Of a DNA stretch of 64,000 nucleotides, positions 1 to 64,000 are shown piece by piece (the stretch's first letter is position 1; every line of letters starts with the position of its first letter). The DNA is taken from assembly GCA_036521415.1 (NCBI GenBank), contig DATDHU010000154.1:10741-74740 (forward strand). Direction: 5' to 3'. This DNA is from Acidimicrobiales bacterium (GTDB lineage: Bacteria; Actinomycetota; Acidimicrobiia; Acidimicrobiales; RAAP-2). The position numbers and the translations under genes are program-made. Below the pieces are notes generated by a model. The model worked only from the letters and a program-made list of their open reading frames with translations, did not search any database and was not told the DNA's origin.

Positions 1-1715
1 GCAGAGGCCACCAGGGCGCCGACGCCACCCTCGATCACCCCGTCCTCCGCGGTGAGCACGACACTGTGTCGCCAGGCATCGTCGATCATGCGCGGGTCCA
101 ACGGAGAGGCCACGCGCACGTCCCACACGGTGGCGTCCACGCCCACGGCAGCCAGGAGCTCGGCCGCCTGCTCGCACGCCGCCACCTGCTTCCCCACGCC
201 GAGCAGGCAGACGTCTGCTCCTCCACGAATGCGCCGCCCGGTCACGCCGCTCCCGGTGACCGGTCCCCGGGCCGCCTCGGTCTTGGGCCAGCGAATGGCG
301 ACCGGCCCTGAGGTGATGGCCAAGGCCTCATGGAGCATGACGGCCACCTCGTCGTAGTTGGCCGGTGCGAAGACCGTCATCCCCGGCACCTTGGTGAGGA
401 GGGCGAGGTCGAGCAAGCCGTGGTGGCTGGGCCCGTCCTCGCCGGTCACGCCGGCTCGATCGATGCAGAAGATCACCGGCAGCCGGTGCAGGCCCACGTC
501 GTAGTAGACCTGGTCCCAGGCCCGGTTGAGGAAGGTCGAGTAGATGGCCACAACTGGTCGGAGCCCGCCCATGGCCATGCCCGCCGCCGCGGTCACCGCG
601 TGCTGCTCGGCGATGCCCACATCGAAGAAGCGGTCGGGGTAGCGGTCGCGGAAGGGAGCAAGACCGGTGGGCCCGGGCATCGCCGCAGTGAGGGCGACCA
701 CCTCGGGCCGGGCCTCGGCCTCGGCCAACAGAGCGGCCGTGAAGGCGTGGGTGTAGCTGGGACCGGCGCCGGGCTTCTGGGTGGCGATTCCGGTGGCCGG
801 GTCGAACGGGCCGATGTCGTGCAGGCACTTGTCCTCGTCGTCCTCGGCCGGTGCGTACCCGCGCCCCTTGGTGGTGTGGACGTGGAGCACCACCGGCCCC
901 GGACGACCGGCCACGGCGCGCAGCGCGCACTCCAGCCGGGCGATGTCATGGCCGTCCACCGGGCCCTCGTAGGACAGGCCGAGCGCCTCGAAGAAGGGGG
1001 CCACCAACGCCGCGTTGTCGCCGGCGTGTCCACCAGGGTGGGCAACAGCGTCGCGGCCAGGTTCAGGGTGGGCACGGCCGGCGGTCGACAGCCGGGAAAC
1101 GGTCGGGGCGTAAGACCGTCCGTTGTCATTCACGATGATCACCACGGGCGTGCCCGTCATGCCGATGTTGTTCAGCGCCTCGTAGGCCAGCCCGCCGGTG
1201 AGGGCACCATCGCCGACCACGGCGATCACCGGACGGTCGTCGCCGCACAGCCGCCGGGCCCGGGCCAACCCGTAGGCGTAGGACAGCGCGGTGGAGGCAT
1301 GGCTGTTCTCCACCAGGTCGTGGTCCGACTCGAGCCGGTTTGGATAGCCCGACAGGCCGCCTCGTTGGCGCAACTGGCCGAAGGCGCCAACCCGTCCGGT
1401 CACCAGCTTGTGCACGTAGGCCTGATGGCCGGTGTCCCAGACCAGGGCGTCTGCAGGTGAGTCGAAGACCCGGTGCAGGGCCAGGGTCAGCTCGACGATG
1501 CCGAGGTTGGAGCCGAGGTGGCCCCCGGTCTCGGCCACCGAGTCGACCAGGAACCGCCGGATGGTGGCAGCCAGCTGCTCGAGCTCGGGGCCGTCCATGG
1601 CCCGTAGGGAGGCGAGGTCGAGCCGGTCGAGCAGGTCACCGCACGGCTCCGCCGGATCGACAAGGGCCACGCCCTCGTCGACAACAGTCGGCGCGTCAGC
1701 GGCAACGGTGCTCAT
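1..1715 (-). CDS. dxs: 1-deoxy-D-xylulose-5-phosphate synthase; C-terminal ~60 aa lie beyond the left window edge
   Basis: Absent from the ORF track because the frame stays open to the window edge. Reverse translation from ATG 1715 gives MSTVAADAP.., the ThDP motif VIAVVGDGALTGGLAYEALNN, GIAEQHAVTAAAGMA and DRAGVTGEDGPSHHG. Starts 11 nt after the hpnH stop. Confidence 0.9.
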   Translation of the reverse strand, partial: MSTVAADAPTVVDEGVALVDPAEPCGDLLDRLDLASLRAMDGPELEQLAATIRRFLVDSVAETGGHLGSNLGIVELTLALHRVFDSPADALVWDTGHQAYVHKLVTGRVGAFGQLRQRGGLSGYPNRLESDHDLVENSHASTALSYAYGLARARRLCGDDRPVIAVVGDGALTGGLAYEALNNIGMTGTPVVIIVNDNGRSYAPTVSRLSTAGRAHPEPGRDAVAHPGGHAGDNAALVAPFFEALGLSYEGPVDGHDIARLECALRAVAGRPGPVVLHVHTTKGRGYAPAEDDEDKCLHDIGPFDPATGIATQKPGAGPSYTHAFTAALLAEAEARPEVVALTAAMPGPTGLAPFRDRYPDRFFDVGIAEQHAVTAAAGMAMGGLRPVVAIYSTFLNRAWDQVYYDVGLHRLPVIFCIDRAGVTGEDGPSHHGLLDLALLTKVPGMTVFAPANYDEVAVMLHEALAITSGPVAIRWPKTEAARGPVTGSGVTGRRIRGGADVCLLGVGKQVAACEQAAELLAAVGVDATVWDVRVASPLDPRMIDDAWRHSVVLTAEDGVIEGGVGALVAS

Positions 1716-1726
1716 GGTCACCGGGA

Positions 1727-2731
1727 TCAATGGGTGTTGACGAGGGCTCGTAGGGATTGGCGCAAGGAGTCCATGCTGGCGATCACCGACGTGGGCTCGT
1801 ACCCACAGTGGGCCATGCAGTTGGCACAGCGCGGGTCCTTTCCCCGGCCGTAGGCGTCCCAGTCGGTCGTCTCCACCAGCTCCTTGTAGCTGGTGGCATA
1901 GCCGTCGGACATCAGGTAGCAGGGGCGCTGCCAGCCCAGAACCGAGTAGCTGGGGATCCCCCAGGCGGTGCAGGAGAACTCCTGCTTGCCCTCGAGGAAG
2001 TCCAGGAACAGGGGCGAATGGTTAAGGCGCCACTTCTTGCGCTTCCCGTCGAAGGCGTCCCGGAACAGCTTCCGGGTCTGGTCGACACCGAGGAAGTGCT
2101 CCTGGTCGGGGGCCTTCTCGTAGGCGTAGGCGGGTGAGATCATCATGGCGTCGACCTTGAGGTCGTCGTTCAAGAAGTCGAGAACGTCCCGGACGGTCTT
2201 GGGCGAGTCGGTATTGAAGAACGTGGAGTTGGTCGTCACCCGGAAGCCCTTCTCCTTCGCCTCCCGGATGGCCGCCACCGCCTCGTCGAACACTCCCTCC
2301 CGGTCGACGGCGGCGTCGTGGCGCTCCTTCATGCCGTCGATGTGCACGACCCAGGAGAAGAAGTGCGACGGCGCGAAGCGCTCCAGGCGGCGCCGGAGCA
2401 GCACGGCGTTGGTGCACAGGTAGACGTACACCTTGCGGCGGATGAGCTCGGCCACGATGCGCTCCATGTCCGGGTGGAGGAGAGGCTCACCCCCGGCGAT
2501 GGAGACCATGGGCGTCCCGGTCTCCTCCACTGCTTGGAGGATGTCCTCCATCGACAGCCGCTTCCTGAGGATGTCGGTGGGATGCTGGATCTTTCCGCAA
2601 CCCGGGCACGAGAGGTTGCATGCGAACAGTGGCTCGATCTCCACGATGAAGGGATAGTGCTTGACGCCCTTCAGCTTCTGCCGGAGCAGATGGGATCCGA
2701 TCTTCATGTTCTGTCGGAGAGGTATGGGCAT
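1727..2731 (-). CDS. hpnH: adenosylhopane synthase (radical SAM) HpnH
   Basis: ORF 1727..2944 trimmed to internal ATG 2731 (MPIPLRQNMKIGSHLLRQKLKG..). Has the radical-SAM motif CNLSCPGC and end-to-end HpnH-like sequence (WGIPSYSVLGWQRPCYLM, CANCMAHCGYEPT). The ATG overlaps the upstream stop (TAATG). Confidence 0.9.
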   Translation of the reverse strand: MPIPLRQNMKIGSHLLRQKLKGVKHYPFIVEIEPLFACNLSCPGCGKIQHPTDILRKRLSMEDILQAVEETGTPMVSIAGGEPLLHPDMERIVAELIRRKVYVYLCTNAVLLRRRLERFAPSHFFSWVVHIDGMKERHDAAVDREGVFDEAVAAIREAKEKGFRVTTNSTFFNTDSPKTVRDVLDFLNDDLKVDAMMISPAYAYEKAPDQEHFLGVDQTRKLFRDAFDGKRKKWRLNHSPLFLDFLEGKQEFSCTAWGIPSYSVLGWQRPCYLMSDGYATSYKELVETTDWDAYGRGKDPRCANCMAHCGYEPTSVIASMDSLRQSLRALVNTH

Positions 2732-4212
2732 TAGCGCACCGCCTGAGGTAGAGAGAAATGGGCACTTTCTTCCGTGGTCCGATGCTCGGTGACGACCACC
2801 GGACCGAGGTCCGAGACGCTGTCGATCACGCGTTGGACTAGGAATTCCGGAGCAGACGCACCGGCGGTGATGCCGACGGTCTCCACGCCGTCGAACCAGC
2901 TCAACCGGAGGTGCGTCTCGTCTTCGATCAGCTCGGTCCGGCAACCCTCGCGCCTGGCCACCTCGACCAGACGGGCCGTGTTGGACGAATTGGCCGAACC
3001 GACCACCAAGAGCAGGTCGCAGAGGTCGACCATGCCCCGCACCGCGTCCTGGCGGTTCTGGGTGGCGTAACAGATGTCGTTGGAGTTGGGGCCGTGCAGG
3101 TCGGGGAACCGGTTGCGCAGGGCGGCGATGATCTCGGCCGTCTCGTCGGTGGCCAGGGTGGTCTGGGTGAGGTAGGCCACCTCGGCACCGGGCTCGATGT
3201 CGAGGGCGGCCACGTCCGCCGGTCGCTCGACCAGGGCCATGGGCGCCTCGCCCAGCGTGCCGGCGATCTCCTCGTGACCCTCGTGGCCGATCAGGACGAT
3301 CTGGTAGTCGTGGGAGGCAAAGCGGCGGGCCTCGTGGTGGACCTTGGTCACCAGCGGGCAGGTGGCGTCGATGACCGACAGGTCGCTGCGGCGGCCCGCC
3401 TCCTCGCGGACCTTAGGCGAGACGCCGTGGGCGGCGAGGACGACGACGGCCCCGGCCGGCACCTCGTCGAGCTCCTCCACGAAGATCGCCCCCTTCCCCT
3501 CTAGGTCGGCGACGACATGGCTGTTGTGCACGATCTGCCGGCGGACGTAGACCGGCGAGCCGAAGCGTTCGATGGCCCGCTCCACGATCTCGATGGCCCG
3601 CTCGACGCCGGCACAGAACGAGCGCGGCGCGGCGAGCACGACGTGGTGCCGGCCGACAGCGCCGGCCCAGCGTTCCAGCGAGGGTCGCACCCGCATCAAG
3701 GTGGCGAGGGCCCGCATCCCGCCGACCGCCATGTCGGCCAGGCCACCCTCGGCCGTGTCCGAGATGGCGCGCACAACGGCTACGGGCTGGTCGAGCGGGA
3801 GCTGATCGACCAACCAGGCCGACTCCATGTCCACCGCGATGGCGCCGGTAGCGGCGAGAGCCGCCCTCGACGCATCCCGGACGAGGTGGAGTGAGGACAC
3901 GATCGGCCCGGTACGGACGTCAAGGCCCTTCTGGCGGAGGTCGTCGGCGATCCGCTCGGCCCCGGGAAGCGACCGGACGATGCTCCCGTCGACGGTGCGC
4001 ACCTCGGTCGCCACCACCAGTTGCCCGAGCGGCAGATCGGGATCCAACCCACCGGCCACGCCGACGAGGGCGATGGCCTGCGAGGAGGGCGAGGCGGCCA
4101 GCCTCGCCCCCGAAGCGGTCGCCTTGGCCCGGCCCATCCCGATGCGGGGCACGGCCCCGCCGACAGCCATGGCCTCGATGCGTAGCGGCGACACGACGGT
4201 GAGGTCAGCCAT
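2731..4212 (-). CDS. hpnG/ispH: fusion protein: hopanoid-associated phosphorylase/nucleosidase (HpnG-like) N-terminal domain + 4-hydroxy-3-methylbut-2-enyl diphosphate reductase (IspH/LytB) C-terminal domain
   Basis: ORF 2731..4332 trimmed to ATG 4212 (MADLTVVSPLRIE..). The first ~225 aa have the PNP_UDP fold motifs GVAGGLDPDL, AVDMES and VRAISD. The last ~265 aa are IspH with all three cluster cysteines (SFCAGV, DATCPLVTKVH, NDICYATQNRQ). One uninterrupted frame. Confidence 0.85.
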   Translation of the reverse strand: MADLTVVSPLRIEAMAVGGAVPRIGMGRAKATASGARLAASPSSQAIALVGVAGGLDPDLPLGQLVVATEVRTVDGSIVRSLPGAERIADDLRQKGLDVRTGPIVSSLHLVRDASRAALAATGAIAVDMESAWLVDQLPLDQPVAVVRAISDTAEGGLADMAVGGMRALATLMRVRPSLERWAGAVGRHHVVLAAPRSFCAGVERAIEIVERAIERFGSPVYVRRQIVHNSHVVADLEGKGAIFVEELDEVPAGAVVVLAAHGVSPKVREEAGRRSDLSVIDATCPLVTKVHHEARRFASHDYQIVLIGHEGHEEIAGTLGEAPMALVERPADVAALDIEPGAEVAYLTQTTLATDETAEIIAALRNRFPDLHGPNSNDICYATQNRQDAVRGMVDLCDLLLVVGSANSSNTARLVEVARREGCRTELIEDETHLRLSWFDGVETVGITAGASAPEFLVQRVIDSVSDLGPVVVTEHRTTEESAHFSLPQAVR

Positions 4213-6229
4213 GGGTCCGCTCCGCAACGGCGCCGCCGGTCTTCCCGCCAAGGTGGCGGCTCTCCTGACCCACGCCAAGGTGGCGGCTGTCTTGCCTACC
4301 GCCAAGGTGGCGGCTGTCCTGCCTACCGCCAAGGTGGCGGCCGAGGGCCATCACCGGGAAGATCAGGCGGTACAGGTGGTAGTTGATGTAGAAGTCCCCA
4401 GGGAAGCCGGTGCCGGTGAACCAGGGCTCGTCCCAGGTCCCGTCGTCTCGCTGGGTGCCGACCAGGAACTCGATGCCGGCGTCGGCGGACGTCCCCTGGC
4501 GCCCGGCGGCGAGGAGGGCGAGGAGGGCCCAGGCCGTCTGGGAGGCGGTCGAGGTCCCTTGCCCGCCCAGGCTCGGGTCTCGGTAGGAGCGGAGGTCCTC
4601 ACCCCAGCCACCGTCGTGGTTCTGATGGGACTCGAGCCACCGGACCGCCTTGGCCAGAGCCGGGTGCTCGGGCCCGATGCCCGCCGCGGTGAGGGCCGGT
4701 ACCACGGCCCCGGTGCCGTAGACGTAGTTGGCTCCCCAGCGACCGAACCAGGAGCCGTCGGCCTCCTGCGCGTCGAGCAGCCACTGGACGCCGCGGTCCA
4801 TGGCCGGACCGCGGCGGCCCAGCACGGCCAGCATCTCGACCACGTGGGCGGTGACGTCCGCGCTCGGTGGGTCGATGAGCTCACCGAAGTCGCAGAAGGG
4901 GAGCTCCTCGCACAGGCCGCGGGTGTTGTCGGCGTCGAAGGCACCCCAGCCACCGTCGCGGCACTGCATCCCCTCGATCCAGGCCACGGCCCGGTCGATG
5001 GCCCCTTCGGCGGAGACGTCGCAGTGCCGGAGGGCCAGCACCACCTCGGCCGTGTCGTCGATGTCGGGGTAATGGTCGTTGGCGAACTCGAACGCCCACC
5101 CGCCGGGAGCGAGACGGGGCCGCCGGATGCTCCAGTCCCCCCTGATGGTGACCTCCTGGCCCAACAGCCAGGCGCCGGCCTCTCGCATGCCCTGGTCGGT
5201 GGGCAACGTGCCCGCATCGGCCAACCCGATGACGGCCAGGGCCGTGTCCCACACCGGTGACTGACAGGCCTCGAGGCGACGGCCGGCCTCGTCCTCGATG
5301 GTGAAGCCGTCCAGCCCGTCCAGGCCGGCGCGCATGACGGGATGATCGAGCGGGTAGCCCTGTAGATGCAGCGCCATGAGCGAATAGACCCAGGGAGGCT
5401 GGATCCCGCCCCAGGATCCGTCAGCCTCTTGGCGCTGCACGATCCATCGCTCGGCCCGCTGCAGTGCCAGCTTGCGCAGCACGGAGACGGGCCGGCGCTC
5501 GTAGACGTGGAGCAATCGGTCGAGCCGCTCGAAGCGCCTCCCCCACCGGCTGGTGGGCCTGTGCGGGGGCAGTGTCCCGGTCCGGAGCTCGTCGATGGTC
5601 ACCGGGATGGGGCGAACAGGTCGGTGGGCACTGATCACGGTTAGGGCGGCGACCGTCTGACGGGCCCAGCAACCAAAGTCGTAGATGTTGAGGGGCACCG
5701 ACGGCGGGAGGAGCATGAGCTCGGGCGGCATGACCGGGAGGTCCTCCCACGACCAGAGCCCGAACAGCGCCATCCAGATCCGGGTGAAGACCCGGCTGGC
5801 CTCCAGGCCGCCGGAATGGCGGACGAATCCCGCGGCCCGGGCCATGTGTGGCGCGTCGACTCCGTCGCCGGCCAGTCGGAGGGCCACGTAGGCCTCGATG
5901 GTGGTGGAGAGGTCCGGCGGGCCTCCGTGGAAGGTGGCCCAGGTCCCGTCGTCGCGCTGGCGGGAGCGGATCCACGTCGCCGTCCTCTGCGTCTGGTCAT
6001 CGGTGCGGATCCCGAGGAACTGGCGCAACAGGAGGTCTTCCGCCTCCATGGTGACGTTCGTCTCGAGCTCACCTTTCCACCAGCCGTCGGGATCCTGCAG
6101 CCGGCCCAGTGCGCCGACGGCGCGGGTGAGCGCTTCGCCCGCGGTCCGGTCGAGGCGGTGCCCGTCGGTGCCCGTGGCTTCGGCGTCAGGCGCCCGGTCG
6201 AAGACCGAGGAGCTGGTGGTGGCGGTCAT
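4205..6229 (-). CDS. shc: squalene-hopene cyclase with a repeat-extended C-terminus
   Basis: 674 aa with the DxDD motif (YPDIDDTAEVV) and QW-type repeats (RQRDDGTW, QEADGSWGG, QNHDGGWGE, QRDDGTWDE). The C-terminus carries about four copies of RHLGGRQDS. Confidence 0.93.
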   Translation of the reverse strand: MTATTSSSVFDRAPDAEATGTDGHRLDRTAGEALTRAVGALGRLQDPDGWWKGELETNVTMEAEDLLLRQFLGIRTDDQTQRTATWIRSRQRDDGTWATFHGGPPDLSTTIEAYVALRLAGDGVDAPHMARAAGFVRHSGGLEASRVFTRIWMALFGLWSWEDLPVMPPELMLLPPSVPLNIYDFGCWARQTVAALTVISAHRPVRPIPVTIDELRTGTLPPHRPTSRWGRRFERLDRLLHVYERRPVSVLRKLALQRAERWIVQRQEADGSWGGIQPPWVYSLMALHLQGYPLDHPVMRAGLDGLDGFTIEDEAGRRLEACQSPVWDTALAVIGLADAGTLPTDQGMREAGAWLLGQEVTIRGDWSIRRPRLAPGGWAFEFANDHYPDIDDTAEVVLALRHCDVSAEGAIDRAVAWIEGMQCRDGGWGAFDADNTRGLCEELPFCDFGELIDPPSADVTAHVVEMLAVLGRRGPAMDRGVQWLLDAQEADGSWFGRWGANYVYGTGAVVPALTAAGIGPEHPALAKAVRWLESHQNHDGGWGEDLRSYRDPSLGGQGTSTASQTAWALLALLAAGRQGTSADAGIEFLVGTQRDDGTWDEPWFTGTGFPGDFYINYHLYRLIFPVMALGRHLGGRQDSRHLGGRQDSRHLGVGQESRHLGGKTGGAVAERTHG
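4247..4345 (-). repeat. 27-bp in-frame tandem repeat, ~3.7 copies, at the 3' end of shc
   Basis: The core gccaaggtggcggc recurs at 4247, 4274, 4301 and 4328, exactly 27 bp apart. It encodes ..ALGRHLGGRQDSRHLGGRQDSRHLGVGQESRHLGGKTGG.. on the minus strand. Confidence 0.9.
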
Positions 6230-7227
6230 CGGTCGCGCTCGGTCACGAACTGGGCGATGGCCTCCAACTGGGAGCGGGGGCCGGGGAGGAGGTCGGCCCG
6301 GTCCAGAGACGTGAGCGCCGCGTCCAGGTGGGACTCGGCGATGCCCATGGCCTCGTCGCGAGCGCCGCTCTCCTCGATGAGCCGGGCGGCCTCGATGACG
6401 TCGTCTCCCGCCAGCGGGCGACCGAGCAGTGCGGCGAGCTCGGGACGCCGACCGTCGACGCGGGCCAGTGCGGTGACGACCGGGAGGGTCATCTTGTGCT
6501 GGACCAGATCGTTGCCGGCCGGCTTACCGGTCTGGCTCGGCTCGCCCCAGATCCCCAGCACGTCGTCGATGGCCTGGAAGGCGATGCCCACGTTGCGGCC
6601 GAAGTCGGCTAGGGCGGCCACGGTGGGGTCGGGGGCACCGACCAGCAGGGCGCCGAGCGACGAGGCACAGGACAACAGGGCCCCTGTCTTCCCGGTGGCC
6701 ATGCGCAGGCACTCCTCCACAGTCACCGAGGCTCGGGTCTCGAAGGCCATGTCGTCGGCCTGGCCGGCGATCATCTCCTGGGTGGCCGTGGTCAGGGCGG
6801 CCGTGGCCCGCACCCGCTCGGGGGTGGGATCGTCGAGCAGCACCTGGGTAGCCAGCGCGGCCAATGCATCCCCGGCGATGATGGCCGAGCCGATCCCGAA
6901 CTGGGCCCAGACGGTCGGGCGATGACGCCGGTCGCGGTCCTCGTCGATGATGTCGTCGTGGAGCAGCGAGAAGTTGTGGACCAGCTCGATGGCCACGGCT
7001 CCGGGGATGCCCGTCTCCTCGGTGCCGCCGGCCGCCGCCGCCGAAACCAGCACCAGTGCGGCCCGGACCCGCTTGCCCCCGCCGGCCAGGTGATGGCGGA
7101 CTGGCTCGGCCAGCTCGGGGCTGAGGCGGTCGACAGCCGCATCGAGAGCCGGAGTGACGAGCGCGGCGGCGCGCCCCAGGGACTCGGGGAGGAGTGCGGG
7201 AACCGTCGTTGCCGGAGAGGCGGTCAT
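6226..7227 (-). CDS. polyprenyl (farnesyl/geranylgeranyl) diphosphate synthase of the hopanoid cluster
   Basis: ORF 6226..7629 trimmed to ATG 7227 (MTASPATTVPALL..), which overlaps the hpnE stop (ATGA). First Asp-rich motif LLHDDIIDED, second FQAIDDVLG. Confidence 0.85.
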   Translation of the reverse strand: MTASPATTVPALLPESLGRAAALVTPALDAAVDRLSPELAEPVRHHLAGGGKRVRAALVLVSAAAAGGTEETGIPGAVAIELVHNFSLLHDDIIDEDRDRRHRPTVWAQFGIGSAIIAGDALAALATQVLLDDPTPERVRATAALTTATQEMIAGQADDMAFETRASVTVEECLRMATGKTGALLSCASSLGALLVGAPDPTVAALADFGRNVGIAFQAIDDVLGIWGEPSQTGKPAGNDLVQHKMTLPVVTALARVDGRRPELAALLGRPLAGDDVIEAARLIEESGARDEAMGIAESHLDAALTSLDRADLLPGPRSQLEAIAQFVTERDR

Positions 7228-8621
7228 TGTGGGACTCCTTCGAGCCTGGGGGCCGGGACTCCTTGGAGATGGAGGGGCGGGTTGTCGCGTTCGCTGCTCT
7301 GCTCGCTGCCGGCCTCGGCCAGGGCCACCGCCGCAGCCGACTGCCCGCTGCGCACCGCCCCCTCCATGGTCGCCGGCCAACCCGTGTCGCACCAGGCGCC
7401 AGCCAGCGCCAGGCCTCGGAGGCCGGTCCGCGAGGAGGGCCGCAATGCGGCCGTCCCAGGAACAGCGCGGAAGGTGGCTGCGCGCTCGCGGCTGACCGTG
7501 CCGTCGACAAGGCGAGCGTGGCGGGCCGCCGGGAGCAGTTCGTCGAGAGCCTGGCGGAACGAGCGCACTAGGTCCTCGGGGCGCTGGCCGATGACGGCAT
7601 CGGCCCCTGACAACGAGATGGCCAGGCACTGCCCTTGAGCCAGGCCGGACGAGGCCGTGCGGTCGAACAGGAACTGGATCGGGGTGCCCATGCCGGCGGC
7701 CATGGGGAGGTCGGTCACCCGGCGATCGAGGACCAGGTGCACGTTGACGATGGGCGAGGTGCCCAGTCCGTCGACGGCGGGCAGGACGCCCTTTGGAACG
7801 AGGGCAGCGGTCACCTCGGGCGGTGTGGCGACGATCACCGAATCAGCGCGCACCGGGCCGTCGGGAGTGGCGACGGTCCAGCTGCCGTCAGTGGCGCGGG
7901 AGACCCCCTCGACCCGGGACCCGAGCCGCACGTCGACGCCGGACGCCGACAGAGCCCGCGACCCGTTCTCGGCGTGCAGCTGCCGCAGGGGTACCTGGGA
8001 CCACCCGATGTCACCGCCGTCGGCGCTGTCGAGCAGGCCGGTGCGGAAGACCTTGACCGCCAAGGCCAGGGACGCCTCGGCGGCGGGCACATTGACCGTG
8101 GGAAGGGTGATGAGGTCCCACAGACGCTCGACGGCCCTGGCGCTCTGCCCGTGATCGGCCAGCCACCGCCCGAAGGTGATGCGGTCGAGTGCGGGGTCGT
8201 GAGGGTCGAGGCGGCGCATGGCCAGGACGGCGCGCCCCAGCCCGGCCCGTTCCCCCACACTGAGGAAGCGGTAGCGGGCCAACGAACCGGCGAGGTGGAA
8301 GGGGGCGGGCAGGTCGGTGCGGGTGATGGACGCGGTGATCCCCCCCGGCGCCAGGACGGGCACCTCGAGCCGGGGCTGGAGCGACACCTCGCCCGTGGCC
8401 CCGATGCGTTCCAGGAATCCGCGGTAGGCGGTGCAGCACCGCATGAAGACGTGCTGGCCGTTGTCGAACCAGAGACCGTTGCGGCGGAACGACCAGGTGA
8501 GCCCGCCCAACCGGGAGCGCCGCTCGAAGACGACGACGTCGGCCCCCCCGTCGACGGCGGCCAGTGCAGCACTGACGCCGGCCAGTCCCCCTCCGATGAC
8601 CGCTATGCGCGGGCAGGTCAC
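7224..8621 (-). CDS. hpnE: hydroxysqualene dehydroxylase (FAD amine-oxidase family) HpnE
   Basis: GTG 8621 overlaps the hpnD stop (GTGA) and gives VTCPRIAVIGGGLAGVSAALAA.. (dinucleotide fold). Phytoene-desaturase-like throughout and in the expected position after hpnC-hpnD. Confidence 0.8.
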   Translation of the reverse strand: MTCPRIAVIGGGLAGVSAALAAVDGGADVVVFERRSRLGGLTWSFRRNGLWFDNGQHVFMRCCTAYRGFLERIGATGEVSLQPRLEVPVLAPGGITASITRTDLPAPFHLAGSLARYRFLSVGERAGLGRAVLAMRRLDPHDPALDRITFGRWLADHGQSARAVERLWDLITLPTVNVPAAEASLALAVKVFRTGLLDSADGGDIGWSQVPLRQLHAENGSRALSASGVDVRLGSRVEGVSRATDGSWTVATPDGPVRADSVIVATPPEVTAALVPKGVLPAVDGLGTSPIVNVHLVLDRRVTDLPMAAGMGTPIQFLFDRTASSGLAQGQCLAISLSGADAVIGQRPEDLVRSFRQALDELLPAARHARLVDGTVSRERAATFRAVPGTAALRPSSRTGLRGLALAGAWCDTGWPATMEGAVRSGQSAAAVALAEAGSEQSSERDNPPLHLQGVPAPRLEGVPQ

Positions 8622-9457
8622 GGAGTGCCACCGGAGATGCTGCGCAGGGCGATGTACCCCTTCTCCCATGCCGGCAGCGACACCCGCCCGCGGGTCACGG
8701 CGATCGGGTCCCGCTCGATGCGAGCCAGCAGGCGGCGATAGATGCCGGCCATGGCCGAGACACAGGCGCGGCTCCTCCGGTCGAGCAGTGGGAGCAGCCG
8801 GAGCCCTCGATCGAACCACTCACGCGCCCGCACGCACTCGAAGGCCACGAGGTCAGCCACGGCCGACGGCGGCCCGCTCAGGTCGGGCGGGCAGCCCACC
8901 GCTTCTGCGTCCTCGGTCGGCAGGTAGACGCGACCACGCTCGCCGTCCTCGATGATGTCCCGGAGGATGTTGGTCAGCTGGAGGGCCACGCCGAGGTCGT
9001 CGGCCAGCGGGTTGGCTACGGTCACGTCGTCCACCCCGAAGATGGCGAGTGACAGGCGGCCCACCGAGCCGGCTACCCGGCGGCAGTAGCCCACCAGGTC
9101 GTCGATGGTGGCGTACTCCGCCCCCCCGACGTCCATGACACAGCCGTCGATCAACTCGCCGAACGCAGCCATGGGCAAGCCGTAGCGCGCCGCGGCATGG
9201 GCGACACCGGCGAGCACCGGGTCGTCGGTCTCGGCCGAGACGGGCTCCAGGTCCTTGCGGACGGCGGCCAGCTCCTCGAGACGCTGGGCGGCGGGCGCGT
9301 CGCCGTCGCCGATGTCGTCAATCCTCCTGGCCAGGGCGTAGACAGCCGACAGGGCGTGCCGCTCGGGCTCTTTGAGCAGGCGGATGCCGTAGGCGAAGTT
9401 CTTGGCCTCACGACGGGTGATGGCCTCGCACTCGAGATAGGCGGCATCGGCATTCAT
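8618..9457 (-). CDS. hpnD: presqualene diphosphate synthase HpnD (squalene/phytoene synthase family)
   Basis: 279 aa with AKNFAYGIRLL, YALARRIDDIGDGD and LQLTNILRDIIED. Second gene of a tandem SQS/PSY pair; ATGA overlap with hpnC. Confidence 0.85.
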   Translation of the reverse strand: MNADAAYLECEAITRREAKNFAYGIRLLKEPERHALSAVYALARRIDDIGDGDAPAAQRLEELAAVRKDLEPVSAETDDPVLAGVAHAAARYGLPMAAFGELIDGCVMDVGGAEYATIDDLVGYCRRVAGSVGRLSLAIFGVDDVTVANPLADDLGVALQLTNILRDIIEDGERGRVYLPTEDAEAVGCPPDLSGPPSAVADLVAFECVRAREWFDRGLRLLPLLDRRSRACVSAMAGIYRRLLARIERDPIAVTRGRVSLPAWEKGYIALRSISGGTP

Positions 9458-10401
9458 GCGGCGGCCCCACCTTCGGATGATGGGAAACGGCTCGATGTCG
9501 CGGCCTGGTCTGCCGACGCGGTTTGGTCAGGTCCGCCTTGTTCGGGCGATGCGAAGAGGGTGGTCGCCAGGCGGGCCACGATCCCGAGGGGCCGGGGCTT
9601 GCACCGCGTGCCCAAGACGTCGTACCCGGCGCGCTGGATTGCATCGAGGGCGGCTTCGCCGCCGCCCACGAAACCGGCGACCGCGGCGCGCGGTTGCCAG
9701 GGCAGGCCTCCGCTCAAGGGCCGACCCGCGGCCAGGCGACGGCGCGCCCGGTTGACGTGTACCGCCACCAGGCGTTGGAGCGAGGGGCCGGCACGGGGGG
9801 CCAACAACTGGTCCTCAGTGACCCCGAAGGCCGCCCGGTCACGGGCCGGGAGATAGATCCTGCCGCGGATCGCGTCTTCGCCGATGTCTTGGAGGTGCTC
9901 TGTCAGCTGCAGCCCGATGCACACCTCGTCGGACAGCGCGACCCGAGCCGGTGTGCTAGCGCCGAACACCAAGAGCACCAACTGGCCGACCGGAACGGCC
10001 GAGAGCCGGCAGTAGTCGGCCAGCTCCTCGATCGTCTCGTAACGCCGGACCGTCTGGTCGACCCGGTTGGCTTCGATCAGGGCGCGAAAGGGATCGAGGG
10101 GCAGGCTCAGTTCGGACAAGGTCGGCATCAGCCGCACGAGGATGGGATGGGTGGCCGTTCCCTCGTTGGCCCGCTCGAGCTCGGACTCGAGCCAGTCGAG
10201 CTGGGCCGGGCGGTCGCCTTCGACCTCGTCGCCGATGTCGTCGGCCAAGCGGGCGAACCCGTAGATGGCCATCAAGTGGGAGCGCACCCGGCGGGGGAGG
10301 AAGAACGAGGCGACGGGGAAGTTCTCCGAGCGGGCCTGACCCAGGATCGCGTCGGCATCAAGGTCTGGGATCGATGGTGAAACTCCTAGGGAGGATGGCA
10401 C
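9454..10401 (-). CDS. hpnC: hydroxysqualene synthase HpnC (squalene/phytoene synthase family)
   Basis: ENFPVASFFLPRRVR, IYGFARLADDIGDE and GLQLTEHLQDIGED. GTG start at 10401; a slightly later start cannot be excluded. Confidence 0.8.
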   Translation of the reverse strand: MPSSLGVSPSIPDLDADAILGQARSENFPVASFFLPRRVRSHLMAIYGFARLADDIGDEVEGDRPAQLDWLESELERANEGTATHPILVRLMPTLSELSLPLDPFRALIEANRVDQTVRRYETIEELADYCRLSAVPVGQLVLLVFGASTPARVALSDEVCIGLQLTEHLQDIGEDAIRGRIYLPARDRAAFGVTEDQLLAPRAGPSLQRLVAVHVNRARRRLAAGRPLSGGLPWQPRAAVAGFVGGGEAALDAIQRAGYDVLGTRCKPRPLGIVARLATTLFASPEQGGPDQTASADQAATSSRFPSSEGGAAA

Positions 10402-10418
10402 GTTTGACCGGACCTTCG

Positions 10419-10454
10419 TATAACAATGGTGACCAGCGGTTCGCCACTGTTATA
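10419..10454 (-). promoter_or_regulatory. AT-rich 36-bp imperfect palindrome 18 nt upstream of hpnC; candidate operator or promoter core of the hopanoid operon
   Basis: TATAACAATGGTGA-ccagcggt-TCGCCACTGTTATA. The arms match 12 of 14 as reverse complements. It is conspicuously AT-rich in a GC-rich background. Confidence 0.45.
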
Positions 10455-10556
10455 CATCGGGATCGCCAGGGGCCCAACATCCCACCCGAACAGGGCTATT
10501 GCCCGTTCCGTATGGTTTGGCCCCGACCCAGATCGGGCCAGCTGAGAACGCCTGTT

Positions 10557-11570
10557 CTACCGCATTCCCATCGAGACCCGGAAGAGTCGCAACAAGGCGT
10601 TGTCCGCCACCCGCCGTCCGGCGCTCAGGGCGGCGTGGCCCTTGGCCCGGAGGTGGGGCGACACCCGTCCGGCGATTCCCTCGGTGATCCCCGAGGCGAT
10701 GCCGGCGACGTCGGTCTCCCCCCGAAGCTCGCGCGTCATGATCTCGAGGTACAGGGGAACGAAGGGCTTGAGCAGCGTGGCCAGCTCGGCCACTGCCTTC
10801 GTCTCGCTCATCGGCTCGTTGAGCGTGTCGAGCCCTTCACCCACGGCATCCACAGTTGAGAGGGCGGCGGCCAGGAAGATGTCGTGCTTCGAATCGAAGT
10901 AACGGTAGAACGAGCCCTTGGCGATGCCGGCCGCCTCGCAGATCTGGCCGACGTTCACCGTCGCGTAGCCCTCAGAGGCGAACGCCTGACGCGCCGCAGC
11001 CAGCAGCCGGGCCGCGGGAAGGGATGGCTCTGACCGGACGAGGTAGGTGGTCACGATCTGGTCCCACATCTCGACCGAGTAGGGCTCGGTTCGTTCGACG
11101 GCCAGTAGCTCGGGCAAGAGCTCGCCGATGGACGGAAGGGACAGTCGCCACCGGTCCCGGAGCAACCGGATCAGCTTGAGCGCCTCGACGTGCCGCTCGT
11201 CATAAAGGAACCGCTTCGACTCGACAGCGGTGGGCTCGGGCACCAGGCCCAGCCGGCGATAGTGGTGGATGCTGGGCACCGGGACCCCTGATCGGTCCGC
11301 CAGCTCGGCCACGGTGAGTAGGGCCGTGACGTCGCCGACCGGTCCGGTCGATGCGGTGCTGTCCCCGATGGCCGGCCCGCCCGGGGCGGCATACCCCTCG
11401 GGGCTCTCGAGTGCTGACCCGTCGACTGCCCCGGCGGCTGACGCGTCGCCACGCCCGGCGGCTGACCCGTCGGCATCCGCGGTCACCGACCTGACGATTG
11501 ACCGGGTGGCCGCCAACCCATCGGGAGCCGGGGGCGACGATCGCAGTTGATTCCGACGCTTACGGGTCAT
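10557..11570 (-). CDS. two-HTH transcriptional regulator: MerR-type HTH followed by a TetR-type HTH and ligand domain
   Basis: After an Ala/Gly/Asp-rich ~80-aa N-terminus comes LLTVAELADRSGVPVPSIHHYRRLGLV..ERHVEALKLIRLL (MerR HTH). Further on is TVNVGQICEAAGIAKGSFYRYFDSKHDIF (TetR HTH), followed by a helical C-terminal domain. Confidence 0.75.
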   Translation of the reverse strand: MTRKRRNQLRSSPPAPDGLAATRSIVRSVTADADGSAAGRGDASAAGAVDGSALESPEGYAAPGGPAIGDSTASTGPVGDVTALLTVAELADRSGVPVPSIHHYRRLGLVPEPTAVESKRFLYDERHVEALKLIRLLRDRWRLSLPSIGELLPELLAVERTEPYSVEMWDQIVTTYLVRSEPSLPAARLLAAARQAFASEGYATVNVGQICEAAGIAKGSFYRYFDSKHDIFLAAALSTVDAVGEGLDTLNEPMSETKAVAELATLLKPFVPLYLEIMTRELRGETDVAGIASGITEGIAGRVSPHLRAKGHAALSAGRRVADNALLRLFRVSMGMR

Positions 11571-11629
11571 CGCCCTCCTTGCTCGTGGTCATGGTAGCCC
11601 TCACGTGGGCCACCAACCTGTTCGCGGCC

Positions 11630-11652
11630 GGTGAGGTTCAATTGGTCTCACC
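11630..11652. promoter_or_regulatory. 23-bp palindrome upstream of the MerR/TetR regulator gene; candidate autoregulatory operator
   Basis: GGTGAG-g-ttCAATTGg-t-CTCACC. The outer 6-bp arms are perfect and the centre CAATTG is self-complementary. Lies 60-82 nt upstream of the start at 11570. Confidence 0.4.
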
Positions 11653-11811
11653 AAGTCGTCCGGCGCCGCTGGGTCCTACCCGGATCGCAGGTCGAAGCTA
11701 ACCGGGCGTGGACCACGAACAGGGGTCAGCCCGTCCGCCCGCACCTCGCCAAGGCTCCGTACGGTTCACCCGATCCCCTAGGATGACCAGGCGATCGAGT
11801 CTCATGGGGGT

Positions 11812-12600
11812 GTGTTCGTGGGGATTGACGGCGTGGCTCCCTCGAGAGTGGTCGGGGCCGCGGTCGGGCTGGCCCTGGCCGCCAACTATGTGCCGAGCAC
11901 GGTCACGCTCGGGCAGTGGAGCCCGCTCCGTTCCCTCCCCCGCGACCTCTGTCGATGGCGCGGACCGAAGGGGAGAAAGGTGGCGCTCACATTCGACGAC
12001 GGCCCCAACCCACACACCACCCCACACCTGCTCGATCGGCTCGACCAGTTGGGTCTTCGCGCCACCTTCTTCTGCGTGGGCTCGCTCGTCGAGCGCGACG
12101 GGGACGTCGTCGGCGAGATCGCCCGCCGTGGCCACCAGGTGGAGACCCACGGCTATCGGCACGAACACCATCTCCTCCGGTCTCCGCAGTGGATCGTCAA
12201 GGACCTGCGACGGGCCATCGAGGTCATGGCCGGGTGCGGCCATCCCTCGTCGTGGTACCGGCCGTCCTACGGCCAAGCGACCGGCGCCACGCTGGTCGTC
12301 GCCCGGGCCCTCGGACTGCGGACGGTGCTGTGGTCGTCGTGGGGACGGGAGTGGGCCACCAACGACCCGAACGAGGTAGCCGAGCGCGTCACCAGCCGGC
12401 TCGGCGGTGGGGCGATCATCCTGCTCCACGACAACGACGAGCTGGGCTCTCCGGGCATGTGGCGCGTCGGCCATGCAGCCTTGCCCCGGTTGGCCGCCGA
12501 GCTCGAACGCCGGGAGCTGGTTGCCGTCACACTTGACGAGCTGGTCCCAAACCGCCGGTCGGAGGCACGCGAAGCCGCTGGTATCGAAGTCGGCGCATAG
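11812..12600 (+). CDS. polysaccharide deacetylase (NodB homology domain) family protein
   Basis: LTFDDGPNPHTTPHLLDRLDQLGLRATFF, ETHGYRHEH, WYRPSYG and ILLHDND motifs. GTG start. Confidence 0.8.
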   Translation: MFVGIDGVAPSRVVGAAVGLALAANYVPSTVTLGQWSPLRSLPRDLCRWRGPKGRKVALTFDDGPNPHTTPHLLDRLDQLGLRATFFCVGSLVERDGDVVGEIARRGHQVETHGYRHEHHLLRSPQWIVKDLRRAIEVMAGCGHPSSWYRPSYGQATGATLVVARALGLRTVLWSSWGREWATNDPNEVAERVTSRLGGGAIILLHDNDELGSPGMWRVGHAALPRLAAELERRELVAVTLDELVPNRRSEAREAAGIEVGA

Positions 12601-12656
12601 CCGTTCCGAGCACCGCCTACCCGCTCGGGTCCGCTGGTCACGAGTCAGAGGGGTCG

Positions 12657-13463
12657 CTACGAGACAGTGGCACCGTCGATGGGCAGCACCACGCCCGACA
12701 GGTAGTCGGACTCCGCGCTGGCCAGGAAACCCACGACCTTGGCACAGTCCTCCGTACTGGCCGGGCGGCCGATGGCGTTCATGGCGTTGATCGAGACCAA
12801 GGTGTCGGATTCCATGGACTCGAAGGCCATGGCCAGGCGCCCGGTGGCCACGTACCCGGGTGCGATGCAGTTGACGGTGATGCCCGAGGACCCGAGGTCC
12901 TGGGCCAGGTACCGGGTGTACATGGCGATGCCGGCCTTGGCCACGCCGTAGTGGGCATAGGCACCTTGCCTTCCGCCCCGGAGTCCCGAGATGCTGGCCA
13001 CCGTCACGATCTTCCCCGATCCCTGGCGCTTGAGGAGCGGGGCCACGGCTACACAGGTGTTGACCGTGCCGTACAGGTTCTTTTTCATCACGGCATCGAA
13101 CTCGTCCAGATCGAGCTCGGACGCCCGCCCCTCGAACGGTGAGCCCAGACCTCCGCCGGCGTTGCAGACGACGATGTCGAGCCCTGACCAGGCCTCCTCG
13201 ACGGTGGCCACCGCCTGTCGCATGGCGTCGGGATCGGTGACGTCCGTCTCGAGGGCCAGGGCACGCCGGCCGAAAGCCAGGATCTCCTCGGCGGTGGTGT
13301 CCGCGGTCATGAGCACCGCCTCTGACTCATACTCACGGTACGAGTGCAGGTCGATATCGAGCACGGCGATATCGGCACCCAGCTTGGCCAGGTGCAGGGC
13401 GTAGGCCCGTCCCAGCCCCCGCGCCGCGCCGGTCACCAGCGCAGTCTTTCCTTCGAGCGTCAT
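12657..13463 (-). CDS. SDR family oxidoreductase
   Basis: Internal ATG 13463 is preceded by GGGGAG. MTLEGKTALVTGAARGLG, NAGGG, YGVAKAG and PGYV motifs. The upstream part of the 484-aa track ORF belongs to the decayed repeat gene. Confidence 0.85.
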   Translation of the reverse strand: MTLEGKTALVTGAARGLGRAYALHLAKLGADIAVLDIDLHSYREYESEAVLMTADTTAEEILAFGRRALALETDVTDPDAMRQAVATVEEAWSGLDIVVCNAGGGLGSPFEGRASELDLDEFDAVMKKNLYGTVNTCVAVAPLLKRQGSGKIVTVASISGLRGGRQGAYAHYGVAKAGIAMYTRYLAQDLGSSGITVNCIAPGYVATGRLAMAFESMESDTLVSINAMNAIGRPASTEDCAKVVGFLASAESDYLSGVVLPIDGATVS

Positions 13464-14578
13464 GGCTCCCCTGTCTTTGCGTCGTTCATCGGCGCCCCCA
13501 TGTTGGTCGCGCCGGACGGAGGCGCACCATTCCTCGGCATGAGCATCCCGCGGGACGAGCGTGCGCCCGTCATGCACGGCTTGCATGGCCAGCGAGTCGC
13601 CGTACTCGCCGACCCGGAGGGGGCCCGGGCTTATGACAGAGCCGTAGAACCGGGTGTCGCCGAACGTGAACACGGCCCCGTCGGAGGTGGCCATCGCATA
13701 TCCAAGATCGGACGGACTCCGCGCCAACGTGAGCACCGAGCGGTCGAGACCGATCCCGCCCATGGAGCCGAAGTAGGTGGCGTCTCCGTAGCTGAAGACC
13801 CCGCCGTCGTTGGCCACCAACCAATAGCCACGACCGTCGGAGGTCGTTGCCATGCCGACCACGGGCTGGTTCAAAGGCTGGCCCCCGAGAGAGCCGGAGA
13901 AGGTGGCGTCCCCGAAGGTGAAGATCCCACCGTCCGAAGCCACCAGCCAGTACCCACGGCCATCCGCGGTGGCGGCCATGCCGACGACCGGCTTGTTCAA
14001 CGAATGGCCGCCCATCGAGCTGTGGAACCCTGCGTCGCCGAAGGCGAAGACGCCGCCGTCAGCGGCCACCTCCCAGTAGCCATGGCCATCCGGAGTCGAC
14101 GCCATGCCCACGATGGGGCGTCGAGGCGCTGGCCGCCCATTGAGCCGTGGAATCGCGCATCGCCGAAAGCGAAGAGGCCCCCGTCCGCCGCGATCAGCTA
14201 GTACCCGCCGCCGTCGGGGGTAACGGCCATGCCGACGACGGGCCGGTTGAGGGGGTGCCCGGCCATGGAGCCGTAGAAGCTGGCGTCGCCGAAGCTGAAC
14301 ACCTCACCGTCAGAGGCGGCGAGCCAGTAACCCTTCCCATTGGGGGTCGAGGACATGCCGACCACGGGGTCACCCGGAGCCAAGACCTGGGCTTCGTGCC
14401 CTCGAGCCTCGCTGACCCAGGTAGTTCGGGCATGCGCCGGCCGGCTCCTCGGGACGGCGATGGCGGGAGCGGCGAGGGTCGCAGTGAGGGCGAGCACTGC
14501 CCCGACCAGACACACGGAGCGGTGGTGCAGAACACCGGCAACCCGTCCACCCCTGCCCAAAGCCCCCCCGGTGTCCAC
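13464..14578 (-). pseudogene. secreted protein with six ~41-aa repeats, disrupted by a nonsense codon and a frameshift, with no stop of its own
   Basis: GTG 14578 opens a signal-like N-terminus ([20 protein letters not shown]). Six repeats follow, with consensus GYWLVASDGGVFxFGDAxFxGSMGGxxLNxPVVGMAxTxDGx. TAG at 14198-14200 sits where the consensus has Trp (GGGY*LIAADGG). A 1-nt loss in the C-run at 14115-14118 shifts the frame. The last repeat reads into the SDR gene. Confidence 0.6.
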
Positions 14579-14689
14579 TGGGAACCCCCCTTGACGACGC
14601 GAGACTCCATCCCACCCAGCAGGTTCAGTTCTCAGTTCAGGCGGTGACCGGCGCCTCCGGGTGGTGAGTTTGGTCTACCCAGATTTTGG

Positions 14690-14953
14690 TTACATGTACC
14701 CGGTTTTTGGAATTCTCAAAAGAGCGCCAACAGCAAACACTTGGATGAGTTCACAGGTGATGAGCGTGGCCCGTCTTGGTGGGTTCTGGCGAGAATCGCA
14801 ACCAGTTCTATGCGGCGGCCGGCTCCTCGGGGCGGCGGCGGGAGCGCCGCAGCGTCGCGGTGACGGCCAACACGACCACGGCCAACACACCGACCGGTGG
14901 CGCAGGACACCAGCAACTCGTCCACCCCTGCTCAAGGCCGCCCTCATGTCCAC
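14690..14953 (-). pseudogene. orphan 5' fragment (leader + signal-peptide region) paralogous to the start of the repeat-protein gene
   Basis: [29 protein letters not shown] parallels [29 protein letters not shown] of the 14578 gene. The hydrophobic core (LAVVVLAVTATL) is only readable in a shifted frame. No repeat body follows. Confidence 0.5.
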
Positions 14954-15021
14954 TCGGAGCCCCCTTTGACGACGCCGGTTTGAACGACGCCGGGCCTCCA
15001 CCCCGGCAGTTACCTCCTGGT

Positions 15022-15987
15022 TCAGACGCTGACCGGTGCCTCCTGCCCGTACAGCACGTCGCCGTCGTCGGCCAGGTCGTAGTACTCGACCCCTTCGGTC
15101 ACGTGGGCTTCGTCGCCGGCCAGGGCCACCGCCACCTTCTGCGCGCTGTTGCGCAGGATGTCGAAGACGATCTCCACGACCTCGGCCGGGTCGAAGTACG
15201 TGCGCACCTGGACCACCAGCTCGGGGGTGATCTCGGCCGGTTGGGTGATGACGGCGTCGGTGAGCCGGAGGGCCACCTTGTGGCGCTCGGTGAGGTCGGT
15301 CGTCTCATACCAGTCGATCTTGGTGAACATCGACTCATCGGCCCCCGCCCTGATGGCCTGCACCGAGCGCGTCGACTGGCAGATACGGCAGTTGTGCTGG
15401 CGCGCCCCTCGAAGCCGGACCAGCTCGGTGGTGACCGGGTCGAGCTGATCCATGCGGGCGATGGTCTTCATCAGGTCATCGAACCGCTCCCCTACGTCGG
15501 TTGCGGCCGGGCGGTCACGACCGGCGACCGCGCCGACCTGTCGCACGTCGAAGAGCCGGGCGATGGTCAGTTCCATCCGCCGCTCGTAGTCGAAGGCATA
15601 CAGCCCGATGACGAAGCCACCCAGCTCGTCGGGCGGCAGCTGGCCGCTCAGGGCACCCCGGTCGGCGTCTCCGATGCCGGCCACATCGATCACGAACCGC
15701 TCGGTGAAATCCAGGACCACGCGCTCGGTCTCGGTGAACAGCGGTGACGTCGGCCATTCGGCCAGGGCCACCATTTTGTCGGCGGGCAGCCGGGGCGCGC
15801 CCTTCGGCCGGCGATCGCCGGACTCCGGGTCCCGCAAGAGCATGGCGATGCGGTTCCGCGCTAGCTCGAGCAGCTCGGGGTTGGCGGCGCCCCACACGCA
15901 GTCGCTCAATGCAGTCAGGGCGAGCAGGGGCTCAGGGGCCAGGCGGGGCCTGGGGTCCTCGCCCGTGGTCAAGGTGATCCAGTCCAT
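15022..15987 (-). CDS. carboxymuconolactone decarboxylase (AhpD-like) family protein, two-domain form
   Basis: 321 aa. ELVRLRGARQHNCRICQSTR and TERHKVALRLTDAV resemble CMD/AhpD-like signatures. Assigned by eye only. Confidence 0.5.
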   Translation of the reverse strand: MDWITLTTGEDPRPRLAPEPLLALTALSDCVWGAANPELLELARNRIAMLLRDPESGDRRPKGAPRLPADKMVALAEWPTSPLFTETERVVLDFTERFVIDVAGIGDADRGALSGQLPPDELGGFVIGLYAFDYERRMELTIARLFDVRQVGAVAGRDRPAATDVGERFDDLMKTIARMDQLDPVTTELVRLRGARQHNCRICQSTRSVQAIRAGADESMFTKIDWYETTDLTERHKVALRLTDAVITQPAEITPELVVQVRTYFDPAEVVEIVFDILRNSAQKVAVALAGDEAHVTEGVEYYDLADDGDVLYGQEAPVSV

Positions 15988-16109
15988 GTCTCATAGTGTT
16001 TCAGGATTGGCCGCGCCTGGCTGGCCGGGCGGCCGACGGGACTCGATGGATCGACAGGCTCGACGTGTCGAGGGCCGTGCGCGGCGCAAGTTGTTCGACC
16101 GCCGCAGGA

Positions 16110-16138
16110 TTGACAACCCGACCGTATTTCAATACAGT
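16110..16138 (+). promoter_or_regulatory. sigma-70-like promoter for the MFS-TetR operon, with an embedded small palindrome
   Basis: TTGACA (16110-16115), a 17-nt spacer, then TACAGT (16133-16138). GTATTtcAATAC (16124-16135) overlaps the -10. The ATG at 16187 is preceded by GGGGAG. Confidence 0.5.
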
Positions 16139-16186
16139 CCGTCTTGATTCTAAATCCACAGAAACGACGATCCGGGGAGACGATCC

Positions 16187-17785
16187 ATGGCCAGGCTCGA
16201 TCGGAAATGGTGGACCTTGATCGCCGTGTGCACGGCGATCTTCATGCTGTTGCTGGACATCACCGTGGTCAACGTGGCCCTGCCCGACATCCAGCGGTCG
16301 CTGCACTCGTCGTTCAGTGACCTTCAGTGGGTGGTGGACGCCTACGCGTTGACCCTGGCCGCCTTCTTGCTCACCGCCGGGGTCGTCGGCGACATGTTCG
16401 GGCGGCGAGAGGTATTCGCCATCGGGCTCGGGGTGTTCTCGGTGGCCTCGCTGGTGTGCGGGCTGTCGACCACGTCGTTGATGCTGAACCTGTCCCGAGC
16501 CGTGCAAGGGGTGGGCGGCGCCATCATGTTCGCCACCTCACTGGCCCTCATCGCCCAGGCCTTCCAAGGGAAGGACCGAGGGACGGCATTCGGGATCTTC
16601 GGCGCCGTCACTGGTGGCGCGGTGGCCGTCGGCCCGCTGGTCGGCGGGGCGATCACCAGCGGCATCGGCTGGCGTTGGATCTTCTTCGTCAACGTGCCCA
16701 TCGGGGTCGGGGCCATCATCATCACGCTGGCCCGAATCCAAGAGTCGCGGGACCCCAACACCAGGCGGATCGACTGGATCGGCTTCGTCACCTTCTCGGG
16801 CTCGCTCTTCATGCTGGTGTTCGCCTTGGTCCGCGGGAACACGGCCGGGTGGGGAAGCGCCCAGATCGTCGGCTTGCTGATCGGAGCGGGCATCCTCATG
16901 GCCGTCTTCTTGGTGGCCGAGCTCCGCCTACGCGACCCGATGCTCGACCTCGCCTTGTTCCGGCGACCGGCCATGATCGGCATCTCGGGAGCGGCTTTCA
17001 CCCTTTCGGCCTCCATCTTCGCCCTGTTCTTGTACCTGACGCTGTTCATCCAGGACGACCTCGGCTACGGGCCGCTCGCCGCCGGGGTCAGGTTCCTCCC
17101 CCTCACCCTCCTTGCCTTCATCGTGGCTCCGGTGGCGGGCAAGCTCACCGTCCGGTTCCCGGCGCGCTACATGCTGGGCATCGGCCTCCTGTTGGTTGCC
17201 GGCGGCTGCCTGTTGATGGCCACCATTCAGCCCACCTCGCAATGGACGGTGCTGCTCCCCGGGTTCATCCTGGCCGGTGCTGGCATCGGGATGATCAATC
17301 CCGTGCTTGCCTCGTCGGCGGTGGCCGTGGTGCCACCGGAGCGCAGCGGCATGGCCTCGGGGATCAACTCCACGTTCCGGCAGGTGGGCATAGCCACCGG
17401 TATCGCCGGGCTGGGCGCCGTCTTCCAGAGCGACATCCGGACCAAGGTGACCGACTCCCTGTTGAGCACGCCGGCCGGGCAGCAGGTGGCGGCCCAGCAC
17501 GGCGCACAGCTGGGCCCGGCCCTCACCGCCGGTCAGGTACAGCAAGCAGTGGCCGGGCTCCCCCCCGCTCAGGCCCACGCCCTCAGTACGGCGTACCACA
17601 CCGGCTTCGCCAGCTCCCTCAATTTGTTGATGGTGATCGGCGCCATCATCGCCTTCGTCGGCGCCGTCGGGTCCTTCATCCTGGTCCGCCAGCGGGACTT
17701 CATCTCCGGCCATCAACCGGAGCAGGGGGCGCCTGGAGGACCGGGGCCGCCCAAAGAAGTCGAGCCGGCTCCGGTGGTGGCATGA
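16187..17785 (+). CDS. MFS transporter, DHA2 (EmrB/QacA, 14-TMS) family
   Basis: WWTLIAVCTAIFMLLLDITVVNVALPDIQ, AYALTLAAFLLTAGVVGDMFGRR and many TM segments; 532 aa. Confidence 0.9.
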   Translation: MARLDRKWWTLIAVCTAIFMLLLDITVVNVALPDIQRSLHSSFSDLQWVVDAYALTLAAFLLTAGVVGDMFGRREVFAIGLGVFSVASLVCGLSTTSLMLNLSRAVQGVGGAIMFATSLALIAQAFQGKDRGTAFGIFGAVTGGAVAVGPLVGGAITSGIGWRWIFFVNVPIGVGAIIITLARIQESRDPNTRRIDWIGFVTFSGSLFMLVFALVRGNTAGWGSAQIVGLLIGAGILMAVFLVAELRLRDPMLDLALFRRPAMIGISGAAFTLSASIFALFLYLTLFIQDDLGYGPLAAGVRFLPLTLLAFIVAPVAGKLTVRFPARYMLGIGLLLVAGGCLLMATIQPTSQWTVLLPGFILAGAGIGMINPVLASSAVAVVPPERSGMASGINSTFRQVGIATGIAGLGAVFQSDIRTKVTDSLLSTPAGQQVAAQHGAQLGPALTAGQVQQAVAGLPPAQAHALSTAYHTGFASSLNLLMVIGAIIAFVGAVGSFILVRQRDFISGHQPEQGAPGGPGPPKEVEPAPVVA

Positions 17786-18525
17786 GCGGCGCCCTGTCTG
17801 CGTCGGCCGCGGGAGAGGCCCTCGAGCCGGGGTCGCCCTCGGGCGAAGGGCCACAACCGGCGGCCCTCGGCGCCGCTGGGTCCCGGACGACCCGGACGAC
17901 CCGGGCCCCCGGACGCCCCCGCGACCAGCGGGCCAGCCGGGCCATCACTGAGGCTGCCATCCGGCAGCTCGACGACGCCGGGTACTCGGCCATGTCGATG
18001 GAGAGCGTGGCCAGCGAAGCCGGAGTCGCCCGGGCCACCGTCTACCGCCGCTACCGCGACAAGGCCGACCTCATCACCAGCGCCATCGCTGACCACGCTG
18101 CGTCGATCCCGTCCGGGCCGTCCGAGGACCCGAAGGCTGATCTCTGCCGCTTCCTGATCGATTTCGACCATCGCTTTGCCGCCTGGGGCATGGGCGTACT
18201 CGGGTCCCTGATGACCAATCGGGACAACCCCGGTGCCCTGGACCTGCATCGCCAACGGGTCATTGCTCCCCGACTGGCCTACGGGCGACGCCTCTTGGAG
18301 CAAGCCCAGGCCAACGGGGAGCTCCGGTCCGACGCCGACCTCGATCTCGCCTTCCAGATGTTGTCCGGTTCGGTGTTCCAGCGGCGGGTGGCCGGGATGG
18401 TCAGCACCCCCGGTTGGGCGGCGCGAGCGGTGGACGCCATCTGGAACGGGATGGGCCCAGGGCCGCGCCCAGGCCCCGTCCCGGTCAGGACCGGCGGCCG
18501 AGGTGCTCAGCGAAGAAGGCCATGA
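17782..18525 (+). CDS. TetR/AcrR family transcriptional regulator
   Basis: ATG 17782 overlaps the MFS stop (ATGA). The HTH is MESVASEAGVARATVYRRYRDKADLI. Only the tail of the 732-aa track ORF is real. Confidence 0.85.
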   Translation: MSGALSASAAGEALEPGSPSGEGPQPAALGAAGSRTTRTTRAPGRPRDQRASRAITEAAIRQLDDAGYSAMSMESVASEAGVARATVYRRYRDKADLITSAIADHAASIPSGPSEDPKADLCRFLIDFDHRFAAWGMGVLGSLMTNRDNPGALDLHRQRVIAPRLAYGRRLLEQAQANGELRSDADLDLAFQMLSGSVFQRRVAGMVSTPGWAARAVDAIWNGMGPGPRPGPVPVRTGGRGAQRRRP

Positions 18526-19114
18526 GACGATCGCCGGCGTCGGTGGCTGCCGCTTCGTCATAGTTCTCCGACCCGTCGCGGAAGAAGCCGTGGCCGGCAC
18601 CTGGGTAGACGATCGTGTCGGGATGGTGGGCCTGGACCCGCTCGATTGCCTCGGTGGGGATGTACTCGTCGCTCCCCCCGAAGAAGAGCAGCGTCGGACA
18701 ACGCGGCTCGCCCAGCTCGTCGGCGATGCCGGCACCGTAGAAGCCCACGGCGGCGTCGAAGCCGGTGCCGTGGACGGCCGAGTGGTAGGTCAGGCGGCCG
18801 CCCATGCAAAAGCCGGTGACGCCGACCTTGTCGGCGCCCATGGTCCGCAGGCGGGCCGCGGCCTCGTCGATGTCCCCTTGTGTCCGCTCCGGTTCGAGCG
18901 AGCCCATCAAGGTGGCGAAGTCAGCCCCCTCGGTACCACCGGCCCGGAAGAACAGGTCGGGGGCGATGGCGCCATAGCCCGCAGTGGCCAGGCGCTGGCA
19001 GACCCGGAGCAACTGGGGCGAGATGCCGTTTCCCTCGTGGATGACCACGACCCCGGGCCATGGCGGGTCGGCGGCAGGGAGGGACACGAAATAGGGCAGT
19101 GCGATATCGGGCAT
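18485..19114 (-). CDS. dienelactone hydrolase family protein
   Basis: ORF trimmed to ATG 19114 (MPDIALPYFVSLP..). VVVIHEGNGI, the nucleophile elbow VGVTGFCMGG and GAGHGF. Confidence 0.85.
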   Translation of the reverse strand: MPDIALPYFVSLPAADPPWPGVVVIHEGNGISPQLLRVCQRLATAGYGAIAPDLFFRAGGTEGADFATLMGSLEPERTQGDIDEAAARLRTMGADKVGVTGFCMGGRLTYHSAVHGTGFDAAVGFYGAGIADELGEPRCPTLLFFGGSDEYIPTEAIERVQAHHPDTIVYPGAGHGFFRDGSENYDEAAATDAGDRLMAFFAEHLGRRS

Positions 19115-19210
19115 GGCGACACTCTTGCACCCGGGGCCGCGGGCGCGCCCGGGTGCACTTGAACGAGGTGGCCTCCGCCCTCGGCGCCGGCCCGAGCCGC
19201 CTGTCCTTGA

Positions 19211-19251
19211 GTTGACATCTGGTTGCGGTTGACATCTGGTTGCGATAGGCT
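19211..19251 (+). promoter_or_regulatory. tandem 17-bp direct repeat overlapping the putative promoter of the antitoxin-toxin operon
   Basis: gttgacatctggttgcg occurs twice with perfect identity (19211-19227 and 19228-19244). Putative -35 TTGCGG (19223-19228), 17-nt spacer, -10 TAGGCT (19246-19251). GTG start at 19258, so the transcript is leaderless or nearly so. Confidence 0.55.
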
Positions 19252-19257
19252 GCGGGC

Positions 19258-19701
19258 GTGAACGAGGTCGCCACCCTGATTCAGCTGCCCCCAGCCGAAG
19301 CGGCCAGCCGGATCCTGGCCGGAGCCGACCGGTCGTGGGCCCGTCGCTTCGTCGACGAAGTGGACCGCCAGCAGGCGACAGGTCGGCTCCAGCACCTGAC
19401 CAGCCGGTGGCAGATCTCCAACGCCGCCGCGGCAGAGATCTTCGGCGTCTCACGGCAGGCGTTCTCGAAGTGGCTGACCAAGGGGCCCCCTGCCGGCCGG
19501 GAAGGCGCCATCGCCGATCTCGATGCGGCCACCGAGCTACTCGAGCGCTACCTGCGCCCCGAGCGCATCCCCGCCGTGGTCAGGCGCGAGGCGCCGGCCC
19601 TAGATGGGCGGTCCCTCCTGCAGCTGGCCCGGACGGCCCCGAGTGCCGAGGTCCTCGAGGCGGTGCGGACCATGTTCGACCTCCGCCGCGTCCAGCCGTG
19701 A
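19258..19701 (+). CDS. Xre-like / DUF2384-type antitoxin of a RES toxin (ParS/MbcA-like)
   Basis: 147 aa. HTH-like ISNAAAAEIFGVSRQAFSKWL, then a C-terminal ..LDGRSLLQLARTAP.. region. Its stop overlaps the start of a RES-domain gene (GTGA). Confidence 0.75.
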   Translation: MNEVATLIQLPPAEAASRILAGADRSWARRFVDEVDRQQATGRLQHLTSRWQISNAAAAEIFGVSRQAFSKWLTKGPPAGREGAIADLDAATELLERYLRPERIPAVVRREAPALDGRSLLQLARTAPSAEVLEAVRTMFDLRRVQP

Positions 19702-20264
19702 CGGGCCCGATCGCCGTCCTGCGGCTCCCCGACGACCACACCTGGCTGCGGGTCGCCGACACCGGCTGGTCCGATCCACTGGACCCGGCCTGGGCGTCAC
19801 CGCTCGGGGGACGCCGGAATCCCCCGGCCTCGTTCCCCGTCTTGTACCTCAACGAGGACCTCACGACCGCACGGGCCCAACTACACACGCTGTTGCGTTC
19901 CTGGCCGGCCAACCCGGAGGACCTGCGGGGTGACGCCCCGTACGTGCTCATCCTGGTCGGCCTGCCCCGTCGGCAACCGGTCGCCGACGCCCTCAGCGAT
20001 GACGGCCTGAGCTCGCTCGGTCTTCCCACCTCGTATCCCTTCGACGCCCACGGCGCAACCGTTCCCCACCGGATCTGCCAGCGGGTCGCGACCAGCGTCC
20101 ACGATGCGGGACTCCGGGGTGTTTGGTGTCGGTCGGCGGCGACGACCGACGGTACGGGCCGCGAACTGGCTTGGTTCCCGAGCAGTTCTCGTTCTCGCGC
20201 TCGGGCAGTGGGACGCCCCCTCCCGTTTGCCCAATGGTGGACGGCGGAGTCAGTCGCCGGGTAG
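19698..20264 (+). CDS. RES domain toxin (NAD+-targeting ParT/MbcT family)
   Basis: GTG 19698. GGRRNPPASFPVLYLNEDLTTA.. (Arg region) and GLRGVWCRSAATTDGTGRELAWFP (Ser region). Typical size and position after a DUF2384 antitoxin. Confidence 0.75.
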   Translation: MTGPIAVLRLPDDHTWLRVADTGWSDPLDPAWASPLGGRRNPPASFPVLYLNEDLTTARAQLHTLLRSWPANPEDLRGDAPYVLILVGLPRRQPVADALSDDGLSSLGLPTSYPFDAHGATVPHRICQRVATSVHDAGLRGVWCRSAATTDGTGRELAWFPSSSRSRARAVGRPLPFAQWWTAESVAG

Positions 20265-20317
20265 TTGCTGTCCGACTGAGGTTGATCGACGGCGCCCGAC
20301 GGCGCCAATGGGGCCGA

Positions 20318-21205
20318 CTATGAGTCCTGCCGTCGGCCGGCCGACGGTGGGCCGGGACTGTCGACGGTGGGCGTGCCGTCTGCCGGCCTGGTCTGGAACA
20401 CCGGCCAGCAAACCTCGATCCGGTGCTTGGACTCATCCTCGGTGTGGGTGAAGGTGACCAGGTAGTTCTCGCGGATAGGGCCCTCGACACCCAGCTCCCG
20501 CTCGGCCACGTAGGTGCCGAGGAGGCCGTAGGTCCGGTCCAACTCGTGGAACGAGCCCTCGTGAACGGTGATGGCCAGCTCGGCCGCGGGGAGGTCGAAG
20601 GGCGCCGCTCGACCCGTTGGGCCGATCCCGGCGGCCACGGGCACGGGCACGAACGCCGTGACGTCGCCCTCTTCGAGCTCGAAGAGCTCGTTGGGGTAGA
20701 GCGCGCCGCCCGGCCCGGCCGGCTCGACACCGGCGGCGGCAAGGACTCTGTACAGCTCCTCGAATGCGCCCACCCACCAATCTTCGAGACCCTCCATGGT
20801 CACCGGCTCGGTGATGGCCAGGGTTGGGGTCACGGGCACCGACCGGTACTCGACGGCGATAGGCGTCGTCGGCCGTTCGAGCAGGGCCCGCAGCGATGCC
20901 ACCGTCGACTGGGTCTGCGACAACTGCGACTCCATCCGCTCCAGGTGGGCCACCACCACCTCGTTGCGCGAGCCCACGTCGGGCGCATCGAGGACCGCCT
21001 TCACCTCCTCCAGCGGCATGCCCATGTCTCGGAAGCGCCGGATGACCTGCGCCACCGGCACCTGCGACGCGTCGTAGAGGCGGTACCCGCTGGCTCCGTC
21101 GACTTGGGCCGGCTCCAGCAGCCCGACGTCGTGATAGTGCCGGAGCGCCTTGACGCTCAGGTGGGTCATGCGGGAGAAGTCGCCGATCGTCACCAGTACG
21201 TCCAT
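20318..21205 (-). CDS. MerR family regulator with a GyrI-like effector-binding domain (BmrR/TipA-like)
   Basis: ORF trimmed to ATG 21205. MDVLVTIGDFSRMTHLSVKALRHYHDVGLLEP..GYRLY, followed by a ~170-aa GyrI-like C-terminal domain. Confidence 0.85.
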   Translation of the reverse strand: MDVLVTIGDFSRMTHLSVKALRHYHDVGLLEPAQVDGASGYRLYDASQVPVAQVIRRFRDMGMPLEEVKAVLDAPDVGSRNEVVVAHLERMESQLSQTQSTVASLRALLERPTTPIAVEYRSVPVTPTLAITEPVTMEGLEDWWVGAFEELYRVLAAAGVEPAGPGGALYPNELFELEEGDVTAFVPVPVAAGIGPTGRAAPFDLPAAELAITVHEGSFHELDRTYGLLGTYVAERELGVEGPIRENYLVTFTHTEDESKHRIEVCWPVFQTRPADGTPTVDSPGPPSAGRRQDS

Positions 21206-21212
21206 GCGCTCG

Positions 21213-21243
21213 ATTGTGGACCCTCCCGCGACGGGAATGTCAA
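21213..21243 (-). promoter_or_regulatory. MerR-type promoter (19-bp spacer with dyad) in front of the merR-family gene
   Basis: Minus strand reads TTGACA-TTCCCGTCGCGGGAGGGTC-CACAAT-cgagcgc-ATG. The spacer is 19 nt and contains the dyad. The ATG lies 7 nt after the -10, so the transcript is leaderless. Confidence 0.6.
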
Positions 21244-21276
21244 GAACGAAGCAAAGACCTGGCCCAGCGCTCACGT

Positions 21277-22749
21277 TCATCGGTCCCCCTGGGCCGCCCG
21301 TGGCCGGGGCAGCAGACGGGTCAGGACCGCGACGGCCAGGAAGAGCAGGGCGAGCTGCGCCACACTGAGCTCGAAGGCCCGTTGATAGCCGCTGGGCACC
21401 GCGCCGAAGAAGATCACGCCGGTCACGGCCACGCCCAAGGAGTTGCCGACCTGTTGCATGGTGGACAAGGCACTGGAGACGGCGCCGGCCCGTTGGGCGT
21501 CGGCGTGGGCGAGGACCGTCGTGGTCAGCGCGGTGATGCACAGACCCATGCCCAACCCGACCAATACCAGGCCGGGGGCGAGCCACCCGATCGATCCCAG
21601 CCCGTCACCGTGGACCACGGCGAGCAACACCAGGTCCCCGATCGCCATCGTGACCGCCCCGACGGCGATGAGCGAACGGCCGAACCGGAGGGTGAGTGCG
21701 GGAGCCCGGAACGAGGTGGCCAGGTAGGCCAGGGCCAGGATCGAAAACACCAGCCCGGCGTCGAGGGCGTCGAGCCCCCGGCCCTTTTGCAAGTAGAGGG
21801 CGAGCACCAAGAAGAAGGAGGCCTGGCCGCACCAAAACGTCAGCTGCGTCGCCAGGCCGGCCGCCAGGGCCCGCTGCCAGAACAGGGCCGGATCGAAGAG
21901 CGGCGCCCCGCCTCGTCGTGACAACCGGCGCTGGTGGAGCACGAAGAGGCCGAACACGACGGGAGCCGCCCCGAGGCTGATCCACGTCCAGACCGGCCAG
22001 TGGAGCTGAGTCCCCTCGACAAGTGGGAGTACGAGGGCGGTGAGGCCCAGGATGGCCAGCCCATTCCCTCCGAGGTCGAACCGGCTGGCCCGCTGAACAC
22101 GTGACTCGGGGACGAGCCGTCGGGTGAGAGCCAGCGCGACGAGGCCTATCGGGATGTTGATCAAGAACACCGTCCGCCAACCCCAGCCGAAGAGATCGGC
22201 CTGGATCAGGATTCCCCCGAGGAGCTGGCCCCCGGCGGCGGCAACACCCATGACCATGCCGTAGATAGTGATGGCCCGGACCCGGGACGGGCCCGGGTAG
22301 GCGACCCCGATGATGGCCAAGACGTTCGGGCTGATCAGCGCGGCGGCGATCCCCTGAGCAAGCCGGGCCACCACCAGCACGGTGGAGTCTGGAGCCAATC
22401 CGCAGACTGCGGACGCGGCCACGAAGAGGGCGAGCCCGGCGGCGAACGTGCGCCGGCGCCCGACCATGTCGCCGAACCGGCCGGCGGCGATCAGAAAAAC
22501 GGCGAAGGTGAGGCCGTAGCCGGCGACCACCCACTCGATGGCGCTGGGGCCGGCATGCAGCTCGGCCTGCATCGACGGGAGGGCGACGTTCACGATGAAA
22601 AAGTCGAGGACGATCATGAACACACCGCACATGAGCACCGGCAACGGTGACGGCGAGGGTGACGATGACGGCGATCTTCCCGCTAGCGGAATCCGCCGGG
22701 ATCGGGGGGCGGTCGATGGAGCTGTCGTTGGGATATCGAGTTGGGTCAT
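21277..22749 (-). CDS. MFS transporter, DHA2 family
   Basis: 490 aa. VLMCGVFMIVLDFFIVNVALPSMQ, AGYGLTFAVFLIAAGRFGDMVGRRR and ~14 TM segments. Confidence 0.9.
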   Translation of the reverse strand: MTQLDIPTTAPSTAPRSRRIPLAGRSPSSSPSPSPLPVLMCGVFMIVLDFFIVNVALPSMQAELHAGPSAIEWVVAGYGLTFAVFLIAAGRFGDMVGRRRTFAAGLALFVAASAVCGLAPDSTVLVVARLAQGIAAALISPNVLAIIGVAYPGPSRVRAITIYGMVMGVAAAGGQLLGGILIQADLFGWGWRTVFLINIPIGLVALALTRRLVPESRVQRASRFDLGGNGLAILGLTALVLPLVEGTQLHWPVWTWISLGAAPVVFGLFVLHQRRLSRRGGAPLFDPALFWQRALAAGLATQLTFWCGQASFFLVLALYLQKGRGLDALDAGLVFSILALAYLATSFRAPALTLRFGRSLIAVGAVTMAIGDLVLLAVVHGDGLGSIGWLAPGLVLVGLGMGLCITALTTTVLAHADAQRAGAVSSALSTMQQVGNSLGVAVTGVIFFGAVPSGYQRAFELSVAQLALLFLAVAVLTRLLPRPRAAQGDR

Positions 22750-22755
22750 GACTCG

Positions 22756-22786
22756 ATCGTCCGCCCTCCCGTCGCGGGAGGGTCAA
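22756..22786 (-). promoter_or_regulatory. second copy of the MerR-type promoter/operator, in front of the MFS gene
   Basis: Minus strand reads TTGACC-CTCCCGCGACGGGAGGGCG-GACGAT-cgagtc-ATG. The spacer is 19 nt. The 8-bp dyad CCCTCCCG-N3-CGGGAGGG (22764-22782) is perfect. Leaderless. Confidence 0.6.
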
Positions 22787-22817
22787 GCCACTCTGGCCAA
22801 CTCCTGCCAGTTGCAGA

Positions 22818-23513
22818 TCAGTCCGGGGAGTCGAGGCGATGAGAGGAGGCACTGCGAGCGAAGACGGCCGCCGCGACCAGGACGGCGGCAGCCACGAGGA
22901 CGAGAGGCCACGTGGCGCGTTGGTGGAGGAAAAGGGCAGCGCCGCCGAGGGCGCCGACCAACATGGCCGCCACCGCCGTTGTCCTTCGCCCTACCTTCGG
23001 ATTAGTCCCGCCCGCCAACGACGAGTCGGCGGCCAAGCCGGTCAACGTCATGGTGAGCACTGTCGTCGTCACATCGGGGACGGCCAGCCGACGGATAGTG
23101 GAGTTCCGTACGCCCATGGCGAAGGCGAGGAAGGCGATGACCGTGTAGCGCACCCATCCCGATCCGATGACGCCGCCGGCGGTGGCGGATACGGCCGCCG
23201 CCCCGCCGGACAGGATCCCCTCGATCACCATGGCGACGATGAGCCAACGGCGTCGTGAGGCGATGTGGAGAGTGATGCGGCCGGCACAGAGGGCTCCTAC
23301 GAGGAAGGACCCCAACGAGGCAAGGCTGGCCGGGATCGAAAACCCGGGCGCGCCAGCAGCGGCGAACCCGAGCAGCACCACGTTCCCGGTCATGTTGGCG
23401 GTGAAGACGTGCCCCAGGCCCAGGTAGCTGACGGCGTCGACCATGCCGCTCACCACCGTGAGCACGGTCAGCGTGCCGAGCAACATCGAGGATTGCCCGG
23501 ACTCCGTGGCCAT
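22818..23513 (-). CDS. YoaK/DUF1275 family membrane protein
   Basis: ORF trimmed to ATG 23513 (MATESGQSSMLLGTLTVLTVVSGMVDAVSYLGLGHVFTANMTGN..). Signature ..FAMGVRNSTIRRL.. and ~6 TM segments. Confidence 0.75.
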   Translation of the reverse strand: MATESGQSSMLLGTLTVLTVVSGMVDAVSYLGLGHVFTANMTGNVVLLGFAAAGAPGFSIPASLASLGSFLVGALCAGRITLHIASRRRWLIVAMVIEGILSGGAAAVSATAGGVIGSGWVRYTVIAFLAFAMGVRNSTIRRLAVPDVTTTVLTMTLTGLAADSSLAGGTNPKVGRRTTAVAAMLVGALGGAALFLHQRATWPLVLVAAAVLVAAAVFARSASSHRLDSPD

Positions 23514-23716
23514 GTCGACCTCCTCCACATCCTGCTGGCACGGGACTGGCGGCAACCCGTTGGCTCGAATTATTGCCGAGCCGGAAAGGTCGGGCCGGAG
23601 CTGGCAAGTTCGACTGAGGCCCGAGACAGGGATGCGGTGGGATGGAACAGTCAACGGTGGTGACAGACAAGAGGACAGCTCGTGGTTGAAGCCTGTGCCA
23701 GGGCGAGACTTCGCCG

Positions 23717-23772
23717 CTCTATGGCACCGGCTCTATGGCACCGGCTCTACGGCACCGGCTCTATGGCACGGG
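23717..23772. repeat. 14-bp tandem repeat x4 spanning the stop codon and 3' flank of the F420-type reductase gene
   Basis: ctctatggcaccgg at 23717 and 23731, ctctacggcaccgg at 23745 and ctctatggcacggg at 23759. The stop codon (cta, 23761-23763) lies in the last copy. Confidence 0.85.
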
Positions 23773-24183
23773 TTCGAGGATGACCACGGGGATTTGACGG
23801 GTCGTATTCTGCTCGTACTCGGCAAACCCTGGGGCTGCGGCCTTCTGCGCCGACCAGATCGGCTCGCGCTCGGCCGCGTCCGCAACCCGGCTCGTCACAC
23901 GCACTGTCTCTGTGCCCACCTCGATGGTGGTTTGTGGGTTGGCCACCAGGTTGTGGAACCAGTCGGGGTTGGTGTCCGCTCCTCCCTTTGAGCCGAAGAT
24001 GGCATAGCCCTTGTCCAACGGCTGATAGACCAGCGGGTTGACCCGCTCGGTACCGGACTTGGCCCCAACGTGGTGCAAGAGGAGTACATTCGAGCCCTCG
24101 AAGGGACCTCCCACCTTTCCCTCGTTGGCCCGGAACTCGTTGATGATCCCGGTGTTGAAATCAGACATCGTGTTGTCAGACAC
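23761..24183 (-). CDS. deazaflavin (F420)-dependent nitroreductase family protein (Ddn-like)
   Basis: 140 aa with NEFRANEGKVGGPFEG, LLLHHVGAKSGTERVNPL, GSKGGADTNPDWFHNL and IPVVILEP. Confidence 0.85.
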   Translation of the reverse strand: MSDNTMSDFNTGIINEFRANEGKVGGPFEGSNVLLLHHVGAKSGTERVNPLVYQPLDKGYAIFGSKGGADTNPDWFHNLVANPQTTIEVGTETVRVTSRVADAAEREPIWSAQKAAAPGFAEYEQNTTRQIPVVILEPVP

Positions 24184-24306
24184 AGCCTTGGCCCTCCGCG
24201 TTCATCGCTGCTCGGCTCATCCCTGCGCACTTCATCGATCCACCGTTCCCGCTGCCGGGTTCAGGCCCGGTTCGCTCATACCCGCTCGTTCAAGCACCAC
24301 CAGGCC

Positions 24307-25158
24307 CTACCACGGCATCCCGGCGCCCCCGTTGGGCCGGAGGATCTGGCCCGTGACGAAGCTCGCCGCGTCCGATACCAGGTACAGGATGGCGAAGGCG
24401 ATGTCGGTGGGCATCCCAACCCGGGCCAGGGGGGCCATGTTCGTCGCCCAGTCCACGTAGGCCTGGTACCTGGCCGCATCGACCTCCCCGGATTCGTCGA
24501 CGAAGTGGGAACGGGAGAAGTTTGAGAGGATCACCCCGGGAGCGAGGGCATTGGCCCGGATCCCGTGGGCCGCTCCCTCGGCGGCCAACGCCTTGGTCAG
24601 CTGAGCCACGGCGGCCTTGGTCATTGCATAGGTGGACATGGTCGGAGCCGGGCTGTCGATCGCTCCCGACGATATGTTCACGATGTGCCCAGAGCCTTGC
24701 CGGATCATGGCCCGCATGGCGGCCTGGCTGCCGTAGAACACGCCTCGCAGGTTGACGTCGAACACGCGATCGAATTCCTCATCGGTGACGTCCACCACCG
24801 GCCCATCGCTCCGAACTCCGGCAATGTTTCCCATGATGTCGATGCGCCCGTAGTCGGCAACGGCCCGTTCCACCAGGCTGTCGACGTCGGATCGCCGGAC
24901 CACATCCATGTGTACGGCGACCGCCGTCCCGCCTCGACCGGCGATCTCCTTGGCTGTCGTCTCGACGCCGGGCCCATCGATGTCGCCGAGCACCACCGTG
25001 GCGCCCGCCCCAGCGAAGACCAACGCCGTCGCCTTGCCGATGCCGCTGGCTGCCCCGGTCAGGACCGCCACTCGTCCGTCCAGGCTGAAGGCCTGAGCCG
25101 GTGTCACGTCGTCCGACAATGCGTCCACAGCGACCCCCGTATCGTGCGCCTCGGCCAC
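24307..25158 (-). CDS. SDR family oxidoreductase
   Basis: VAVLTGAASGIGKA, GNIAGV, YAMTKAA and PGVI motifs; 283 aa. Confidence 0.85.
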   Translation of the reverse strand: MAEAHDTGVAVDALSDDVTPAQAFSLDGRVAVLTGAASGIGKATALVFAGAGATVVLGDIDGPGVETTAKEIAGRGGTAVAVHMDVVRRSDVDSLVERAVADYGRIDIMGNIAGVRSDGPVVDVTDEEFDRVFDVNLRGVFYGSQAAMRAMIRQGSGHIVNISSGAIDSPAPTMSTYAMTKAAVAQLTKALAAEGAAHGIRANALAPGVILSNFSRSHFVDESGEVDAARYQAYVDWATNMAPLARVGMPTDIAFAILYLVSDAASFVTGQILRPNGGAGMPW

Positions 25159-25379
25159 CGCGCCTCGGCTTGTCTTGCGACAGTTTGGCTACAGACGGGC
25201 CGGTGCGTCAATCCTGCCCGTCGGCAGTTCGATCACCTATCCCCATGCAGGGTCGGAGATAGCGTGTCGGCAATCACGCGTGTTCACACGGCGGGCCATC
25301 AGTCCACTTGCATCGATGCAGCATGTTGTTGGTGTGCACATCCGGTCGATGAATAGGCCCGACCACCGGAGGTGCACCA

Positions 25380-26066
25380 ATGTCCACTCTCAAGCGCTGG
25401 CAGACCCCCGCCAGCCTCAGCCTGGTTCTGGCTGCGGCCATCATCCTCGTCCTGGCAATCGGTTACCGAGCCGATACCCAACCGGCGAGCAAAGCGACCC
25501 TCGCCTTGACGACCTCGACGCCAGCTACGTGCCCGAGTACAACGCCGGCCGCTCCCGTCGTCGCCGCGGCACCGGTGGCTCCGGCTGCGCCTGCGGCATC
25601 CTCGAATCCTCCTCCGGCATCCTCGAATGGTGCCAACTCCGCCACGCTGGCTGGCGTGTCGGGCAACGACATCCTCTCGGCGGTCGGCTCCAACAACCAG
25701 GCCCAGGGGAGCGATGGCGGCTTCGGCGACATCGGCATGCAGTTCCAGAACGTCAACATCAATGCTCCCATCACCAATGTCCACATCTCGGGAACCGGCA
25801 ACAACACCAACGTCAACGTGTCCAACGGCGACCCAGCGATCACCTCGCCACCGACGCCGGCTACCACGACCCCGCCGGCCACGACCCCGCCGACCACCCC
25901 TGTGACGCCCGCATCGCCCACCACTCCGGCTGATCCCAGCCCCGCGACCACGCCCAGCGCGTCGGCACCGACTACGGCGACCACGACTTCATCGCCAGTG
26001 CCTGTCACTGGGTCGTCCGGCTCGGATGCGACTCCGGCGCCTGTGCCGATCTCGCCTGCACCATGA
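25380..26066 (+). CDS. N-terminally anchored or secreted Pro/Thr/Ala-rich low-complexity protein with an Asn/Gly-rich core
   Basis: GGAGG lies 8 nt upstream of the ATG. A TM/signal segment (LSLVLAAAIILVLAIG) is followed by PT/PA tracts. These flank GNDILSAVGSNNQAQGSDGGFGDIGMQFQNVNINAPITNVHISGTGNNTNVNVSNG. Confidence 0.6.
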   Translation: MSTLKRWQTPASLSLVLAAAIILVLAIGYRADTQPASKATLALTTSTPATCPSTTPAAPVVAAAPVAPAAPAASSNPPPASSNGANSATLAGVSGNDILSAVGSNNQAQGSDGGFGDIGMQFQNVNINAPITNVHISGTGNNTNVNVSNGDPAITSPPTPATTTPPATTPPTTPVTPASPTTPADPSPATTPSASAPTTATTTSSPVPVTGSSGSDATPAPVPISPAP

Positions 26067-26236
26067 GGAGTCACGGGAGTTGGGTACCAATCGTTCGGAC
26101 CCCCTGACGACATAGTCGGATCAGCGGCGCGTCGAGCGCCGGTGAGTTGCACCGTGGCCGCGGGGGATCCGGCACGGCCGCTGCCTACGGCCTGGCCGGC
26201 TCTCGCCTACTGTCCCACAGCGTGGGCACCGACGAC

Positions 26237-28171
26237 ATGGACGAGGACGTGGCGCTCGGCTCGACCGAAAGGGGTCTGACTGGCTCGAGCAACACGGCCG
26301 AAGGCCCCAGCAACACGGCCGAAGGCCTGAACAACACGGCCGAAGGCGGCGAGCAGGAGAACGACCAGGACGGCGCTCATCTGCCACTTCGGGAGGCACT
26401 GGCTGCCCGCGTGCTCCGAGTGGGCACCCTACGGCTCGAGACCAAGCTCCTCCTCGGGGCGGTGGTGGCCCAATTGATCGTGGCGGCCATCTTGGTATCG
26501 GTCCGCAATGCGCAGCTGCCGACCATCCAGAGCGACAACTTCGCCCATACGACGGCCACCATGCCGATCCTGGTCTTCGTGGCCTGCGTCGTCTTCTCCT
26601 CGGCCGCATGGGGGCTCATCCTGGCCGGGGCATTCCGGGCGGGTTGGGAAGTCCGGCTCACCGTGGTGGGTTTCTTCTTGTGGGCGATGCTGAGCGAGCA
26701 CGACGTGCTCGATCATGTGAGCGCCCCCGCGGTCTTCGTCTGTTGTCTCCTGTTGGCCGCCGTCGTGGCCACAGCCGTGGCCACCTGGTTCCCCGAGAGT
26801 GCGGGGGGACACCGGGACGTGCCCAACGGCGAGCCCAGCGGGCGGTGGCGGATCCGCCGCCGGCTGCTTCCTCCACTGCTGGTGCTGGCCGTCGGCGCCA
26901 TCTACCTGACGGCGTGGTTGGCCAACCAATCGGCCGGTCACGTCGACGTCTTCACCGACGATGTGGCCGATCAGCTAGCCAGGATCCAGTACATACTCAT
27001 AGCGGTGCTCGTGCTGGCCGGCTCCGAGTTCGGGAGCTGGTCCGACTTCGTCGCCCATCGAGTAGTGCGCCGCATCCGTTCTCTCACCCGCGAGTGGCTC
27101 TTCGGTGGCATCGTCGTCGTCGCCGCCGGCGCCATCCTCTGGAACGGCGTACGGGCCTCCATGCGCAACAACGGTGGCGACCTGGCCCCCGAGCTCCTTC
27201 TGGCCGCCCTGGTGGCCGCGGTGGTGGCGGTTCTCTACCTGGCAGCCAAGCCTCGGGACAAGTGGCCTGGCCATCTACCCTTCGCCGTCCTCGCCGTCGC
27301 GGCTGCAGCCGACTCGACCGTGGGATACGTCGCAGAACGACAGTTCGACCACTCCGACCCTCTGCTCGTCGACAAGGTCTACGGCGTCTCGGCCACCTTC
27401 TGGATCGTCTCGGCCGTGGTCGCCCTACTCGCGCTCGTCATCCTGCGCGGCCGCCTACCGGGGCCGTGGGTAGCCGCCGGGTGCCTAGTTGTCCTCGTCG
27501 GCGCAGTGGACGGATTGACTGAGCTCGATGATATCGGAGTGGTCGTCCATCCCTTCGGGCTCACGTCGTCGGGTCGCGCCGGTCACCTCGTGACCAACGC
27601 GCCCTATCTCGGCATTGAGGGCTTGAAGTCGGTGGCGGCCATGGCCGTGATCGCGGTCGTGGTCTACGCCCTGGCCACCGGGGCCATGCACCGGCTGATC
27701 GTTCCCGTCTCCCTGCTCATCACCCTCACCGTCAGCCTTGAGCTCCTCACCTGGATCGATCTGCTCTTCGGAAAGACCACCGATACGACCGGACGCGTCG
27801 CCCTGTTCGCCGGTGTCGTGTTGGTGGTGGCGCTGGTGTGGGAGCTGGCGTCGTCGGGCGAAGGGTTGACCAACTTGCATTCTCGACAGTTCCCCCGCGA
27901 GTCCCGAGTCATGCTCTACGGCGCCTACATCCTGCTGGTCAGCGCAGCGGTCCTTTTCTTCTCGAGCCTGCACGATGCGGAATCGGCCACGTTGCTCGAG
28001 TCGCAGTTCGACGCCGAGCAGTGGGTGCGCGAGGGCATCCTTTTCCTCGGCGTGCCCCTCGTCATCACCTTGTTCCTGATCGGCATGCAGCGGTGGCGGC
28101 GCCAGTCACCGGTCCTCGGGCATCACCCCGGCGCCGACCTCGGCCGAGGCAAGCTCCCCGACCTCCAGTAG
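26237..28171 (+). CDS. large polytopic membrane protein of unknown function
   Basis: Track ORF 26147..28171; I prefer ATG 26237 (MDEDVALG..). An acidic N-terminal tail with a 7-aa repeat is followed by more than 12 hydrophobic segments. No motif I recognise. Confidence 0.6.
26288..26350 (+). repeat. 21-bp in-frame tandem repeat x3 in the N-terminal tail of the membrane protein
   Basis: agcaacacggccgaaggcccc / agcaacacggccgaaggcctg / aacaacacggccgaaggcggc, encoding [21 protein letters not shown]. Confidence 0.9.
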
Positions 28172-29890
28172 ACCCGACCCGACGTCCTCGCCCAGCGGGT
28201 GGGCGGAGTGGACGTACTTCCCACCCCGCAGCCACGAGGCCAAAGCGGCGATGAAGGTGGTGGCCGCAGCAAAGTCGAAGGCCAGGCGCAGGCCGTTCTG
28301 GAACGATGGCGAGATCAGTCGGGGGAAGAAGTTGTGCCCGGTCAGGTAAGCGGCACGGGCCGGGCCCAGGCTGACCAGGACGTGGTGCGGGATCTCGGTC
28401 TGGATGGGGTTGTAGCCCAAAAAGGCGGCAAAGAGACTCCCGATTGGCGGCAAATGCGACAGGTGCTGTGCCTGGTCCGCGGGTACGCCTTGGGCGACCA
28501 ACCCCTGGTAGAGGTGGGCCGGTAGCGACGAGGCCAGCCCCAGCGTGACGATCGAGAAGAAGACGCCTATGGAAAGCACCTGGGCCGAGTTCATGAATGT
28601 GGCGTTCATCCCCGCGCCGGCGCCCCGCTGGTCGGGGGGAAGGCTGTTCATCACCGCGGTCTGGTTGGGAGCGAAGAAGAGGCCGGAGAAGAGCGAGAAG
28701 AACAAGATGATGGCGGCGAAGGGCAGGTAACTGAAGTCCATCGGCAGCGTCTCCAGCAGCAGGTAGCAAATGCCGGCGCCGACCAACCCGATGGTGGCGA
28801 TTCCCCGGGCGCCGTAGCGGTCGGCCACGATGCCGGAGATCGGGCCGGTGATCAGGAACCCGACGGTGAGCGGGATCATGTAAATGCCGGCCCACAACGG
28901 GGTCTGGGCGAAGTCGTATCCGTGCTGGGGCAGCCAGATCCCCTGCAGCCAGATGATCAGCATGAACTGCAGGCCGCCCCGACCCATGGCCGACAGCATC
29001 GAGGCCACCACGCCGGCGGTGAAGGCCCGGATGCGGAACAGGTGGAGCTGGAACATAGGGTTGGCCACCCGCTGCTCGATCATGACGAAGGCGACCAAGG
29101 TGGCGATGCCACCGATCACGGTGCCGAGGACGAAGGGGCTCGTCCAACCCATGGTGTGGCCGCCGTAGGGCTGGATCCCGTAGACGATCCCGGTCAGCAC
29201 GGCGACCAACCCGACGGCAAAGGTGATGTTGCCCGCCCAGTCGATCGAGCTCTTGACCCGGACGCCGTTGTCCCGCAGCTTCAGGTAGGCCCAGATGGTC
29301 CCCAACAGCCCGAAGGGCACCGACACCAAGAAGACGAGTCGCCATTCGACCGGGGCGAGGATACCGCCGAGGATGAGACCGAGGAACGAACCGGTGACCA
29401 GAGCCACCCCGTTAATCCCCATGGCCTTGCCCCGTTCGTCCTCGGGGAAGGCGTCGGTGATGATGGCGCTGGAGTTGGCGAACAGGAATGCCCCGCCGAC
29501 CCCCTGGCCGATGCGCATCAGGATGATCCACAGCGCCGCAGCCGGCCCGGTCATCCAGGTGACCGACAGGAGTATGGAGAAAAAGGTGAAGACGGCAAAG
29601 CCGAGGTTGTACATCCGCACTCGCCCGTACATATCCCCAACCCGGCCGAAGCTGACGACCAGCACCGCCGTCACCAACATGAAACCGATGAGGATCCACA
29701 GGAAGTACGACGTGTTGCCCGGAGCCAGCGGCTGTAGGTCGATGCCCCGGAAGATGTCGGGTAACGAGATCAGCAGAATGGACGTGTTGATGGTGACCAT
29801 GAGGATGCCCAGGGTGGTGTTGGACAGGGCAATCCACTTGTAACGGTCCTGGCGGGGGTTGGTGGCTAGAGCATCGAGGCCATCGGTCAT
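28106..29890 (-). CDS. MFS transporter, DHA2 family
   Basis: 594 aa with [44 protein letters not shown] and many TM segments. Its 3' end overlaps the convergent membrane-protein gene by 66 nt. Confidence 0.88.
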
Positions 29891-29986
29891 GAGGCGGAGC
29901 GACCGTTGTCCGCCGGCGTACCGGTCGCCGACGATGGTCCCCCACTAAGTCTGTCCCCCATCACGACGATGCAACCGTTCCGGTCA

Positions 29987-30472
29987 TCACGATGATGCCA
30001 CCGTTCCGGCCTTGGACGTGTTCGATGCAGTGGGCTTCGGGTGGATGACGAGCAGGGCGCCCGACCAACGGTGGAGCAGGCGCACCGAGACCGATCCATG
30101 AGCCAGGCCTCCCAGCGCGCCATGACGCCTCCCGGCCACGACAATGGTGTCGGCCTCGAGGCCGGCGGCGACCCGCATCAGCTCGGAAGCCGGGTCTCCC
30201 TCTCCCACCTCGAATCGCCAGCGCACACCGCTCGGGTCGAGGATGGCGATGCACTGGGCCTCGGCCAGCGCCTGGTCGCCATCCAGCGCGTCCTGCACCG
30301 CTCCGGCGCTGAGCCCTCCGGTGGCCAGCACGCCGACCCCGGCGAAGGAGACATGGCGGACGAACAGCACGACCAGTTGGCGCCCGCTCGCCCTGGCGAT
30401 CGCCCCCGCCTCTTCGACTGCCAGCCGGCTCGTCTCCGACCCGTCGGTTCCAACCACGATCGGTCCACGCAT
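29987..30472 (-). CDS. universal stress protein family
   Basis: ORF trimmed to ATG 30472. MRGPIVVGTDGSETSRLAVEEA.., ..ADTIVVAGRRHGALGGLAHGSVSVRLLH... Confidence 0.85.
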   Translation of the reverse strand: MRGPIVVGTDGSETSRLAVEEAGAIARASGRQLVVLFVRHVSFAGVGVLATGGLSAGAVQDALDGDQALAEAQCIAILDPSGVRWRFEVGEGDPASELMRVAAGLEADTIVVAGRRHGALGGLAHGSVSVRLLHRWSGALLVIHPKPTASNTSKAGTVASS

Positions 30473-30513
30473 CTCGGCCTCCTCCCTCCAGCCTCGACCC
30501 CTACCCACGGAAA

Positions 30514-30534
30514 CTAGATGTACGATACAGCTAG
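30514..30534. promoter_or_regulatory. 21-bp palindrome in the USP/MarR divergent intergenic region; candidate MarR operator
   Basis: CTAGATGTA-cga-TACAGCTAG; the arms match 8 of 9 as reverse complements. Confidence 0.45.
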
Positions 30535-30613
30535 ATGGACAAAGTCTATCGGGTGGCGGGCGCGTAGGAAATTTGAGCCGCGAACGGAATGGAACCGAGC
30601 GAGGGTTGTGAAC

Positions 30614-31096
30614 ATGGAGCAGGCGGCCGACTCGATCAGCATCATCGAGATGGAGCTCATGACGCTGGTGCGCCAACTCGACACACTCGGGCGAAAGGGC
30701 TCGCTCTACGACCAGGTCGATCGGGCCGGCTACCTGGCCCTGCGCACGCTCGAGCGGCTCGGGCCCATCCGCACCAACGCCCTGGCCGAAGCGCTCCACC
30801 TCGATGCGTCGACGGTCACCCGGCAGGTGACGGCGCTTGTGGCCGGTGGGTTCGTCGCCCGCCGACCCGATCCGGCTGATGGGCGCTCATCCACCCTGGC
30901 GCTCACGGCAGGGGGCCGGCGGATCATGCGCGCCGTCGAGAAAGAGCGGCGGCGCATGCTCAACGAGATGTTCTGCGATTGGTCCGAGAACGACCGGCGC
31001 GACCTCGGCCGGGTCCTGACCAAGCTCAACGTCTCGCTCATCGAGCGGGTGGCAATGTTGCGGGAGCAGGGCTCGCCGGCTCCCAGCGGCGACTGA
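30614..31096 (+). CDS. MarR family transcriptional regulator
   Basis: ORF trimmed to ATG 30614. Winged helix LRTLERLGPIRTNALAEALHLDASTVTRQVTALVAGGFVARRPDPADGR. Confidence 0.85.
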   Translation: MEQAADSISIIEMELMTLVRQLDTLGRKGSLYDQVDRAGYLALRTLERLGPIRTNALAEALHLDASTVTRQVTALVAGGFVARRPDPADGRSSTLALTAGGRRIMRAVEKERRRMLNEMFCDWSENDRRDLGRVLTKLNVSLIERVAMLREQGSPAPSGD

Positions 31097-31166
31097 CCAG
31101 GAGCACCGTTGCCACCCCCGGAGCGAACAATCACCCAAAGAGCGAACAATCAGATGTCGCCGAGCC

Positions 31167-31652
31167 TCAGGCCGACGCACCCGAGCCGGCATTGGCCACT
31201 GTCCGAGCCAGGATGCCCAGTGTGGCCCGCAGCGCCCCTTCCGAGATGACCGGGAAGATCCCAGCGTCGCGGTAGGCCGGATCGATGGACGACCAGTCGT
31301 AGTACGAGGTGACCTTGGTCCCTTCCTCGTCGGGCTCGAGCAGATAGCCGTAGACGTGCCCGATCTGGGGCCGGAGCTCGCCCAGGATCGTCCATTCGAT
31401 CTGGCGGTCGGGATCCAACGCCGTGATGGTGACGGTCACGTCGTAGCGGCCCATCGGGTAGTCGTTGAGCGCCTCGCGATCCATGTGCACGACGAAGGTG
31501 TCGCCCACCGCGGTCACCGGCTCGCCGGTGGCGTCCATGAGCATGCCGGAGCTGTCGATGGCCACGTGGCCGTGCGGATCGCTCAGGACCCGGAAGATCG
31601 ACGCCGAGTCGGCCGGGATCATCCGCTCGACCTCCAACCGTTCGCTCGTCAT
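31167..31652 (-). CDS. SRPBCC (polyketide cyclase/dehydrase-like) family protein
   Basis: ORF trimmed to ATG 31652 (MTSERLEVERMIPADSASIFRVLSDPHGH..); size and pattern fit the SRPBCC fold. Confidence 0.65.
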   Translation of the reverse strand: MTSERLEVERMIPADSASIFRVLSDPHGHVAIDSSGMLMDATGEPVTAVGDTFVVHMDREALNDYPMGRYDVTVTITALDPDRQIEWTILGELRPQIGHVYGYLLEPDEEGTKVTSYYDWSSIDPAYRDAGIFPVISEGALRATLGILARTVANAGSGASA

Positions 31653-31734
31653 CCCCTCATCCTGCCATGAGGTCGGAGGCTCAGCTCGGCGAAAGGGGCG
31701 CCCGCCGACGGCGGCCCTTCGGGGCTGCATAGGT

Positions 31735-32085
31735 CTAGGAGATCCCGTCGATGAGCTGGATCAGCTCCGCCCGGTCGTAGCCCTGGCGCTGAGCCAAGTT
31801 GACCAGCTCCCGGGCCCTCGTGACCAGCACGCCCTTGCTCGGCGCGTCGCCGGCCACGGTGATCCCTCGCCCCCGGCGGAACTCCAGGAGCCCCTCGTCT
31901 CGAAGGTTGCGCAGTGCCCGGAGCACGGTGTTGGAGTTGACGCCGAGCACGGCGGCGAGATCACGGGCCGGCGGTAGCCGCTCCCCCGGGCCGGCCTCTC
32001 CCTCGGATATGGCCCGCCGGAGTCGCCCGGCAACCTGTTCGTGCAGCGGGGTGGGGCTACCGGGATCGACCTGGACTTCCAACAT
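31735..32085 (-). CDS. small GntR family (YtrA-like) transcriptional regulator
   Basis: Only the last 116 aa of the 403-aa track ORF are real. MLEVQVDPGSPTPLHEQVAGRLRRAISEG..GERLPPARDLAAVLGVNSNTVLRALRNLRDEGLLEFRRGRGITV. Confidence 0.8.
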   Translation of the reverse strand: MLEVQVDPGSPTPLHEQVAGRLRRAISEGEAGPGERLPPARDLAAVLGVNSNTVLRALRNLRDEGLLEFRRGRGITVAGDAPSKGVLVTRARELVNLAQRQGYDRAELIQLIDGIS

Positions 32086-32106
32086 GGTGCTAGTTACAAT
32101 ATCACT

Positions 32107-33396
32107 ATGACGCACGGGGGGCAGGCGACGCTGACGGACCGGCGCCCACCGTCGAGCAGCCCGGTGCAGGATGCCCAGGCTCTGATCGAAGAGGCGCGCC
32201 GACGCCACCGGAGGCGACGAAGATGGGCGGCGGCGGCCATCGTGGCCGTGGCCGTGGTCGCGCTCCTTGTCACCCTGGCAGTGGGAGGCTTCAACGGGAG
32301 CGAGTCGACGAGCCCCACACCGCCACCCGGTGAAGCCGCCGCGCCGGGCGCGCCGCCCGGTGGGGCGTTGTCCTCCCCGCCCGGCTCCGGCTCGGTGGGG
32401 GCAGGAGCGACGTCGATCGATTTCCTCGATCCTGATCACGGCTGGATAGCCACGGGCTGTTCCTCCGAGTGCATCGTCTCCAACCCGGTCATCGTCCGGA
32501 CCGACGACGGCGGCCGCACCTGGAAACGGACCCGGGTGCCGGACATGGCCGTCATGCCCATCAGCCCGTCGGTCTGGCGTTCCTTGGGAGGCGTCGTCGA
32601 CGTGCGCTTCGTCAGTCGCACCCACGGCTGGTATCTCCAGGCCGGCGAGCTGTGGGGCACCACCGACGGGGGCACGATCTGGCGATCGTCCCATCTCGGC
32701 GTGGTGAGGGACTTCGCCACTTCGGGTGAGGATGCCTGGGCCCTGGTCGACGACTGCCCGGTCACCTACTCGCTCAATCCGTGCACACGGTTCCACGTCG
32801 CCTACCGAACCCGAGCGGACCCGTCGTGGCGGCGAGCCACGATGAGCTTGTCCACCGGTGGCGGGCCGTCGGCTGGTGCGCTGCTCGTTGCGGCCAACCA
32901 CACCGCCTTGGTGGGCACGGCGGGCGGCCTCTTCACAGCGACGCAAACCGGTGCCCTGGTGCCTGCGGATCCGACGTGCCAGCCCATCGGCGACTTGAGC
33001 CCCGGGCGGCTCCTGGGCCGGTGCGGGATCGGCGGCGGAGGCGACGCATCAGTCTTCTCCTTCGCCCTCTCCGGCGATGGAGGACGCCACTGGTCTCACC
33101 TACTCGGGGGTCCGCCATCGCGGGCCTGGTCGGGGGCGTCGACCACCAACGGGGCCGGTGTGCTCTTCACGATCACCGGTGGCGCGACACTCTGGCGGGT
33201 CGACACCACCGGCGGGGCTTGGGCACCGGTCCTCCAGACCACAGCGGGCACAACCGACGAGCTCTACCCGATCTACTTCGCCGACGCCCACCACGGCTTC
33301 GTCTTCGAGAGCGGAAGCTCAGGGACCCGTCTGCTGGCCACCCACGATGCCGGGCTTACGTGGAACGCTGTCCCGTTGCCGCTACCGGGAAGCTGA
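32107..33396 (+). CDS. membrane-anchored BNR/Asp-box beta-propeller protein (Ycf48/sialidase-like fold)
   Basis: ATG 32107. A TM anchor (AAAAIVAVAVVALLVTLAV) is followed by four Asp-boxes: TDDGGRTW, TTDGGTIW, SGDGGRHW and THDAGLTW. Confidence 0.65.
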   Translation: MTHGGQATLTDRRPPSSSPVQDAQALIEEARRRHRRRRRWAAAAIVAVAVVALLVTLAVGGFNGSESTSPTPPPGEAAAPGAPPGGALSSPPGSGSVGAGATSIDFLDPDHGWIATGCSSECIVSNPVIVRTDDGGRTWKRTRVPDMAVMPISPSVWRSLGGVVDVRFVSRTHGWYLQAGELWGTTDGGTIWRSSHLGVVRDFATSGEDAWALVDDCPVTYSLNPCTRFHVAYRTRADPSWRRATMSLSTGGGPSAGALLVAANHTALVGTAGGLFTATQTGALVPADPTCQPIGDLSPGRLLGRCGIGGGGDASVFSFALSGDGGRHWSHLLGGPPSRAWSGASTTNGAGVLFTITGGATLWRVDTTGGAWAPVLQTTAGTTDELYPIYFADAHHGFVFESGSSGTRLLATHDAGLTWNAVPLPLPGS

Positions 33397-33520
33397 AACG
33401 GGAAGGTTCATTCGTAAAGCGTCGTGCTCGCAGGGTCGAGAGTCCAACGCGTGGGCAGCATATTCTGGGTCTCAGGCGCTGTGTCTCCGGTGCACAGCCT
33501 TCGTCCCCGATCGAGCACCA

Positions 33521-34201
33521 ATGGCCCACGACAAGTCCGACGATGAACAGGCGCTGATGGCCGGTGAGTTCTCGACCTGGATCGTCGACATGCAGGCGGC
33601 GATGCTCGGTACGAGTGGGGCGGACGTACCGTGCGATGGGTGCACGGCCTGTTGCACCTCGTCACAATTCGTCCACATATCCCCCGACGAGACCGACACG
33701 CTCTCCCACGTACCCGCAGACCTCTTGTTCCCCGCGCCCCGCTTGCCCTCCGGCCATGTCGTGCTCGGGTATGACGAACGCGGTCGCTGTCCGATGTTGA
33801 TCGACAACCGGTGCTCGATCTACGAGCACCGGCCGAGAGCCTGCCGCACGTACGACTGCCGGGTCTTTCCTGCCGCCGGCGTCGAGGTCGACGATGAGCA
33901 GAGCTCCATCGCCCAACGAGTGCGGCGATGGCAGTTCACCTTTCCCACCGATGCCGACCGGATCGAGCACGACGCAGTTCGCGCCGCCGCTAGCTTCCTC
34001 GATGACCACAGGGACATGCTCCGGGCCGCCGGCCTTCCGGTCAACGCAAAGGAACGCGCCGTGCTGGCCGTCCGGATCTACCGGGCTTTTCTGGGCTGCG
34101 ACGTGGCGAACGGCAGTGTCGCAGTCGTCGATCCCGATCCCGAGGTCGTGCGAGCCGAGATCGAGCACCTCACGGAGGGCAGTGTCCACAGGCCTGTCTG
34201 A
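33521..34201 (+). CDS. YkgJ family cysteine-cluster protein
   Basis: ATG 33521. CDGCTACCTS .. CPMLIDNRCSIYEHRPRACRTYDC signature. Confidence 0.75.
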   Translation: MAHDKSDDEQALMAGEFSTWIVDMQAAMLGTSGADVPCDGCTACCTSSQFVHISPDETDTLSHVPADLLFPAPRLPSGHVVLGYDERGRCPMLIDNRCSIYEHRPRACRTYDCRVFPAAGVEVDDEQSSIAQRVRRWQFTFPTDADRIEHDAVRAAASFLDDHRDMLRAAGLPVNAKERAVLAVRIYRAFLGCDVANGSVAVVDPDPEVVRAEIEHLTEGSVHRPV

Positions 34202-34256
34202 TGTGCCGCCGTTCATGGCGGGCATCGACTGGACTTCGGTGGGGCCCGTGTTCAAT

Positions 34257-35123
34257 ATGGAAGGCATGCCCAGCGATACTGCCCTCCTAGCCGGGCGCCC
34301 GGTCCACCGGATGGGGTTCGGCGCCATGCAGCTACCCGGACCCGGCGTGTTCGGGCCGCCGGCCGACCAGGGCCAGGCCCTCGCCGTATTGCGCCGGGGG
34401 GTCGAGGCCGGGATCGACCATATCGACACGGCCCAGTTCTACGGACCAAACGTGGCCAATGAGCTGATTCACGAAGCTCTCTTCCCCTACCCCGAGAACC
34501 TCGTCCTGGTCTCGAAAGTCGGCGCGGTGCGCGACGAGAAACGCCAGTGGCTGCCCGCCCAGCGCCCCGAGGACCTGCGGGCGGGAGTCGAGGCCAACCT
34601 GGCCACTTTGGAGCTCGACCAAGTCCCGGTCGTCAACCTCCGGCGCCACCACGAGTCCGACGTACCGTTGGCAGAGCAACTCGACGCCATGATGACTCTT
34701 CGGGACGAGGGACTCATCGGCGCCATCGGGCTGAGCGACGTGGCACTGGACGACTATCGGGCGGCCCGCTCCCGGACCGACGTGGCCTGCGTGCAAAACG
34801 CCTACAACCTGACCGACCGCAGCGACCAACCGCTGTTCGACGCCTGCCGAGCGGACGCGGTGCCCTATGTACCGTTCTTCCCACTCGGGTCGGCGTTCTT
34901 TGCCGACAACCCCGTCCTCGACGCCCCAGTAGTCGAAGAGACTGCTCGCCGACTCGGTGCCACCCGAGCACAGGTGGCCCTGGCCTGGCTGCTGGACCAG
35001 GCACCGACCGTGCTGCTCATCCCGGGAACGTCGTCGCCGGCCCACCTGGAGGAAAACCTGGCCGCCGCCCACCTGGTCCTCGACGAGGCGGCCGCTGAGG
35101 CGTTGGGCAAGGCGGCGGACTGA
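34257..35123 (+). CDS. aldo/keto reductase
   Basis: GFGAMQL, GIDHIDTAQFYG, AIGLSDV, VQNAYNL and LLIPGTSSPAHLEEN. The start is 34257 or 34266. Confidence 0.88.
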   Translation: MEGMPSDTALLAGRPVHRMGFGAMQLPGPGVFGPPADQGQALAVLRRGVEAGIDHIDTAQFYGPNVANELIHEALFPYPENLVLVSKVGAVRDEKRQWLPAQRPEDLRAGVEANLATLELDQVPVVNLRRHHESDVPLAEQLDAMMTLRDEGLIGAIGLSDVALDDYRAARSRTDVACVQNAYNLTDRSDQPLFDACRADAVPYVPFFPLGSAFFADNPVLDAPVVEETARRLGATRAQVALAWLLDQAPTVLLIPGTSSPAHLEENLAAAHLVLDEAAAEALGKAAD

Positions 35124-35150
35124 ACGGCGAACCGGGATCGGCCGCGTAGA

Positions 35151-35726
35151 TCACGGCTGCGTGGCGAGCTGCACCGCAGCGACCGCTGCCTCCCGGGCGG
35201 AAGCCATGGGCTCGATGCTCCGAGCGGCCCGGCACAAGATGAAAGCACCCTCGAGCAGCGCAACCACTGCGAAGGTCAGTCGCCGGGCCCTACCCGGGTC
35301 GATCCCGGAGGCGACGAAGCGCTCGGTGCCGGAGTCGATCCAGGACTCGAATACCTCGGCCGTGGCCAACCGGAGCGGCTCGTTGGTGCTCGCCACCTCC
35401 AACGCCACCGTGGCGATGGGACAGGCGTCGGCGTAGTCGGTCGCCTCCAGCACCGCGGCCGCCCCTTCGAAAACGTCCCTGATGCTCGTCACCACGTCGG
35501 GAGCCGTGTCCCAGACTCCTTCGACCAGGTGCTGGTAGTCCAGACCCGAGCTGCGGATCACGTCGGCGGCCAGCTCGTCCTTTCCGCCGGGGAAGTGGTG
35601 GTAGAGGGAGGAGAACTGGGCACTGGCCTCCGTGAGGATCTGCTTGATGCCGGTCCCGGCGAGCCCCTGCCGCTGGAAGAGGCGTGCACCCGTCGCGACC
35701 AACCGCGCTCTCGTGTCAGTCGCCAT
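35151..35726 (-). CDS. TetR/AcrR family transcriptional regulator
   Basis: ORF trimmed to ATG 35726. ARLFQRQGLAGTGIKQILTEASAQFSSLYHHFPGGKDEL. Confidence 0.85.
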   Translation of the reverse strand: MATDTRARLVATGARLFQRQGLAGTGIKQILTEASAQFSSLYHHFPGGKDELAADVIRSSGLDYQHLVEGVWDTAPDVVTSIRDVFEGAAAVLEATDYADACPIATVALEVASTNEPLRLATAEVFESWIDSGTERFVASGIDPGRARRLTFAVVALLEGAFILCRAARSIEPMASAREAAVAAVQLATQP

Positions 35727-35788
35727 GTTTCCTCCACCAGCCCTTATCGCAACGCTTTGCCTGCGTCTGTGAGTATAGCTATCGTGAT

Positions 35789-35800
35789 TGGATCGATCCA
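35789..35800. promoter_or_regulatory. perfect 12-bp palindrome between the TetR and SnoaL-like genes; candidate TetR operator
   Basis: TGGATCGATCCA, flanked by the related CCAATCGATC. Confidence 0.4.
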
Positions 35801-35826
35801 TCCAATCGATCTCCCCAGGAGGCGCG

Positions 35827-36258
35827 ATGTACAAGTCAGCCGTACGATGGATGATCCGCAGGAACGTCCGGGCCCTCCGGGCCGGCGATCCGGGCCCACT
35901 GCTCGCCGGCTACTCCGACGACGCCGTGCTCGTCTTCCCCGGCGAGAGCTCGTGGAGTGGCGAGCACCGCGGCAAAGCGGCCATAGAAGCATTTCTCCGT
36001 CGTTTCCTTGAAAACGGCCTGGTCGGAGAAACCGAGGACATCCTGGTCAACGGTCCTCCGTGGCGGACCACTATCTGCGTCCTGTTCTTGGTCAACGCCA
36101 CCGACGCGGCCGGCACGGTCGTGTACGAGAACCGCGCCGTGCTGTTCGTCCGGGCCGTGTGGGGCAGGATCGTCTACCAAGAGGACTTCGAGAACACCCA
36201 TAAGGTCGAAGCCTTCGAGGCATTCCTGGCCCGCGGGCAAACGGCCGGCCGGACCTGA
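35827..36258 (+). CDS. SnoaL-like / NTF2-fold (ketosteroid isomerase-like) protein
   Basis: AGGAGG lies 7 nt upstream of ATG 35827. MYKSAVRWMIRRNVRALRAGD.., FLRRFLENGL.., VWGRIVYQEDFENT. Confidence 0.65.
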   Translation: MYKSAVRWMIRRNVRALRAGDPGPLLAGYSDDAVLVFPGESSWSGEHRGKAAIEAFLRRFLENGLVGETEDILVNGPPWRTTICVLFLVNATDAAGTVVYENRAVLFVRAVWGRIVYQEDFENTHKVEAFEAFLARGQTAGRT

Positions 36259-36368
36259 GGGCCCTTCGGGTCCGTAGTCCGGAGGTCGAGGTCGAGCGGG
36301 GCCCGGCGCCCTCAAGCCGGGTCGACCGGCATGTACCAGGGGCCGCCGACCGCGGGCCCAGGGGACTT

Positions 36369-37188
36369 CTAATCGAGCGCCATTGCCGCGTGCAGGGCGA
36401 TGCCCGTCGTCATAGCCGCCTCGTCGAGCACCATCCGGCTGGAGTGGTTGGGGGCCGGGTGAGCCACCCCACGCGGCGCCCCGCCGAGGAAGGCCATCGA
36501 CCCGGGGACCCGTTGCAGCACGTAGGACCAGTCTCCGGCGCCCGTGACCGGGTTCGGCATGCGAGCGACCCCGGCTTCGCCGATGAACTGGGCGGCGACC
36601 CGCAGGGTCCGTTCGGTGGCGGCCTCGTCGTTGACCGTGACCGGATAGTTGCACCCGAGCCAGGCCACGTCGGCTGTACATCCATCGGCCTGGGCCACAT
36701 GCCCGGCCACCCGCCCCAGCCCAGCCACGACGAGATCCCTCGACCGGTCCGATACGGCCCGGACCGTGCCGTTGCACACCGCCGTCTCGGGGATGACGTC
36801 GAAGGCCGTTCCGGCATGAATCTCGGTCACGGTGAGCACGGCGGGATCGAAGACAGGCACGCGCCACGTCACCATCGACTGGAGGGCGGTGACGATCTCA
36901 CAGGCCACGGGAACCGGGTCGGTCGCGTCGTGTGGCATCGATGCGTGCCCTCCGGCACCTCGCACCGTGATGCGGAACTCGTCGGCCGATACCAGCAGCG
37001 TCCCGACCCGGGTGAACACCATGCCCGTCGGGAGCAAGGGTGAGGTGAATGGCGAAGGCCCGGTCGATGCTCCCGTAGTCCTGGAGCAGACCCTCGTCGA
37101 GCATCAACTTGGCGCCGCGCTGGAACATGAACACGACCTTGCGGGTCTCCCCAGGGTACGGACCGGCGGTCGGCATCGCTACGATCAA
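36369..37188 (-). pseudogene. M20D amidohydrolase (hippurate hydrolase/aminoacylase-like), 5'-truncated and frameshifted
   Basis: The C-terminal ~220 aa are intact (FRITVRGAGGHASMPHDATDPV.., GAGDWSYVL, APNHSSRMVLDE). The upstream piece (..KVVFMFQ..DEGLLQDYGSIDRAFAIHL) is in another frame, with the shift near 37030. The ~100-aa N-terminal metal-binding region is absent. Confidence 0.65.
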
Positions 37189-38170
37189 CGCTGTGCCTGT
37201 GCCCGGTCCGATCGGCGAGCCCGGTGTCGCTCGGCTACGGCGGCTTGCCGAGGAGCTCGAGGAAAGCGGACTGCAACCCGACGGGCCCGAGGGGTTCCCG
37301 GCGATCCTCGTGGAAGAGATCGATTACGCACTCCGTCCGCCCGTCCACGAGCGGCGGGTGGTCAGCAGCGGCACGATCCTCGATCCCCGGTCCGATCCGG
37401 CCACCTGGGCATCGGGGACGCAGCTCGACATCAGCCGCCAGGCGCTGAACCAACAGCCCCTCACGGCGGCCCGCCGCTTCGCCGACGGGCTCTCGAGCTG
37501 GCTCCTGCGCCGACCGGACGGCATCACCGAGTGGATGGTCCTCGATCGCCCCGCCGGATCGGAACGGGACCTCGTCGTACTGGCCGGCGTGCTCGAGGCC
37601 ACCATCGTGCAGCGGCACCCGGCAGGATCGGTGCGGGTCGTCGGAGAATTCGGTGTGCTCCGCTGGGAGGGCTTCAGTTGGCACCACGAGCCGCCGGTCG
37701 CCAGTTGGATCGACGGGATCACAGCCAGTGAGGTTCACGGCGATCCCAGAGTTCTCGAGGCCATGCTCGAGTTCGCCGTGCACGACCTGGGCTCGCTCGG
37801 CATCGGGTCCTTGCTCATCTATCGGCCCCAAGCCCAGCCCGGTCCACCGGTCGAGGAACGACTCCCGATACCGCCGCCCCTTCGGATCCGCTGGGCCGCC
37901 CACCTCGCGCCGCTCCGCCACGCCCTGGCCCAGATCGACGGTGCCGCCATCTTCGACGCGCTGGGCGTGCTGCGCCGGCTCGGCGTGCGCTTGGTGCCCA
38001 GCACGACGGCCGAAGCGACGGTGGAGCCGTTCGGCGGCACTCGCCACACCTCCGGCCGTCGCTACAGCCATGACGACCCGTTGGCCACCGTGATCGCGGT
38101 GAGCGAAGACGGCCCGGTCTCGGTGCTCCGCAACGGCGAGGTGCTCGGCCGCTCGCGCAACGGTCAGTGA
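37109..38170 (+). CDS. DAC (DisA_N, diadenylate-cyclase fold) domain protein with an unrecognised ~200-aa N-terminal domain
   Basis: The C-terminal ~130 aa align by eye to DisA_N: GIGSLLIY, QIDGAAIF (DGA motif), GGTRHTSGRRY (RHR motif reads RHT) and VIAVSEDGPVSV. The start is uncertain: TTG 37109, ATG 37127 or GTG 37193/37199. Confidence 0.7.
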   Translation: MAPRWNMNTTLRVSPGYGPAVGIATINAVPVPGPIGEPGVARLRRLAEELEESGLQPDGPEGFPAILVEEIDYALRPPVHERRVVSSGTILDPRSDPATWASGTQLDISRQALNQQPLTAARRFADGLSSWLLRRPDGITEWMVLDRPAGSERDLVVLAGVLEATIVQRHPAGSVRVVGEFGVLRWEGFSWHHEPPVASWIDGITASEVHGDPRVLEAMLEFAVHDLGSLGIGSLLIYRPQAQPGPPVEERLPIPPPLRIRWAAHLAPLRHALAQIDGAAIFDALGVLRRLGVRLVPSTTAEATVEPFGGTRHTSGRRYSHDDPLATVIAVSEDGPVSVLRNGEVLGRSRNGQ

Positions 38171-38299
38171 CCGCACGGGCGAGCTGCGTGACACCATCCG
38201 AACCGTGCCGTTCACGCCGGGCAGACCGGTTTCGCGACGGCGCGAGGCTCTCCCGTTCCGCCTGGGCATCGGGCCCGGCCTCGGAGTACCTTTCAGTCC

Positions 38300-38692
38300 G
38301 TGGCTGACTCCTCCGGCTCGCCCCAGACAAGCGGCTCCTGGGCCACCAGGGGCGATCCTGCCGCGGTGGCCGCAGCGCTGAAGGAGGCCGGCCGGGCCCT
38401 CGGGGGGAAGGTCTCAGCCGAGCGCAACAACCTGATCGACATGACGTTCGGGTCACGGACCGGCTATCGCCTCTTGGGCACGATCGCATCGGTCCGCAGG
38501 AGACCGGTGATCCTACGGGTGTCGGTCGATGTCGCGTCCACCGATGTGGCGATGGTCACGGTCACGGCACTCAACGACCCTGGCCGCTACGCCGTCCAGG
38601 TGTCGTCGTTCTCGAGCCGCCAGTTCGCAAAAGCATGTTCCCGGCTCTTGAACGGCCTTCGGGAGGCCGCCCCTCCCATGGACCGGGTCTGA
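38300..38692 (+). CDS. hypothetical 130-aa protein
   Basis: GTG start, no recognisable motif. Its stop lies 4 nt before the nucleosidase start, which suggests co-translation. Confidence 0.5.
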   Translation: MADSSGSPQTSGSWATRGDPAAVAAALKEAGRALGGKVSAERNNLIDMTFGSRTGYRLLGTIASVRRRPVILRVSVDVASTDVAMVTVTALNDPGRYAVQVSSFSSRQFAKACSRLLNGLREAAPPMDRV

Positions 38693-38696
38693 GCCC

Positions 38697-39425
38697 GTGC
38701 CGCCCCGCCACGTCGTCGTCCTGGCGCCCATGCCGCTCGAGATGGAGGCCGTCGTAGCCGCCTTCGGGCTCAGCCCCACGAGCGACGAACTGGGCGCACC
38801 GGCTGACGGCCGCGTCGGCACCTCGGCCGTAACCGCTCTCCACATCGGCATGGGACCCTCCTCGACACGAGCGGCGATGTCCCGGTTGTTCGATACGGCC
38901 GATCCTGACCGGGTGCCGGTCGATCACGTGATCATCGCCGGCATCTGCGGCGGTCTCGACCCCGATCTCGGCGTCGGCACCCTCGTGAATCCGGAGTTGG
39001 TCATCGACCACACGAGCGGGGCCTCCTACCGCCATGACCCACCGGGGGACGCACCGCGGGCGGGGAAGCTCGTCACCACCGAGGGGGTGAGCTTCGACCG
39101 CCAACTGAGCCTGCAGTTCTTCCAGGAGGGCTGCCTCGGGGTGGACATGGAATCCTCGGCGGTGGCCGAGGTGTGCGAAGCCCACGGGTGCCCTTGGTCG
39201 GTCTACCGGTGCATCAGCGACCGGCATTTCGACGACCTCCTCGACGAGCGGATCGTTGCGATGACCAACCCTGACGGCTCGGCCAATTTGGACGAAGTCG
39301 AACGACTCATGGCCGCCGATCCCGAGCTGGCCGGGAAGCTCGAGCGCCTGGCCCGCGACACCACGCTCGCGGCCCGGCTCGCAGCCGAAGCCGCATTTCG
39401 GGGGTGCGTTGCCCTCGACGGCTGA
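38697..39425 (+). CDS. PNP_UDP_1 family nucleosidase (MTAN / futalosine hydrolase / HpnG-like)
   Basis: VVVLAPMPLEMEA, IIAGICGGLDPDL, GVDMESSAVAEV and VYRCISDRHFDD. Paralogous to the HpnG half at 2731..4212. Confidence 0.8.
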   Translation: MPPRHVVVLAPMPLEMEAVVAAFGLSPTSDELGAPADGRVGTSAVTALHIGMGPSSTRAAMSRLFDTADPDRVPVDHVIIAGICGGLDPDLGVGTLVNPELVIDHTSGASYRHDPPGDAPRAGKLVTTEGVSFDRQLSLQFFQEGCLGVDMESSAVAEVCEAHGCPWSVYRCISDRHFDDLLDERIVAMTNPDGSANLDEVERLMAADPELAGKLERLARDTTLAARLAAEAAFRGCVALDG

Positions 39426-39636
39426 CAGGACCGTTGCCCTCGGAGTCGAGTGGTGTCGGCATCGTGCCCGACTGAGGACATCGACAACCCGACAATAGAA
39501 GGTCGGCATCGACGCGCTGGCGCTGTCACCGTTTGGACATGGATCTGCGCGGGTATCTTCTGATTTGTCACATTCCCGTTGCCTTCGGGGGACCGAATGC
39601 ACTACAACGGATTCGACGGCAATCGGATCGGGGGGC

Positions 39637-40872
39637 ATGAAAATGGTCGGAAAAGGTGTGGGCCTGACGGGTGGACGCGCCGTGGTGAAACGGGGACGCG
39701 CAGTGGCAACGCTCGGGCTGGTCGGCGGGCTGCTTGGATCGGTGGTGGGTGTCGGAATCAGCGGTCTTTCGGCGTCGGCGGCCTCGACCCCGTCCGTGTC
39801 GGTGAAGACATTCACCAACAACTTCTCCGCTATGAAGAGCCTGACGTCCTTGACCAAGTCGGGCAAGGGCAAGGTGGCCGTCATTCTCCCCGACACCGTT
39901 TCGTCGGCCCGTTATACGCAATTCGACGCCCCGTACCTGACCAAGGCGCTCCAAACCGCCGGGCTGCCGACGTCCCAGTTCAGCGTGCAGAACGCCCAGG
40001 GGAGCGACACGACGCAGCTGACCGACGCGCAGTCGGCCGTCGCCGGAGGCGCCAGCGTCCTCGTCGTGGACCCGCTCGATTCGGGTGTCGGCGCATCGAT
40101 CGAGACGTACGCCAAGAGCCACGGCGTGGCGGTGGTCGACTACGACCGACTCACCCTCGGGGGGAGCCGCCAGTACTACGTGAGCTTCAACAATGTGAAC
40201 GTGGGCACCCTGTTGGGGAAGGGGATGGTCAGCTGCGTTACCGCCTGGAAAGTCTCCAAGCCGAACGTCGCCGTTATGGTCGGCTCGCCCACCGACAACA
40301 ACGCCACACTGTTTGCCCAGGGCTACAACGCGGTGATGAATCCGAAGTTCAAGTCTGGCGCATGGACATTAGCGGTACGGCCCGCCGGGACGTGGGACCC
40401 GCCCACTGCCGAGACGGAGTTCCAGCAGGCGCTTACGGCCCACCCGGGCATGAACGCCGTGCTCGTCCCCAATGACGACAACGCCGCCCCGATCATCACC
40501 TACCTGAAGACGCTGAACATTCCGGCCAACAAGTTCCCGGTGACGGGGCAGGATGCCAGCACAGTGGGATTGCAGAACGTCATCTCGGGGTACCAATGTG
40601 GCACTGTGTACAAGCCGATCTACCTCGAGGCCCAGGCCGCTGCCGCTCTTGCCCTCTACCTGCGAGCGGGTAAGACCCCGCCCAGTGGACTCGTGAACGG
40701 TTCGACCACGGACACGCAGTCGAACACCAAGGTCCCGTCCTCGTTGCTGACGCCTCAGTGGGTGACTCCGACCAACGTGGAGTCCACGGTTGTGAAGGAC
40801 AACTTCGTCACGGCGAGCGCGATCTGCACGGGAGCCTTTGCCGCTGACTGCACCAAGTACGGCATCAAGTAG
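39637..40872 (+). CDS. sugar ABC transporter substrate-binding protein (XylF-like)
   Basis: ATG 39637 follows GGGGGG. A signal sequence is followed by KVAVILPDTVSSARY, VLVVDPLDSG, AVVDYDRL and YYVSFNNVNVG. Confidence 0.85.
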   Translation: MKMVGKGVGLTGGRAVVKRGRAVATLGLVGGLLGSVVGVGISGLSASAASTPSVSVKTFTNNFSAMKSLTSLTKSGKGKVAVILPDTVSSARYTQFDAPYLTKALQTAGLPTSQFSVQNAQGSDTTQLTDAQSAVAGGASVLVVDPLDSGVGASIETYAKSHGVAVVDYDRLTLGGSRQYYVSFNNVNVGTLLGKGMVSCVTAWKVSKPNVAVMVGSPTDNNATLFAQGYNAVMNPKFKSGAWTLAVRPAGTWDPPTAETEFQQALTAHPGMNAVLVPNDDNAAPIITYLKTLNIPANKFPVTGQDASTVGLQNVISGYQCGTVYKPIYLEAQAAAALALYLRAGKTPPSGLVNGSTTDTQSNTKVPSSLLTPQWVTPTNVESTVVKDNFVTASAICTGAFAADCTKYGIK

Positions 40873-40890
40873 GGGTCTGCGGCGGCCGCA

Positions 40891-41733
40891 GTGGTGACCG
40901 ACGTCGTAGGCACGGGTAGCCCGACAGAGTACGCGCATGATGAAGGCTCCCTGCTGAGCTTGCGCGGCATCTCTAAGAGCTTCGGTGCGGTCCAGGCCCT
41001 CCGGGACGTCAACTTCGATGTGGCGCCGGGAAAGGTCACGGCTCTCGTCGGCGACAATGGTGCCGGCAAATCCACGCTGATCAAGACGATCTCGGGGATC
41101 TGGCAGCCCAGTGGAGGCGAGATCTTCTGGAAGGGCAAACCGGCCAACGTCCGGACGCCTCGAGATGCGGATGCACTGGGGATCGCCACCGTCTACCAGG
41201 ACCTAGCGCTGTGCGACAACCTGGATATCGTCCAGAACATGTACCTCGGGCACGAGGAGCTTCGATTCGGCCTGCTGGACGAGAACAAGATGGAGATCAC
41301 CGCCCGCCAGGTCCTCACCGACCTGTCGGTCACCACGGTGCAGTCGATCCGCCAACCGGTGGGGTCGCTCTCGGGCGGCCAGCGGCAGGCCGTGGCTGTG
41401 GCCCGGGCCGTGATGCGCGACGCACAACTGGTCGTCATGGACGAGCCAACTGCGGCGCTCGGCGTGTCGCAGACCGCCCAGGTCCTCGACCTGATCAAAA
41501 GGCTGGCGGCCCGGGAGATCGCTGTCCTGGTGATCTCGCACAACCTGAACGACGTGTTCGCGGTGGCCGATCGGATAGCGGTGCTCCGGCTCGGGCACCT
41601 GGTGAGCAGTGGGCCCGTCGAGGACTATGACACCCAGAGCACGGTCGAGTTGATCACGACGGGGAGGCTGGATCGCAGCGCGGCCAACTCGGGAGACGGC
41701 AACAGGCCTCCTAGCAGCGACTCGGAGGGGTGA
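40891..41733 (+). CDS. sugar ABC transporter ATP-binding protein (single NBD)
   Basis: Walker A GDNGAGKST, signature LSGGQRQ, Walker B LVVMDEPT. Confidence 0.9.
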   Translation: MVTDVVGTGSPTEYAHDEGSLLSLRGISKSFGAVQALRDVNFDVAPGKVTALVGDNGAGKSTLIKTISGIWQPSGGEIFWKGKPANVRTPRDADALGIATVYQDLALCDNLDIVQNMYLGHEELRFGLLDENKMEITARQVLTDLSVTTVQSIRQPVGSLSGGQRQAVAVARAVMRDAQLVVMDEPTAALGVSQTAQVLDLIKRLAAREIAVLVISHNLNDVFAVADRIAVLRLGHLVSSGPVEDYDTQSTVELITTGRLDRSAANSGDGNRPPSSDSEG

Positions 41734-41737
41734 GACG

Positions 41738-43063
41738 ATGACAACAACGCCCAAGACCCCCTCTGCCACCGAACCGTCCGACGACATCGACGCTGACGCA
41801 GCCGCCCCGGCCGATCCCGGGCACCTCGGGGGCATCCCCATGCCCGAGGCGCTGCCCGACTCGACCTTCGGCCAGTACGCCGCCGCCTGGGCCAAGCGCA
41901 TCCGGTACGGCGAGAGCGGCGTCCTCCCCGTCGTGGCCGGACTCATCGTCCTGGTGGTGATCTTTCAGGTCCAGGACTCGATCTTCCTTTCGGCCGGCAA
42001 CATCACCAACCTGCTCATCCAGGGGACGGTCTTCATCCTCCTCGGAATGGCCGAGGTCTGGGTGCTGGTCCTCGGCGAGATCGACCTCTCGGTCGGGTTT
42101 GTCGCCGGCATCGGGGCGGTGATCACCGCCATCCTCGTCGCACCACCAAACAACCTGCCCTGGTGGGCGGCCATCATCCTCGGGCTGTTGGCGACCTCCG
42201 CCATCGGCGCGCTCCAAGGGCTCCTGGTCATCAAGATCGGATTGCCCTCCTTCGTGGTCACCCTGGCCGGCCTGCTCGGCTGGGAGGGAGTCCTCATCTA
42301 CCTGGTCAACGGGCATGGCACCGGCGGCACCATCACCATTGCAAACAACGTCATCCTCGACCTGGTGAACGGCAACCTCAGCCCCGCGGCGGGATGGATC
42401 GTCATGGTGGCATCCGTCGCCGTCTTCGCCGTGTTCACCATCTTCCGGGACCGGCGGCGTCATGCCAGTGGCCTCGTGGCGCCCCCGTTGGCCATCACCA
42501 TTCTCAAAGTGGCCGTGATGGCTGCAGCCGGGGTGGCCCTCGTCCTCATCTGCAATACCAACCGGAGCAAGTTCGCCGTCCTCAGCGGTGTGCCCTATGC
42601 CGTGATCATCGTGGCCGCCTTCGTGGTCGCCTGGACGTTCTTGCTGACCCGCACGCGCTTCGGCCGCTACATGTACGCCATCGGCGGGAACGCCGAGGCG
42701 GCCCGGCGAGGCGGCGTGAGCCTCGGGTGGAACCGCTTCTGGGCCTTTACCCTCACCGGCCTGACGGCCGGCGCAGCCGGGATCCTCTATGCCTCGAGGC
42801 TCGGTTCGATCTCCAACAACATCGACGGGGGCACCCTGGTGCTCTATGCGGTGGCCGCTGCAGTGATCGGCGGCACGAGCCTGTTCGGCGGTCGGGGCAA
42901 GATGGTGCATGCCCTCCTCGGGGGCCTCGTCATCGCCACCATCTACAACGGCCTCGGGCTGCTCGGCATCAGCGCAGCCACGCAGTTCATGGTGACGGCA
43001 TTGGTGCTCCTCGCCGCGGTGGCCATCGACGCTCTCGCCCGCCGCGGCCGCGCCGCCCGCTGA
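41738..43063 (+). CDS. sugar ABC transporter permease (XylH/BPD_transp_2 type)
   Basis: 441 aa, ~10-12 TM segments, GGTSLFGGRGK signature near the C-terminus. Confidence 0.85.
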   Translation: MTTTPKTPSATEPSDDIDADAAAPADPGHLGGIPMPEALPDSTFGQYAAAWAKRIRYGESGVLPVVAGLIVLVVIFQVQDSIFLSAGNITNLLIQGTVFILLGMAEVWVLVLGEIDLSVGFVAGIGAVITAILVAPPNNLPWWAAIILGLLATSAIGALQGLLVIKIGLPSFVVTLAGLLGWEGVLIYLVNGHGTGGTITIANNVILDLVNGNLSPAAGWIVMVASVAVFAVFTIFRDRRRHASGLVAPPLAITILKVAVMAAAGVALVLICNTNRSKFAVLSGVPYAVIIVAAFVVAWTFLLTRTRFGRYMYAIGGNAEAARRGGVSLGWNRFWAFTLTGLTAGAAGILYASRLGSISNNIDGGTLVLYAVAAAVIGGTSLFGGRGKMVHALLGGLVIATIYNGLGLLGISAATQFMVTALVLLAAVAIDALARRGRAAR

Positions 43064-43075
43064 GCCAGAGGCCGA

Positions 43076-43106
43076 CCCGGCTCACACCGAATCGGACCGA
43101 GCCGGG
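43076..43106. terminator. hairpin between convergent genes (8-bp stem, 15-nt loop)
   Basis: CCCGGCTC (43076-43083) pairs with GAGCCGGG (43099-43106). Confidence 0.35.
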
Positions 43107-43112
43107 CCTGGG

Positions 43113-44012
43113 TCAGCCAAAGAAGGCGAAAGCGCGGGTCTCGACGCTGGCCCGGGTGGCGACGCCGGGGGGACAACTCGGGTCGTCGAAGGCCGTGTGT
43201 GCCACCCGCGACGGACAATCGCTGTCGCTGTCGTGAGCCTTGAACACCAGCACCTCGTCCGGAGTCATATCCCGGAAGTAGCACCAGCGATGGTCCTCGC
43301 TGTAGCAGTAGCCGGTGGTGTCGTGGCGGATGTCGCCCGAGAGCTCGGTGGTCACGGCGGTCACCGTCACCTCATCGCCTGGCGCGATCGTCCGAGCATC
43401 GCAGACGGCCAGGGGAATGTCCTGGGGCGGCGGGGTGACCGCCCGCCACATGTTGTACGCCGCCCATCGTGGGTAGCCGTCCACGTCGAAGGCATCGGTG
43501 ACGACCCCCAGGAGCCCGACCACAGAATGGTCGGTGTTATCGGCGTGGGGGTAGCGCGCCGGCTTGGCGTTGGGAAGGCCCGAGAGCTTGTCGACCTCTC
43601 CTTCGCCGTAGCGCTTCTTTCCGGCCGACATCACCACGACCAGGTCGGCACCGGTCACCTCAGTGAGCAGGGCAGCCATCTCGTGGGCGTAGTGCTGGTC
43701 GACGAGCGGATGGACCTGGATCATGTCGAAGTTCGACACGGCGCTCCGGTGGTCGACGAGGACGAAGCCGTTCCGGTCGAGATCGAGGGTGTCCCGCTCC
43801 GGCCTCGTGTTGTGGATCCACACTGACTGCCCGGAAGCGAGCTCCATCGTGGAGCGGGTGTCGTCCTCGCTCCAGAACTCGAGCGTGGCGCCGGCATCGT
43901 CGCTGCGGTTGAGGAGGTAGTTGACCTCACCGCGTACTTTTTCGACCTCGGCTGAGGCGATGGTCACTCTGCGCTCCTCTTCTTGTTCCAACACGGCTCT
44001 TCTGGTTCCCAC
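43113..44012 (-). CDS. CmcJ/NvfI family oxidoreductase-like protein
   Basis: 299 aa. The pattern ..LDRNGFVLVDHRSAVSNF..YAHEMAALL..ARYPHADNT..YNMWRAV.. resembles the CmcJ family. Assigned by eye. Confidence 0.55.
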   Translation of the reverse strand: MGTRRAVLEQEEERRVTIASAEVEKVRGEVNYLLNRSDDAGATLEFWSEDDTRSTMELASGQSVWIHNTRPERDTLDLDRNGFVLVDHRSAVSNFDMIQVHPLVDQHYAHEMAALLTEVTGADLVVVMSAGKKRYGEGEVDKLSGLPNAKPARYPHADNTDHSVVGLLGVVTDAFDVDGYPRWAAYNMWRAVTPPPQDIPLAVCDARTIAPGDEVTVTAVTTELSGDIRHDTTGYCYSEDHRWCYFRDMTPDEVLVFKAHDSDSDCPSRVAHTAFDDPSCPPGVATRASVETRAFAFFG

Positions 44013-44096
44013 ACGATTCGTGTCCCGATATGGCCCTGGGCGCTATCTGTAGGTTTCCACGTCGCCCTCGTGCAATCGAGCAGCGGCCTTCCCTAC

Positions 44097-44294
44097 CTAC
44101 CGCCTCCTCCGGCTCCCGGACAGCCCCACGGCCCGAAGGAACGACCCGGTGGCCTTGTTGGTCTGGCGGTAGACAGCTCTGCGCGCATCACGCTTGGCCA
44201 GCCCTTCGACGCCGCCGTTCTTCACCGCCTCGACGTTGCCCATGTCGCGGGCCGCCCGATACAGCTGGCTCCGGAAGGTCCGCTTACGTGCCAT
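44097..44294 (-). CDS. small basic protein (65 aa), function unknown
   Basis: GAGGAA lies upstream of the ATG. MARKRTFRSQLYRAARDMGNVEAVKNGG..; very Arg/Lys-rich. Confidence 0.5.
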   Translation of the reverse strand: MARKRTFRSQLYRAARDMGNVEAVKNGGVEGLAKRDARRAVYRQTNKATGSFLRAVGLSGSRRRR

Positions 44295-44434
44295 CTGGGT
44301 TCCTCATCATCGGGCCATTCTGCCCGACGGGTGTGTGGGGTGCCTCGACAACCGATCCGCTGTTACAGCCATCACCTGACCTGAGGACCCCACTCGCCCA
44401 GCATTCCGGGCCACAAGGAACCAATGCCCAGGCT

Positions 44435-45097
44435 TTATGCGCTGGTGGTGGCCGTTTCCGCCCGCCGGGCGGCGCGAACCAGTGGGTTGACCTCGGGTGG
44501 GCTGATCCTGGACAAGGTGTTGCGGTCGGTGTGGCTGAACTGCTCCTCCCGGCCCGGGATCTGCAGTATTCCCTCCTCCGCGTACGACCACGTCCCGTCG
44601 TCGTTCACCGTCACGTGGATCCGATAGCTGAGGGTACGGAAGGACTGGTCGAGGAAGGGGTTGGACAGGATGCCGTAGACCTCGGAACCGAGGGTCGCCG
44701 TCAGCTCGAAGTCGGTAGCGTCGGCCGTGGCCGAGCCCGAGGCCAGAAGCGCCTGGGCCCGGGGGATGCCGAGCGTGAGGGTGACCGCTTCGGCTGCGGG
44801 CTCCCAGAGCCAGTAGCCCACCTGGTCGTGGAACGTCTCGGCCTCACCCGGCTTGGTGATGTGGGTGTGGTACCTCAGGCCGTAGAAGAGCTGCGGGCCG
44901 TTCGTCTGGCGGTCGATGGGCTGCAGCTCGTAGTGCTCGACGAAGGTGTCGTGCTCGGTGCCCTCGACGACAGGGTGCTGGTCGGAACCCTTGGTCCCCT
45001 CCCAGACGCCGGCCATCGGGCCCAGGGGCCCAAGGTTCGCCAGGGTATCGGGGTCCCCGTCCGGCTCGGTGTAGATGTCAGGTCCGTACATGGTCAC
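44435..45097 (-). CDS. nitrobindin/THAP4-like heme-binding beta-barrel (FABP family) protein
   Basis: LGPLGPMAGVWEG.KG.., YGLRYHT.., HDQVGYWLWEPA and two barrel halves; 220 aa. Confidence 0.65.
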   Translation of the reverse strand: MTMYGPDIYTEPDGDPDTLANLGPLGPMAGVWEGTKGSDQHPVVEGTEHDTFVEHYELQPIDRQTNGPQLFYGLRYHTHITKPGEAETFHDQVGYWLWEPAAEAVTLTLGIPRAQALLASGSATADATDFELTATLGSEVYGILSNPFLDQSFRTLSYRIHVTVNDDGTWSYAEEGILQIPGREEQFSHTDRNTLSRISPPEVNPLVRAARRAETATTSA

Positions 45098-45423
45098 TGC
45101 GGCACCTCCCGCCCGTCCCGTAGTCGCTCCGATCCAGCCTCGTGTCCGTCCGCGCCCACGGTGGCGGCCCCGAGATTGACGGGAGTGAGATTATCCGCAG
45201 TGAGAGGGACGCACCTGACTCGGAGTACGTGGATCGCCGACGAGCTCTGTGGTGGACATGGGGGCGTGGCACGTCAATCCGAGTCATACCGCGCCACCAG
45301 ACAGGCCTTGCCAGCAACTTCGCGGGCTACCATGACTCGAATGGTCACAATGCGCATCCGTGTCGTCGGCACAGTGCACGGCATTGGCTCCGGTCGAGAC
45401 GTCGACACGATCACCCCGTTGGC

Positions 45424-46494
45424 GTGACTGCTCTCGGCACCAGGGAGAAGATCCGGGTCGTCCAGTGGACGACCGGCAACGTCGGCCGTCGATCAGTCGT
45501 CGCCATCATGGCCAATCCTGCATTGGCGTTGGTGGGGTGTTACGCGTGGTCGGCTGACAAGGTCGGGAGAGACGTCGGCGAGTTATGCGGCAGCGCCGAT
45601 ACCGGCATTCTGGCCACCGACGACGTCAGTGCCCTCCTCGCTCTACAGCCGGATTGCGTTGTCTACAATCCCAAATGGCCTGATGTCGACGAGCTGGTGC
45701 GCATCCTGAGGGCTGGGGTCAACATCGTGACGACGGCATCGTTCATCACCGGCCATGGACTGGGCGACAACCGCCAACTGCTCATCGATGCCTGTGACCA
45801 TGGGCAGAGCTCGATCTTCGGGTCCGGGATGAACCCGGGACTGGCCAACCTGCTCGGCCTCCTATCCGCGGGTCTGTGCGATCGGGTTGATTCGATCACC
45901 GTTCTCGAGTCGGTGGACTCGACCGGGTACGATTCGCCCGAAACGGAACTGTCTGTGGGATTCGCCCGTCCAATCGATGACCCGTCCCTGCCTTCGATGA
46001 CCGCGGCGGGGACCGCCATATTCGGGGAGGCTGTAGGCCTGATGGCCGACGCACTCGGCATCGAGCTCGACGATGTCCGCTGCGAGGCGGAGTACGCGCA
46101 AACGACGCAGCATCTCGACCTTGGGTCGTGGTCGATCGCTCCCGGCTGCGTTGCCGGAGTGGCTGCGAACTGGCAGGGCATCGTGGCGGACCGACCCGTC
46201 GTACAGCTGAAGACCCGATGGCGAAAGGGCAGCCATCTCGAACCAGACTGGCAAATCGAGCACGGTTACATCATCGATATTCAAGGTCAACCATGTGTAA
46301 AGACCAAACTAGAGGTCTATCCAGCGGCAGACTTCCAAGCGACGACCTTCGCCGACTACATGGTTCTCGGGATGATCATGACGGCCCTCCCGGCAATCAA
46401 CGCCATCCCCCAGGTGTGCCGGGCGCGGCCAGGAATCGTCACGTATCTCGATCTCCCCTTCATAGCGCCGCAGGGCTGGGTTCCTACACGCTGA
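45424..46494 (+). CDS. DapB-like NAD(P)-binding protein (amine dehydrogenase family)
   Basis: GTG 45424. IRVVQWTTGNVGRRSVVAIMANPALALVGCYAWS.DKVGRDVGELCG, then GVNIVTTASF and IFGSGMNPG. Confidence 0.65.
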   Translation: MTALGTREKIRVVQWTTGNVGRRSVVAIMANPALALVGCYAWSADKVGRDVGELCGSADTGILATDDVSALLALQPDCVVYNPKWPDVDELVRILRAGVNIVTTASFITGHGLGDNRQLLIDACDHGQSSIFGSGMNPGLANLLGLLSAGLCDRVDSITVLESVDSTGYDSPETELSVGFARPIDDPSLPSMTAAGTAIFGEAVGLMADALGIELDDVRCEAEYAQTTQHLDLGSWSIAPGCVAGVAANWQGIVADRPVVQLKTRWRKGSHLEPDWQIEHGYIIDIQGQPCVKTKLEVYPAADFQATTFADYMVLGMIMTALPAINAIPQVCRARPGIVTYLDLPFIAPQGWVPTR

Positions 46495-46539
46495 GTGAGT
46501 GCGGGGTTCGCAAGGCCATTTGGCCCCACCTTGGGGTTC

Positions 46540-46878
46540 TCAGACGTCTGTTTTGGGTATGACACTTTTGTTGCCCCAACCCTCGGGGTTCGAGATGTAG
46601 TCATCACCCTTTGGCAGGCTGAACCAGACCGTCTTGCCCGAATCGTTCTCAACGACGCCCCACTGGTCTGACAAGTCGCGGACCAGTGGAAGTCCTCGAC
46701 CGTGGTCGTCGATGTTATGCACCGACTCGACTAGCACCGGCAACACATCGCTCTCGTCGATGACCTCCACACGGAGGGCACCCCCGGGATCGCTGAGCAC
46801 GACCTCAACCGGTGAGTGTGCGTGCAACACGGCATTGGTCACTACTTCGCTGATGAGAAGCTCGGCCACGAAGACCAT
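46540..46878 (-). CDS. anti-sigma factor Ser kinase (HATPase_c_2, RsbW-like); annotated from the only ATG, but homology extends upstream without a start codon
   Basis: LLISEVVTNAVLHAHSP and DDHGRGLPLVRDLSDQWG. The 46 in-frame codons upstream (..RFPAELASASAAREFVRTALHDWPPD) look like the family N-terminus but contain no ATG, GTG or TTG. Confidence 0.65.
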   Translation of the reverse strand: MVFVAELLISEVVTNAVLHAHSPVEVVLSDPGGALRVEVIDESDVLPVLVESVHNIDDHGRGLPLVRDLSDQWGVVENDSGKTVWFSLPKGDDYISNPEGWGNKSVIPKTDV

Positions 46879-47089
46879 GTCCGGAGGCCAGTCATGCAGC
46901 GCCGTCCGTACGAATTCGCGGGCGGCCGATGCGCTGGCAAGTTCGGCCGGAAACCGACTCGTGACCGGGTCGCGCCGCTCATTCGATGATCTATATGCAC
47001 GGAGGATGGTCCGAACCTACCCAGGCCCACCGATTGGAAACCCCTTCGGGCAGAACGAGTCTTTAGCACGCAGAAGGCATTGACGTGGT

Positions 47090-47326
47090 TTGAACAATGC
47101 GAGTGACGGGAACATCACAGCGTGCGGATCGAAGGATCCACAAAAACGGGGAGCTACACAATTGCTGGTTCTGCTTGCATTGCTTTTGGTCATCATCTTC
47201 GCTGGCTTGGGTTTTGCCCTTCACGTCCTTTGGATCGTGGCTGCCGTACTGCTGGTGCTGTGGCTGATCGGGTTCGTCGTCGGCCGAGGCGAGGGCTCAG
47301 GGAGGCACGGGTTCTATCGTTGGTAG
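47090..47326 (+). CDS. small two-TM membrane protein (lmo0937-like)
   Basis: LLVLLALLLVIIFAGLGFALHVLWIVAAVLLVLWLIGFVVGRG. The likely true start is TTG 47162, which follows GGGGAG. Confidence 0.5.
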   Translation: MNNASDGNITACGSKDPQKRGATQLLVLLALLLVIIFAGLGFALHVLWIVAAVLLVLWLIGFVVGRGEGSGRHGFYRW

Positions 47327-47342
47327 TCGCGGCTGAACTCAT

Positions 47343-47669
47343 GTGATGCCGTTTCAGCCCGACTACTCAGCGGAGGCCCATGGTGTCGGTGACGAGGAAC
47401 CGGTGGTCGTAGTCCGAGGTGAAGTGGATCTCGTCACCGCCCCTTGGCTCGCAACTCTGCTCACCGAGGTCTTGCGCCATGATCCGAAACGAATCGTGGT
47501 CGACCTCACTGCGGTGACCTTCTTCAATGCCAGAGGCGCTGCCGTCATCGCATCTGTCCGGAGGCAACTGCCCGCTCACTTTGAACTCGTTCTGCGCAGG
47601 CCGAATCCACTCGTCCGCTGGCTGCTGCAACTCGCAGAGCTGGACGGTCCTTGCCTCATCGAGGGTTAG
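47343..47669 (+). CDS. STAS domain anti-sigma-factor antagonist
   Basis: VVVVRGEVDLVTAPWL.., IVVDLTAVTFFNARGAAVI; 108 aa. Confidence 0.75.
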   Translation: MMPFQPDYSAEAHGVGDEEPVVVVRGEVDLVTAPWLATLLTEVLRHDPKRIVVDLTAVTFFNARGAAVIASVRRQLPAHFELVLRRPNPLVRWLLQLAELDGPCLIEG

Positions 47670-47780
47670 CCATCACTCTGTAGTACATGACCGACATCGT
47701 GAGCAGAGCCACCGTCAGCCAGACCTCCAACTTTGGGTGGTCCTCGGTTCACATCGGTGTGGAGGACTACGACCGCCCTT

Positions 47781-47800
47781 GTCGGGTCACGTGACCCGAC
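47781..47800. terminator. perfect 20-bp palindrome (8-bp stem, 4-nt loop) between convergent genes; candidate bidirectional terminator
   Basis: GTCGGGTC-ACGT-GACCCGAC. Confidence 0.5.
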
Positions 47801-47812
47801 GGTCATCGAACT

Positions 47813-48790
47813 TCAGACGAGAAGCGTCTTGGCAACGGTCTCACGGGCTTCGATCGCAAGATGGGCCTTCGCTGCCTCAGCCAATGAGAAGGTTTGGCCC
47901 ACCAGTGGGACCAGCTGTCCGGCACCCAGTTCGGCGAGAACGGCGTTAAGCAGCCGAGACCGGTCGCCCTCGCCGTACTGGAGGTCGGCGATGGTGGTCA
48001 CGGTCACGCCACGACGCTCCATCTCGCCCGCGTCGATGGGTGCGAACGAGCCACTCGGGGTGCCGTGGGCCGAGAACCGCCCACCGTCGGCAATCAACCC
48101 GAAGGCTTCTCCGCCGGTCGTGCCGCCGACGCCGTCTAGCACGATGGTCGGTCGGCGTCCACCGGTGGCGTCAAGGACCGCTTGGGTCCAGCCCGGTTCG
48201 CCGTAGTCCACTGCGGCTGCTGCTCCGGCTCCCGCCACGACCTCTCGTTTCGTGGACCCCCGTGCGGCGCCAACAACGTTTGTTCCTCCGTTGGTGAGCA
48301 GTTGTACGAGAAGGATCCCCATGCCGCCGGCAGCGGCCAGGACGAGCGCCCACTCCCCGTCCTCGGGCGCCGTCTTCTCCAGGACGCGCAGCGCCGTGCT
48401 GCCGTCGTGGAGCACTGCGGTGGCGTCGAGGAGGTCTACTCCGTCGGGCACCGGGGCGCAGTCCTCGAGGTCGACTGCCGCCAATTCGGAGTAGCCGCCG
48501 GTGCCGCCGGGTCCGCCCGTGTGCGCCACCACCGGCCGGTCACGCCAGTCGGCGTCGACTCCGTCGCCGAGGGCGGTAACCGTGCCGCCCACGCCGTTGC
48601 CCGGCACGTACGGCGGTCGGATCGGGAAGTAGCCGGCGCCCCTACCGGAACGGATCATGGTGTCCACGAACAACACGTCACAGGCCGAGGTCGCAACGAC
48701 GACCTGCCCGGGCCCAGGCGCGGGATCCGGTAGGTCGCGCAACTCGAGGACTTCTGGTCCGCCGAAGCGTGCCACCTCGACGGCGCGCAT
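47813..48790 (-). CDS. zinc-type/quinone oxidoreductase (MDR superfamily)
   Basis: MRAVEVARFGGPEVLELRDLPDPAPGPGQVVV, AAAGGMG; 325 aa. Confidence 0.85.
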   Translation of the reverse strand: MRAVEVARFGGPEVLELRDLPDPAPGPGQVVVATSACDVLFVDTMIRSGRGAGYFPIRPPYVPGNGVGGTVTALGDGVDADWRDRPVVAHTGGPGGTGGYSELAAVDLEDCAPVPDGVDLLDATAVLHDGSTALRVLEKTAPEDGEWALVLAAAGGMGILLVQLLTNGGTNVVGAARGSTKREVVAGAGAAAAVDYGEPGWTQAVLDATGGRRPTIVLDGVGGTTGGEAFGLIADGGRFSAHGTPSGSFAPIDAGEMERRGVTVTTIADLQYGEGDRSRLLNAVLAELGAGQLVPLVGQTFSLAEAAKAHLAIEARETVAKTLLV

Positions 48791-48791
48791 G

Positions 48792-49220
48792 TCAGGCCAC
48801 CTCGTTCCCGGTACGGGTGGGGGTCAAGTCCCGCGTCGCGAAGCCCGGGTGGTCAGGGTCCACATTGAACGAGACGATGCGTCGGGGATGGATCCGGATG
48901 ATCTCGGGCGCCAGATGGCCTTGCGGGTCGTCGCTGTCAACCGCAGTCTCGGCGACGCCGCGGATCTCGAGAAAGTGGGCACCTTCCATCGACGGTTCGG
49001 TGACCTCATCGACGACGAAGGCCACGTGTGGATTGGCCTGGACGTTGCGGTACTTGGCGCTGGCGCTCATGTTGAACCCGGTGATGTCGATGGTGCCAAG
49101 CGCCGAGTTGTACGCAAAGCCCAGCGGCTTGACCTGAGGGGTCCCGTTCCGGCCCAGCGTGGCCAGGTGACCACGGGGGTGGCGGGCGAGGAACCGTACT
49201 TCCGCTTCGTGAAAGGTCAT
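48792..49220 (-). CDS. PPOX-class F420-dependent oxidoreductase
   Basis: FLARHPRGHLATLGRNGTPQVKPLGF, NVQANPHVAFVVDE, LEIRG.AE. Confidence 0.8.
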   Translation of the reverse strand: MTFHEAEVRFLARHPRGHLATLGRNGTPQVKPLGFAYNSALGTIDITGFNMSASAKYRNVQANPHVAFVVDEVTEPSMEGAHFLEIRGVAETAVDSDDPQGHLAPEIIRIHPRRIVSFNVDPDHPGFATRDLTPTRTGNEVA

Positions 49221-49435
49221 GGTGAATAGGCTAAAACCTCAAGTGAAGTTGAAGTCAAGACCCTGTGGTGAATCTCAATCCGGGACCTTTGACCCTGCCC
49301 GTCCGGGTTGGCTCCACAATCTTGCTATTCCTAATTCCTCGTGGATTGCCAAGCTGGTGGCGCTGGCTAGCAAGCTGATCGCTGTGCCTTCACACCCCGC
49401 CCGGTTCGGTCGAAGGACGCCATTGTCCGTTGTGA

Positions 49436-49678
49436 TCATTTCCTGGCCTTCGTCGAGGACCTGCTCACCGCCCCGATCACCGGCGCCATGACCAACCAAA
49501 GTCCGATGGTGACCACCATCGACGTCAGATAACCAAAAGGACGAATGCCTACGTCCTGGTAGACGATTCCCGCAAAGATCATCAACAACCAGGAGCTCAC
49601 GAAAAACAGAGGACCTGCCGACACCACCTTGAAGAAATCTCCCACGACTAGACACCTCCCAACCGCCACAATAGACAA
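49436..49678 (-). CDS. small hypothetical membrane protein
   Basis: 80 aa with two or three hydrophobic segments, in an AT-richer patch. No homology recognised. Confidence 0.35.
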   Translation of the reverse strand: MSIVAVGRCLVVGDFFKVVSAGPLFFVSSWLLMIFAGIVYQDVGIRPFGYLTSMVVTIGLWLVMAPVIGAVSRSSTKARK

Positions 49679-49795
49679 CCGTGGTCAGCGATCGGGGAAC
49701 CCGAATCTGCCGGGACCGGTGGGGCCGCTGGCACGTCCGTGGACCCTTGCGACGGCCACATCGGTGACAAGCTGGCGGGGGTGAGAAAAGTGGGC

Positions 49796-50026
49796 TTACT
49801 TGATATCAGTAGCTGCTTCAGTCACCAGTATTTTGGCGAGGGTTGTGGACTCGCCAACGAGCTGATCAAGCGCCGACTTCAGGGCGCTATTCACCCTTTC
49901 GCGAGGGAACTCAATCACAAGGTCTTGCCAACTGTCGCCGATTTCCGCCTCAACCGTCGCCACCAATCGCCAACCAGCCTCGATCCCGTCGTCTCTACTT
50001 ATCTTGATGGCCTTGAGTCCAAGCAT
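49796..50026 (-). CDS. hypothetical 76-aa protein
   Basis: Non-GC-biased composition makes a shadow ORF unlikely. No motif recognised. Confidence 0.4.
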   Translation of the reverse strand: MLGLKAIKISRDDGIEAGWRLVATVEAEIGDSWQDLVIEFPRERVNSALKSALDQLVGESTTLAKILVTEAATDIK

Positions 50027-50172
50027 GTCCCGAGACTAAACCACCACTCCGTGCCTGGTCTTGAGGCGCTGCGCCCCCCCGTCAAGGCCACCGCCACATC
50101 CGTCACCGCCACGCCCGTCGCCACCGCAACCAGCTGCGCGACGGTGCCGGTGCTGGACCGCTCGCGTAATCA

Positions 50173-50226
50173 CGACCGACCTCCCAACCCCGACCGACCT
50201 CCCAACCCCGACTGACCTCCCAACCG
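50173..50226. repeat. 18-bp intergenic tandem repeat x3
   Basis: cgaccgacctcccaaccc twice, then cgactgacctcccaaccg. Confidence 0.85.
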
Positions 50227-50442
50227 CGCCGAGGTCGAATTGGATCATCGCGCCCGAATCCGAGCTGGTCGCACAGCTGGCGCCTGGGGTAGAACCACAC
50301 TGTCACAAACGGTATAGTGTCGTAGTCTGAGAGGGGGGCAGGGCATGAACTACTGGAAGGTCGTCGTGGTGAGCAGGATGGGACTTGCCCGTGGTCGATC
50401 CGTCCACCTCGGCGGCCCCGTTGTCCACCGGGCGCGGCTCCG

Positions 50443-51498
50443 GTGAGAACCGAGCTGTCGCCGCCGTTCGATCCGGTACCGTCACAGTTGGACGACGTGC
50501 TCGACATCACGTGGTTGAGCCATGCCCTGAGCTTGCGCCATATGGACTGCCGGGTGCGCGCCGTCGAAGTCAGCGGCAGCCGCACCACCGTCGCCAGCAA
50601 GCACTTTGTCGACGTCGACTTCGAGGACCCCGGTTCACCGCCGGCACCGCGGCGTCTGTGCATCAAGGCGTACTTCGGGGAGAGCCAAGCGCGATCGCGA
50701 GCCGGTGAGTCCGAGGCCCGCTTCTACCGCGACTGTGCGCCAACCACGGCGACCAGGATCCCTGCCTGCAGCTACGTGGGGTTGGACGAAGAATCTGGAT
50801 CCTCGATCTTGATCCTCGAGGACCTCAACGCGGCGGGAGCAACCCCGCTGGATGCCCTGCATCGGTTCACTCCCGAGCTCTCGGCCGCAACCCTTCGACA
50901 GCTCGCCTGCCGGCACGCCGAGACGTGGGGGGACGCCAAGCTCTACGAACCGTGGCTGGCTCCCCGAATGCTGTCGATATCGCAGCACGTCACATCCGAA
51001 CATTTGCAGGGACTCCTCGACCGCCCGCGGGCCAACGGCCTCTCGGAGGCCACTCGCACCGGGACGCGGGTGCTGGCCGCGATGCAGACCGTTGGCCACA
51101 TGCCCGAGGACTCGCCTCGCTGCATGCTCCACGGCGATACCCATGCCGGCAACATCTTCGACAGCGCAGCCGGGCCCGGCCTGCTCGATTGGCAGCTCGT
51201 CCAGCGTGGCTCGTGGGCCACCGACGTCGCGTATCACATCGGTTCGGTGCTCGAGACGGAAGACCGACGACGATCCGAGTGGGATCTGCTGGGTACCTAC
51301 CTGGACTACCTGGGCGAATACGGCGTCACTGCGCCGGCATGGGAATCGGCGGTCATGGCCTACCGGCAGCATCTGGCCTACGGCCTCTTCCTCTGGGCCA
51401 TGACCCAGTACACGCCCGAGGAGCTCACCACGGCGACGCTGCAGCGCATCGGCCACGCCGTCGAGGACCACGGGACCTTCGAACTGCTGGGTGTCTGA
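50443..51498 (+). CDS. phosphotransferase family protein (APH/EcKL kinase fold)
   Basis: LHGDTHAGNIF and LLDWQLVQRGSWATDVAY catalytic/Mg loops. GTG start at 50443; the exact start is uncertain. Confidence 0.75.
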   Translation: MRTELSPPFDPVPSQLDDVLDITWLSHALSLRHMDCRVRAVEVSGSRTTVASKHFVDVDFEDPGSPPAPRRLCIKAYFGESQARSRAGESEARFYRDCAPTTATRIPACSYVGLDEESGSSILILEDLNAAGATPLDALHRFTPELSAATLRQLACRHAETWGDAKLYEPWLAPRMLSISQHVTSEHLQGLLDRPRANGLSEATRTGTRVLAAMQTVGHMPEDSPRCMLHGDTHAGNIFDSAAGPGLLDWQLVQRGSWATDVAYHIGSVLETEDRRRSEWDLLGTYLDYLGEYGVTAPAWESAVMAYRQHLAYGLFLWAMTQYTPEELTTATLQRIGHAVEDHGTFELLGV

Positions 51499-51583
51499 GC
51501 TCGAGCCAGTGAACACGGTGTAGGCCACGTGGGGGACGGACATCCCGGGGACGCGGACGGCGACCCCCTGAGCGGGGATCCGG

Positions 51584-53197
51584 TCAGCCGCCCTTCAGCC
51601 GGTCGCGAAGGACGAATTTCTGGACCTTGCCTGAGGGCGTTCGGGGAAAGTCATCCACCTCGACCAGGTGCTCGGGCCATTTCTGCCGCGCCAGCCCCGC
51701 TCGTTCCAGCTCGACGCGAATCGAGCTGAGGTCGGGAAAAGGATGACCGGGCACCATTCGGATCACCGCGGCCGCCCGCTCCCCCATCCGGGCGTCGGGG
51801 GGGGCCATTACCGCCACCTCTGCGATCCCGCGATGGTGAGTAGGACTTCTTCGACCTCAGCAGCACTGACGTTCTCGCCACCACGGATGATCACACCCCA
51901 CGTTCGGTCCAAGATGCAGACATACCCGTCAGCGTCCGGGACTCCGACGTCACCGGTTCGGTACCATCCGTCGGCATCGAACACGCTGTCCGTGAGGTCT
52001 GGATCGGTATAGCCCAAGAAGCACTCCGGGCCCCGAGTGAGGATCTCGCCCGCCTGCCCGGAGGCAACGTCGATTCCATCGGGGTCTACCAATCGAAACC
52101 TCGCAACCCGGGAGCGGCCGCCCGTCGGTGCCCAGCCGCTTCTCGAGTGCGTCGACGTGCGTGCATCCGGTTATGGAGGTGTGCTCGGTCGACCCGTACA
52201 TCCGGTAGATGTTGATACCGAGGGCCGTCGCCCGTTCGGTAACAGCCCTCGGCACCGGCGAACCACCCATCCCTTGATAGGGCAGGTTCTTCAGGTGCTC
52301 TTCTCGAAAAGAGGGATGGTCCAACAGGCTGATCAGGAAGTAGGTCGCTCCACCGTTGGTGGTCAGGTTCTCGCCCAGCATTAAGTCGAGCACGATGTTC
52401 GGGTCCCACAGGTCGAGCAGGTGCACGGGCTTGCCCTGGTCGACCGGCACCACGAGCCCGGCCAGCATGCCGATGGCGTGACTGATCGGGTTGGCGATCA
52501 GGACGGGCATGTCGTGTGGCGGTGAGGTGGCGCCGAGTTGCTGCACTTCTGCACCGACAGTCTGGTGGGAGTGGATGACACCCTTTGGCTTGGAGGTGGT
52601 CCCTGAGGTCCATTTGACCAGAGCTGGGGACGCCGGATCGGCAGGCGCCGCGGCGGTGATGGGGTCGGCCGCGGCCAGCTCGTCGAACGACGAATATCCG
52701 GGCGGGACGTCTTGGCCCACCACCACCTCCATGGTCGGTGGGGCGGGAATCGACGCCAGATTGGCCAAGAAGTCCTGCCGGCCGAACCATGAGGCCGTCA
52801 CATGGACGCGAGGTTCACATTGGCCGAGGATGTAACTGACCTCCCGGTTCCCATAGAAGTGGACGACTGGCGCGGCTACGGCTCCGAGCAGCGCGGCGCC
52901 GTAGAACGTGGCCACACCCTCGATCCAGTTCGGGGTCTGGAAGGACACCACGTCACCGACCCCTACCCCCAAACGGGAGAGTCCGCCGGCCACCCGGCGG
53001 GACAGGTCCAACAGTTCGCCGAATGTTCCGCGCCACGGGCGGGTGGCGGAGTGGACGACAAAGGGCAGGTCGCGATGAGCCGACAGGCTCTCGGCCAACC
53101 TCTGGCCCAGAGCCTGTTCCGTCCACCACCCCGCGGCGAGAACGCGCCGACGATTCTCGTCGGGCGTGACCCGTAGCACCCAGTTCCCAGCGCCCAT
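51584..53197 (-). pseudogene. AMP-dependent acyl-CoA synthetase/ligase split over three frames by two frameshifts
   Basis: The N-terminal part carries WTSGTTSKPKGV and YGSTE. A +1 shift occurs near 52085-52090 (..PLPGCEV/RLVDPDG..). The middle part carries WYRTGD and IIRGGENV. A -1 shift occurs near 51830 (..EEVLLT/H.GIAEVAVMA..). The C-terminal part carries PRTPSGKVQKF. Confidence 0.65.
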
Positions 53198-53212
53198 TTC
53201 AGAAGTCCGTTG

Positions 53213-53989
53213 TCAATAGCCCGATTGGCGTCGATCGAGAGGTTGCAGAGCTCGGCGCTTGTCTCCTGCGCCGTCGCCATGACTGCCAACACCCAGACCA
53301 CCCACGCAGAACTCCCACAACTGATCGGCGATCTCTTCGAGCGGGCCGTCGGGGCCGGCAAAGGCGTAATAGTGAAAGACAGCCATGGCCAGCTGGGTGA
53401 CGATCCAGGCGGAGTAGGCCGGGTCCACTGGGCGCAACAGTCCGGCGTCTGTCGCCACCACGATCTCCTCGTGCAAGAGGTCGGTGAACGGCTTGGTGGC
53501 CACGGCAACCTCGAGGGGGTAGAGCGACTGGAGCCGCCAGTGCTCGGCTGTGATGAACCGAGCGCTTTGCGAGTCGTTCCCGCCGACCCCCACTGCAGTC
53601 ACCACCGCGGTGACATAGAAGCGCAGCCGGGCGATGGGATCATCGAGATGGCGCGCCTCCTCCTTGAACCCGATGCATGACTCGCCCACCATCTCCTCGA
53701 TGACTGCCAGTATGAGCTGGTCCTTGCCCGAGAAATACCGGTAGAAGGTCTTGAGGGCGATCCCTGCCTCCTTGACCAGCTCCTGGGTCGTGAAGGCAGA
53801 TCCTTTCACGACAATGAGGCGCTGTGCCGCTCGGACGATCGCAGTGGCCTGCTCGACTCCTCGAGCGCGAGATCGCCGCACCACCGGGGATTGGTCGGCA
53901 GCCCGCTCGGCCCACGACACCTCCGGGACTGTATCCCTGGCCTGCGTCACGGTCGGTCGACCGGTGGGAGTCTCGTGGTCGTCCGGCAT
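53213..53989 (-). CDS. TetR/AcrR family transcriptional regulator
   Basis: ORF trimmed to ATG 53989 (TGATG overlap with the upstream stop). AFTTQELVKEAGIALKTFYRYFSGKDQL. Confidence 0.85.
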   Translation of the reverse strand: MPDDHETPTGRPTVTQARDTVPEVSWAERAADQSPVVRRSRARGVEQATAIVRAAQRLIVVKGSAFTTQELVKEAGIALKTFYRYFSGKDQLILAVIEEMVGESCIGFKEEARHLDDPIARLRFYVTAVVTAVGVGGNDSQSARFITAEHWRLQSLYPLEVAVATKPFTDLLHEEIVVATDAGLLRPVDPAYSAWIVTQLAMAVFHYYAFAGPDGPLEEIADQLWEFCVGGLGVGSHGDGAGDKRRALQPLDRRQSGY

Positions 53990-55185
53990 CAGAACGCCTC
54001 GGCGCTGTACACCACGGCGCCGCCGAAATGGGGCGAGGAATGACAAGCGACGCCGATCGTGGCCTCCTGGCGTTGGCGTTCGAACGCCCGTCGGGAGAGT
54101 TGCAGGTAGCACTCCAGCATCTGGGGAACACCGTGCATCCTTCCGTTCCCGAGGGCGCCACCCCCCGAGAGTGCCGGGAGCGCCCCGGGTCGATCGCTGT
54201 CGAGCCCCCCTTCCAGGGCGAGGCAATGAGCCTCTCCGACGGGGCAGAAACCCAGGGCTTCCAGCCAGAAATACACAAACGGAGAAAAGCCGTCATAGAC
54301 CTGGGGCAGGTCCACTTCGGCCGGCCCCACGCCCGCCGATTCCCACAGACGCCGGGCGGTCTCACTCCCGACACCCATGATGTCGTCGAGGGGCCAATGC
54401 AGCGGAAGCCGCGGTGTCACCGGCGCTCCGGTGGCATAACCCGAGACGTAGACAGGCGGATGGGGCAGGTCTTTGGCCCGCTCCGCCGAGGTGAAGACGA
54501 AGGCGGCAACTCCGTCGATGGGAATGTCGCAATCGTAGCGACAGATGGGGTCGTTGATCATCGGAGCGGCGAGGTACTCCGCCTCGCTCAGCGGCCGGTC
54601 CCGCCAGTAGGACCACGGGATCCGGGCACCGTTCTTGCGCGCCTCCACCAGCACCGCGGCCATGGCCTCTCTGGACGCCCCGTAGCGCTGGAGGTACTCG
54701 TTGTAGGCCAGGGCGATCATGGCCAGGGGGCCGAAGTAACCCTGCGGGACGATCCATTGCTGGCTCCCACGAACCTCGCTCATCTCGTTGGCGTGGTAAC
54801 TACCTCGGGGATTGTGCAGGGCCCGATGGACGAGCACGTGGTCGGCCGCACCGCTGGCCACGGCATTGACGGCCATGGACACCGCCCCGGGTATCTGTCC
54901 GAAGCCCTGAAAGCCGGCGGCATAGCGAGGGTTGACGCCCAGGTGCGCAGCCAACCAGTTGGCCGTGACCACGCTGACGCCATCTTCAAGAGCGTGGCTG
55001 CCCGCGGTTGGAAAAAGACTGCCGGTCACGAATCCGTCAACGTGATCGAGGCCGGCATCAGCTATGGCGTGGCGCGCCGTGTCAACGGCCAGCACACCAA
55101 GAGACTGTTCGGCATGCCGTTCGATGGGGCTCTGGGCGTAGCCCACGATCGCCACCTTGTTACCGGCGGCGAACCGTCCGCTCAT
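53989..55185 (-). CDS. thiolase-like lipid-transfer protein (SCP-x type, partner of a DUF35 protein)
   Basis: ORF trimmed to ATG 55185 (MSGRFAAGNKVAIVGYAQSP..). Has a thiolase C-terminal-like GGGALGNGRMHG. ATGA overlap with the upstream DUF35 gene. Confidence 0.75.
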   Translation of the reverse strand: MSGRFAAGNKVAIVGYAQSPIERHAEQSLGVLAVDTARHAIADAGLDHVDGFVTGSLFPTAGSHALEDGVSVVTANWLAAHLGVNPRYAAGFQGFGQIPGAVSMAVNAVASGAADHVLVHRALHNPRGSYHANEMSEVRGSQQWIVPQGYFGPLAMIALAYNEYLQRYGASREAMAAVLVEARKNGARIPWSYWRDRPLSEAEYLAAPMINDPICRYDCDIPIDGVAAFVFTSAERAKDLPHPPVYVSGYATGAPVTPRLPLHWPLDDIMGVGSETARRLWESAGVGPAEVDLPQVYDGFSPFVYFWLEALGFCPVGEAHCLALEGGLDSDRPGALPALSGGGALGNGRMHGVPQMLECYLQLSRRAFERQRQEATIGVACHSSPHFGGAVVYSAEAF

Positions 55186-55610
55186 CGGTTTCCCTCGAGG
55201 ACGAAGGCCGGTACGGCAATGTCCGAGGTGAGCTTCTCGAATGTGGCCTGTACCGACGCACCAATCTGGAGGTCGACATCGGGGCCGCCCACCAGACGAC
55301 CGATGATCCGGAGGTCGGGCTGTTCCACCAGCTCCACATCGACCAACAGGAAGGGCACGTCGTCGTCGAATCCGGGCAGAAAGGATTGGCGCATCACCGT
55401 CCACGATCGAACCGTTCCCCGGCCACTGACCGGCGTGAAGGCGAACGCCGGCTCGGTGCTGTGGCAATGGGGACAGACGACGTCGGGTGGGTGGCTGAAC
55501 GACTGACAGCGGGAGCACCGGGCCACGGTGAGGATCCCTTGGGCAGCAGCCCTCCAAAACGGAGAAGATTGCTCGTCAGGTATAGGGAGAAGCCGTTTGA
55601 GCGTGGTCAA
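55182..55610 (-). CDS. Zn-ribbon/OB-fold protein (DUF35 family)
   Basis: FWRAAAQGILTVARCSRCQSFSHPP..CPHCHS, then an OB-fold; 142 aa. Confidence 0.8.
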   Translation of the reverse strand: MTTLKRLLPIPDEQSSPFWRAAAQGILTVARCSRCQSFSHPPDVVCPHCHSTEPAFAFTPVSGRGTVRSWTVMRQSFLPGFDDDVPFLLVDVELVEQPDLRIIGRLVGGPDVDLQIGASVQATFEKLTSDIAVPAFVLEGNR

Positions 55611-56839
55611 AGGATGACCTCAGCCTCCTTGAGCCCGATGATCTCGTCCCATTCGTAGCCCAGTTCGACCAGCACGGCCTCAGTGTCCTCGCCGTGCTCC
55701 GGGGCTCGTCTGAGTGGGGGAGACTCTCCGTCGAACTGTACGGGTACGGCAGGTAGGCGGTAGAGCGATTCGCCGTCGACCACCACGTCGCCCACGTAAC
55801 CGTTGGCCGCCACTTGGGGATCGTCGAGCAACTCCGGGACCGATTGCACCGGCGCCCAGGGCGCGTCCAACCGGCCGAGTACTTCCTTCCACTCGGTAAA
55901 GGTACGTTTGGCGAATTCGCCATCGAGCTCGGCTACACAGGCCTCGGCGTTCTGGGCCCGGGCTCGCATGGTGGCAAAGCGGGGGTCGTCAACGAGGTCG
56001 GGGCGGCCAATGACGGGGCAGAAGTCGGGCCAGTAGCGATCGGCCTCGAGGAACACGAGCTGGATGTGGCGCCCGTCCTTCGTCCGGTACATGCCCACAA
56101 CGGGGTTGATGGGAACCCCTCGACCGCTCGCCGCCTTCGGTTCGTCACCATCGAGGGCGGCGAGCAAATCGGAGGACAGCGTCCACATGGCCGTGGCCAA
56201 CAGTGAAACGTCGACCACTGATCCCGTCCCGGTTCGGGCCCGCTTGAGCAGAGCCCCGGCGACGCCAAAGGCCAAAGCCATCGCCCCGTTCCGGTCACCC
56301 ATGGCCCCCCGCTGGCCGATGGGGTAGTCCCGCTCCGGGGGGGTGAGCATGTGGGCCAAGCCCCCTCGAGACCAAAAGGCCGAGGCGTCGTAGCCCGCTT
56401 GATCGGCGTCGGGGCCACGTACCCCGTACCCGTGTCCCCGGGCGTAGATGAGGGTCGGATACCGATCGGTCAACGACTCGGCATCGAGGCCCAGCCGCTG
56501 CAACGCCTTCGGGCGCATGTTGGTGAGGAACACGTCGGCCGAGCTGAGCAACCGGTGCAGGGCCTCCATTCCTTCGTCGAGTTTGATGTTGAGGGCCACC
56601 GAGCGCTTGCCTCGGTTGGCCAGGGCCAGCGACAGGTTCACGCCCCCTCGGTCGCTGCCTATCCCCTGGGTCACCAGACCCCGGTAGGGATCGCCCTGCG
56701 TGCTCTCGATGTGGATCACGTCCGCACCCCAGTCGGCGAGAAGGGCGCCGGCGACAGGCACGAAGACCCATTGGGCCAACTCCACCACCCGCACGCCGTC
56801 GAAGGGGCCCTCACTCATCGTCTGCTCCGTCTCGTCCAT
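55607..56839 (-). CDS. CoA transferase, family III (CaiB/BaiF)
   Basis: FDGVRVVELAQWVFVPVAGALLADWGADVIHIE, GRH.; 410 aa. Confidence 0.88.
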   Translation of the reverse strand: MDETEQTMSEGPFDGVRVVELAQWVFVPVAGALLADWGADVIHIESTQGDPYRGLVTQGIGSDRGGVNLSLALANRGKRSVALNIKLDEGMEALHRLLSSADVFLTNMRPKALQRLGLDAESLTDRYPTLIYARGHGYGVRGPDADQAGYDASAFWSRGGLAHMLTPPERDYPIGQRGAMGDRNGAMALAFGVAGALLKRARTGTGSVVDVSLLATAMWTLSSDLLAALDGDEPKAASGRGVPINPVVGMYRTKDGRHIQLVFLEADRYWPDFCPVIGRPDLVDDPRFATMRARAQNAEACVAELDGEFAKRTFTEWKEVLGRLDAPWAPVQSVPELLDDPQVAANGYVGDVVVDGESLYRLPAVPVQFDGESPPLRRAPEHGEDTEAVLVELGYEWDEIIGLKEAEVIL

Positions 56840-56844
56840 CTCGT

Positions 56845-57282
56845 CTAGGTCGTCGGCGTCAGCACGACGAGCGGGATGTCCCGGTCGGTCCGGGACTGGT
56901 ACACGTCATAATTCGGCCAGGCATCGGTCATGATCTTCCACAGGCCCGGTTTCTCGTCGGGCGAGGCCGTGCGGGCGATGACCGGGATGTGGTCGGCCCG
57001 CACCTGGATCTCCGCATCCGGCCTGTCCAAAAGATTGAGGTACCAGTTCGGATGGCTCGGCGCTCCGCCCTGCGAGGCGATGACCAGGTAGTCGTCACCG
57101 TGGCGGCCGAAGATCAAGGCAGACGTCCTAGGGCTCCCACTGCGACGTCCCGTGGTGGTGAGGAGGAGTGCGGTGACGCCGTTCCACTCGTAGCCGACCT
57201 CCCCACCGGTCTCCCGGTAGCGCCGGACATGCTCCGCCCCAACCAGATCGAGGTCGGGACTTCGGTACTCAGCCTCACTCAT
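56845..57282 (-). CDS. deazaflavin (F420)-dependent nitroreductase family protein (Ddn-like)
   Basis: LLTTTGRRSGSPRTSALIFG, VIASQGGAPSHPNWYLNL, IPLVVLTP. Confidence 0.85.
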   Translation of the reverse strand: MSEAEYRSPDLDLVGAEHVRRYRETGGEVGYEWNGVTALLLTTTGRRSGSPRTSALIFGRHGDDYLVIASQGGAPSHPNWYLNLLDRPDAEIQVRADHIPVIARTASPDEKPGLWKIMTDAWPNYDVYQSRTDRDIPLVVLTPTT

Positions 57283-57294
57283 GAACAGGTCCTC

Positions 57295-58545
57295 TCATCC
57301 AAATATGACAGGGATGGCGGTGGCCCCCCGCTCGTAGAGTCCGATGAACCCGGGCGGTTCGGCGTCGGGGTCGAGACGCAGGTTCGGGAGCCGGTCCAAG
57401 AGCGCACCGATCGCTACGGTCATCTCCGCTCGGGCGACGTGTTGGCCCAGGCAGGCATGGGGACCACTGCCGAAGCCCAGCGTGGGCTTGAGCGGTCGAA
57501 ATGCATCATATGCATCGGCACGCTCCCAGCGCTCCGGGTCCCGGTTGGCCGCACCGACGCAGATGTGCAGCACGGCACCCTCGGGGAGGTGGACACCGTG
57601 AAAGTCGGTGTCCTCAGTGACCCAGCGGGAGAACATGGGGTCGGTCGGCATCCAGCGCACCGACTCCTCGATGGCCGGCCGGAGAAGCGTCCGGTCCTCG
57701 CTCACCGCCTTGAGGACCTCCGGTCGCTGCAGGAGGGCGGCAAGGGTGATGCCCATCTGCTTCCAGGTGGTCCCAGAGCCCGCCGCCAGCAACAGCATGG
57801 CGAACGAATAGATCTCGGCGTCACTCAGGCGATGGGTCCCGCCGCTCTCGTCGGTGATCTCCGATTCGACCAGGACGCTGATGAGGTCGTTCTCAGGCTT
57901 CTCGCGCCGAGCGGCGACGATCGGCTTGATGATGTCCACCACCTCGTCCGGGCGCCCGAGCGATTCACGAATGTCCAATGCCTGCTCGACGGGAACGCCG
58001 AAGCTTCCGGTGATGGTGAGGACGGGGATGGCCGCGCAGAACTCGACGTTCAGCTCGGCCCGGCCGTTCGCCTCGAAGGAATCGATCAAGGCGCGGACCG
58101 TCTGCTCGATCCAGTTCTCGATCCACCACCGACTGCGACCGGGGGCGAAGGACGGCTGTACCAACGCCCGATACCGGCGGTGCTGCGTGCCCCCCATCGA
58201 CAGCATGCTGTTGATGGCGCTGATCTCACCGTTTTCCAGATCTACCACCTCAGCCGAGGAGGCAAAGATCTTGTCATTGCGGTACGCAGCATCGCAGGCG
58301 GCCCAGCTGAAGGCGGAGAAATGCGGCCGGTCAGGGTAGGGAAGGCCGTGGAAGAAGAGGTCATCGGAGATGCCCGTGAGCTCGTGGACCACGCCGGGCT
58401 GAACGGACGCTTGGCTGCGCAGGGCGTGCCAGCTCGGGTAGGGATCGTCGGTGTAGCCGCCTCCCGTCCAGGTCATGAAGCTCCCGGCCAGGTCGAAGAG
58501 CTCCCGCACGCGGTCGAGATCGAGGATCGGCGTGATTTCGCTCAT
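57295..58545 (-). CDS. cytochrome P450
   Basis: Heme loop FGSGPHACLGQHVA, I-helix LLLAAGSGTT, ExxR ESVR. Confidence 0.92.
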   Translation of the reverse strand: MSEITPILDLDRVRELFDLAGSFMTWTGGGYTDDPYPSWHALRSQASVQPGVVHELTGISDDLFFHGLPYPDRPHFSAFSWAACDAAYRNDKIFASSAEVVDLENGEISAINSMLSMGGTQHRRYRALVQPSFAPGRSRWWIENWIEQTVRALIDSFEANGRAELNVEFCAAIPVLTITGSFGVPVEQALDIRESLGRPDEVVDIIKPIVAARREKPENDLISVLVESEITDESGGTHRLSDAEIYSFAMLLLAAGSGTTWKQMGITLAALLQRPEVLKAVSEDRTLLRPAIEESVRWMPTDPMFSRWVTEDTDFHGVHLPEGAVLHICVGAANRDPERWERADAYDAFRPLKPTLGFGSGPHACLGQHVARAEMTVAIGALLDRLPNLRLDPDAEPPGFIGLYERGATAIPVIFG

Positions 58546-59327
58546 TGCGCCACGTACCCCCCGTCCAACGGGAGCAGGACTCCGCTGACGTTGTCGGCGC
58601 GGTCAGAGACCAGATACACGGCGGCCTCGGCGCAATCCTCTGCTGTGATCGGCCGGCCCAACGGGTGCATCGCCCCGGACTGCCTACCCAGCTGGTCTCT
58701 ATCGACGTTGGCCGTGTCCATGCCGCCGGCGGCCATGAAGTTGGTGAACGGCATGGCTGCCGGGCATATTGCGTTGGCCCGGATCCCGAACGGGGCGCCC
58801 TCGATGGCCACGGCCCGGGTGAGCTGGTGAATCGCCCCTTTGGTCGCGCCGTATACGGAACCGCCCCAACCGACGAGGCCGGCCACGGAACCGGTGTTCA
58901 GGATCACGCCGGCACTCTCCTGGCGCTTGAACTGGATCACGGCGTGCTTGGACCCGAGGAAGACGCCACGGAAGTTGATGCCCACCAGGCGATCGAAGTC
59001 CTCGACGGTGTGATCCTCGAGCTTGGCTCCCAGGCGGGGGGTGGGAACGCCCACGTTGTTGAACATGATGTCCAGACGACCGAACCGGTCAACGGTGGTG
59101 GCGATGGCGGAAACGACGTCGTCCTCCACTGACACGTCGCTACGTTCGGCGACAGCCACCCCGCCGGCCGCCTCGACCAGCGCGACCGTCTCCTTGGCCC
59201 GGTCCAGATCTATGTCGACGCAGACCACGCGCGCGCCCTCTTCGGCGAAGCGCAGACAGGAGGCTCGCCCCACCCCCGAACCGCCGCCGGTAATGACAGC
59301 CGCTTTTCCCTCGAGCAATGTCGGCAA
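58542..59327 (-). CDS. SDR family oxidoreductase
   Basis: AAVITGGGSGVGRA, NNVG, YGATKGA. Confidence 0.88.
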   Translation of the reverse strand: MPTLLEGKAAVITGGGSGVGRASCLRFAEEGARVVCVDIDLDRAKETVALVEAAGGVAVAERSDVSVEDDVVSAIATTVDRFGRLDIMFNNVGVPTPRLGAKLEDHTVEDFDRLVGINFRGVFLGSKHAVIQFKRQESAGVILNTGSVAGLVGWGGSVYGATKGAIHQLTRAVAIEGAPFGIRANAICPAAMPFTNFMAAGGMDTANVDRDQLGRQSGAMHPLGRPITAEDCAEAAVYLVSDRADNVSGVLLPLDGGYVAQ

Positions 59328-59328
59328 C

Positions 59329-59550
59329 TCATACTCCCTTGTCGTTGCGGGCGAAGCTCAACGCACCAGTGGGACAGGCCTCGACGGCGATACTGACTTG
59401 CTCGACCCGGTCGCCTGCACGGGCGGTCACGATCGCCTTGTTCTCCTCATCCTGGGCAAAGGTGTTCGGGGCGTACATGGTGCACATCCCGGTGCCCGTG
59501 CACAGATCCCGGTCAACGCGGACGATCGGATCCTCCCGATGGTCAGGCAC
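59329..59550 (-). CDS. ferredoxin (small, P450-associated)
   Basis: 73 aa. CTGTGMC..(A)P and ..ACP cysteine pattern; directly upstream of the SDR and P450 genes. Confidence 0.8.
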   Translation of the reverse strand: MPDHREDPIVRVDRDLCTGTGMCTMYAPNTFAQDEENKAIVTARAGDRVEQVSIAVEACPTGALSFARNDKGV

Positions 59551-60769
59551 GAACCGGTACGGGGGGCTCGGCGGGAGTGAACCGGTAGAGCTTCTCGGCG
59601 TTGCCCCGCAAGAGCTTGTACTGGACCTCAGGGGACAGGTCGCCGATCAGCTTCTTCACGACACTGATGCAGTTCGGCCAAGTGGAGTCGGAGTGGGGGT
59701 AGTCCGTCTCGCACATGATGTTGTCCTCACCGATCTCGCCGATGCTGGCTATCCCGTGGTAGTCCTCGATGAAGCAACCGAACACGTGGTCTCGGAACAA
59801 TTCGCGGATGTTGATCGTGTTGAGGTCCACATCCGTCGCGGCGTGCTCCATGAACGTCACGCCTCGTTGCACCCAGAAGCGCTGCTTGTCCAACACCTGC
59901 TCGGCCCGCTCGAGGAAGTACGGCATCCATCCGATCTCCCCTTCCGACAGGGCGATCTTCAAGCCGGGGAAGCGGGTGAACATCCCACTGAACAGCCACG
60001 ACAGCATGGCCCCCGAGGTGCGGACCGCCCCCCAGGCCAGGTTGGCCATGAACGGAGAGTCCGGCGCGATCTGGGGCACCTGGGACGAGGACCCGACATG
60101 CATGGAGACCACCATCTCCAGTTCGGAGGCGGCGGACATGACCGGATCCCAGTAGCGGTCCCGGTCATGGATCGTAGGCAGACCCAGAGGGGCCGGGTTC
60201 TCCGAGAAGGCTAAGGCCGTGGCCCCCTTGGCCGCGCAGCGCTCCATCTCCTTTGCCGCCAACGGTGGGTCCCACATCGGGATCAGGATCAGCGGGATGT
60301 AACGTCCGGGCGCCGCCCCGCACCACTCCTCGATCATCCAGTCGTTGTACGCCTGCAGGCACACGAAGGCGAACTCACGGTCACTGGCCTCCATGAACAA
60401 CTGTCCGCAGAACCGCGTCACCGTCGGGAAGCACAGCGAAGCCAGGATGCCGGCCCGGTCCATGTCCTCGATCCGCGCGTTGGAGTCGTAACAACCCGGC
60501 CTCATCTCGGCGTACGTCACCGGTTCGGGGCTGAACTCCTCCTTCGACTTGCCCGCCACCGCGCTCAATCCGGAGCTGGGATAGCGCTTGCCGTCGTAGA
60601 CCCAGAACTCCATATCGCCCTCGACGACTTGGTGTGGCGCTCGGTCACGGTCTTTGGCTGCTACCCGGTCGGTCCACAGATGCCCTGGCTCCAACACGTG
60701 GTCATCCACCGAAATGAGCCAATCCAAATTCAGTTCTGACGTCACAATCCCTCCCTTGCCCGAGCTCAT
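59543..60769 (-). CDS. amidohydrolase family protein (amidohydrolase_2/ACMSD-like)
   Basis: ISVDDHVLEP.., CETDYPHSDSTWP; 408 aa. Confidence 0.8.
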   Translation of the reverse strand: MSSGKGGIVTSELNLDWLISVDDHVLEPGHLWTDRVAAKDRDRAPHQVVEGDMEFWVYDGKRYPSSGLSAVAGKSKEEFSPEPVTYAEMRPGCYDSNARIEDMDRAGILASLCFPTVTRFCGQLFMEASDREFAFVCLQAYNDWMIEEWCGAAPGRYIPLILIPMWDPPLAAKEMERCAAKGATALAFSENPAPLGLPTIHDRDRYWDPVMSAASELEMVVSMHVGSSSQVPQIAPDSPFMANLAWGAVRTSGAMLSWLFSGMFTRFPGLKIALSEGEIGWMPYFLERAEQVLDKQRFWVQRGVTFMEHAATDVDLNTINIRELFRDHVFGCFIEDYHGIASIGEIGEDNIMCETDYPHSDSTWPNCISVVKKLIGDLSPEVQYKLLRGNAEKLYRFTPAEPPVPVRA

Positions 60770-62244
60770 GTGGCGAGCTCGCCGATGGACACGTGCTTCA
60801 CTTCCTGAAAGGCGCGGATGCCGTCGATGCCGCGCTCACGACCGAGGCCGCTCTGTTTGTAGCCGCCACTCGGGGCATAGGCGCTGAACATGCCGGTGTT
60901 GACGTTGACCGCTCCCGTGCGCAGCCGTCTGGCCACCGCGGTGGCGGCCGAGGCGTCGGCCCCGTACACCTGCCCGGACAACCCGTAGATCGACTCGTTG
61001 GCCATCTGCACGGCGTGGTCGATATCGCGGTAGCCGATCACCCCGATCACCGGACCGAAGATCTCCTCTTGGGCGGCGGGATTGGTATTGTCGGGCAGGT
61101 CGAGGACCGTCGGCTCGAAGTAGTAGCCACGGTCGAGTCCGTCGGGGCGGCCACCGCCGTGTCCCACCTTTCCCCCGTGCTCTTCGGCCAGGGCGACGAA
61201 TCGCTCGCACCGTTCCCGCTGGGCCGCGCTGATCACCGGTCCCATGAGCGCCGTCGGGTCGCTGGGCGGGCCAACCGTTATTCCCGCGTAGGCCTTGGTC
61301 ACCGCGTCCAGCACTTCGTCTTTTTGCGCTTGGGGGACGAACATACGGGTGGCAGCCACACAGGCTTGGCCCGCGGTCATGGCCACGACGGCGGCCGCCC
61401 CCGCCCCGGCACGACCCACAGCGTCGGGCAGGTAGATCTGGGCCGACTTCCCTCCCAGCTCCAGGGCCACTCGTTTCACGGTGAGCGCCGCTTGAGCCAG
61501 GATCTGTCGGCCGACCGCGGTGGAACCGGTGAAGGACACCATGTCCACGCCGGGATCGGAGGTGAGGATCTCCGCGCCCGCGGAACCCGACTCGACCACA
61601 ACGCTGAGCACCCCGTCGGGGAGTCCCGCCGCCTCGGCCGCGGCGCCGAACGCGAGCGACGAGAAAGGAGTCAACGGGCTCGGCCGGAGGATCACCGAGT
61701 TCCCGGCCATGAGAGCAGGGATGAGCTTCTGGAAGGCCATGATCACTGCGCCGTTATAAGGAGTGATGGCGCTGACGACGCCAACGGGCTCGAAGCGCCG
61801 GATGCTGATGGCTACCCGGCCCCGGACCAGCTCGTCGACGGGGACGGGGTTCGCCTCTTCCTCGGCCAGCGAGAGAAAGAGGTCGATGGTGTTGCGGGCC
61901 AGCGTGACGCCTGCGGAGAACTGTGCCATCTCGGCGAACATCCGGGGTTGGCCCGCCTCGGCCACCATGGTGGCGATGAACGGCTCCCGCACCGATTCCA
62001 GGTAGTCGACGAAGACGTGAAGTACCTTCGCCCGTTCTCTGGCTGCGAGGTGGGCCCACCCGCCATCATCGAAGCTCAGACGTGCTTCTGCGACAGCTCG
62101 CCGGATCTCCTCCAACGGAGTGGTCGAGAGTTCGCACACCAGGGTCTCGTCGGCCGGATTCTCCACCGCCAACCCCTCGCCGCCGTCGATCCAGCGGCCG
62201 GCCACATAGGACCCACGCTGGGTGAGGAGGTCAGGAGCGGTCAT
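60766..62244 (-). CDS. aldehyde dehydrogenase family protein
   Basis: FTGSTAVG, ELGGKSA, catalytic Cys region AGQACVA, EEIFGPV. Confidence 0.9.
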   Translation of the reverse strand: MTAPDLLTQRGSYVAGRWIDGGEGLAVENPADETLVCELSTTPLEEIRRAVAEARLSFDDGGWAHLAARERAKVLHVFVDYLESVREPFIATMVAEAGQPRMFAEMAQFSAGVTLARNTIDLFLSLAEEEANPVPVDELVRGRVAISIRRFEPVGVVSAITPYNGAVIMAFQKLIPALMAGNSVILRPSPLTPFSSLAFGAAAEAAGLPDGVLSVVVESGSAGAEILTSDPGVDMVSFTGSTAVGRQILAQAALTVKRVALELGGKSAQIYLPDAVGRAGAGAAAVVAMTAGQACVAATRMFVPQAQKDEVLDAVTKAYAGITVGPPSDPTALMGPVISAAQRERCERFVALAEEHGGKVGHGGGRPDGLDRGYYFEPTVLDLPDNTNPAAQEEIFGPVIGVIGYRDIDHAVQMANESIYGLSGQVYGADASAATAVARRLRTGAVNVNTGMFSAYAPSGGYKQSGLGRERGIDGIRAFQEVKHVSIGELAT

Positions 62245-62373
62245 GCGGAGTGGAACTAGGGTAGATTAGCATTCTACTTGAAGACTATATCTAGTTGTGG
62301 TCCACAAATCCAGACGTTTGAGCGACCTCGCAACCATCGACGTCGAGAGACATCCGGCAAGGAGATCGAGCCC

Positions 62374-63498
62374 ATGTTGACAAGAGCGGCTGTGCTGTTC
62401 AGTGCCCCGGGCAAGTGGGAAATTGCGGAGCTCGAGCTCGAGCCTCCTCGCCAGGGGGAGCTCCTCATCAAGATGGCCGCCGCTGGACTGTGCCATTCGG
62501 ACGATCACATGTTGACCGGCGATCTTCCCATCCCCCCAGGAGCTCTACCGGTGGCAGGTGGCCACGAGGGAGCCGGTGTCGTAGCCGAGATCGGTCCCAA
62601 CACGCCCGGTTGGAAGGTGGGTGACCATGTGGTGCTGACGTTCCTCCCTATGTGCGGCCTTTGCCGATGGTGTGCCTCGGGCATGCAGAACCTCTGCGAC
62701 AACGGAGCGCGCATACTGGCCGGAGTCCGAGAGGACGGCAGCCGCCGCATGACCCTGGACGGCAAGCCCGTGGGTCAGGGTGCGGGGGTGTCGACCTTCA
62801 GCGAATGGTCGACCGTGTCGGTCCAGTCGGCGATCAAGTGCCCGGACGACGTTTCCCTCGATGCGGCCTGTTTGACCAGTTGCGGCGTGGGCACCGGGTG
62901 GGGATCGGCGGTCCGGTCGGCCGACGTGCGGGTGGGTGACGTGGTCATTGTCATGGGCGTCGGGGGTATCGGCATGAACGCAGTACAAGGAGCCGCTCAT
63001 GCCGGTGCGTCCGTGGTCATCGCCGTCGACCCCGTGGAGATGAAACGGACGGCGTCGATGGGGTTCGGCGCGACCCATGCGGTGGCGACCATGGACGAGG
63101 CCACCGAGATCGCTCAGAGCTTCACCAACGGCCAAGGCGCCGACTCATGCATGGTGTGCATCGGGGTGACCACCGGGGATCACGTCGCCCAGGCGGTGGA
63201 AGCAATCCGCAAGGCCGGGACCTGCGTGCTCACCGGGCTTCCGCGCGCTGCCGATGACGTCAGCCTCCCCATCTCCCTCCGCCACATCGTCCTCTATCAA
63301 AAGCGCCTCCAGGGGTCCCTATTCGGTGCCTCGAGCCCGTCCAAGGAAATTCCCGCCTTGCTCGACCTCTACCGGATGGGTCGGCTGCAGCTCGATGAGC
63401 TGATTACCCGGCGGTACAGCCTGGAGTCCATCAACGATGGCTTCGAGGACATGCGGGCCGGTCGAAATATTCGCGGCGTCGTCGCCTACCCGACCTGA
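62374..63498 (+). CDS. zinc-dependent alcohol dehydrogenase (class III / NDMA-dependent-like)
   Basis: AAGGAG lies upstream of ATG 62374. GLCHSDDH, GHEGAGVV, CGLCRWCASG, VMGVGGIG. Confidence 0.88.
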   Translation: MLTRAAVLFSAPGKWEIAELELEPPRQGELLIKMAAAGLCHSDDHMLTGDLPIPPGALPVAGGHEGAGVVAEIGPNTPGWKVGDHVVLTFLPMCGLCRWCASGMQNLCDNGARILAGVREDGSRRMTLDGKPVGQGAGVSTFSEWSTVSVQSAIKCPDDVSLDAACLTSCGVGTGWGSAVRSADVRVGDVVIVMGVGGIGMNAVQGAAHAGASVVIAVDPVEMKRTASMGFGATHAVATMDEATEIAQSFTNGQGADSCMVCIGVTTGDHVAQAVEAIRKAGTCVLTGLPRAADDVSLPISLRHIVLYQKRLQGSLFGASSPSKEIPALLDLYRMGRLQLDELITRRYSLESINDGFEDMRAGRNIRGVVAYPT

Positions 63499-63533
63499 GC
63501 GAAGTCCCAACAGCAGTCGGCGGAGGCCACCGG

Positions 63534-63758
63534 GTGGCCGGGAGCGATGGGTGGCGTAGCGTGGGCGGCATGACCGATCAACCAGATCTCGGCGACGCGG
63601 AGGGTGAGTGGTACTACTGCTTCAAGCACAAGAAGGTTGAAACCAGAGACGAATGCCACCAGATGGACCGAATGGGGCCCTACAGGACGAAGGAGGACGC
63701 GGAGCACTGGCGGGAGCACGTGGCCGAGCGCAATAAGGAATGGGACGACGACGAGTAG
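63534..63758 (+). CDS. small conserved-looking hypothetical protein
   Basis: ..GEWYYCFKHKKVE..C...DRMGPYRTKEDAEHWRE..ERNKEWDDDE. The start may be ATG 63570 (MTDQPD..). Confidence 0.5.
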   Translation: MAGSDGWRSVGGMTDQPDLGDAEGEWYYCFKHKKVETRDECHQMDRMGPYRTKEDAEHWREHVAERNKEWDDDE

Positions 63759-63812
63759 GGCCCAACCGTCGGGCGAATTGGCCAAGACCCGATTCGATGT
63801 GGCCTGAAACGG

Positions 63813-64000
63813 CTAGGCGTTGAGGCTATCGACGGCACCGACAATGTCGCCGAAGACGACCTCAACGGGCCGCTCGCCATCGATGTTTATGAGTATGCCG
63901 CGCCGCTCATAAAAGACGAGAAGGGGCTCCGTCTCCGTCTCGAACACGTCGAAACGATGGGCAATGCGAGTTTCATCATCGTCCGTACGCTGTTCGAGGG
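63813..64000 (-). CDS. adk: adenylate kinase, C-terminal fragment (the start lies beyond the right window edge)
   Basis: Absent from the ORF track. Reverse translation gives ..LEQRTDDDETRIAHRFDVFETETEPLLVFYERRGILINIDGERPVEVVFGDIVGAVDSLNA*, with the stop at 63813-63815. Confidence 0.75.
   Translation of the reverse strand, partial: LEQRTDDDETRIAHRFDVFETETEPLLVFYERRGILINIDGERPVEVVFGDIVGAVDSLNA

What the first reader, a model, noticed from the sequence alone, without database searches (positions are those of the whole stretch)
2731..4212. In-frame fusion of the HpnG-type nucleosidase with IspH
A single 493-aa frame joins two catalytically unrelated enzymes.
- The N-terminal half is a complete PNP_UDP-fold domain (GGLDPDL, DMES, ISD).
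- The C-terminal half is a complete IspH with all three Fe-S cysteines.
- The junction is near ..LERWAGAVGRHHVVLAAPRSFCAGV.. (around nt 3530).

HpnG acts on adenosylhopane late in side-chain formation. IspH makes IPP/DMAPP at the start of the pathway. Fusing first-step precursor supply to a late tailoring step is unusual. It implies co-regulated stoichiometry or a physical complex.
Basis: partly seen in the sequence, partly recalled or inferred. Interest (0 to 1): 0.6.

Follow-up and report, generated by a model that had tools for sequence, protein, structure and literature searches.

The report
HpnG-IspH fusion enzyme, hopanoid operon
One 493-residue protein in this Acidimicrobiales hopanoid-lipid operon really joins the adenine-removing side-chain enzyme HpnG to a complete second copy of the isoprenoid enzyme IspH. 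The fusion is old and common in Actinomycetota, and databases label it only "IspH". I found no sign of new chemistry.

Summary
Window 2731-4212 (minus strand) is one uninterrupted 493-codon frame. Residues 1-188 are a compact PNP_UDP/MTAN-fold domain and residues 191-493 are a full IspH. The junction lies at about nt 3640-3670, not 3530.

The gene sits in a translationally coupled operon: hpnC-hpnD-hpnE-polyprenyl synthase-shc-[fusion]-hpnH-dxs.

It is not an assembly artefact. Seventy of the 80 best-matching loci from other species' genomes carry the same in-frame junction. They include Amycolatopsis and Pseudonocardia isolates, Thermoleophilia and many Acidimicrobiia.

The N-domain is the positional and sequence counterpart of the stand-alone gene between shc and hpnH in large, unnamed Streptomyces-like genomes. 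It keeps MTAN-type catalytic residues. The IspH half keeps every Fe-S and HMBPP-binding residue.

All 12 other fusion-bearing genomes tested also have a separate IspH. This MAG lacks one only because of an assembly gap. So the fused IspH is a cluster-dedicated extra copy.

A 2015 paper listed this architecture for Frankia only, with no hopanoid link. This scan has already found it in at least 19 other genomes.

Most likely it is a merger of neighbouring genes into a bifunctional enzyme whose halves work independently. Interest is modest.

The parts
2731..4212 (-). hpnG::ispH fusion ORF, 493 aa plus TAA stop (2731-2733)
   Evidence: ORF list and translation. Pfam PNP_UDP_1 plus LYTB in one frame. 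NCBIfam IspH equivalogs score 422-426 bits.
3649..4212 (-). N-terminal HpnG-like domain (residues 1-188), a compact MTAN/PNP_UDP fold
   Evidence: PNP_UDP_1 39.8 bits. TIGR03468 HpnG 71 bits, below its 187 cut-off. phmmer aligns AVDMES and VVRAISD with S. aureus MTAN AVEMEA and VVRAVSD. Foldseek gives TM(target) 0.67 to MTAN 3bl6. E13, D128, M129, E130 and R148 are invariant and D152 is at least 90% conserved in 36 fusions.
3640..3669 (-). Domain junction: W182-AGAVGRHH-V191, with no flexible linker
   Evidence: Codon positions computed. In the AlphaFold model, helix 176-185 runs directly into IspH strand 189-195, with block-mean pLDDT of 96 and 88.
2734..3642 (-). C-terminal IspH domain (residues 191-493)
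   Evidence: LYTB 307.7 bits. 48-49% identity to E. coli IspH 3ke8 by Foldseek. C12, H41, H74, C96, H124, E126, T167, C197, S225, N227 and S269 equivalents are all aligned and conserved. Foldseek TM(target) 0.94, rmsd 1.5 A.
4205..6229 (-). shc (squalene-hopene cyclase). Its stop overlaps the fusion start by 8 nt
   Evidence: SQHop_cyclase_N and _C, 417 and 458 bits. Coordinates.
1727..2731 (-). hpnH (adenosylhopane synthase). Its start overlaps the fusion stop (TAATG)
   Evidence: TIGR03470 510 bits, cut-off 225. Overlap sequence shown.
3..1730 (-). dxs, an extra MEP-pathway entry enzyme. It runs off the window end
   Evidence: DXP_synthase_N plus transketolase domains.
6226..7227 (-). Polyprenyl diphosphate synthase
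   Evidence: PF00348 200 bits. Start position.
7224..8621 (-). hpnE-like amine oxidase/desaturase
   Evidence: ORF. GTG start overlapping the hpnD stop. Conserved position in 60+ related loci. Named by synteny only; no family scan was run here.
8618..10401 (-). hpnD (8618-9457) and hpnC (9454-10401), squalene synthase-like pair
   Evidence: ORFs. Conserved as tblastn neighbours in related loci. Named by synteny only; no family scan was run here.

Best explanation
This is a bifunctional protein made by an ancient merger of two neighbouring genes of the actinobacterial hopanoid operon.

The N-terminal 188 residues are the cluster's HpnG. This MTAN-fold nucleosidase or phosphorylase removes adenine from adenosylhopane, the product of the next gene, hpnH.

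The C-terminal 303 residues are a genuine [4Fe-4S] HMBPP reductase (IspH). It is a second, cluster-dedicated copy. Together with the operon's own dxs and polyprenyl synthase, it raises IPP/DMAPP supply when hopanoids are made.

The two halves most likely catalyse their own reactions independently. The fusion fixes 1:1 co-expression, and the halves probably pack as one compact body.

Shown here: the architecture, conservation of the catalytic residues, the operon context, the distribution and the paralogue status. Inferred: both enzyme activities and their independence.
For: - One frame carries both Pfam domains.
- The IspH half is 48-49% identical to E. coli IspH by Foldseek. Every cluster ligand and HMBPP-binding residue is aligned and invariant in 36 fusions at 50-88% identity. 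The fold matches at TM 0.94.
- The N-domain aligns its DMES and RAISD motifs with MTAN catalytic motifs and has the MTAN fold. E13, D128, M129, E130 and R148 are invariant and D152 is at least 90% conserved.
- Stand-alone homologues of 183-218 aa occupy the same slot between shc and hpnH.
- 70 of 80 related loci are fused in frame, nearly all in an shc-fusion-hpnH context.
- 12 of 12 other fusion-bearing genomes also have a plain IspH.
- Cluster IspHs form one group separate from housekeeping IspHs, with support 89/92.
- Start and stop codons overlap on both sides of the gene.
- AlphaFold gives pLDDT 92.8 and pTM 0.88. An Amycolatopsis orthologue with 51% identity gives 93.4 and 0.88.
- Literature: hpnG knock-outs accumulate adenosylhopane (PMC13459092). 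ispH clusters with shc and hpnH in Acidobacteria too (PMC5462960).
Against: - No activity was measured for either half.
- The N-domain scores only 71 bits against TIGR03468 HpnG (cut-off 187.1), so family membership rests on synteny and residue conservation.
- A second, distantly related PNP_UDP gene (29% identity) at window 38697-39425 scores equally on the HpnG model and could in principle do the HpnG job.
- The high pTM in both models hints at a fixed interdomain packing. Independent action neither predicts nor excludes that.
- In this MAG no second IspH is assembled, although synteny places the missing copy in a gap.
Confidence: 0.8

Rival explanations
1. The fusion reflects functional coupling or new chemistry. 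The IspH-like half might act on the HpnG product, for example in the still unassigned conversion of ribosylhopane to bacteriohopanetetrol. Alternatively the HpnG half might tether or regulate IspH at the membrane-bound hopanoid machinery.
For: - The fusion has been kept across at least three classes with essentially no linker.
- pTM is 0.88 in two orthologues, which suggests a fixed interdomain arrangement.
- The fused IspH is always an extra copy, so it would be free to specialise.
- The enzyme for ribosylhopane to BHT is not established (PMC12583986).
Against: - All HMBPP-binding and catalytic residues of IspH are invariant, with 48-49% identity to E. coli IspH.
- Reduction of an aldehyde is not IspH-type chemistry.
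- Unfused versions exist within the same clade: G243 has shc-ispH-hpnH with no HpnG domain, and many clusters have HpnG without IspH. Neither half therefore needs the other in cis.
- The operon also carries dxs, which fits simple precursor boosting.
Confidence: 0.08
2. The N-terminal domain is a degenerate, non-catalytic remnant with only a structural or regulatory role. The real HpnG would then be the separate 242-aa PNP_UDP protein at window 38697-39425.
For: - The N-domain is below the HpnG model cut-off and short for the fold (188 aa against about 230).
- The stand-alone paralogue scores 73.9 bits on the same model over a longer stretch.
Against: - MTAN-type catalytic positions are invariant or nearly so in 36 divergent fusions: E13, E130, R148 and D152.
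- Stand-alone orthologues of the same short length sit in the hpnG slot of Streptomyces-like clusters.
- The paralogue shares only 29% identity with the N-domain and lies 34 kb from the operon.
Confidence: 0.07
3. Sequencing or assembly artefact: two separate genes were joined by a missed stop codon or a frameshift in this MAG.
For: - The genome is a fragmented MAG (154 contigs, 87% complete, 7% contamination).
- Reads could not be checked.
- One related MAG (L055) does show a frameshift right at the junction.
Against: - The same in-frame junction occurs in 70 other loci, including isolate genomes and a relative with 90% nucleotide identity.
- More than 100 protein clusters of about 490 aa carry both domains.
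Confidence: 0.01

Closest known systems
PNP/UDP phosphorylase-IspH fusion listed for Frankia sp. QA3, EUN1f and EAN1pec (Rao et al. 2015, Chem Sci, PMC4746011, Fig. 2d)
   Same: Same two Pfam families and, by the paper's 'UDP-IspH' label, the same order. Same phylum.
   Different: [quoted passage not shown] Here it lies in a hopanoid operon of an Acidimicrobiales MAG and belongs to a family spread over at least three classes. I did not retrieve the Frankia sequences, so membership of the same clade is untested.
Stand-alone actinobacterial HpnG between shc and hpnH (Streptomyces SCO6765/orf14 type; Liu et al. 2014, cited in PMC13459092 and PMC12583986)
   Same: Same operon slot, about 39-46% identity over tblastn matches of 90-166 residues, similar length (183-218 aa), same conserved motifs.
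   Different: It is not fused. Those clusters have a 1.0-1.3 kb gap between hpnH and dxs instead of ispH; from memory this is ispH's sister gene ispG in S. coelicolor, and that was not tested.
Proteobacterial HpnG (TIGR03468, hopanoid-associated phosphorylase)
   Same: PNP_UDP fold, hopanoid cluster context, presumed removal of adenine from adenosylhopane.
   Different: Only 71 bits against a cut-off of 187.1, so it is a divergent actinobacterial lineage. Conserved E13, E130, R148 and D152 resemble the MTAN hydrolase residue set more than a phosphorylase phosphate site. This last point is inference.
E. coli IspH/LytB (PDB 3ke8) and unfused ispH in hopanoid clusters (Acidobacteria SD1, PMC5462960)
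   Same: 48-49% identity, all catalytic residues, same fold. ispH sitting next to shc and hpnH is a known cross-phylum pattern.
   Different: Here IspH carries an N-terminal HpnG domain and is a second copy beside a housekeeping IspH.
Other IspH 'Rosetta stone' fusions: IspH-RPS1 and IspH-UbiA (PMC4746011)
   Same: IspH fused to a protein of another function, and conserved in many species.
   Different: Those partners are C-terminal and have no hopanoid connection.

Membership tests
IspH / LytB (PF02401, TIGR00216) | Full-length profile match above the curated cut-off | tested here: met
   PF02401 307.7 bits vs 24.5, profile positions 1-266 of 267. TIGR00216 304.4 vs 187.85. NF002188 422 vs 420.
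IspH / LytB (PF02401, TIGR00216) | Three cysteine ligands of the [4Fe-4S] cluster (E. coli C12, C96, C197) | tested here: met
   C200, C285 and C381 align with them and are invariant in 36 fusions.
IspH / LytB (PF02401, TIGR00216) | HMBPP-binding and proton-relay residues (H41, H74, H124, E126, T167, S225, N227, S269) | tested here: met
   All are identical in the phmmer alignment to 3ke8. H229, H262, H313, E315, T351, S409, N411 and S453 are invariant.
IspH / LytB (PF02401, TIGR00216) | Three-domain trefoil fold | tested here: met
   Foldseek TM(target) 0.94, rmsd 1.5 A to 3ke8/3szu, from a model with pLDDT 92.8.
IspH / LytB (PF02401, TIGR00216) | HMBPP reductase activity | not testable with these tools
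   Needs an enzyme assay or complementation.
HpnG (hopanoid-associated phosphorylase, TIGR03468) | Profile match above the curated cut-off | tested here: not met
   71 bits vs 187.1, covering profile positions 27-171 of 212. The same holds on the genome scan.
HpnG (hopanoid-associated phosphorylase, TIGR03468) | PNP_UDP / MTAN fold with conserved ribose- and base-binding acidic residues | tested here: met
   PF01048 39.8 bits vs 25.1. MTAN motif alignment. Foldseek TMt 0.67. E130 invariant and D152 at least 90% conserved.
HpnG (hopanoid-associated phosphorylase, TIGR03468) | Encoded in a hopanoid cluster next to hpnH and shc | tested here: met
   shc-fusion-hpnH with overlapping stops and starts. 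Same context in about 70 related loci.
HpnG (hopanoid-associated phosphorylase, TIGR03468) | Cleaves adenine from adenosylhopane | not testable with these tools
   Known only from knock-outs in other organisms (PMC13459092).
Actinobacterial stand-alone HpnG (Streptomyces SCO6765 type) | Sequence homology and the same slot between shc and hpnH | tested here: met
   tblastn matches of about 39-46% identity over 90-166 residues (HMMER E 1e-13 to 1e-18) in Streptomyces-like genomes of 7.9-9.9 Mb. The gene order hpnE-PPS-shc-X-hpnH-gap-dxs was confirmed in five of them.
PNP_UDP-IspH fusion family (Frankia, PMC4746011) | N-terminal PNP_UDP domain and C-terminal IspH in one polypeptide | tested here: met
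   The same holds in 70 of 80 related loci.
PNP_UDP-IspH fusion family (Frankia, PMC4746011) | Common descent with the Frankia proteins | not tested

The most novel reading that the evidence does not exclude
The rigid, linker-less packing kept across three actinobacterial classes might exist because the two halves are functionally coupled. Either the HpnG half docks a dedicated IspH onto the membrane-bound hopanoid assembly line as a metabolon, or the IspH-like half has acquired a role on the HpnG product in the still unassigned step from ribosylhopane to bacteriohopanetetrol.
Probability: 0.07. Interest if true: 0.75.

Novelty: new member of a known kind. Interest (0 to 1): 0.3.

Why it matters
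The main value is for annotation and pathway surveys. [quoted passage not shown] The HpnG TIGRFAM cut-off also misses the actinobacterial lineage: 71 bits against 187.

Surveys that rely on that model can therefore wrongly conclude that Actinomycetota lack the enzymes downstream of HpnH, as stated in bioRxiv 10.1101/2025.07.29.667474. Recognising the hidden HpnG half restores the genetic capacity for ribosylhopane and C35 bacteriohopanepolyols to Acidimicrobiia, Thermoleophilia and many Actinomycetes. That bears on the source assignment of hopane biomarkers in soils and sediments.

It is also a clean natural example of a precursor-supply paralogue welded to a tailoring enzyme. Cultured carriers (Amycolatopsis, Pseudonocardia) are available for testing whether such fusions do more than fix stoichiometry.

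Tried and rejected
- **Read-level check of the junction.** Cross-assembly conservation was used instead.
- **'The fused IspH is the only IspH of this organism'.** I considered this because PF02401 hits once in G000. I rejected it for three reasons. Relatives at 90% nucleotide identity have a second IspH. G000 contig C17 starts 5 kb downstream of the syntenic site. And 12 of 12 other carriers have two copies.
- **Interdomain interface or active-site distances.** Model coordinates are not exposed to the Python box. Only pTM (0.88 in two models) is available as an indirect indicator.
- **Direction of evolution.**
  - The IspH tree is compatible with one origin of the cluster/fused IspH.
  - In the N-domain tree, stand-alone HpnGs are interspersed with fused ones, with at least 4 changes forced.
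  - Both trees are unrooted and the deep nodes are weak. 'One ancient fusion, several later losses of the IspH half' is therefore favoured but not shown.
- **Literature.** Five full-text searches for an explicit HpnG-IspH description turned up only the 2015 Frankia listing.
Full report
**Observation**

The minus strand of the window carries one open frame from ATG 4212 to TAA 2731-2733, encoding 493 aa.
- Pfam places PNP_UDP_1 on residues 21-157 (39.8 bits, cut-off 25.1) and LYTB on residues 191-466 (307.7 bits, profile 1-266 of 267) in that single frame.
- NCBIfam IspH equivalogs score 422-426 bits. The HpnG model TIGR03468 scores 71 bits, well under its 187.1 cut-off.
- The frame stays open upstream to a TTG at 4332. 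Homologues start at the MADLTVV... methionine, and GGAG lies 7-10 nt before the ATG at 4212.
- The junction (W182 to V191) is at nt 3640-3669. Everything else it described is present.

**Context**

All genes from 10401 down to the window edge lie on the minus strand:

| Gene | Coordinates |
|---|---|
| hpnC | 9454-10401 |
| hpnD | 8618-9457 |
| hpnE | 7224-8621 |
| polyprenyl synthase | 6226-7227 |
| shc | 4205-6229 |
| fusion | 2731-4212 |
| hpnH | 1727-2731 |
| dxs | 3-1730 |

- hpnH scores 510 bits on TIGR03470.
- The shc stop overlaps the fusion start by 8 nt. The fusion stop overlaps the hpnH start (TAATG).
- The genome is a MAG of 3.3 Mb in 154 contigs, 87% complete with 7% contamination.
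- Its nearest relatives are labelled Acidimicrobiaceae or Acidimicrobiales.

**Is it an artefact?**

Three other lines of evidence exclude a local frameshift or lost-stop error.
- The protein search returned more than 100 clusters at 60-90% identity and about 490 aa, most carrying both Pfam domains.
- A scan of one genome per species with an N-domain alignment returned 80 loci. In 70 of them the N-domain and an IspH lie in the same frame with no stop between.
- A relative with 90% nucleotide identity (G302) has the identical arrangement.

**Distribution**

The 70 fused loci come from several groups:
- Acidimicrobiaceae and Acidimicrobiales MAGs.
- Thermoleophilia, including Solirubrobacterales and Thermoleophilaceae.
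- Isolates: Amycolatopsis rubida, A. echigonensis, A. nivea, A. orientalis DSM 43388, A. circi and Pseudonocardia yunnanensis.
- Trebonia, Actinopolymorphaceae and Mycobacteriales MAGs.

Nearly all sit in an shc-fusion-hpnH context. Of the other ten loci:
- Nine have a stand-alone 183-218 aa homologue, mostly between shc and hpnH.
- One (L055) has a frameshift exactly at the junction.

Evenly drawn samples give lower frequencies.
- Of 400 Actinomycetota genomes, 18 carry an N-domain homologue. Five of these are fused. Ten come from one genus of 7.5-9.9 Mb genomes. In the five of those that I fetched (7.9-9.9 Mb), the homologue stands alone in an hpnE-PPS-shc-X-hpnH-gap-dxs layout, which matches the Streptomyces cluster.
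- Within the class, only 2 of 300 sampled species besides this one have the fusion. A third (G243) has shc-ispH-hpnH with no HpnG domain.

**What the halves are**

IspH half:
- It is 48-49% identical to E. coli IspH by Foldseek.
- C12, H41, H74, C96, H124, E126, T167, C197, S225, N227 and S269 are all matched and invariant across 36 fusions at 50-88% identity.
- The AlphaFold model (pLDDT 92.8) superposes on 3ke8/3szu at TM 0.94 and rmsd 1.5 A.

N-terminal half:
- It aligns its AVDMES and VVRAISD motifs with the AVEMEA and VVRAVSD motifs of S. aureus MTAN. It has the MTAN fold at TM(target) 0.67.
- E13, D128, M129, E130, R148 and W182 are invariant, and D152 is at least 90% conserved.
- Its 188 residues are short for an MTAN. 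They equal the length of the stand-alone actinobacterial homologues, so the domain is complete for its own lineage.
- By position, the E13/E130/R148/D152 set resembles the MTAN hydrolase tetrad. That would fit the literature remark that a phosphoribohopane product has never been observed (PMC13459092). This is inference only.
- I call the domain HpnG on three grounds: synteny, homology to the Streptomyces-type gene in the hpnG slot, and residue conservation. It formally fails the TIGR03468 cut-off.

**Is the fused IspH the housekeeping enzyme?**

No.
- G000 shows only one LYTB hit.
- All 12 other fusion-bearing genomes tested have exactly two IspH genes, one fused and one plain.
- In G302, the plain ispH lies in a region whose G000 counterpart is cut off. 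G000 contig C17 begins 5 kb downstream of the site. The missing copy is therefore an assembly gap.
- In the IspH tree, the 67 fused and 2 unfused cluster copies form one group (support 89/92). Pseudonocardiaceae housekeeping IspH is its sister, and Acidimicrobiia housekeeping IspH lies far away.
- So the cluster IspH is a distinct paralogue lineage travelling with the hopanoid operon.

**Evolution**

- The two unfused cluster IspHs nest inside fused clades.
- In the N-domain tree, stand-alone HpnGs are interspersed with fused ones. Well-supported branches force at least four changes.
- One old fusion followed by several losses of the IspH half is the simplest reading. The trees are unrooted and their deep nodes are weak, so repeated fusion is not excluded.
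- The junction has no linker. The last HpnG helix (176-185) runs into IspH strand 1 (189-195). That is what loss of a stop codon between two abutting or overlapping operon genes would give.

**Mechanism**

The best-supported reading, at about 0.8, is a bifunctional enzyme whose halves act independently.
- HpnG removes adenine from the adenosylhopane made by HpnH.
- The extra IspH, with the operon's own dxs and polyprenyl synthase, boosts precursor supply.
- Neither half needs the other in cis, because related clusters exist with only one of them.

AlphaFold gives pTM 0.88 for this protein and for the Amycolatopsis orthologue at 51% identity. That is higher than expected for two freely hinged domains and suggests a fixed packing. 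Coordinates and PAE were not available to test an interface.

A coupled or neo-functional role cannot be excluded, for example in the unassigned step from ribosylhopane to BHT (PMC12583986). The fully conserved HMBPP site argues against it.

**Comparison with what is known**

- Rao et al. 2015 (PMC4746011) listed a 'UDP/PNP phosphorylase'-IspH hybrid in three Frankia strains. They considered it a single-genus event, possibly random, and drew no hopanoid connection.
- Five full-text searches found no paper naming an HpnG-IspH fusion.
- A recent survey that annotated HpnG by its TIGRFAM concluded that Actinomycetota lack the enzymes downstream of HpnH. The sub-threshold score seen here explains that blind spot.
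- This scan has already reported the same fusion in at least 19 other genomes, including Rhodococcus, Intrasporangium and another Acidimicrobiales, with the same conclusions. I reached mine before reading those notes.

**Verdict**

The feature is real and conserved. It is under-annotated rather than unknown, and it is a new member of a known kind. Interest is 0.3.

Noticed in passing
window 38697-39425 (+): A second, stand-alone PNP_UDP-family gene (242 aa) with the same GGLDPDL, DMES and ISD motifs. It scores 73.9 bits on HpnG TIGR03468 and 54.8 on futalosine hydrolase, both below cut-off. It shares only 29% identity with the fusion's N-domain. Its role is unknown; MTAN, futalosine hydrolase or a back-up HpnG are possibilities.
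   Followed up: partly
G000 contig C17 position 1 (outside the window); L114 = G302:C2:446000-465900: The MAG lacks a housekeeping ispH. The syntenic region of a relative with 90% nucleotide identity shows that the gene would lie about 5 kb beyond the start of contig C17, so this is an assembly gap and not a gene loss.
   Followed up: yes
window 4205-4345 (-): The C-terminus of squalene-hopene cyclase ends in a tandemly repeated RHLGG(R/V/K)QDS-type tail, visible in the ORF translation. It runs up to the 8-nt overlap with the fusion start.
   Followed up: no
L015 (G243:C15:114232-118164): An Acidimicrobiia relative has shc followed directly by an unfused cluster-type ispH and then hpnH, with no HpnG domain at all. 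In the IspH tree it nests among fused copies, so the N-domain was probably lost secondarily.
   Followed up: partly
L055 around 4560-4600; L073 4004-6502: Two MFD-labelled MAGs deviate. L055 has a frameshift exactly at the HpnG/IspH junction. L073 has an 832-aa open frame running from the fusion on into hpnH, and its shc is broken into four HSPs. Both look like indel errors in the assemblies rather than biology; that cause is my guess, since the record titles do not state the sequencing technology.
   Followed up: no
TIGR03468 score on window 3649-4212 versus bioRxiv 10.1101/2025.07.29.667474: The curated HpnG model cut-off (187 bits) misses the actinobacterial HpnG lineage (about 71 bits here). 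A 2025-26 survey relying on that model states that Actinomycetota lack enzymes downstream of HpnH. This is probably an annotation blind spot.
   Followed up: partly
L123-L127 (large, Streptomyces-like genomes): The stand-alone HpnG of the Streptomyces-type cluster groups (95/91) with two fused sequences in the N-domain tree. This hints that the familiar stand-alone gene could descend from a fused ancestor. The tree is unrooted, so the direction is unknown.
   Followed up: partly
PDB 9ql0 (Foldseek hit list): A 2026 entry of E. coli IspH 'crystallized in the presence of adenosine hemisulfate'. It is curious next to a fusion whose partner handles an adenosyl lipid. I did not look into it.
   Followed up: no

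Follow-up and report, generated by a model that had tools for sequence, protein, structure and literature searches.

Hopanoids, the bacterial "sterols", are major membrane rigidifiers and key geological biomarkers, and to our knowledge very little is known about how cells decide on their production; a literature search found no paper on a dedicated regulator of a hopanoid operon. TetR-type repressors typically bind a palindromic operator that overlaps the promoter, and their usual C-terminal ligand-binding and dimerisation domain consists of helices α4 to α9/10, about 130-150 amino acids. MerR-type activation requires a dyad within a 19-20-bp promoter spacer, a coiled-coil dimer, and an effector domain. 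CarH/LitR, which are B12 photoreceptor repressors of carotenoid genes, and BldC carry MerR-type heads without the MerR coiled coil, and Mce3R of M. tuberculosis (PDB 9b7y), the top PDB sequence match of the regulator described here, is a precedent for a TetR-type chain with more than one helix-turn-helix (HTH). No paper describing a MerR-TetR fusion was found in the literature.

The window analysed here, a stretch of 64,000 nucleotides, contains a gene for such a fusion, MerR_1 + TetR_N in 337 amino acids (10557..11570, minus strand; ORF list, Pfam, and homologue clusters). A sequence-only reading of this DNA had described a single 337-residue frame with a low-complexity Ala/Gly/Asp N-terminus followed by a MerR and a TetR HTH, and each of these elements stands, the two HTHs after the Pfam searches that it had called for. 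The frame has 337 open codons and an ATG start with AAGGAGG 3-4 nt upstream (approximately 11574..11580, minus strand; invariant in the relatives L100 and L001), and start and Shine-Dalgarno sequence are kept in L100, L001, and other homologues that begin with MTRKR. Residues 1-83 (11322..11570, minus strand) form an Ala/Gly/Asp/Ser-rich tail that opens with a conserved MTRKRR motif, its MTRKR start being common to several relatives. By homologue alignment and by an AlphaFold2 model, in which it has a pLDDT below 50, this tail is low in complexity and disordered; its length differs from homologue to homologue, with the longest tail of the alignment in the window's copy. The monomer model has a mean pLDDT of 77, with values from about 80 to above 90 over both folded domains, and a pTM of 0.50, so that the orientation of the domains to each other is not fixed by the model. 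NCBIfam returned only sub-threshold matches to named TetR and MerR equivalogs, and by this measure the regulator belongs to no named regulator family.

The MerR-type winged HTH head occupies residues 86-154 (11109..11315, minus strand), where Pfam MerR_1 (PF13411) scores 48.3 bits against a cut-off of 21.6; PF00376 reaches 25.7 bits, under its cut-off of 28.2. The model gives the canonical MerR head of two helices (87-94, 98-106), a beta wing (114-123), and two further helices (125-139, 145-157), and the head matches residues 5-85 of B. megaterium MerR (4ua1), its best PDB sequence match. That alignment stops, at chain residue 85, where α5 begins. Here a connector of residues 155-186 (11013..11108, minus strand; pLDDT 63-69), constant in length in an alignment of 33 homologues, contains one 14-residue helix (166-179), which in the model is the remnant of MerR helix α5. 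The long α5 helix of the MerR antiparallel coiled coil is absent from the model, about 14 residues preceding TetR α1, as is the MerR C-terminal effector-binding region, in whose place Pfam and the model put the TetR module.

The TetR-type HTH, residues 189-235 (10866..11006, minus strand), scores 66.4 bits with TetR_N (PF00440) against a cut-off of 24, and its K218, G219, F221, and Y222 are invariant in the 33 homologues. In the same alignment the two recognition helices, I-H-H-Y-R of the MerR head and A-K-G-x-F-Y-R-Y-F of the TetR head, show little or no variation, and residues in both helices are also conserved in all 23 loci compared below. Residues 236-337 (10560..10865, minus strand; model and Foldseek) form a reduced, all-helical, TetR-like C-terminal domain of about 100 amino acids, with four modelled helices following TetR α1-α3. 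Foldseek placed FasR, FadR, EthR, and KstR at the top, as modest matches (E ~3e-4, TM 0.4-0.6 on target), and the Pfam search of the regulator gave no TetR_C match in this domain. What had been called a TetR-like ligand domain resembles TetR in its helical fold, but because the domain is short and without a TetR_C match, a ligand pocket is not assured. The structure prediction that had been proposed as a check likewise recovered the MerR head and the TetR HTH, but with α5 cut to about 14 residues and only four helices in the C-domain. Its HTHs match both the TetR and the MerR families, and its short C-domain is atypical for TetR.

The regulator lies directly upstream of a hopanoid operon, as had been noted from the letters, and this arrangement is conserved across families of Acidimicrobiia. 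The first gene is hpnC (9454..10401, minus strand), and the order hpnC-hpnD-hpnE-polyprenyl synthase-shc-hpnG/ispH-hpnH-dxs continues down to position 3. NCBIfam scores are over the cut-off for HpnC (292 bits) and slightly under it for HpnD (271 bits); HpnE scores 397 bits, the squalene-hopene cyclase 746, and HpnH 510. The polyprenyl synthase reaches 362 bits with its best NCBIfam model, under that model's cut-off, and the HpnG-like/IspH fusion has 426 bits for IspH and 71 bits, under the cut-off, for its HpnG-like N-terminus. The dxs gene follows hpnH, and tblastn detected a dxs homologue in the L013 locus, where it is inserted first, ahead of the other operon genes. A survey of the linkage to hpn genes, which the sequence-only reading had suggested, gave one answer for each of the 24 related loci with a long enough contig: hpnC-hpnD-hpnE and the remaining operon genes follow the regulator without a change of strand. 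All 16 Acidimicrobiia loci from a genome collection have hpnC-D-E-shc-hpnG/ispH-hpnH directly downstream on the same strand at regulator identities down to 31%, the linkage persisting in the sponge-associated Poriferisocius (31-36% identity), and six further loci from the class survey, together with L100 and L101, have it too. Across an even sample of the class, 401 Acidimicrobiia genomes, the regulator occurs in 9 and the squalene-hopene cyclase in 12, and all 9 are among the 12; relatives in the sample are non-independent, hence we attach no p-value to this association, clear as the pattern is. The nine regulator-positive genomes cover at least eight families, and three of the twelve cyclase-positive genomes lack the regulator.

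Between the regulator gene and hpnC lies a promoter whose layout is shared by 23 of 23 loci: a TTGAC -35, 16 or 17 nt, a TATAAC-like -10, about 4 nt, GTGACC-N4(5)-GGTCAC, AAGGAG, and the hpnC start. In the window, the putative -35 is TTGGGC, TTGAC in most relatives (10472..10477, minus strand; positional alignment of 17 loci), and the putative -10, TATAAC, follows after 17 nt (10449..10454, minus strand; cross-locus alignment). Four nucleotides further is the inner dyad GCGAAC-CGCT-GGTCAC (10429..10444, minus strand), whose consensus is GTGACC-N4-GGTCAC. The promoter call is based on the cross-locus alignment. Scanning 10300-11900 for consensus promoters and terminators gave no hit; the hpnC promoter escapes the rule of that scan through its weak -35 and the final C of its -10. 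The distance from the start of the -35 TTGAC to the inner dyad, about 32 nt, is fixed in most of the 23 loci, and the geometry is unchanged in the Poriferisocius clade, where the 3' end of the regulator gene contains the -35. The half-site T is fixed in 33 of 34 half-sites and the G in 34 of 34 (first 17 loci), a constancy that indicates sequence read-out by a protein rather than RNA pairing. The dyad is missing upstream of hpnC in both of the regulator-less, cyclase-positive genomes inspected (G382 and G355).

Outer arms, CGTATAACA / TGTTATACG, often flank the dyad symmetrically. In the window they extend it to a nested palindrome of 40 bp (10417..10456, minus strand; symmetry and position weight matrix) made up of the outer arm TGTATAACAGTG, the inner dyad, and the outer arm CATTGTTATACG, with 15 of 20 pairs symmetric, and it is the only 40-mer in the window to reach 15/20 or more. 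A palindrome before hpnC had already been remarked on from the sequence alone, and it is real; from its conservation, it is most likely the operator of the regulator. A hairpin in RNA is an unlikely reading of the same element, since its left arm holds the -10 box and is thus outside the hpnC mRNA, and since the half-sites keep their sequence rather than varying in compensating pairs.

Upstream of the regulator gene, the picture is different. The 23-bp palindrome to which the sequence-only reading had pointed is present (11630..11652, no strand assigned), with 6-bp arms, an off-register CAATTG and 14 of 23 positions symmetric, but it is at chance level: inverted repeats of this geometry (6-bp arms, 11-nt spacer) occur 39 times in the window, and 1066 of the window's 23-mers are just as symmetric. 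L100, a relative with 96% identity, has a changed version of the palindrome, and L001 and L101 have none; we reject it as an operator, and it is probably not functional. Nor did any locus have, upstream of the regulator gene, an autoregulatory copy of the hpnC dyad matching at 10/12 or better. The only conserved elements seen upstream of this gene are a short G-GACCA and a block of GAGGGCTACCAT.

By a narrow preference, we read the protein as a dedicated, local, ligand-released repressor of the hopanoid operon, with its TetR heads on the inner dyad and its MerR heads on the outer arms, a reading that is comparative throughout. Repression of the hpnC promoter by way of the conserved dyad is quite likely on the sequence evidence; starting 4 nt after the -10, the dyad covers the predicted transcription start, which is a steric repressor's position. 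The regulator would dimerise through the TetR C-domain, its only plausible dimerisation module. TetR heads on this domain should be about one helical turn from each other, in agreement with the inner half-sites, whose centres are 10 bp apart, whereas the 28 bp that separate the outer arms are too far for its dimer. Each outer arm is about 9 bp beyond its inner half-site, in the next major groove on the same face, where a MerR head tethered by the connector could fit. Because the spacing of the C-domain fits the inner half-sites and not the outer arms, and the outer arms are one groove out, the order of heads along the 40-bp element would be MerR-TetR-TetR-MerR, an assignment made by geometric reasoning only; recognition-helix substitutions were also set against half-site variants across the 23 loci, and the variation was too small to assign heads to sites. 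Two TetR heads would grip the 16-bp inner dyad, which covers the predicted transcription start, while two MerR heads, without a coiled-coil dimer, would reach outward to read the symmetric arms CGTATAACA / TGTTATACG. For both heads to contact DNA in this nested arrangement is, to us, a close call that tilts slightly against. Because the -10 box is the left outer arm, a bound regulator would shield the DNA from roughly -15 to +25 and keep RNA polymerase out. Release, and with it the onset of squalene and hopanoid production, would come from a hydrophobic ligand bound in the TetR-like core. Judged from fold neighbours and pathway, and at low confidence, this ligand would be a hydrophobic lipid or isoprenoid; our guess is an isoprenoid, hopanoid, or acyl-type lipid, and we think it unlikely that the ligand is a lipid of the pathway itself.

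In a simpler explanation, an ordinary TetR-type hpn repressor binds the 16-bp dyad with its TetR heads alone, the MerR head has lost DNA binding and is a structural, dimerising, or partner-binding module, and the outer-arm symmetry is a by-product of the -10 box and the 5'UTR with its Shine-Dalgarno sequence. This explanation agrees with the inner dyad alone being universal, the outer arms being weak or absent in some clades (1/12 in L084, 4/12 in L085, 4/12 in L088), and R105 of the MerR head being substituted in L084, L085, and L013. It also agrees with the position of the arms, the left one coinciding with the -10 box and the right one abutting the Shine-Dalgarno sequence, and outer-arm conservation may partly have these other causes. 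However, constraints on the -10 and Shine-Dalgarno sequences alone do not predict arms that vary by clade and yet remain partly symmetric within each, as seen in ATAACA/TGTTAT here, ACAAAA/TTTTGT in L014-16, and GCGAACAA/TTGTTCGC in L099. Among 16 non-redundant loci, outer arms agree with the partner arm of their own locus at 6.1 of 12 positions, compared with 4.6 for arms paired across loci and 2.8 for background, and shuffling right arms among loci gives a permutation p = 0.006. The invariance or near invariance of H102, H103, Y104, R105, and the wing in the 33 homologues also argues against a head that does not read DNA. We consider TetR heads acting alone a somewhat unlikely account and retain the nested arrangement as our working model.

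The regulator could also be a broader one, with its main targets elsewhere (e.g., lipid or stress genes) and the hopanoid genes as one link of several. Related MerR_1+TetR_N families adjoin genes of acyl-CoA metabolism, as in L017, and the genome is only 87% complete. A dyad search of the entire 3.3-Mb assembly with the weight matrix of the extended half-site, however, gave a single site above 18 bits, the hpnC site at 47 bits, and the phyletic pattern of the regulator tracks the presence of the cyclase; a broader role is very unlikely.

A MerR-style activator, which would respond to ligand by untwisting an over-long promoter spacer, is more improbable still. The head is a bona fide MerR_1 domain, and the -35 is weak in the window's clade (TTGGGC here, TTCGCC in L001), both points in favour of such an activator. 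The distortion of 19-bp-spacer promoters that the sequence-only reading had named for MerR does not fit here, though: the hpnC spacer is 16-17 nt rather than 19-20, the dyad is downstream of the -10 and not between the hexamers, and α5 is truncated, with TetR in place of the effector domain. None of the three requirements of MerR-type activation (dyad in a 19-20-bp spacer, coiled coil, effector domain) was found, and of four defining MerR features sought in the regulator and the hpnC promoter, the winged HTH was present and the other three were not.

That the gene is an assembly or frameshift artefact joining two neighbouring regulator genes, the possibility on which the sequence-only reading had said its proposal could fall, is virtually impossible: nothing was found in its favour, and the same single-chain architecture, with its conserved connector length, recurs across many independent assemblies, in more than 120 homologue clusters at 90% identity and 116 at 50%. 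We are all but certain that a single chain truly carries a MerR-type and a TetR-type HTH. The first set of clusters comes from a search of 5.8 billion proteins; all have PF13411 and PF00440, and the named sources are labelled Acidimicrobiales. The second comes from a profile search of 1.84 billion representatives at E<=1e-30. By its sequence features, the regulator is a member of an unnamed, hpn-linked MerR_1+TetR_N fusion family of Acidimicrobiia, which we characterise by MerR_1 followed by TetR_N, a four-helix C-domain, a gene directly upstream of hpnC, and a GTGACC-N4-GGTCAC dyad between the two, all of which it has. Two HTH classes in one chain had been called uncommon, which is true to the extent that the combination is rarer than plain TetR, but it is recurrent, both within this family and in other MerR_1+TetR_N families. 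In the latter, 10 of 10 sampled relatives have both domains, with domain starts 94-109 residues apart, a spacing across fusion families that fits a fixed two-head geometry, and some of these relatives are duplicated in tandem.

For hopanoid biology, the family offers a concrete, testable handle, one small protein and one 40-bp candidate operator, on a candidate-controlled operon that runs from dxs and ispH via squalene to extended hopanoids. It also offers a clean natural case of two HTH classes in one chain sharing a composite operator, of value for the study of regulator evolution and for building orthogonal long-operator repressors. In its fullest form, our proposal is of a dimer with four DNA-reading heads, MerR outside and TetR inside, along one face of a 40-bp nested palindrome; if true, hopanoid biosynthesis would have its first dedicated transcriptional switch, one that responds to a ligand, either a lipid of the pathway or one of the membrane, and a wider class of two-headed MerR-TetR repressors would have its prototype. 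We put this forward tentatively, and would sooner expect some part of it to fail than the whole to hold.

Among known systems, the best Foldseek matches are lipid-sensing TetR repressors (M. tuberculosis FasR, 6o6o/6o6p; B. subtilis FadR, 3whb; EthR; KstR), in which, as in the regulator, a PF00440 HTH precedes a domain made of helices only. They act locally on lipid pathways, as the regulator here is local with a candidate hopanoid target, and the candidate operator overlaps the promoter as it does for TetR repressors. Unlike them, the regulator has a disordered tail and a MerR head ahead of its TetR part, a C-domain of four helices and about 100 amino acids without a TetR_C match where they have about six or seven helices, a candidate operator extended to 40 bp, and hopanoid synthesis as its probable target. 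Compared with the canonical MerR activators (B. megaterium MerR, 4ua1; CueR; SoxR; TipA), its head aligns over α1-α4, with a MerR-like IHHYxxxGLL recognition helix and RFxY wing, but the long α5 coiled coil and the C-terminal effector site are lacking, and the promoter spacer has 16-17 nt and does not contain the operator. In Mce3R both heads are TetR-type and form a pseudo-dimer, whereas here they belong to two HTH classes. CarH/LitR and BldC likewise use a MerR-type winged HTH as a modular DNA-reading head on another oligomerisation or sensor scaffold, and CarH/LitR also govern an isoprenoid pathway; they differ in having a B12-binding domain or no partner domain and in reading direct repeats, where the partner here is TetR. 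The other MerR_1+TetR_N families (Dehalococcoidia L017; P0153-P0264) have the same domain order and head spacing, and TGAC/GTCA-type repeats also occur upstream of L017, but their TetR C-domains are longer and complete, or they carry additional domains, in some cases with tandem duplication, and they adjoin acyl-CoA or catabolic genes (an acyl-CoA dehydrogenase for L017) rather than hpn genes. Set beside these systems, the Acidimicrobiia regulator is most likely a repressor of the TetR type that carries a MerR head in addition and is dedicated to hopanoid synthesis.

Within the family to which the window's genome belongs, the other 17 genomes sampled all lack both the regulator and the squalene-hopene cyclase (0/17 in each case, the window's genome excluded), and both occur in families more distantly related. 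This patchy distribution points to acquisition by transfer, to loss on several occasions, or to wrong binning of the contig, the contamination of the MAG being 7%.

Two short stretches upstream of the regulator start (minus strand, window ~11590-11640) do not vary among the window and the relatives L100, L001, and L101, while the DNA around them does: a GAGGGCTACCAT block, in which TACCAT resembles a -10 box, and a short motif, G-GACCA. The promoter of the regulator gene itself may lie here, perhaps together with a half-site. An imperfect hairpin, CGGAACGGGC-AATA-GCCCTGTTCG (window 10487-10510, minus strand), separates the stop codon of the regulator gene from the -35 of hpnC, and L100 and L001 have kept it. 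This hairpin may act as a terminator of the regulator gene or, because it has a GAAC/GTTC dyad inside, as a further binding site.

Among the operon genes, the polyprenyl synthase (window 6226-7299, minus strand) has as its top NCBIfam model the family 2 encapsulin cargo polyprenyl transferase, at 361 bits and below cut-off. In a single 493-aa frame (window 2731-4212, minus strand), an N-terminal part resembling the HpnG nucleosidase (TIGR03468, with 71 bits under the cut-off) is followed by a complete IspH, which scores 426 bits. Matches in tblastn suggest that this fusion is also present in the relatives' loci L002-L012; in L014-L016, the match at its position is to the HpnG-like part only. 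Separately, in L101, the relative carrying the regulator homologue P0005, one 585-aa SQS_PSY gene is called for hpnC and hpnD (L101 4009-5766), a possible HpnC-HpnD fusion.

The MerR-TetR fusion of the Dehalococcoidia locus L017 is 306 aa long and adjoins an acyl-CoA dehydrogenase gene. Its upstream region (L017 7770-7965) holds several repeats of the types GGTCA/TGACC and TATTGAC/GTCAATA, among them CTATTGAC-N34-GTCAATAG. The TGAC/GTCA core of these repeats is similar to the half-site of the hpn operator. Natural tandem versions also exist: three related proteins (P0210, P0226, and P0238) carry either two MerR_1 and two TetR_N domains or one MerR_1 and two TetR_N domains in a single chain of 450-570 aa. 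These would be single-chain pseudo-dimers, for which Mce3R is an analogue.
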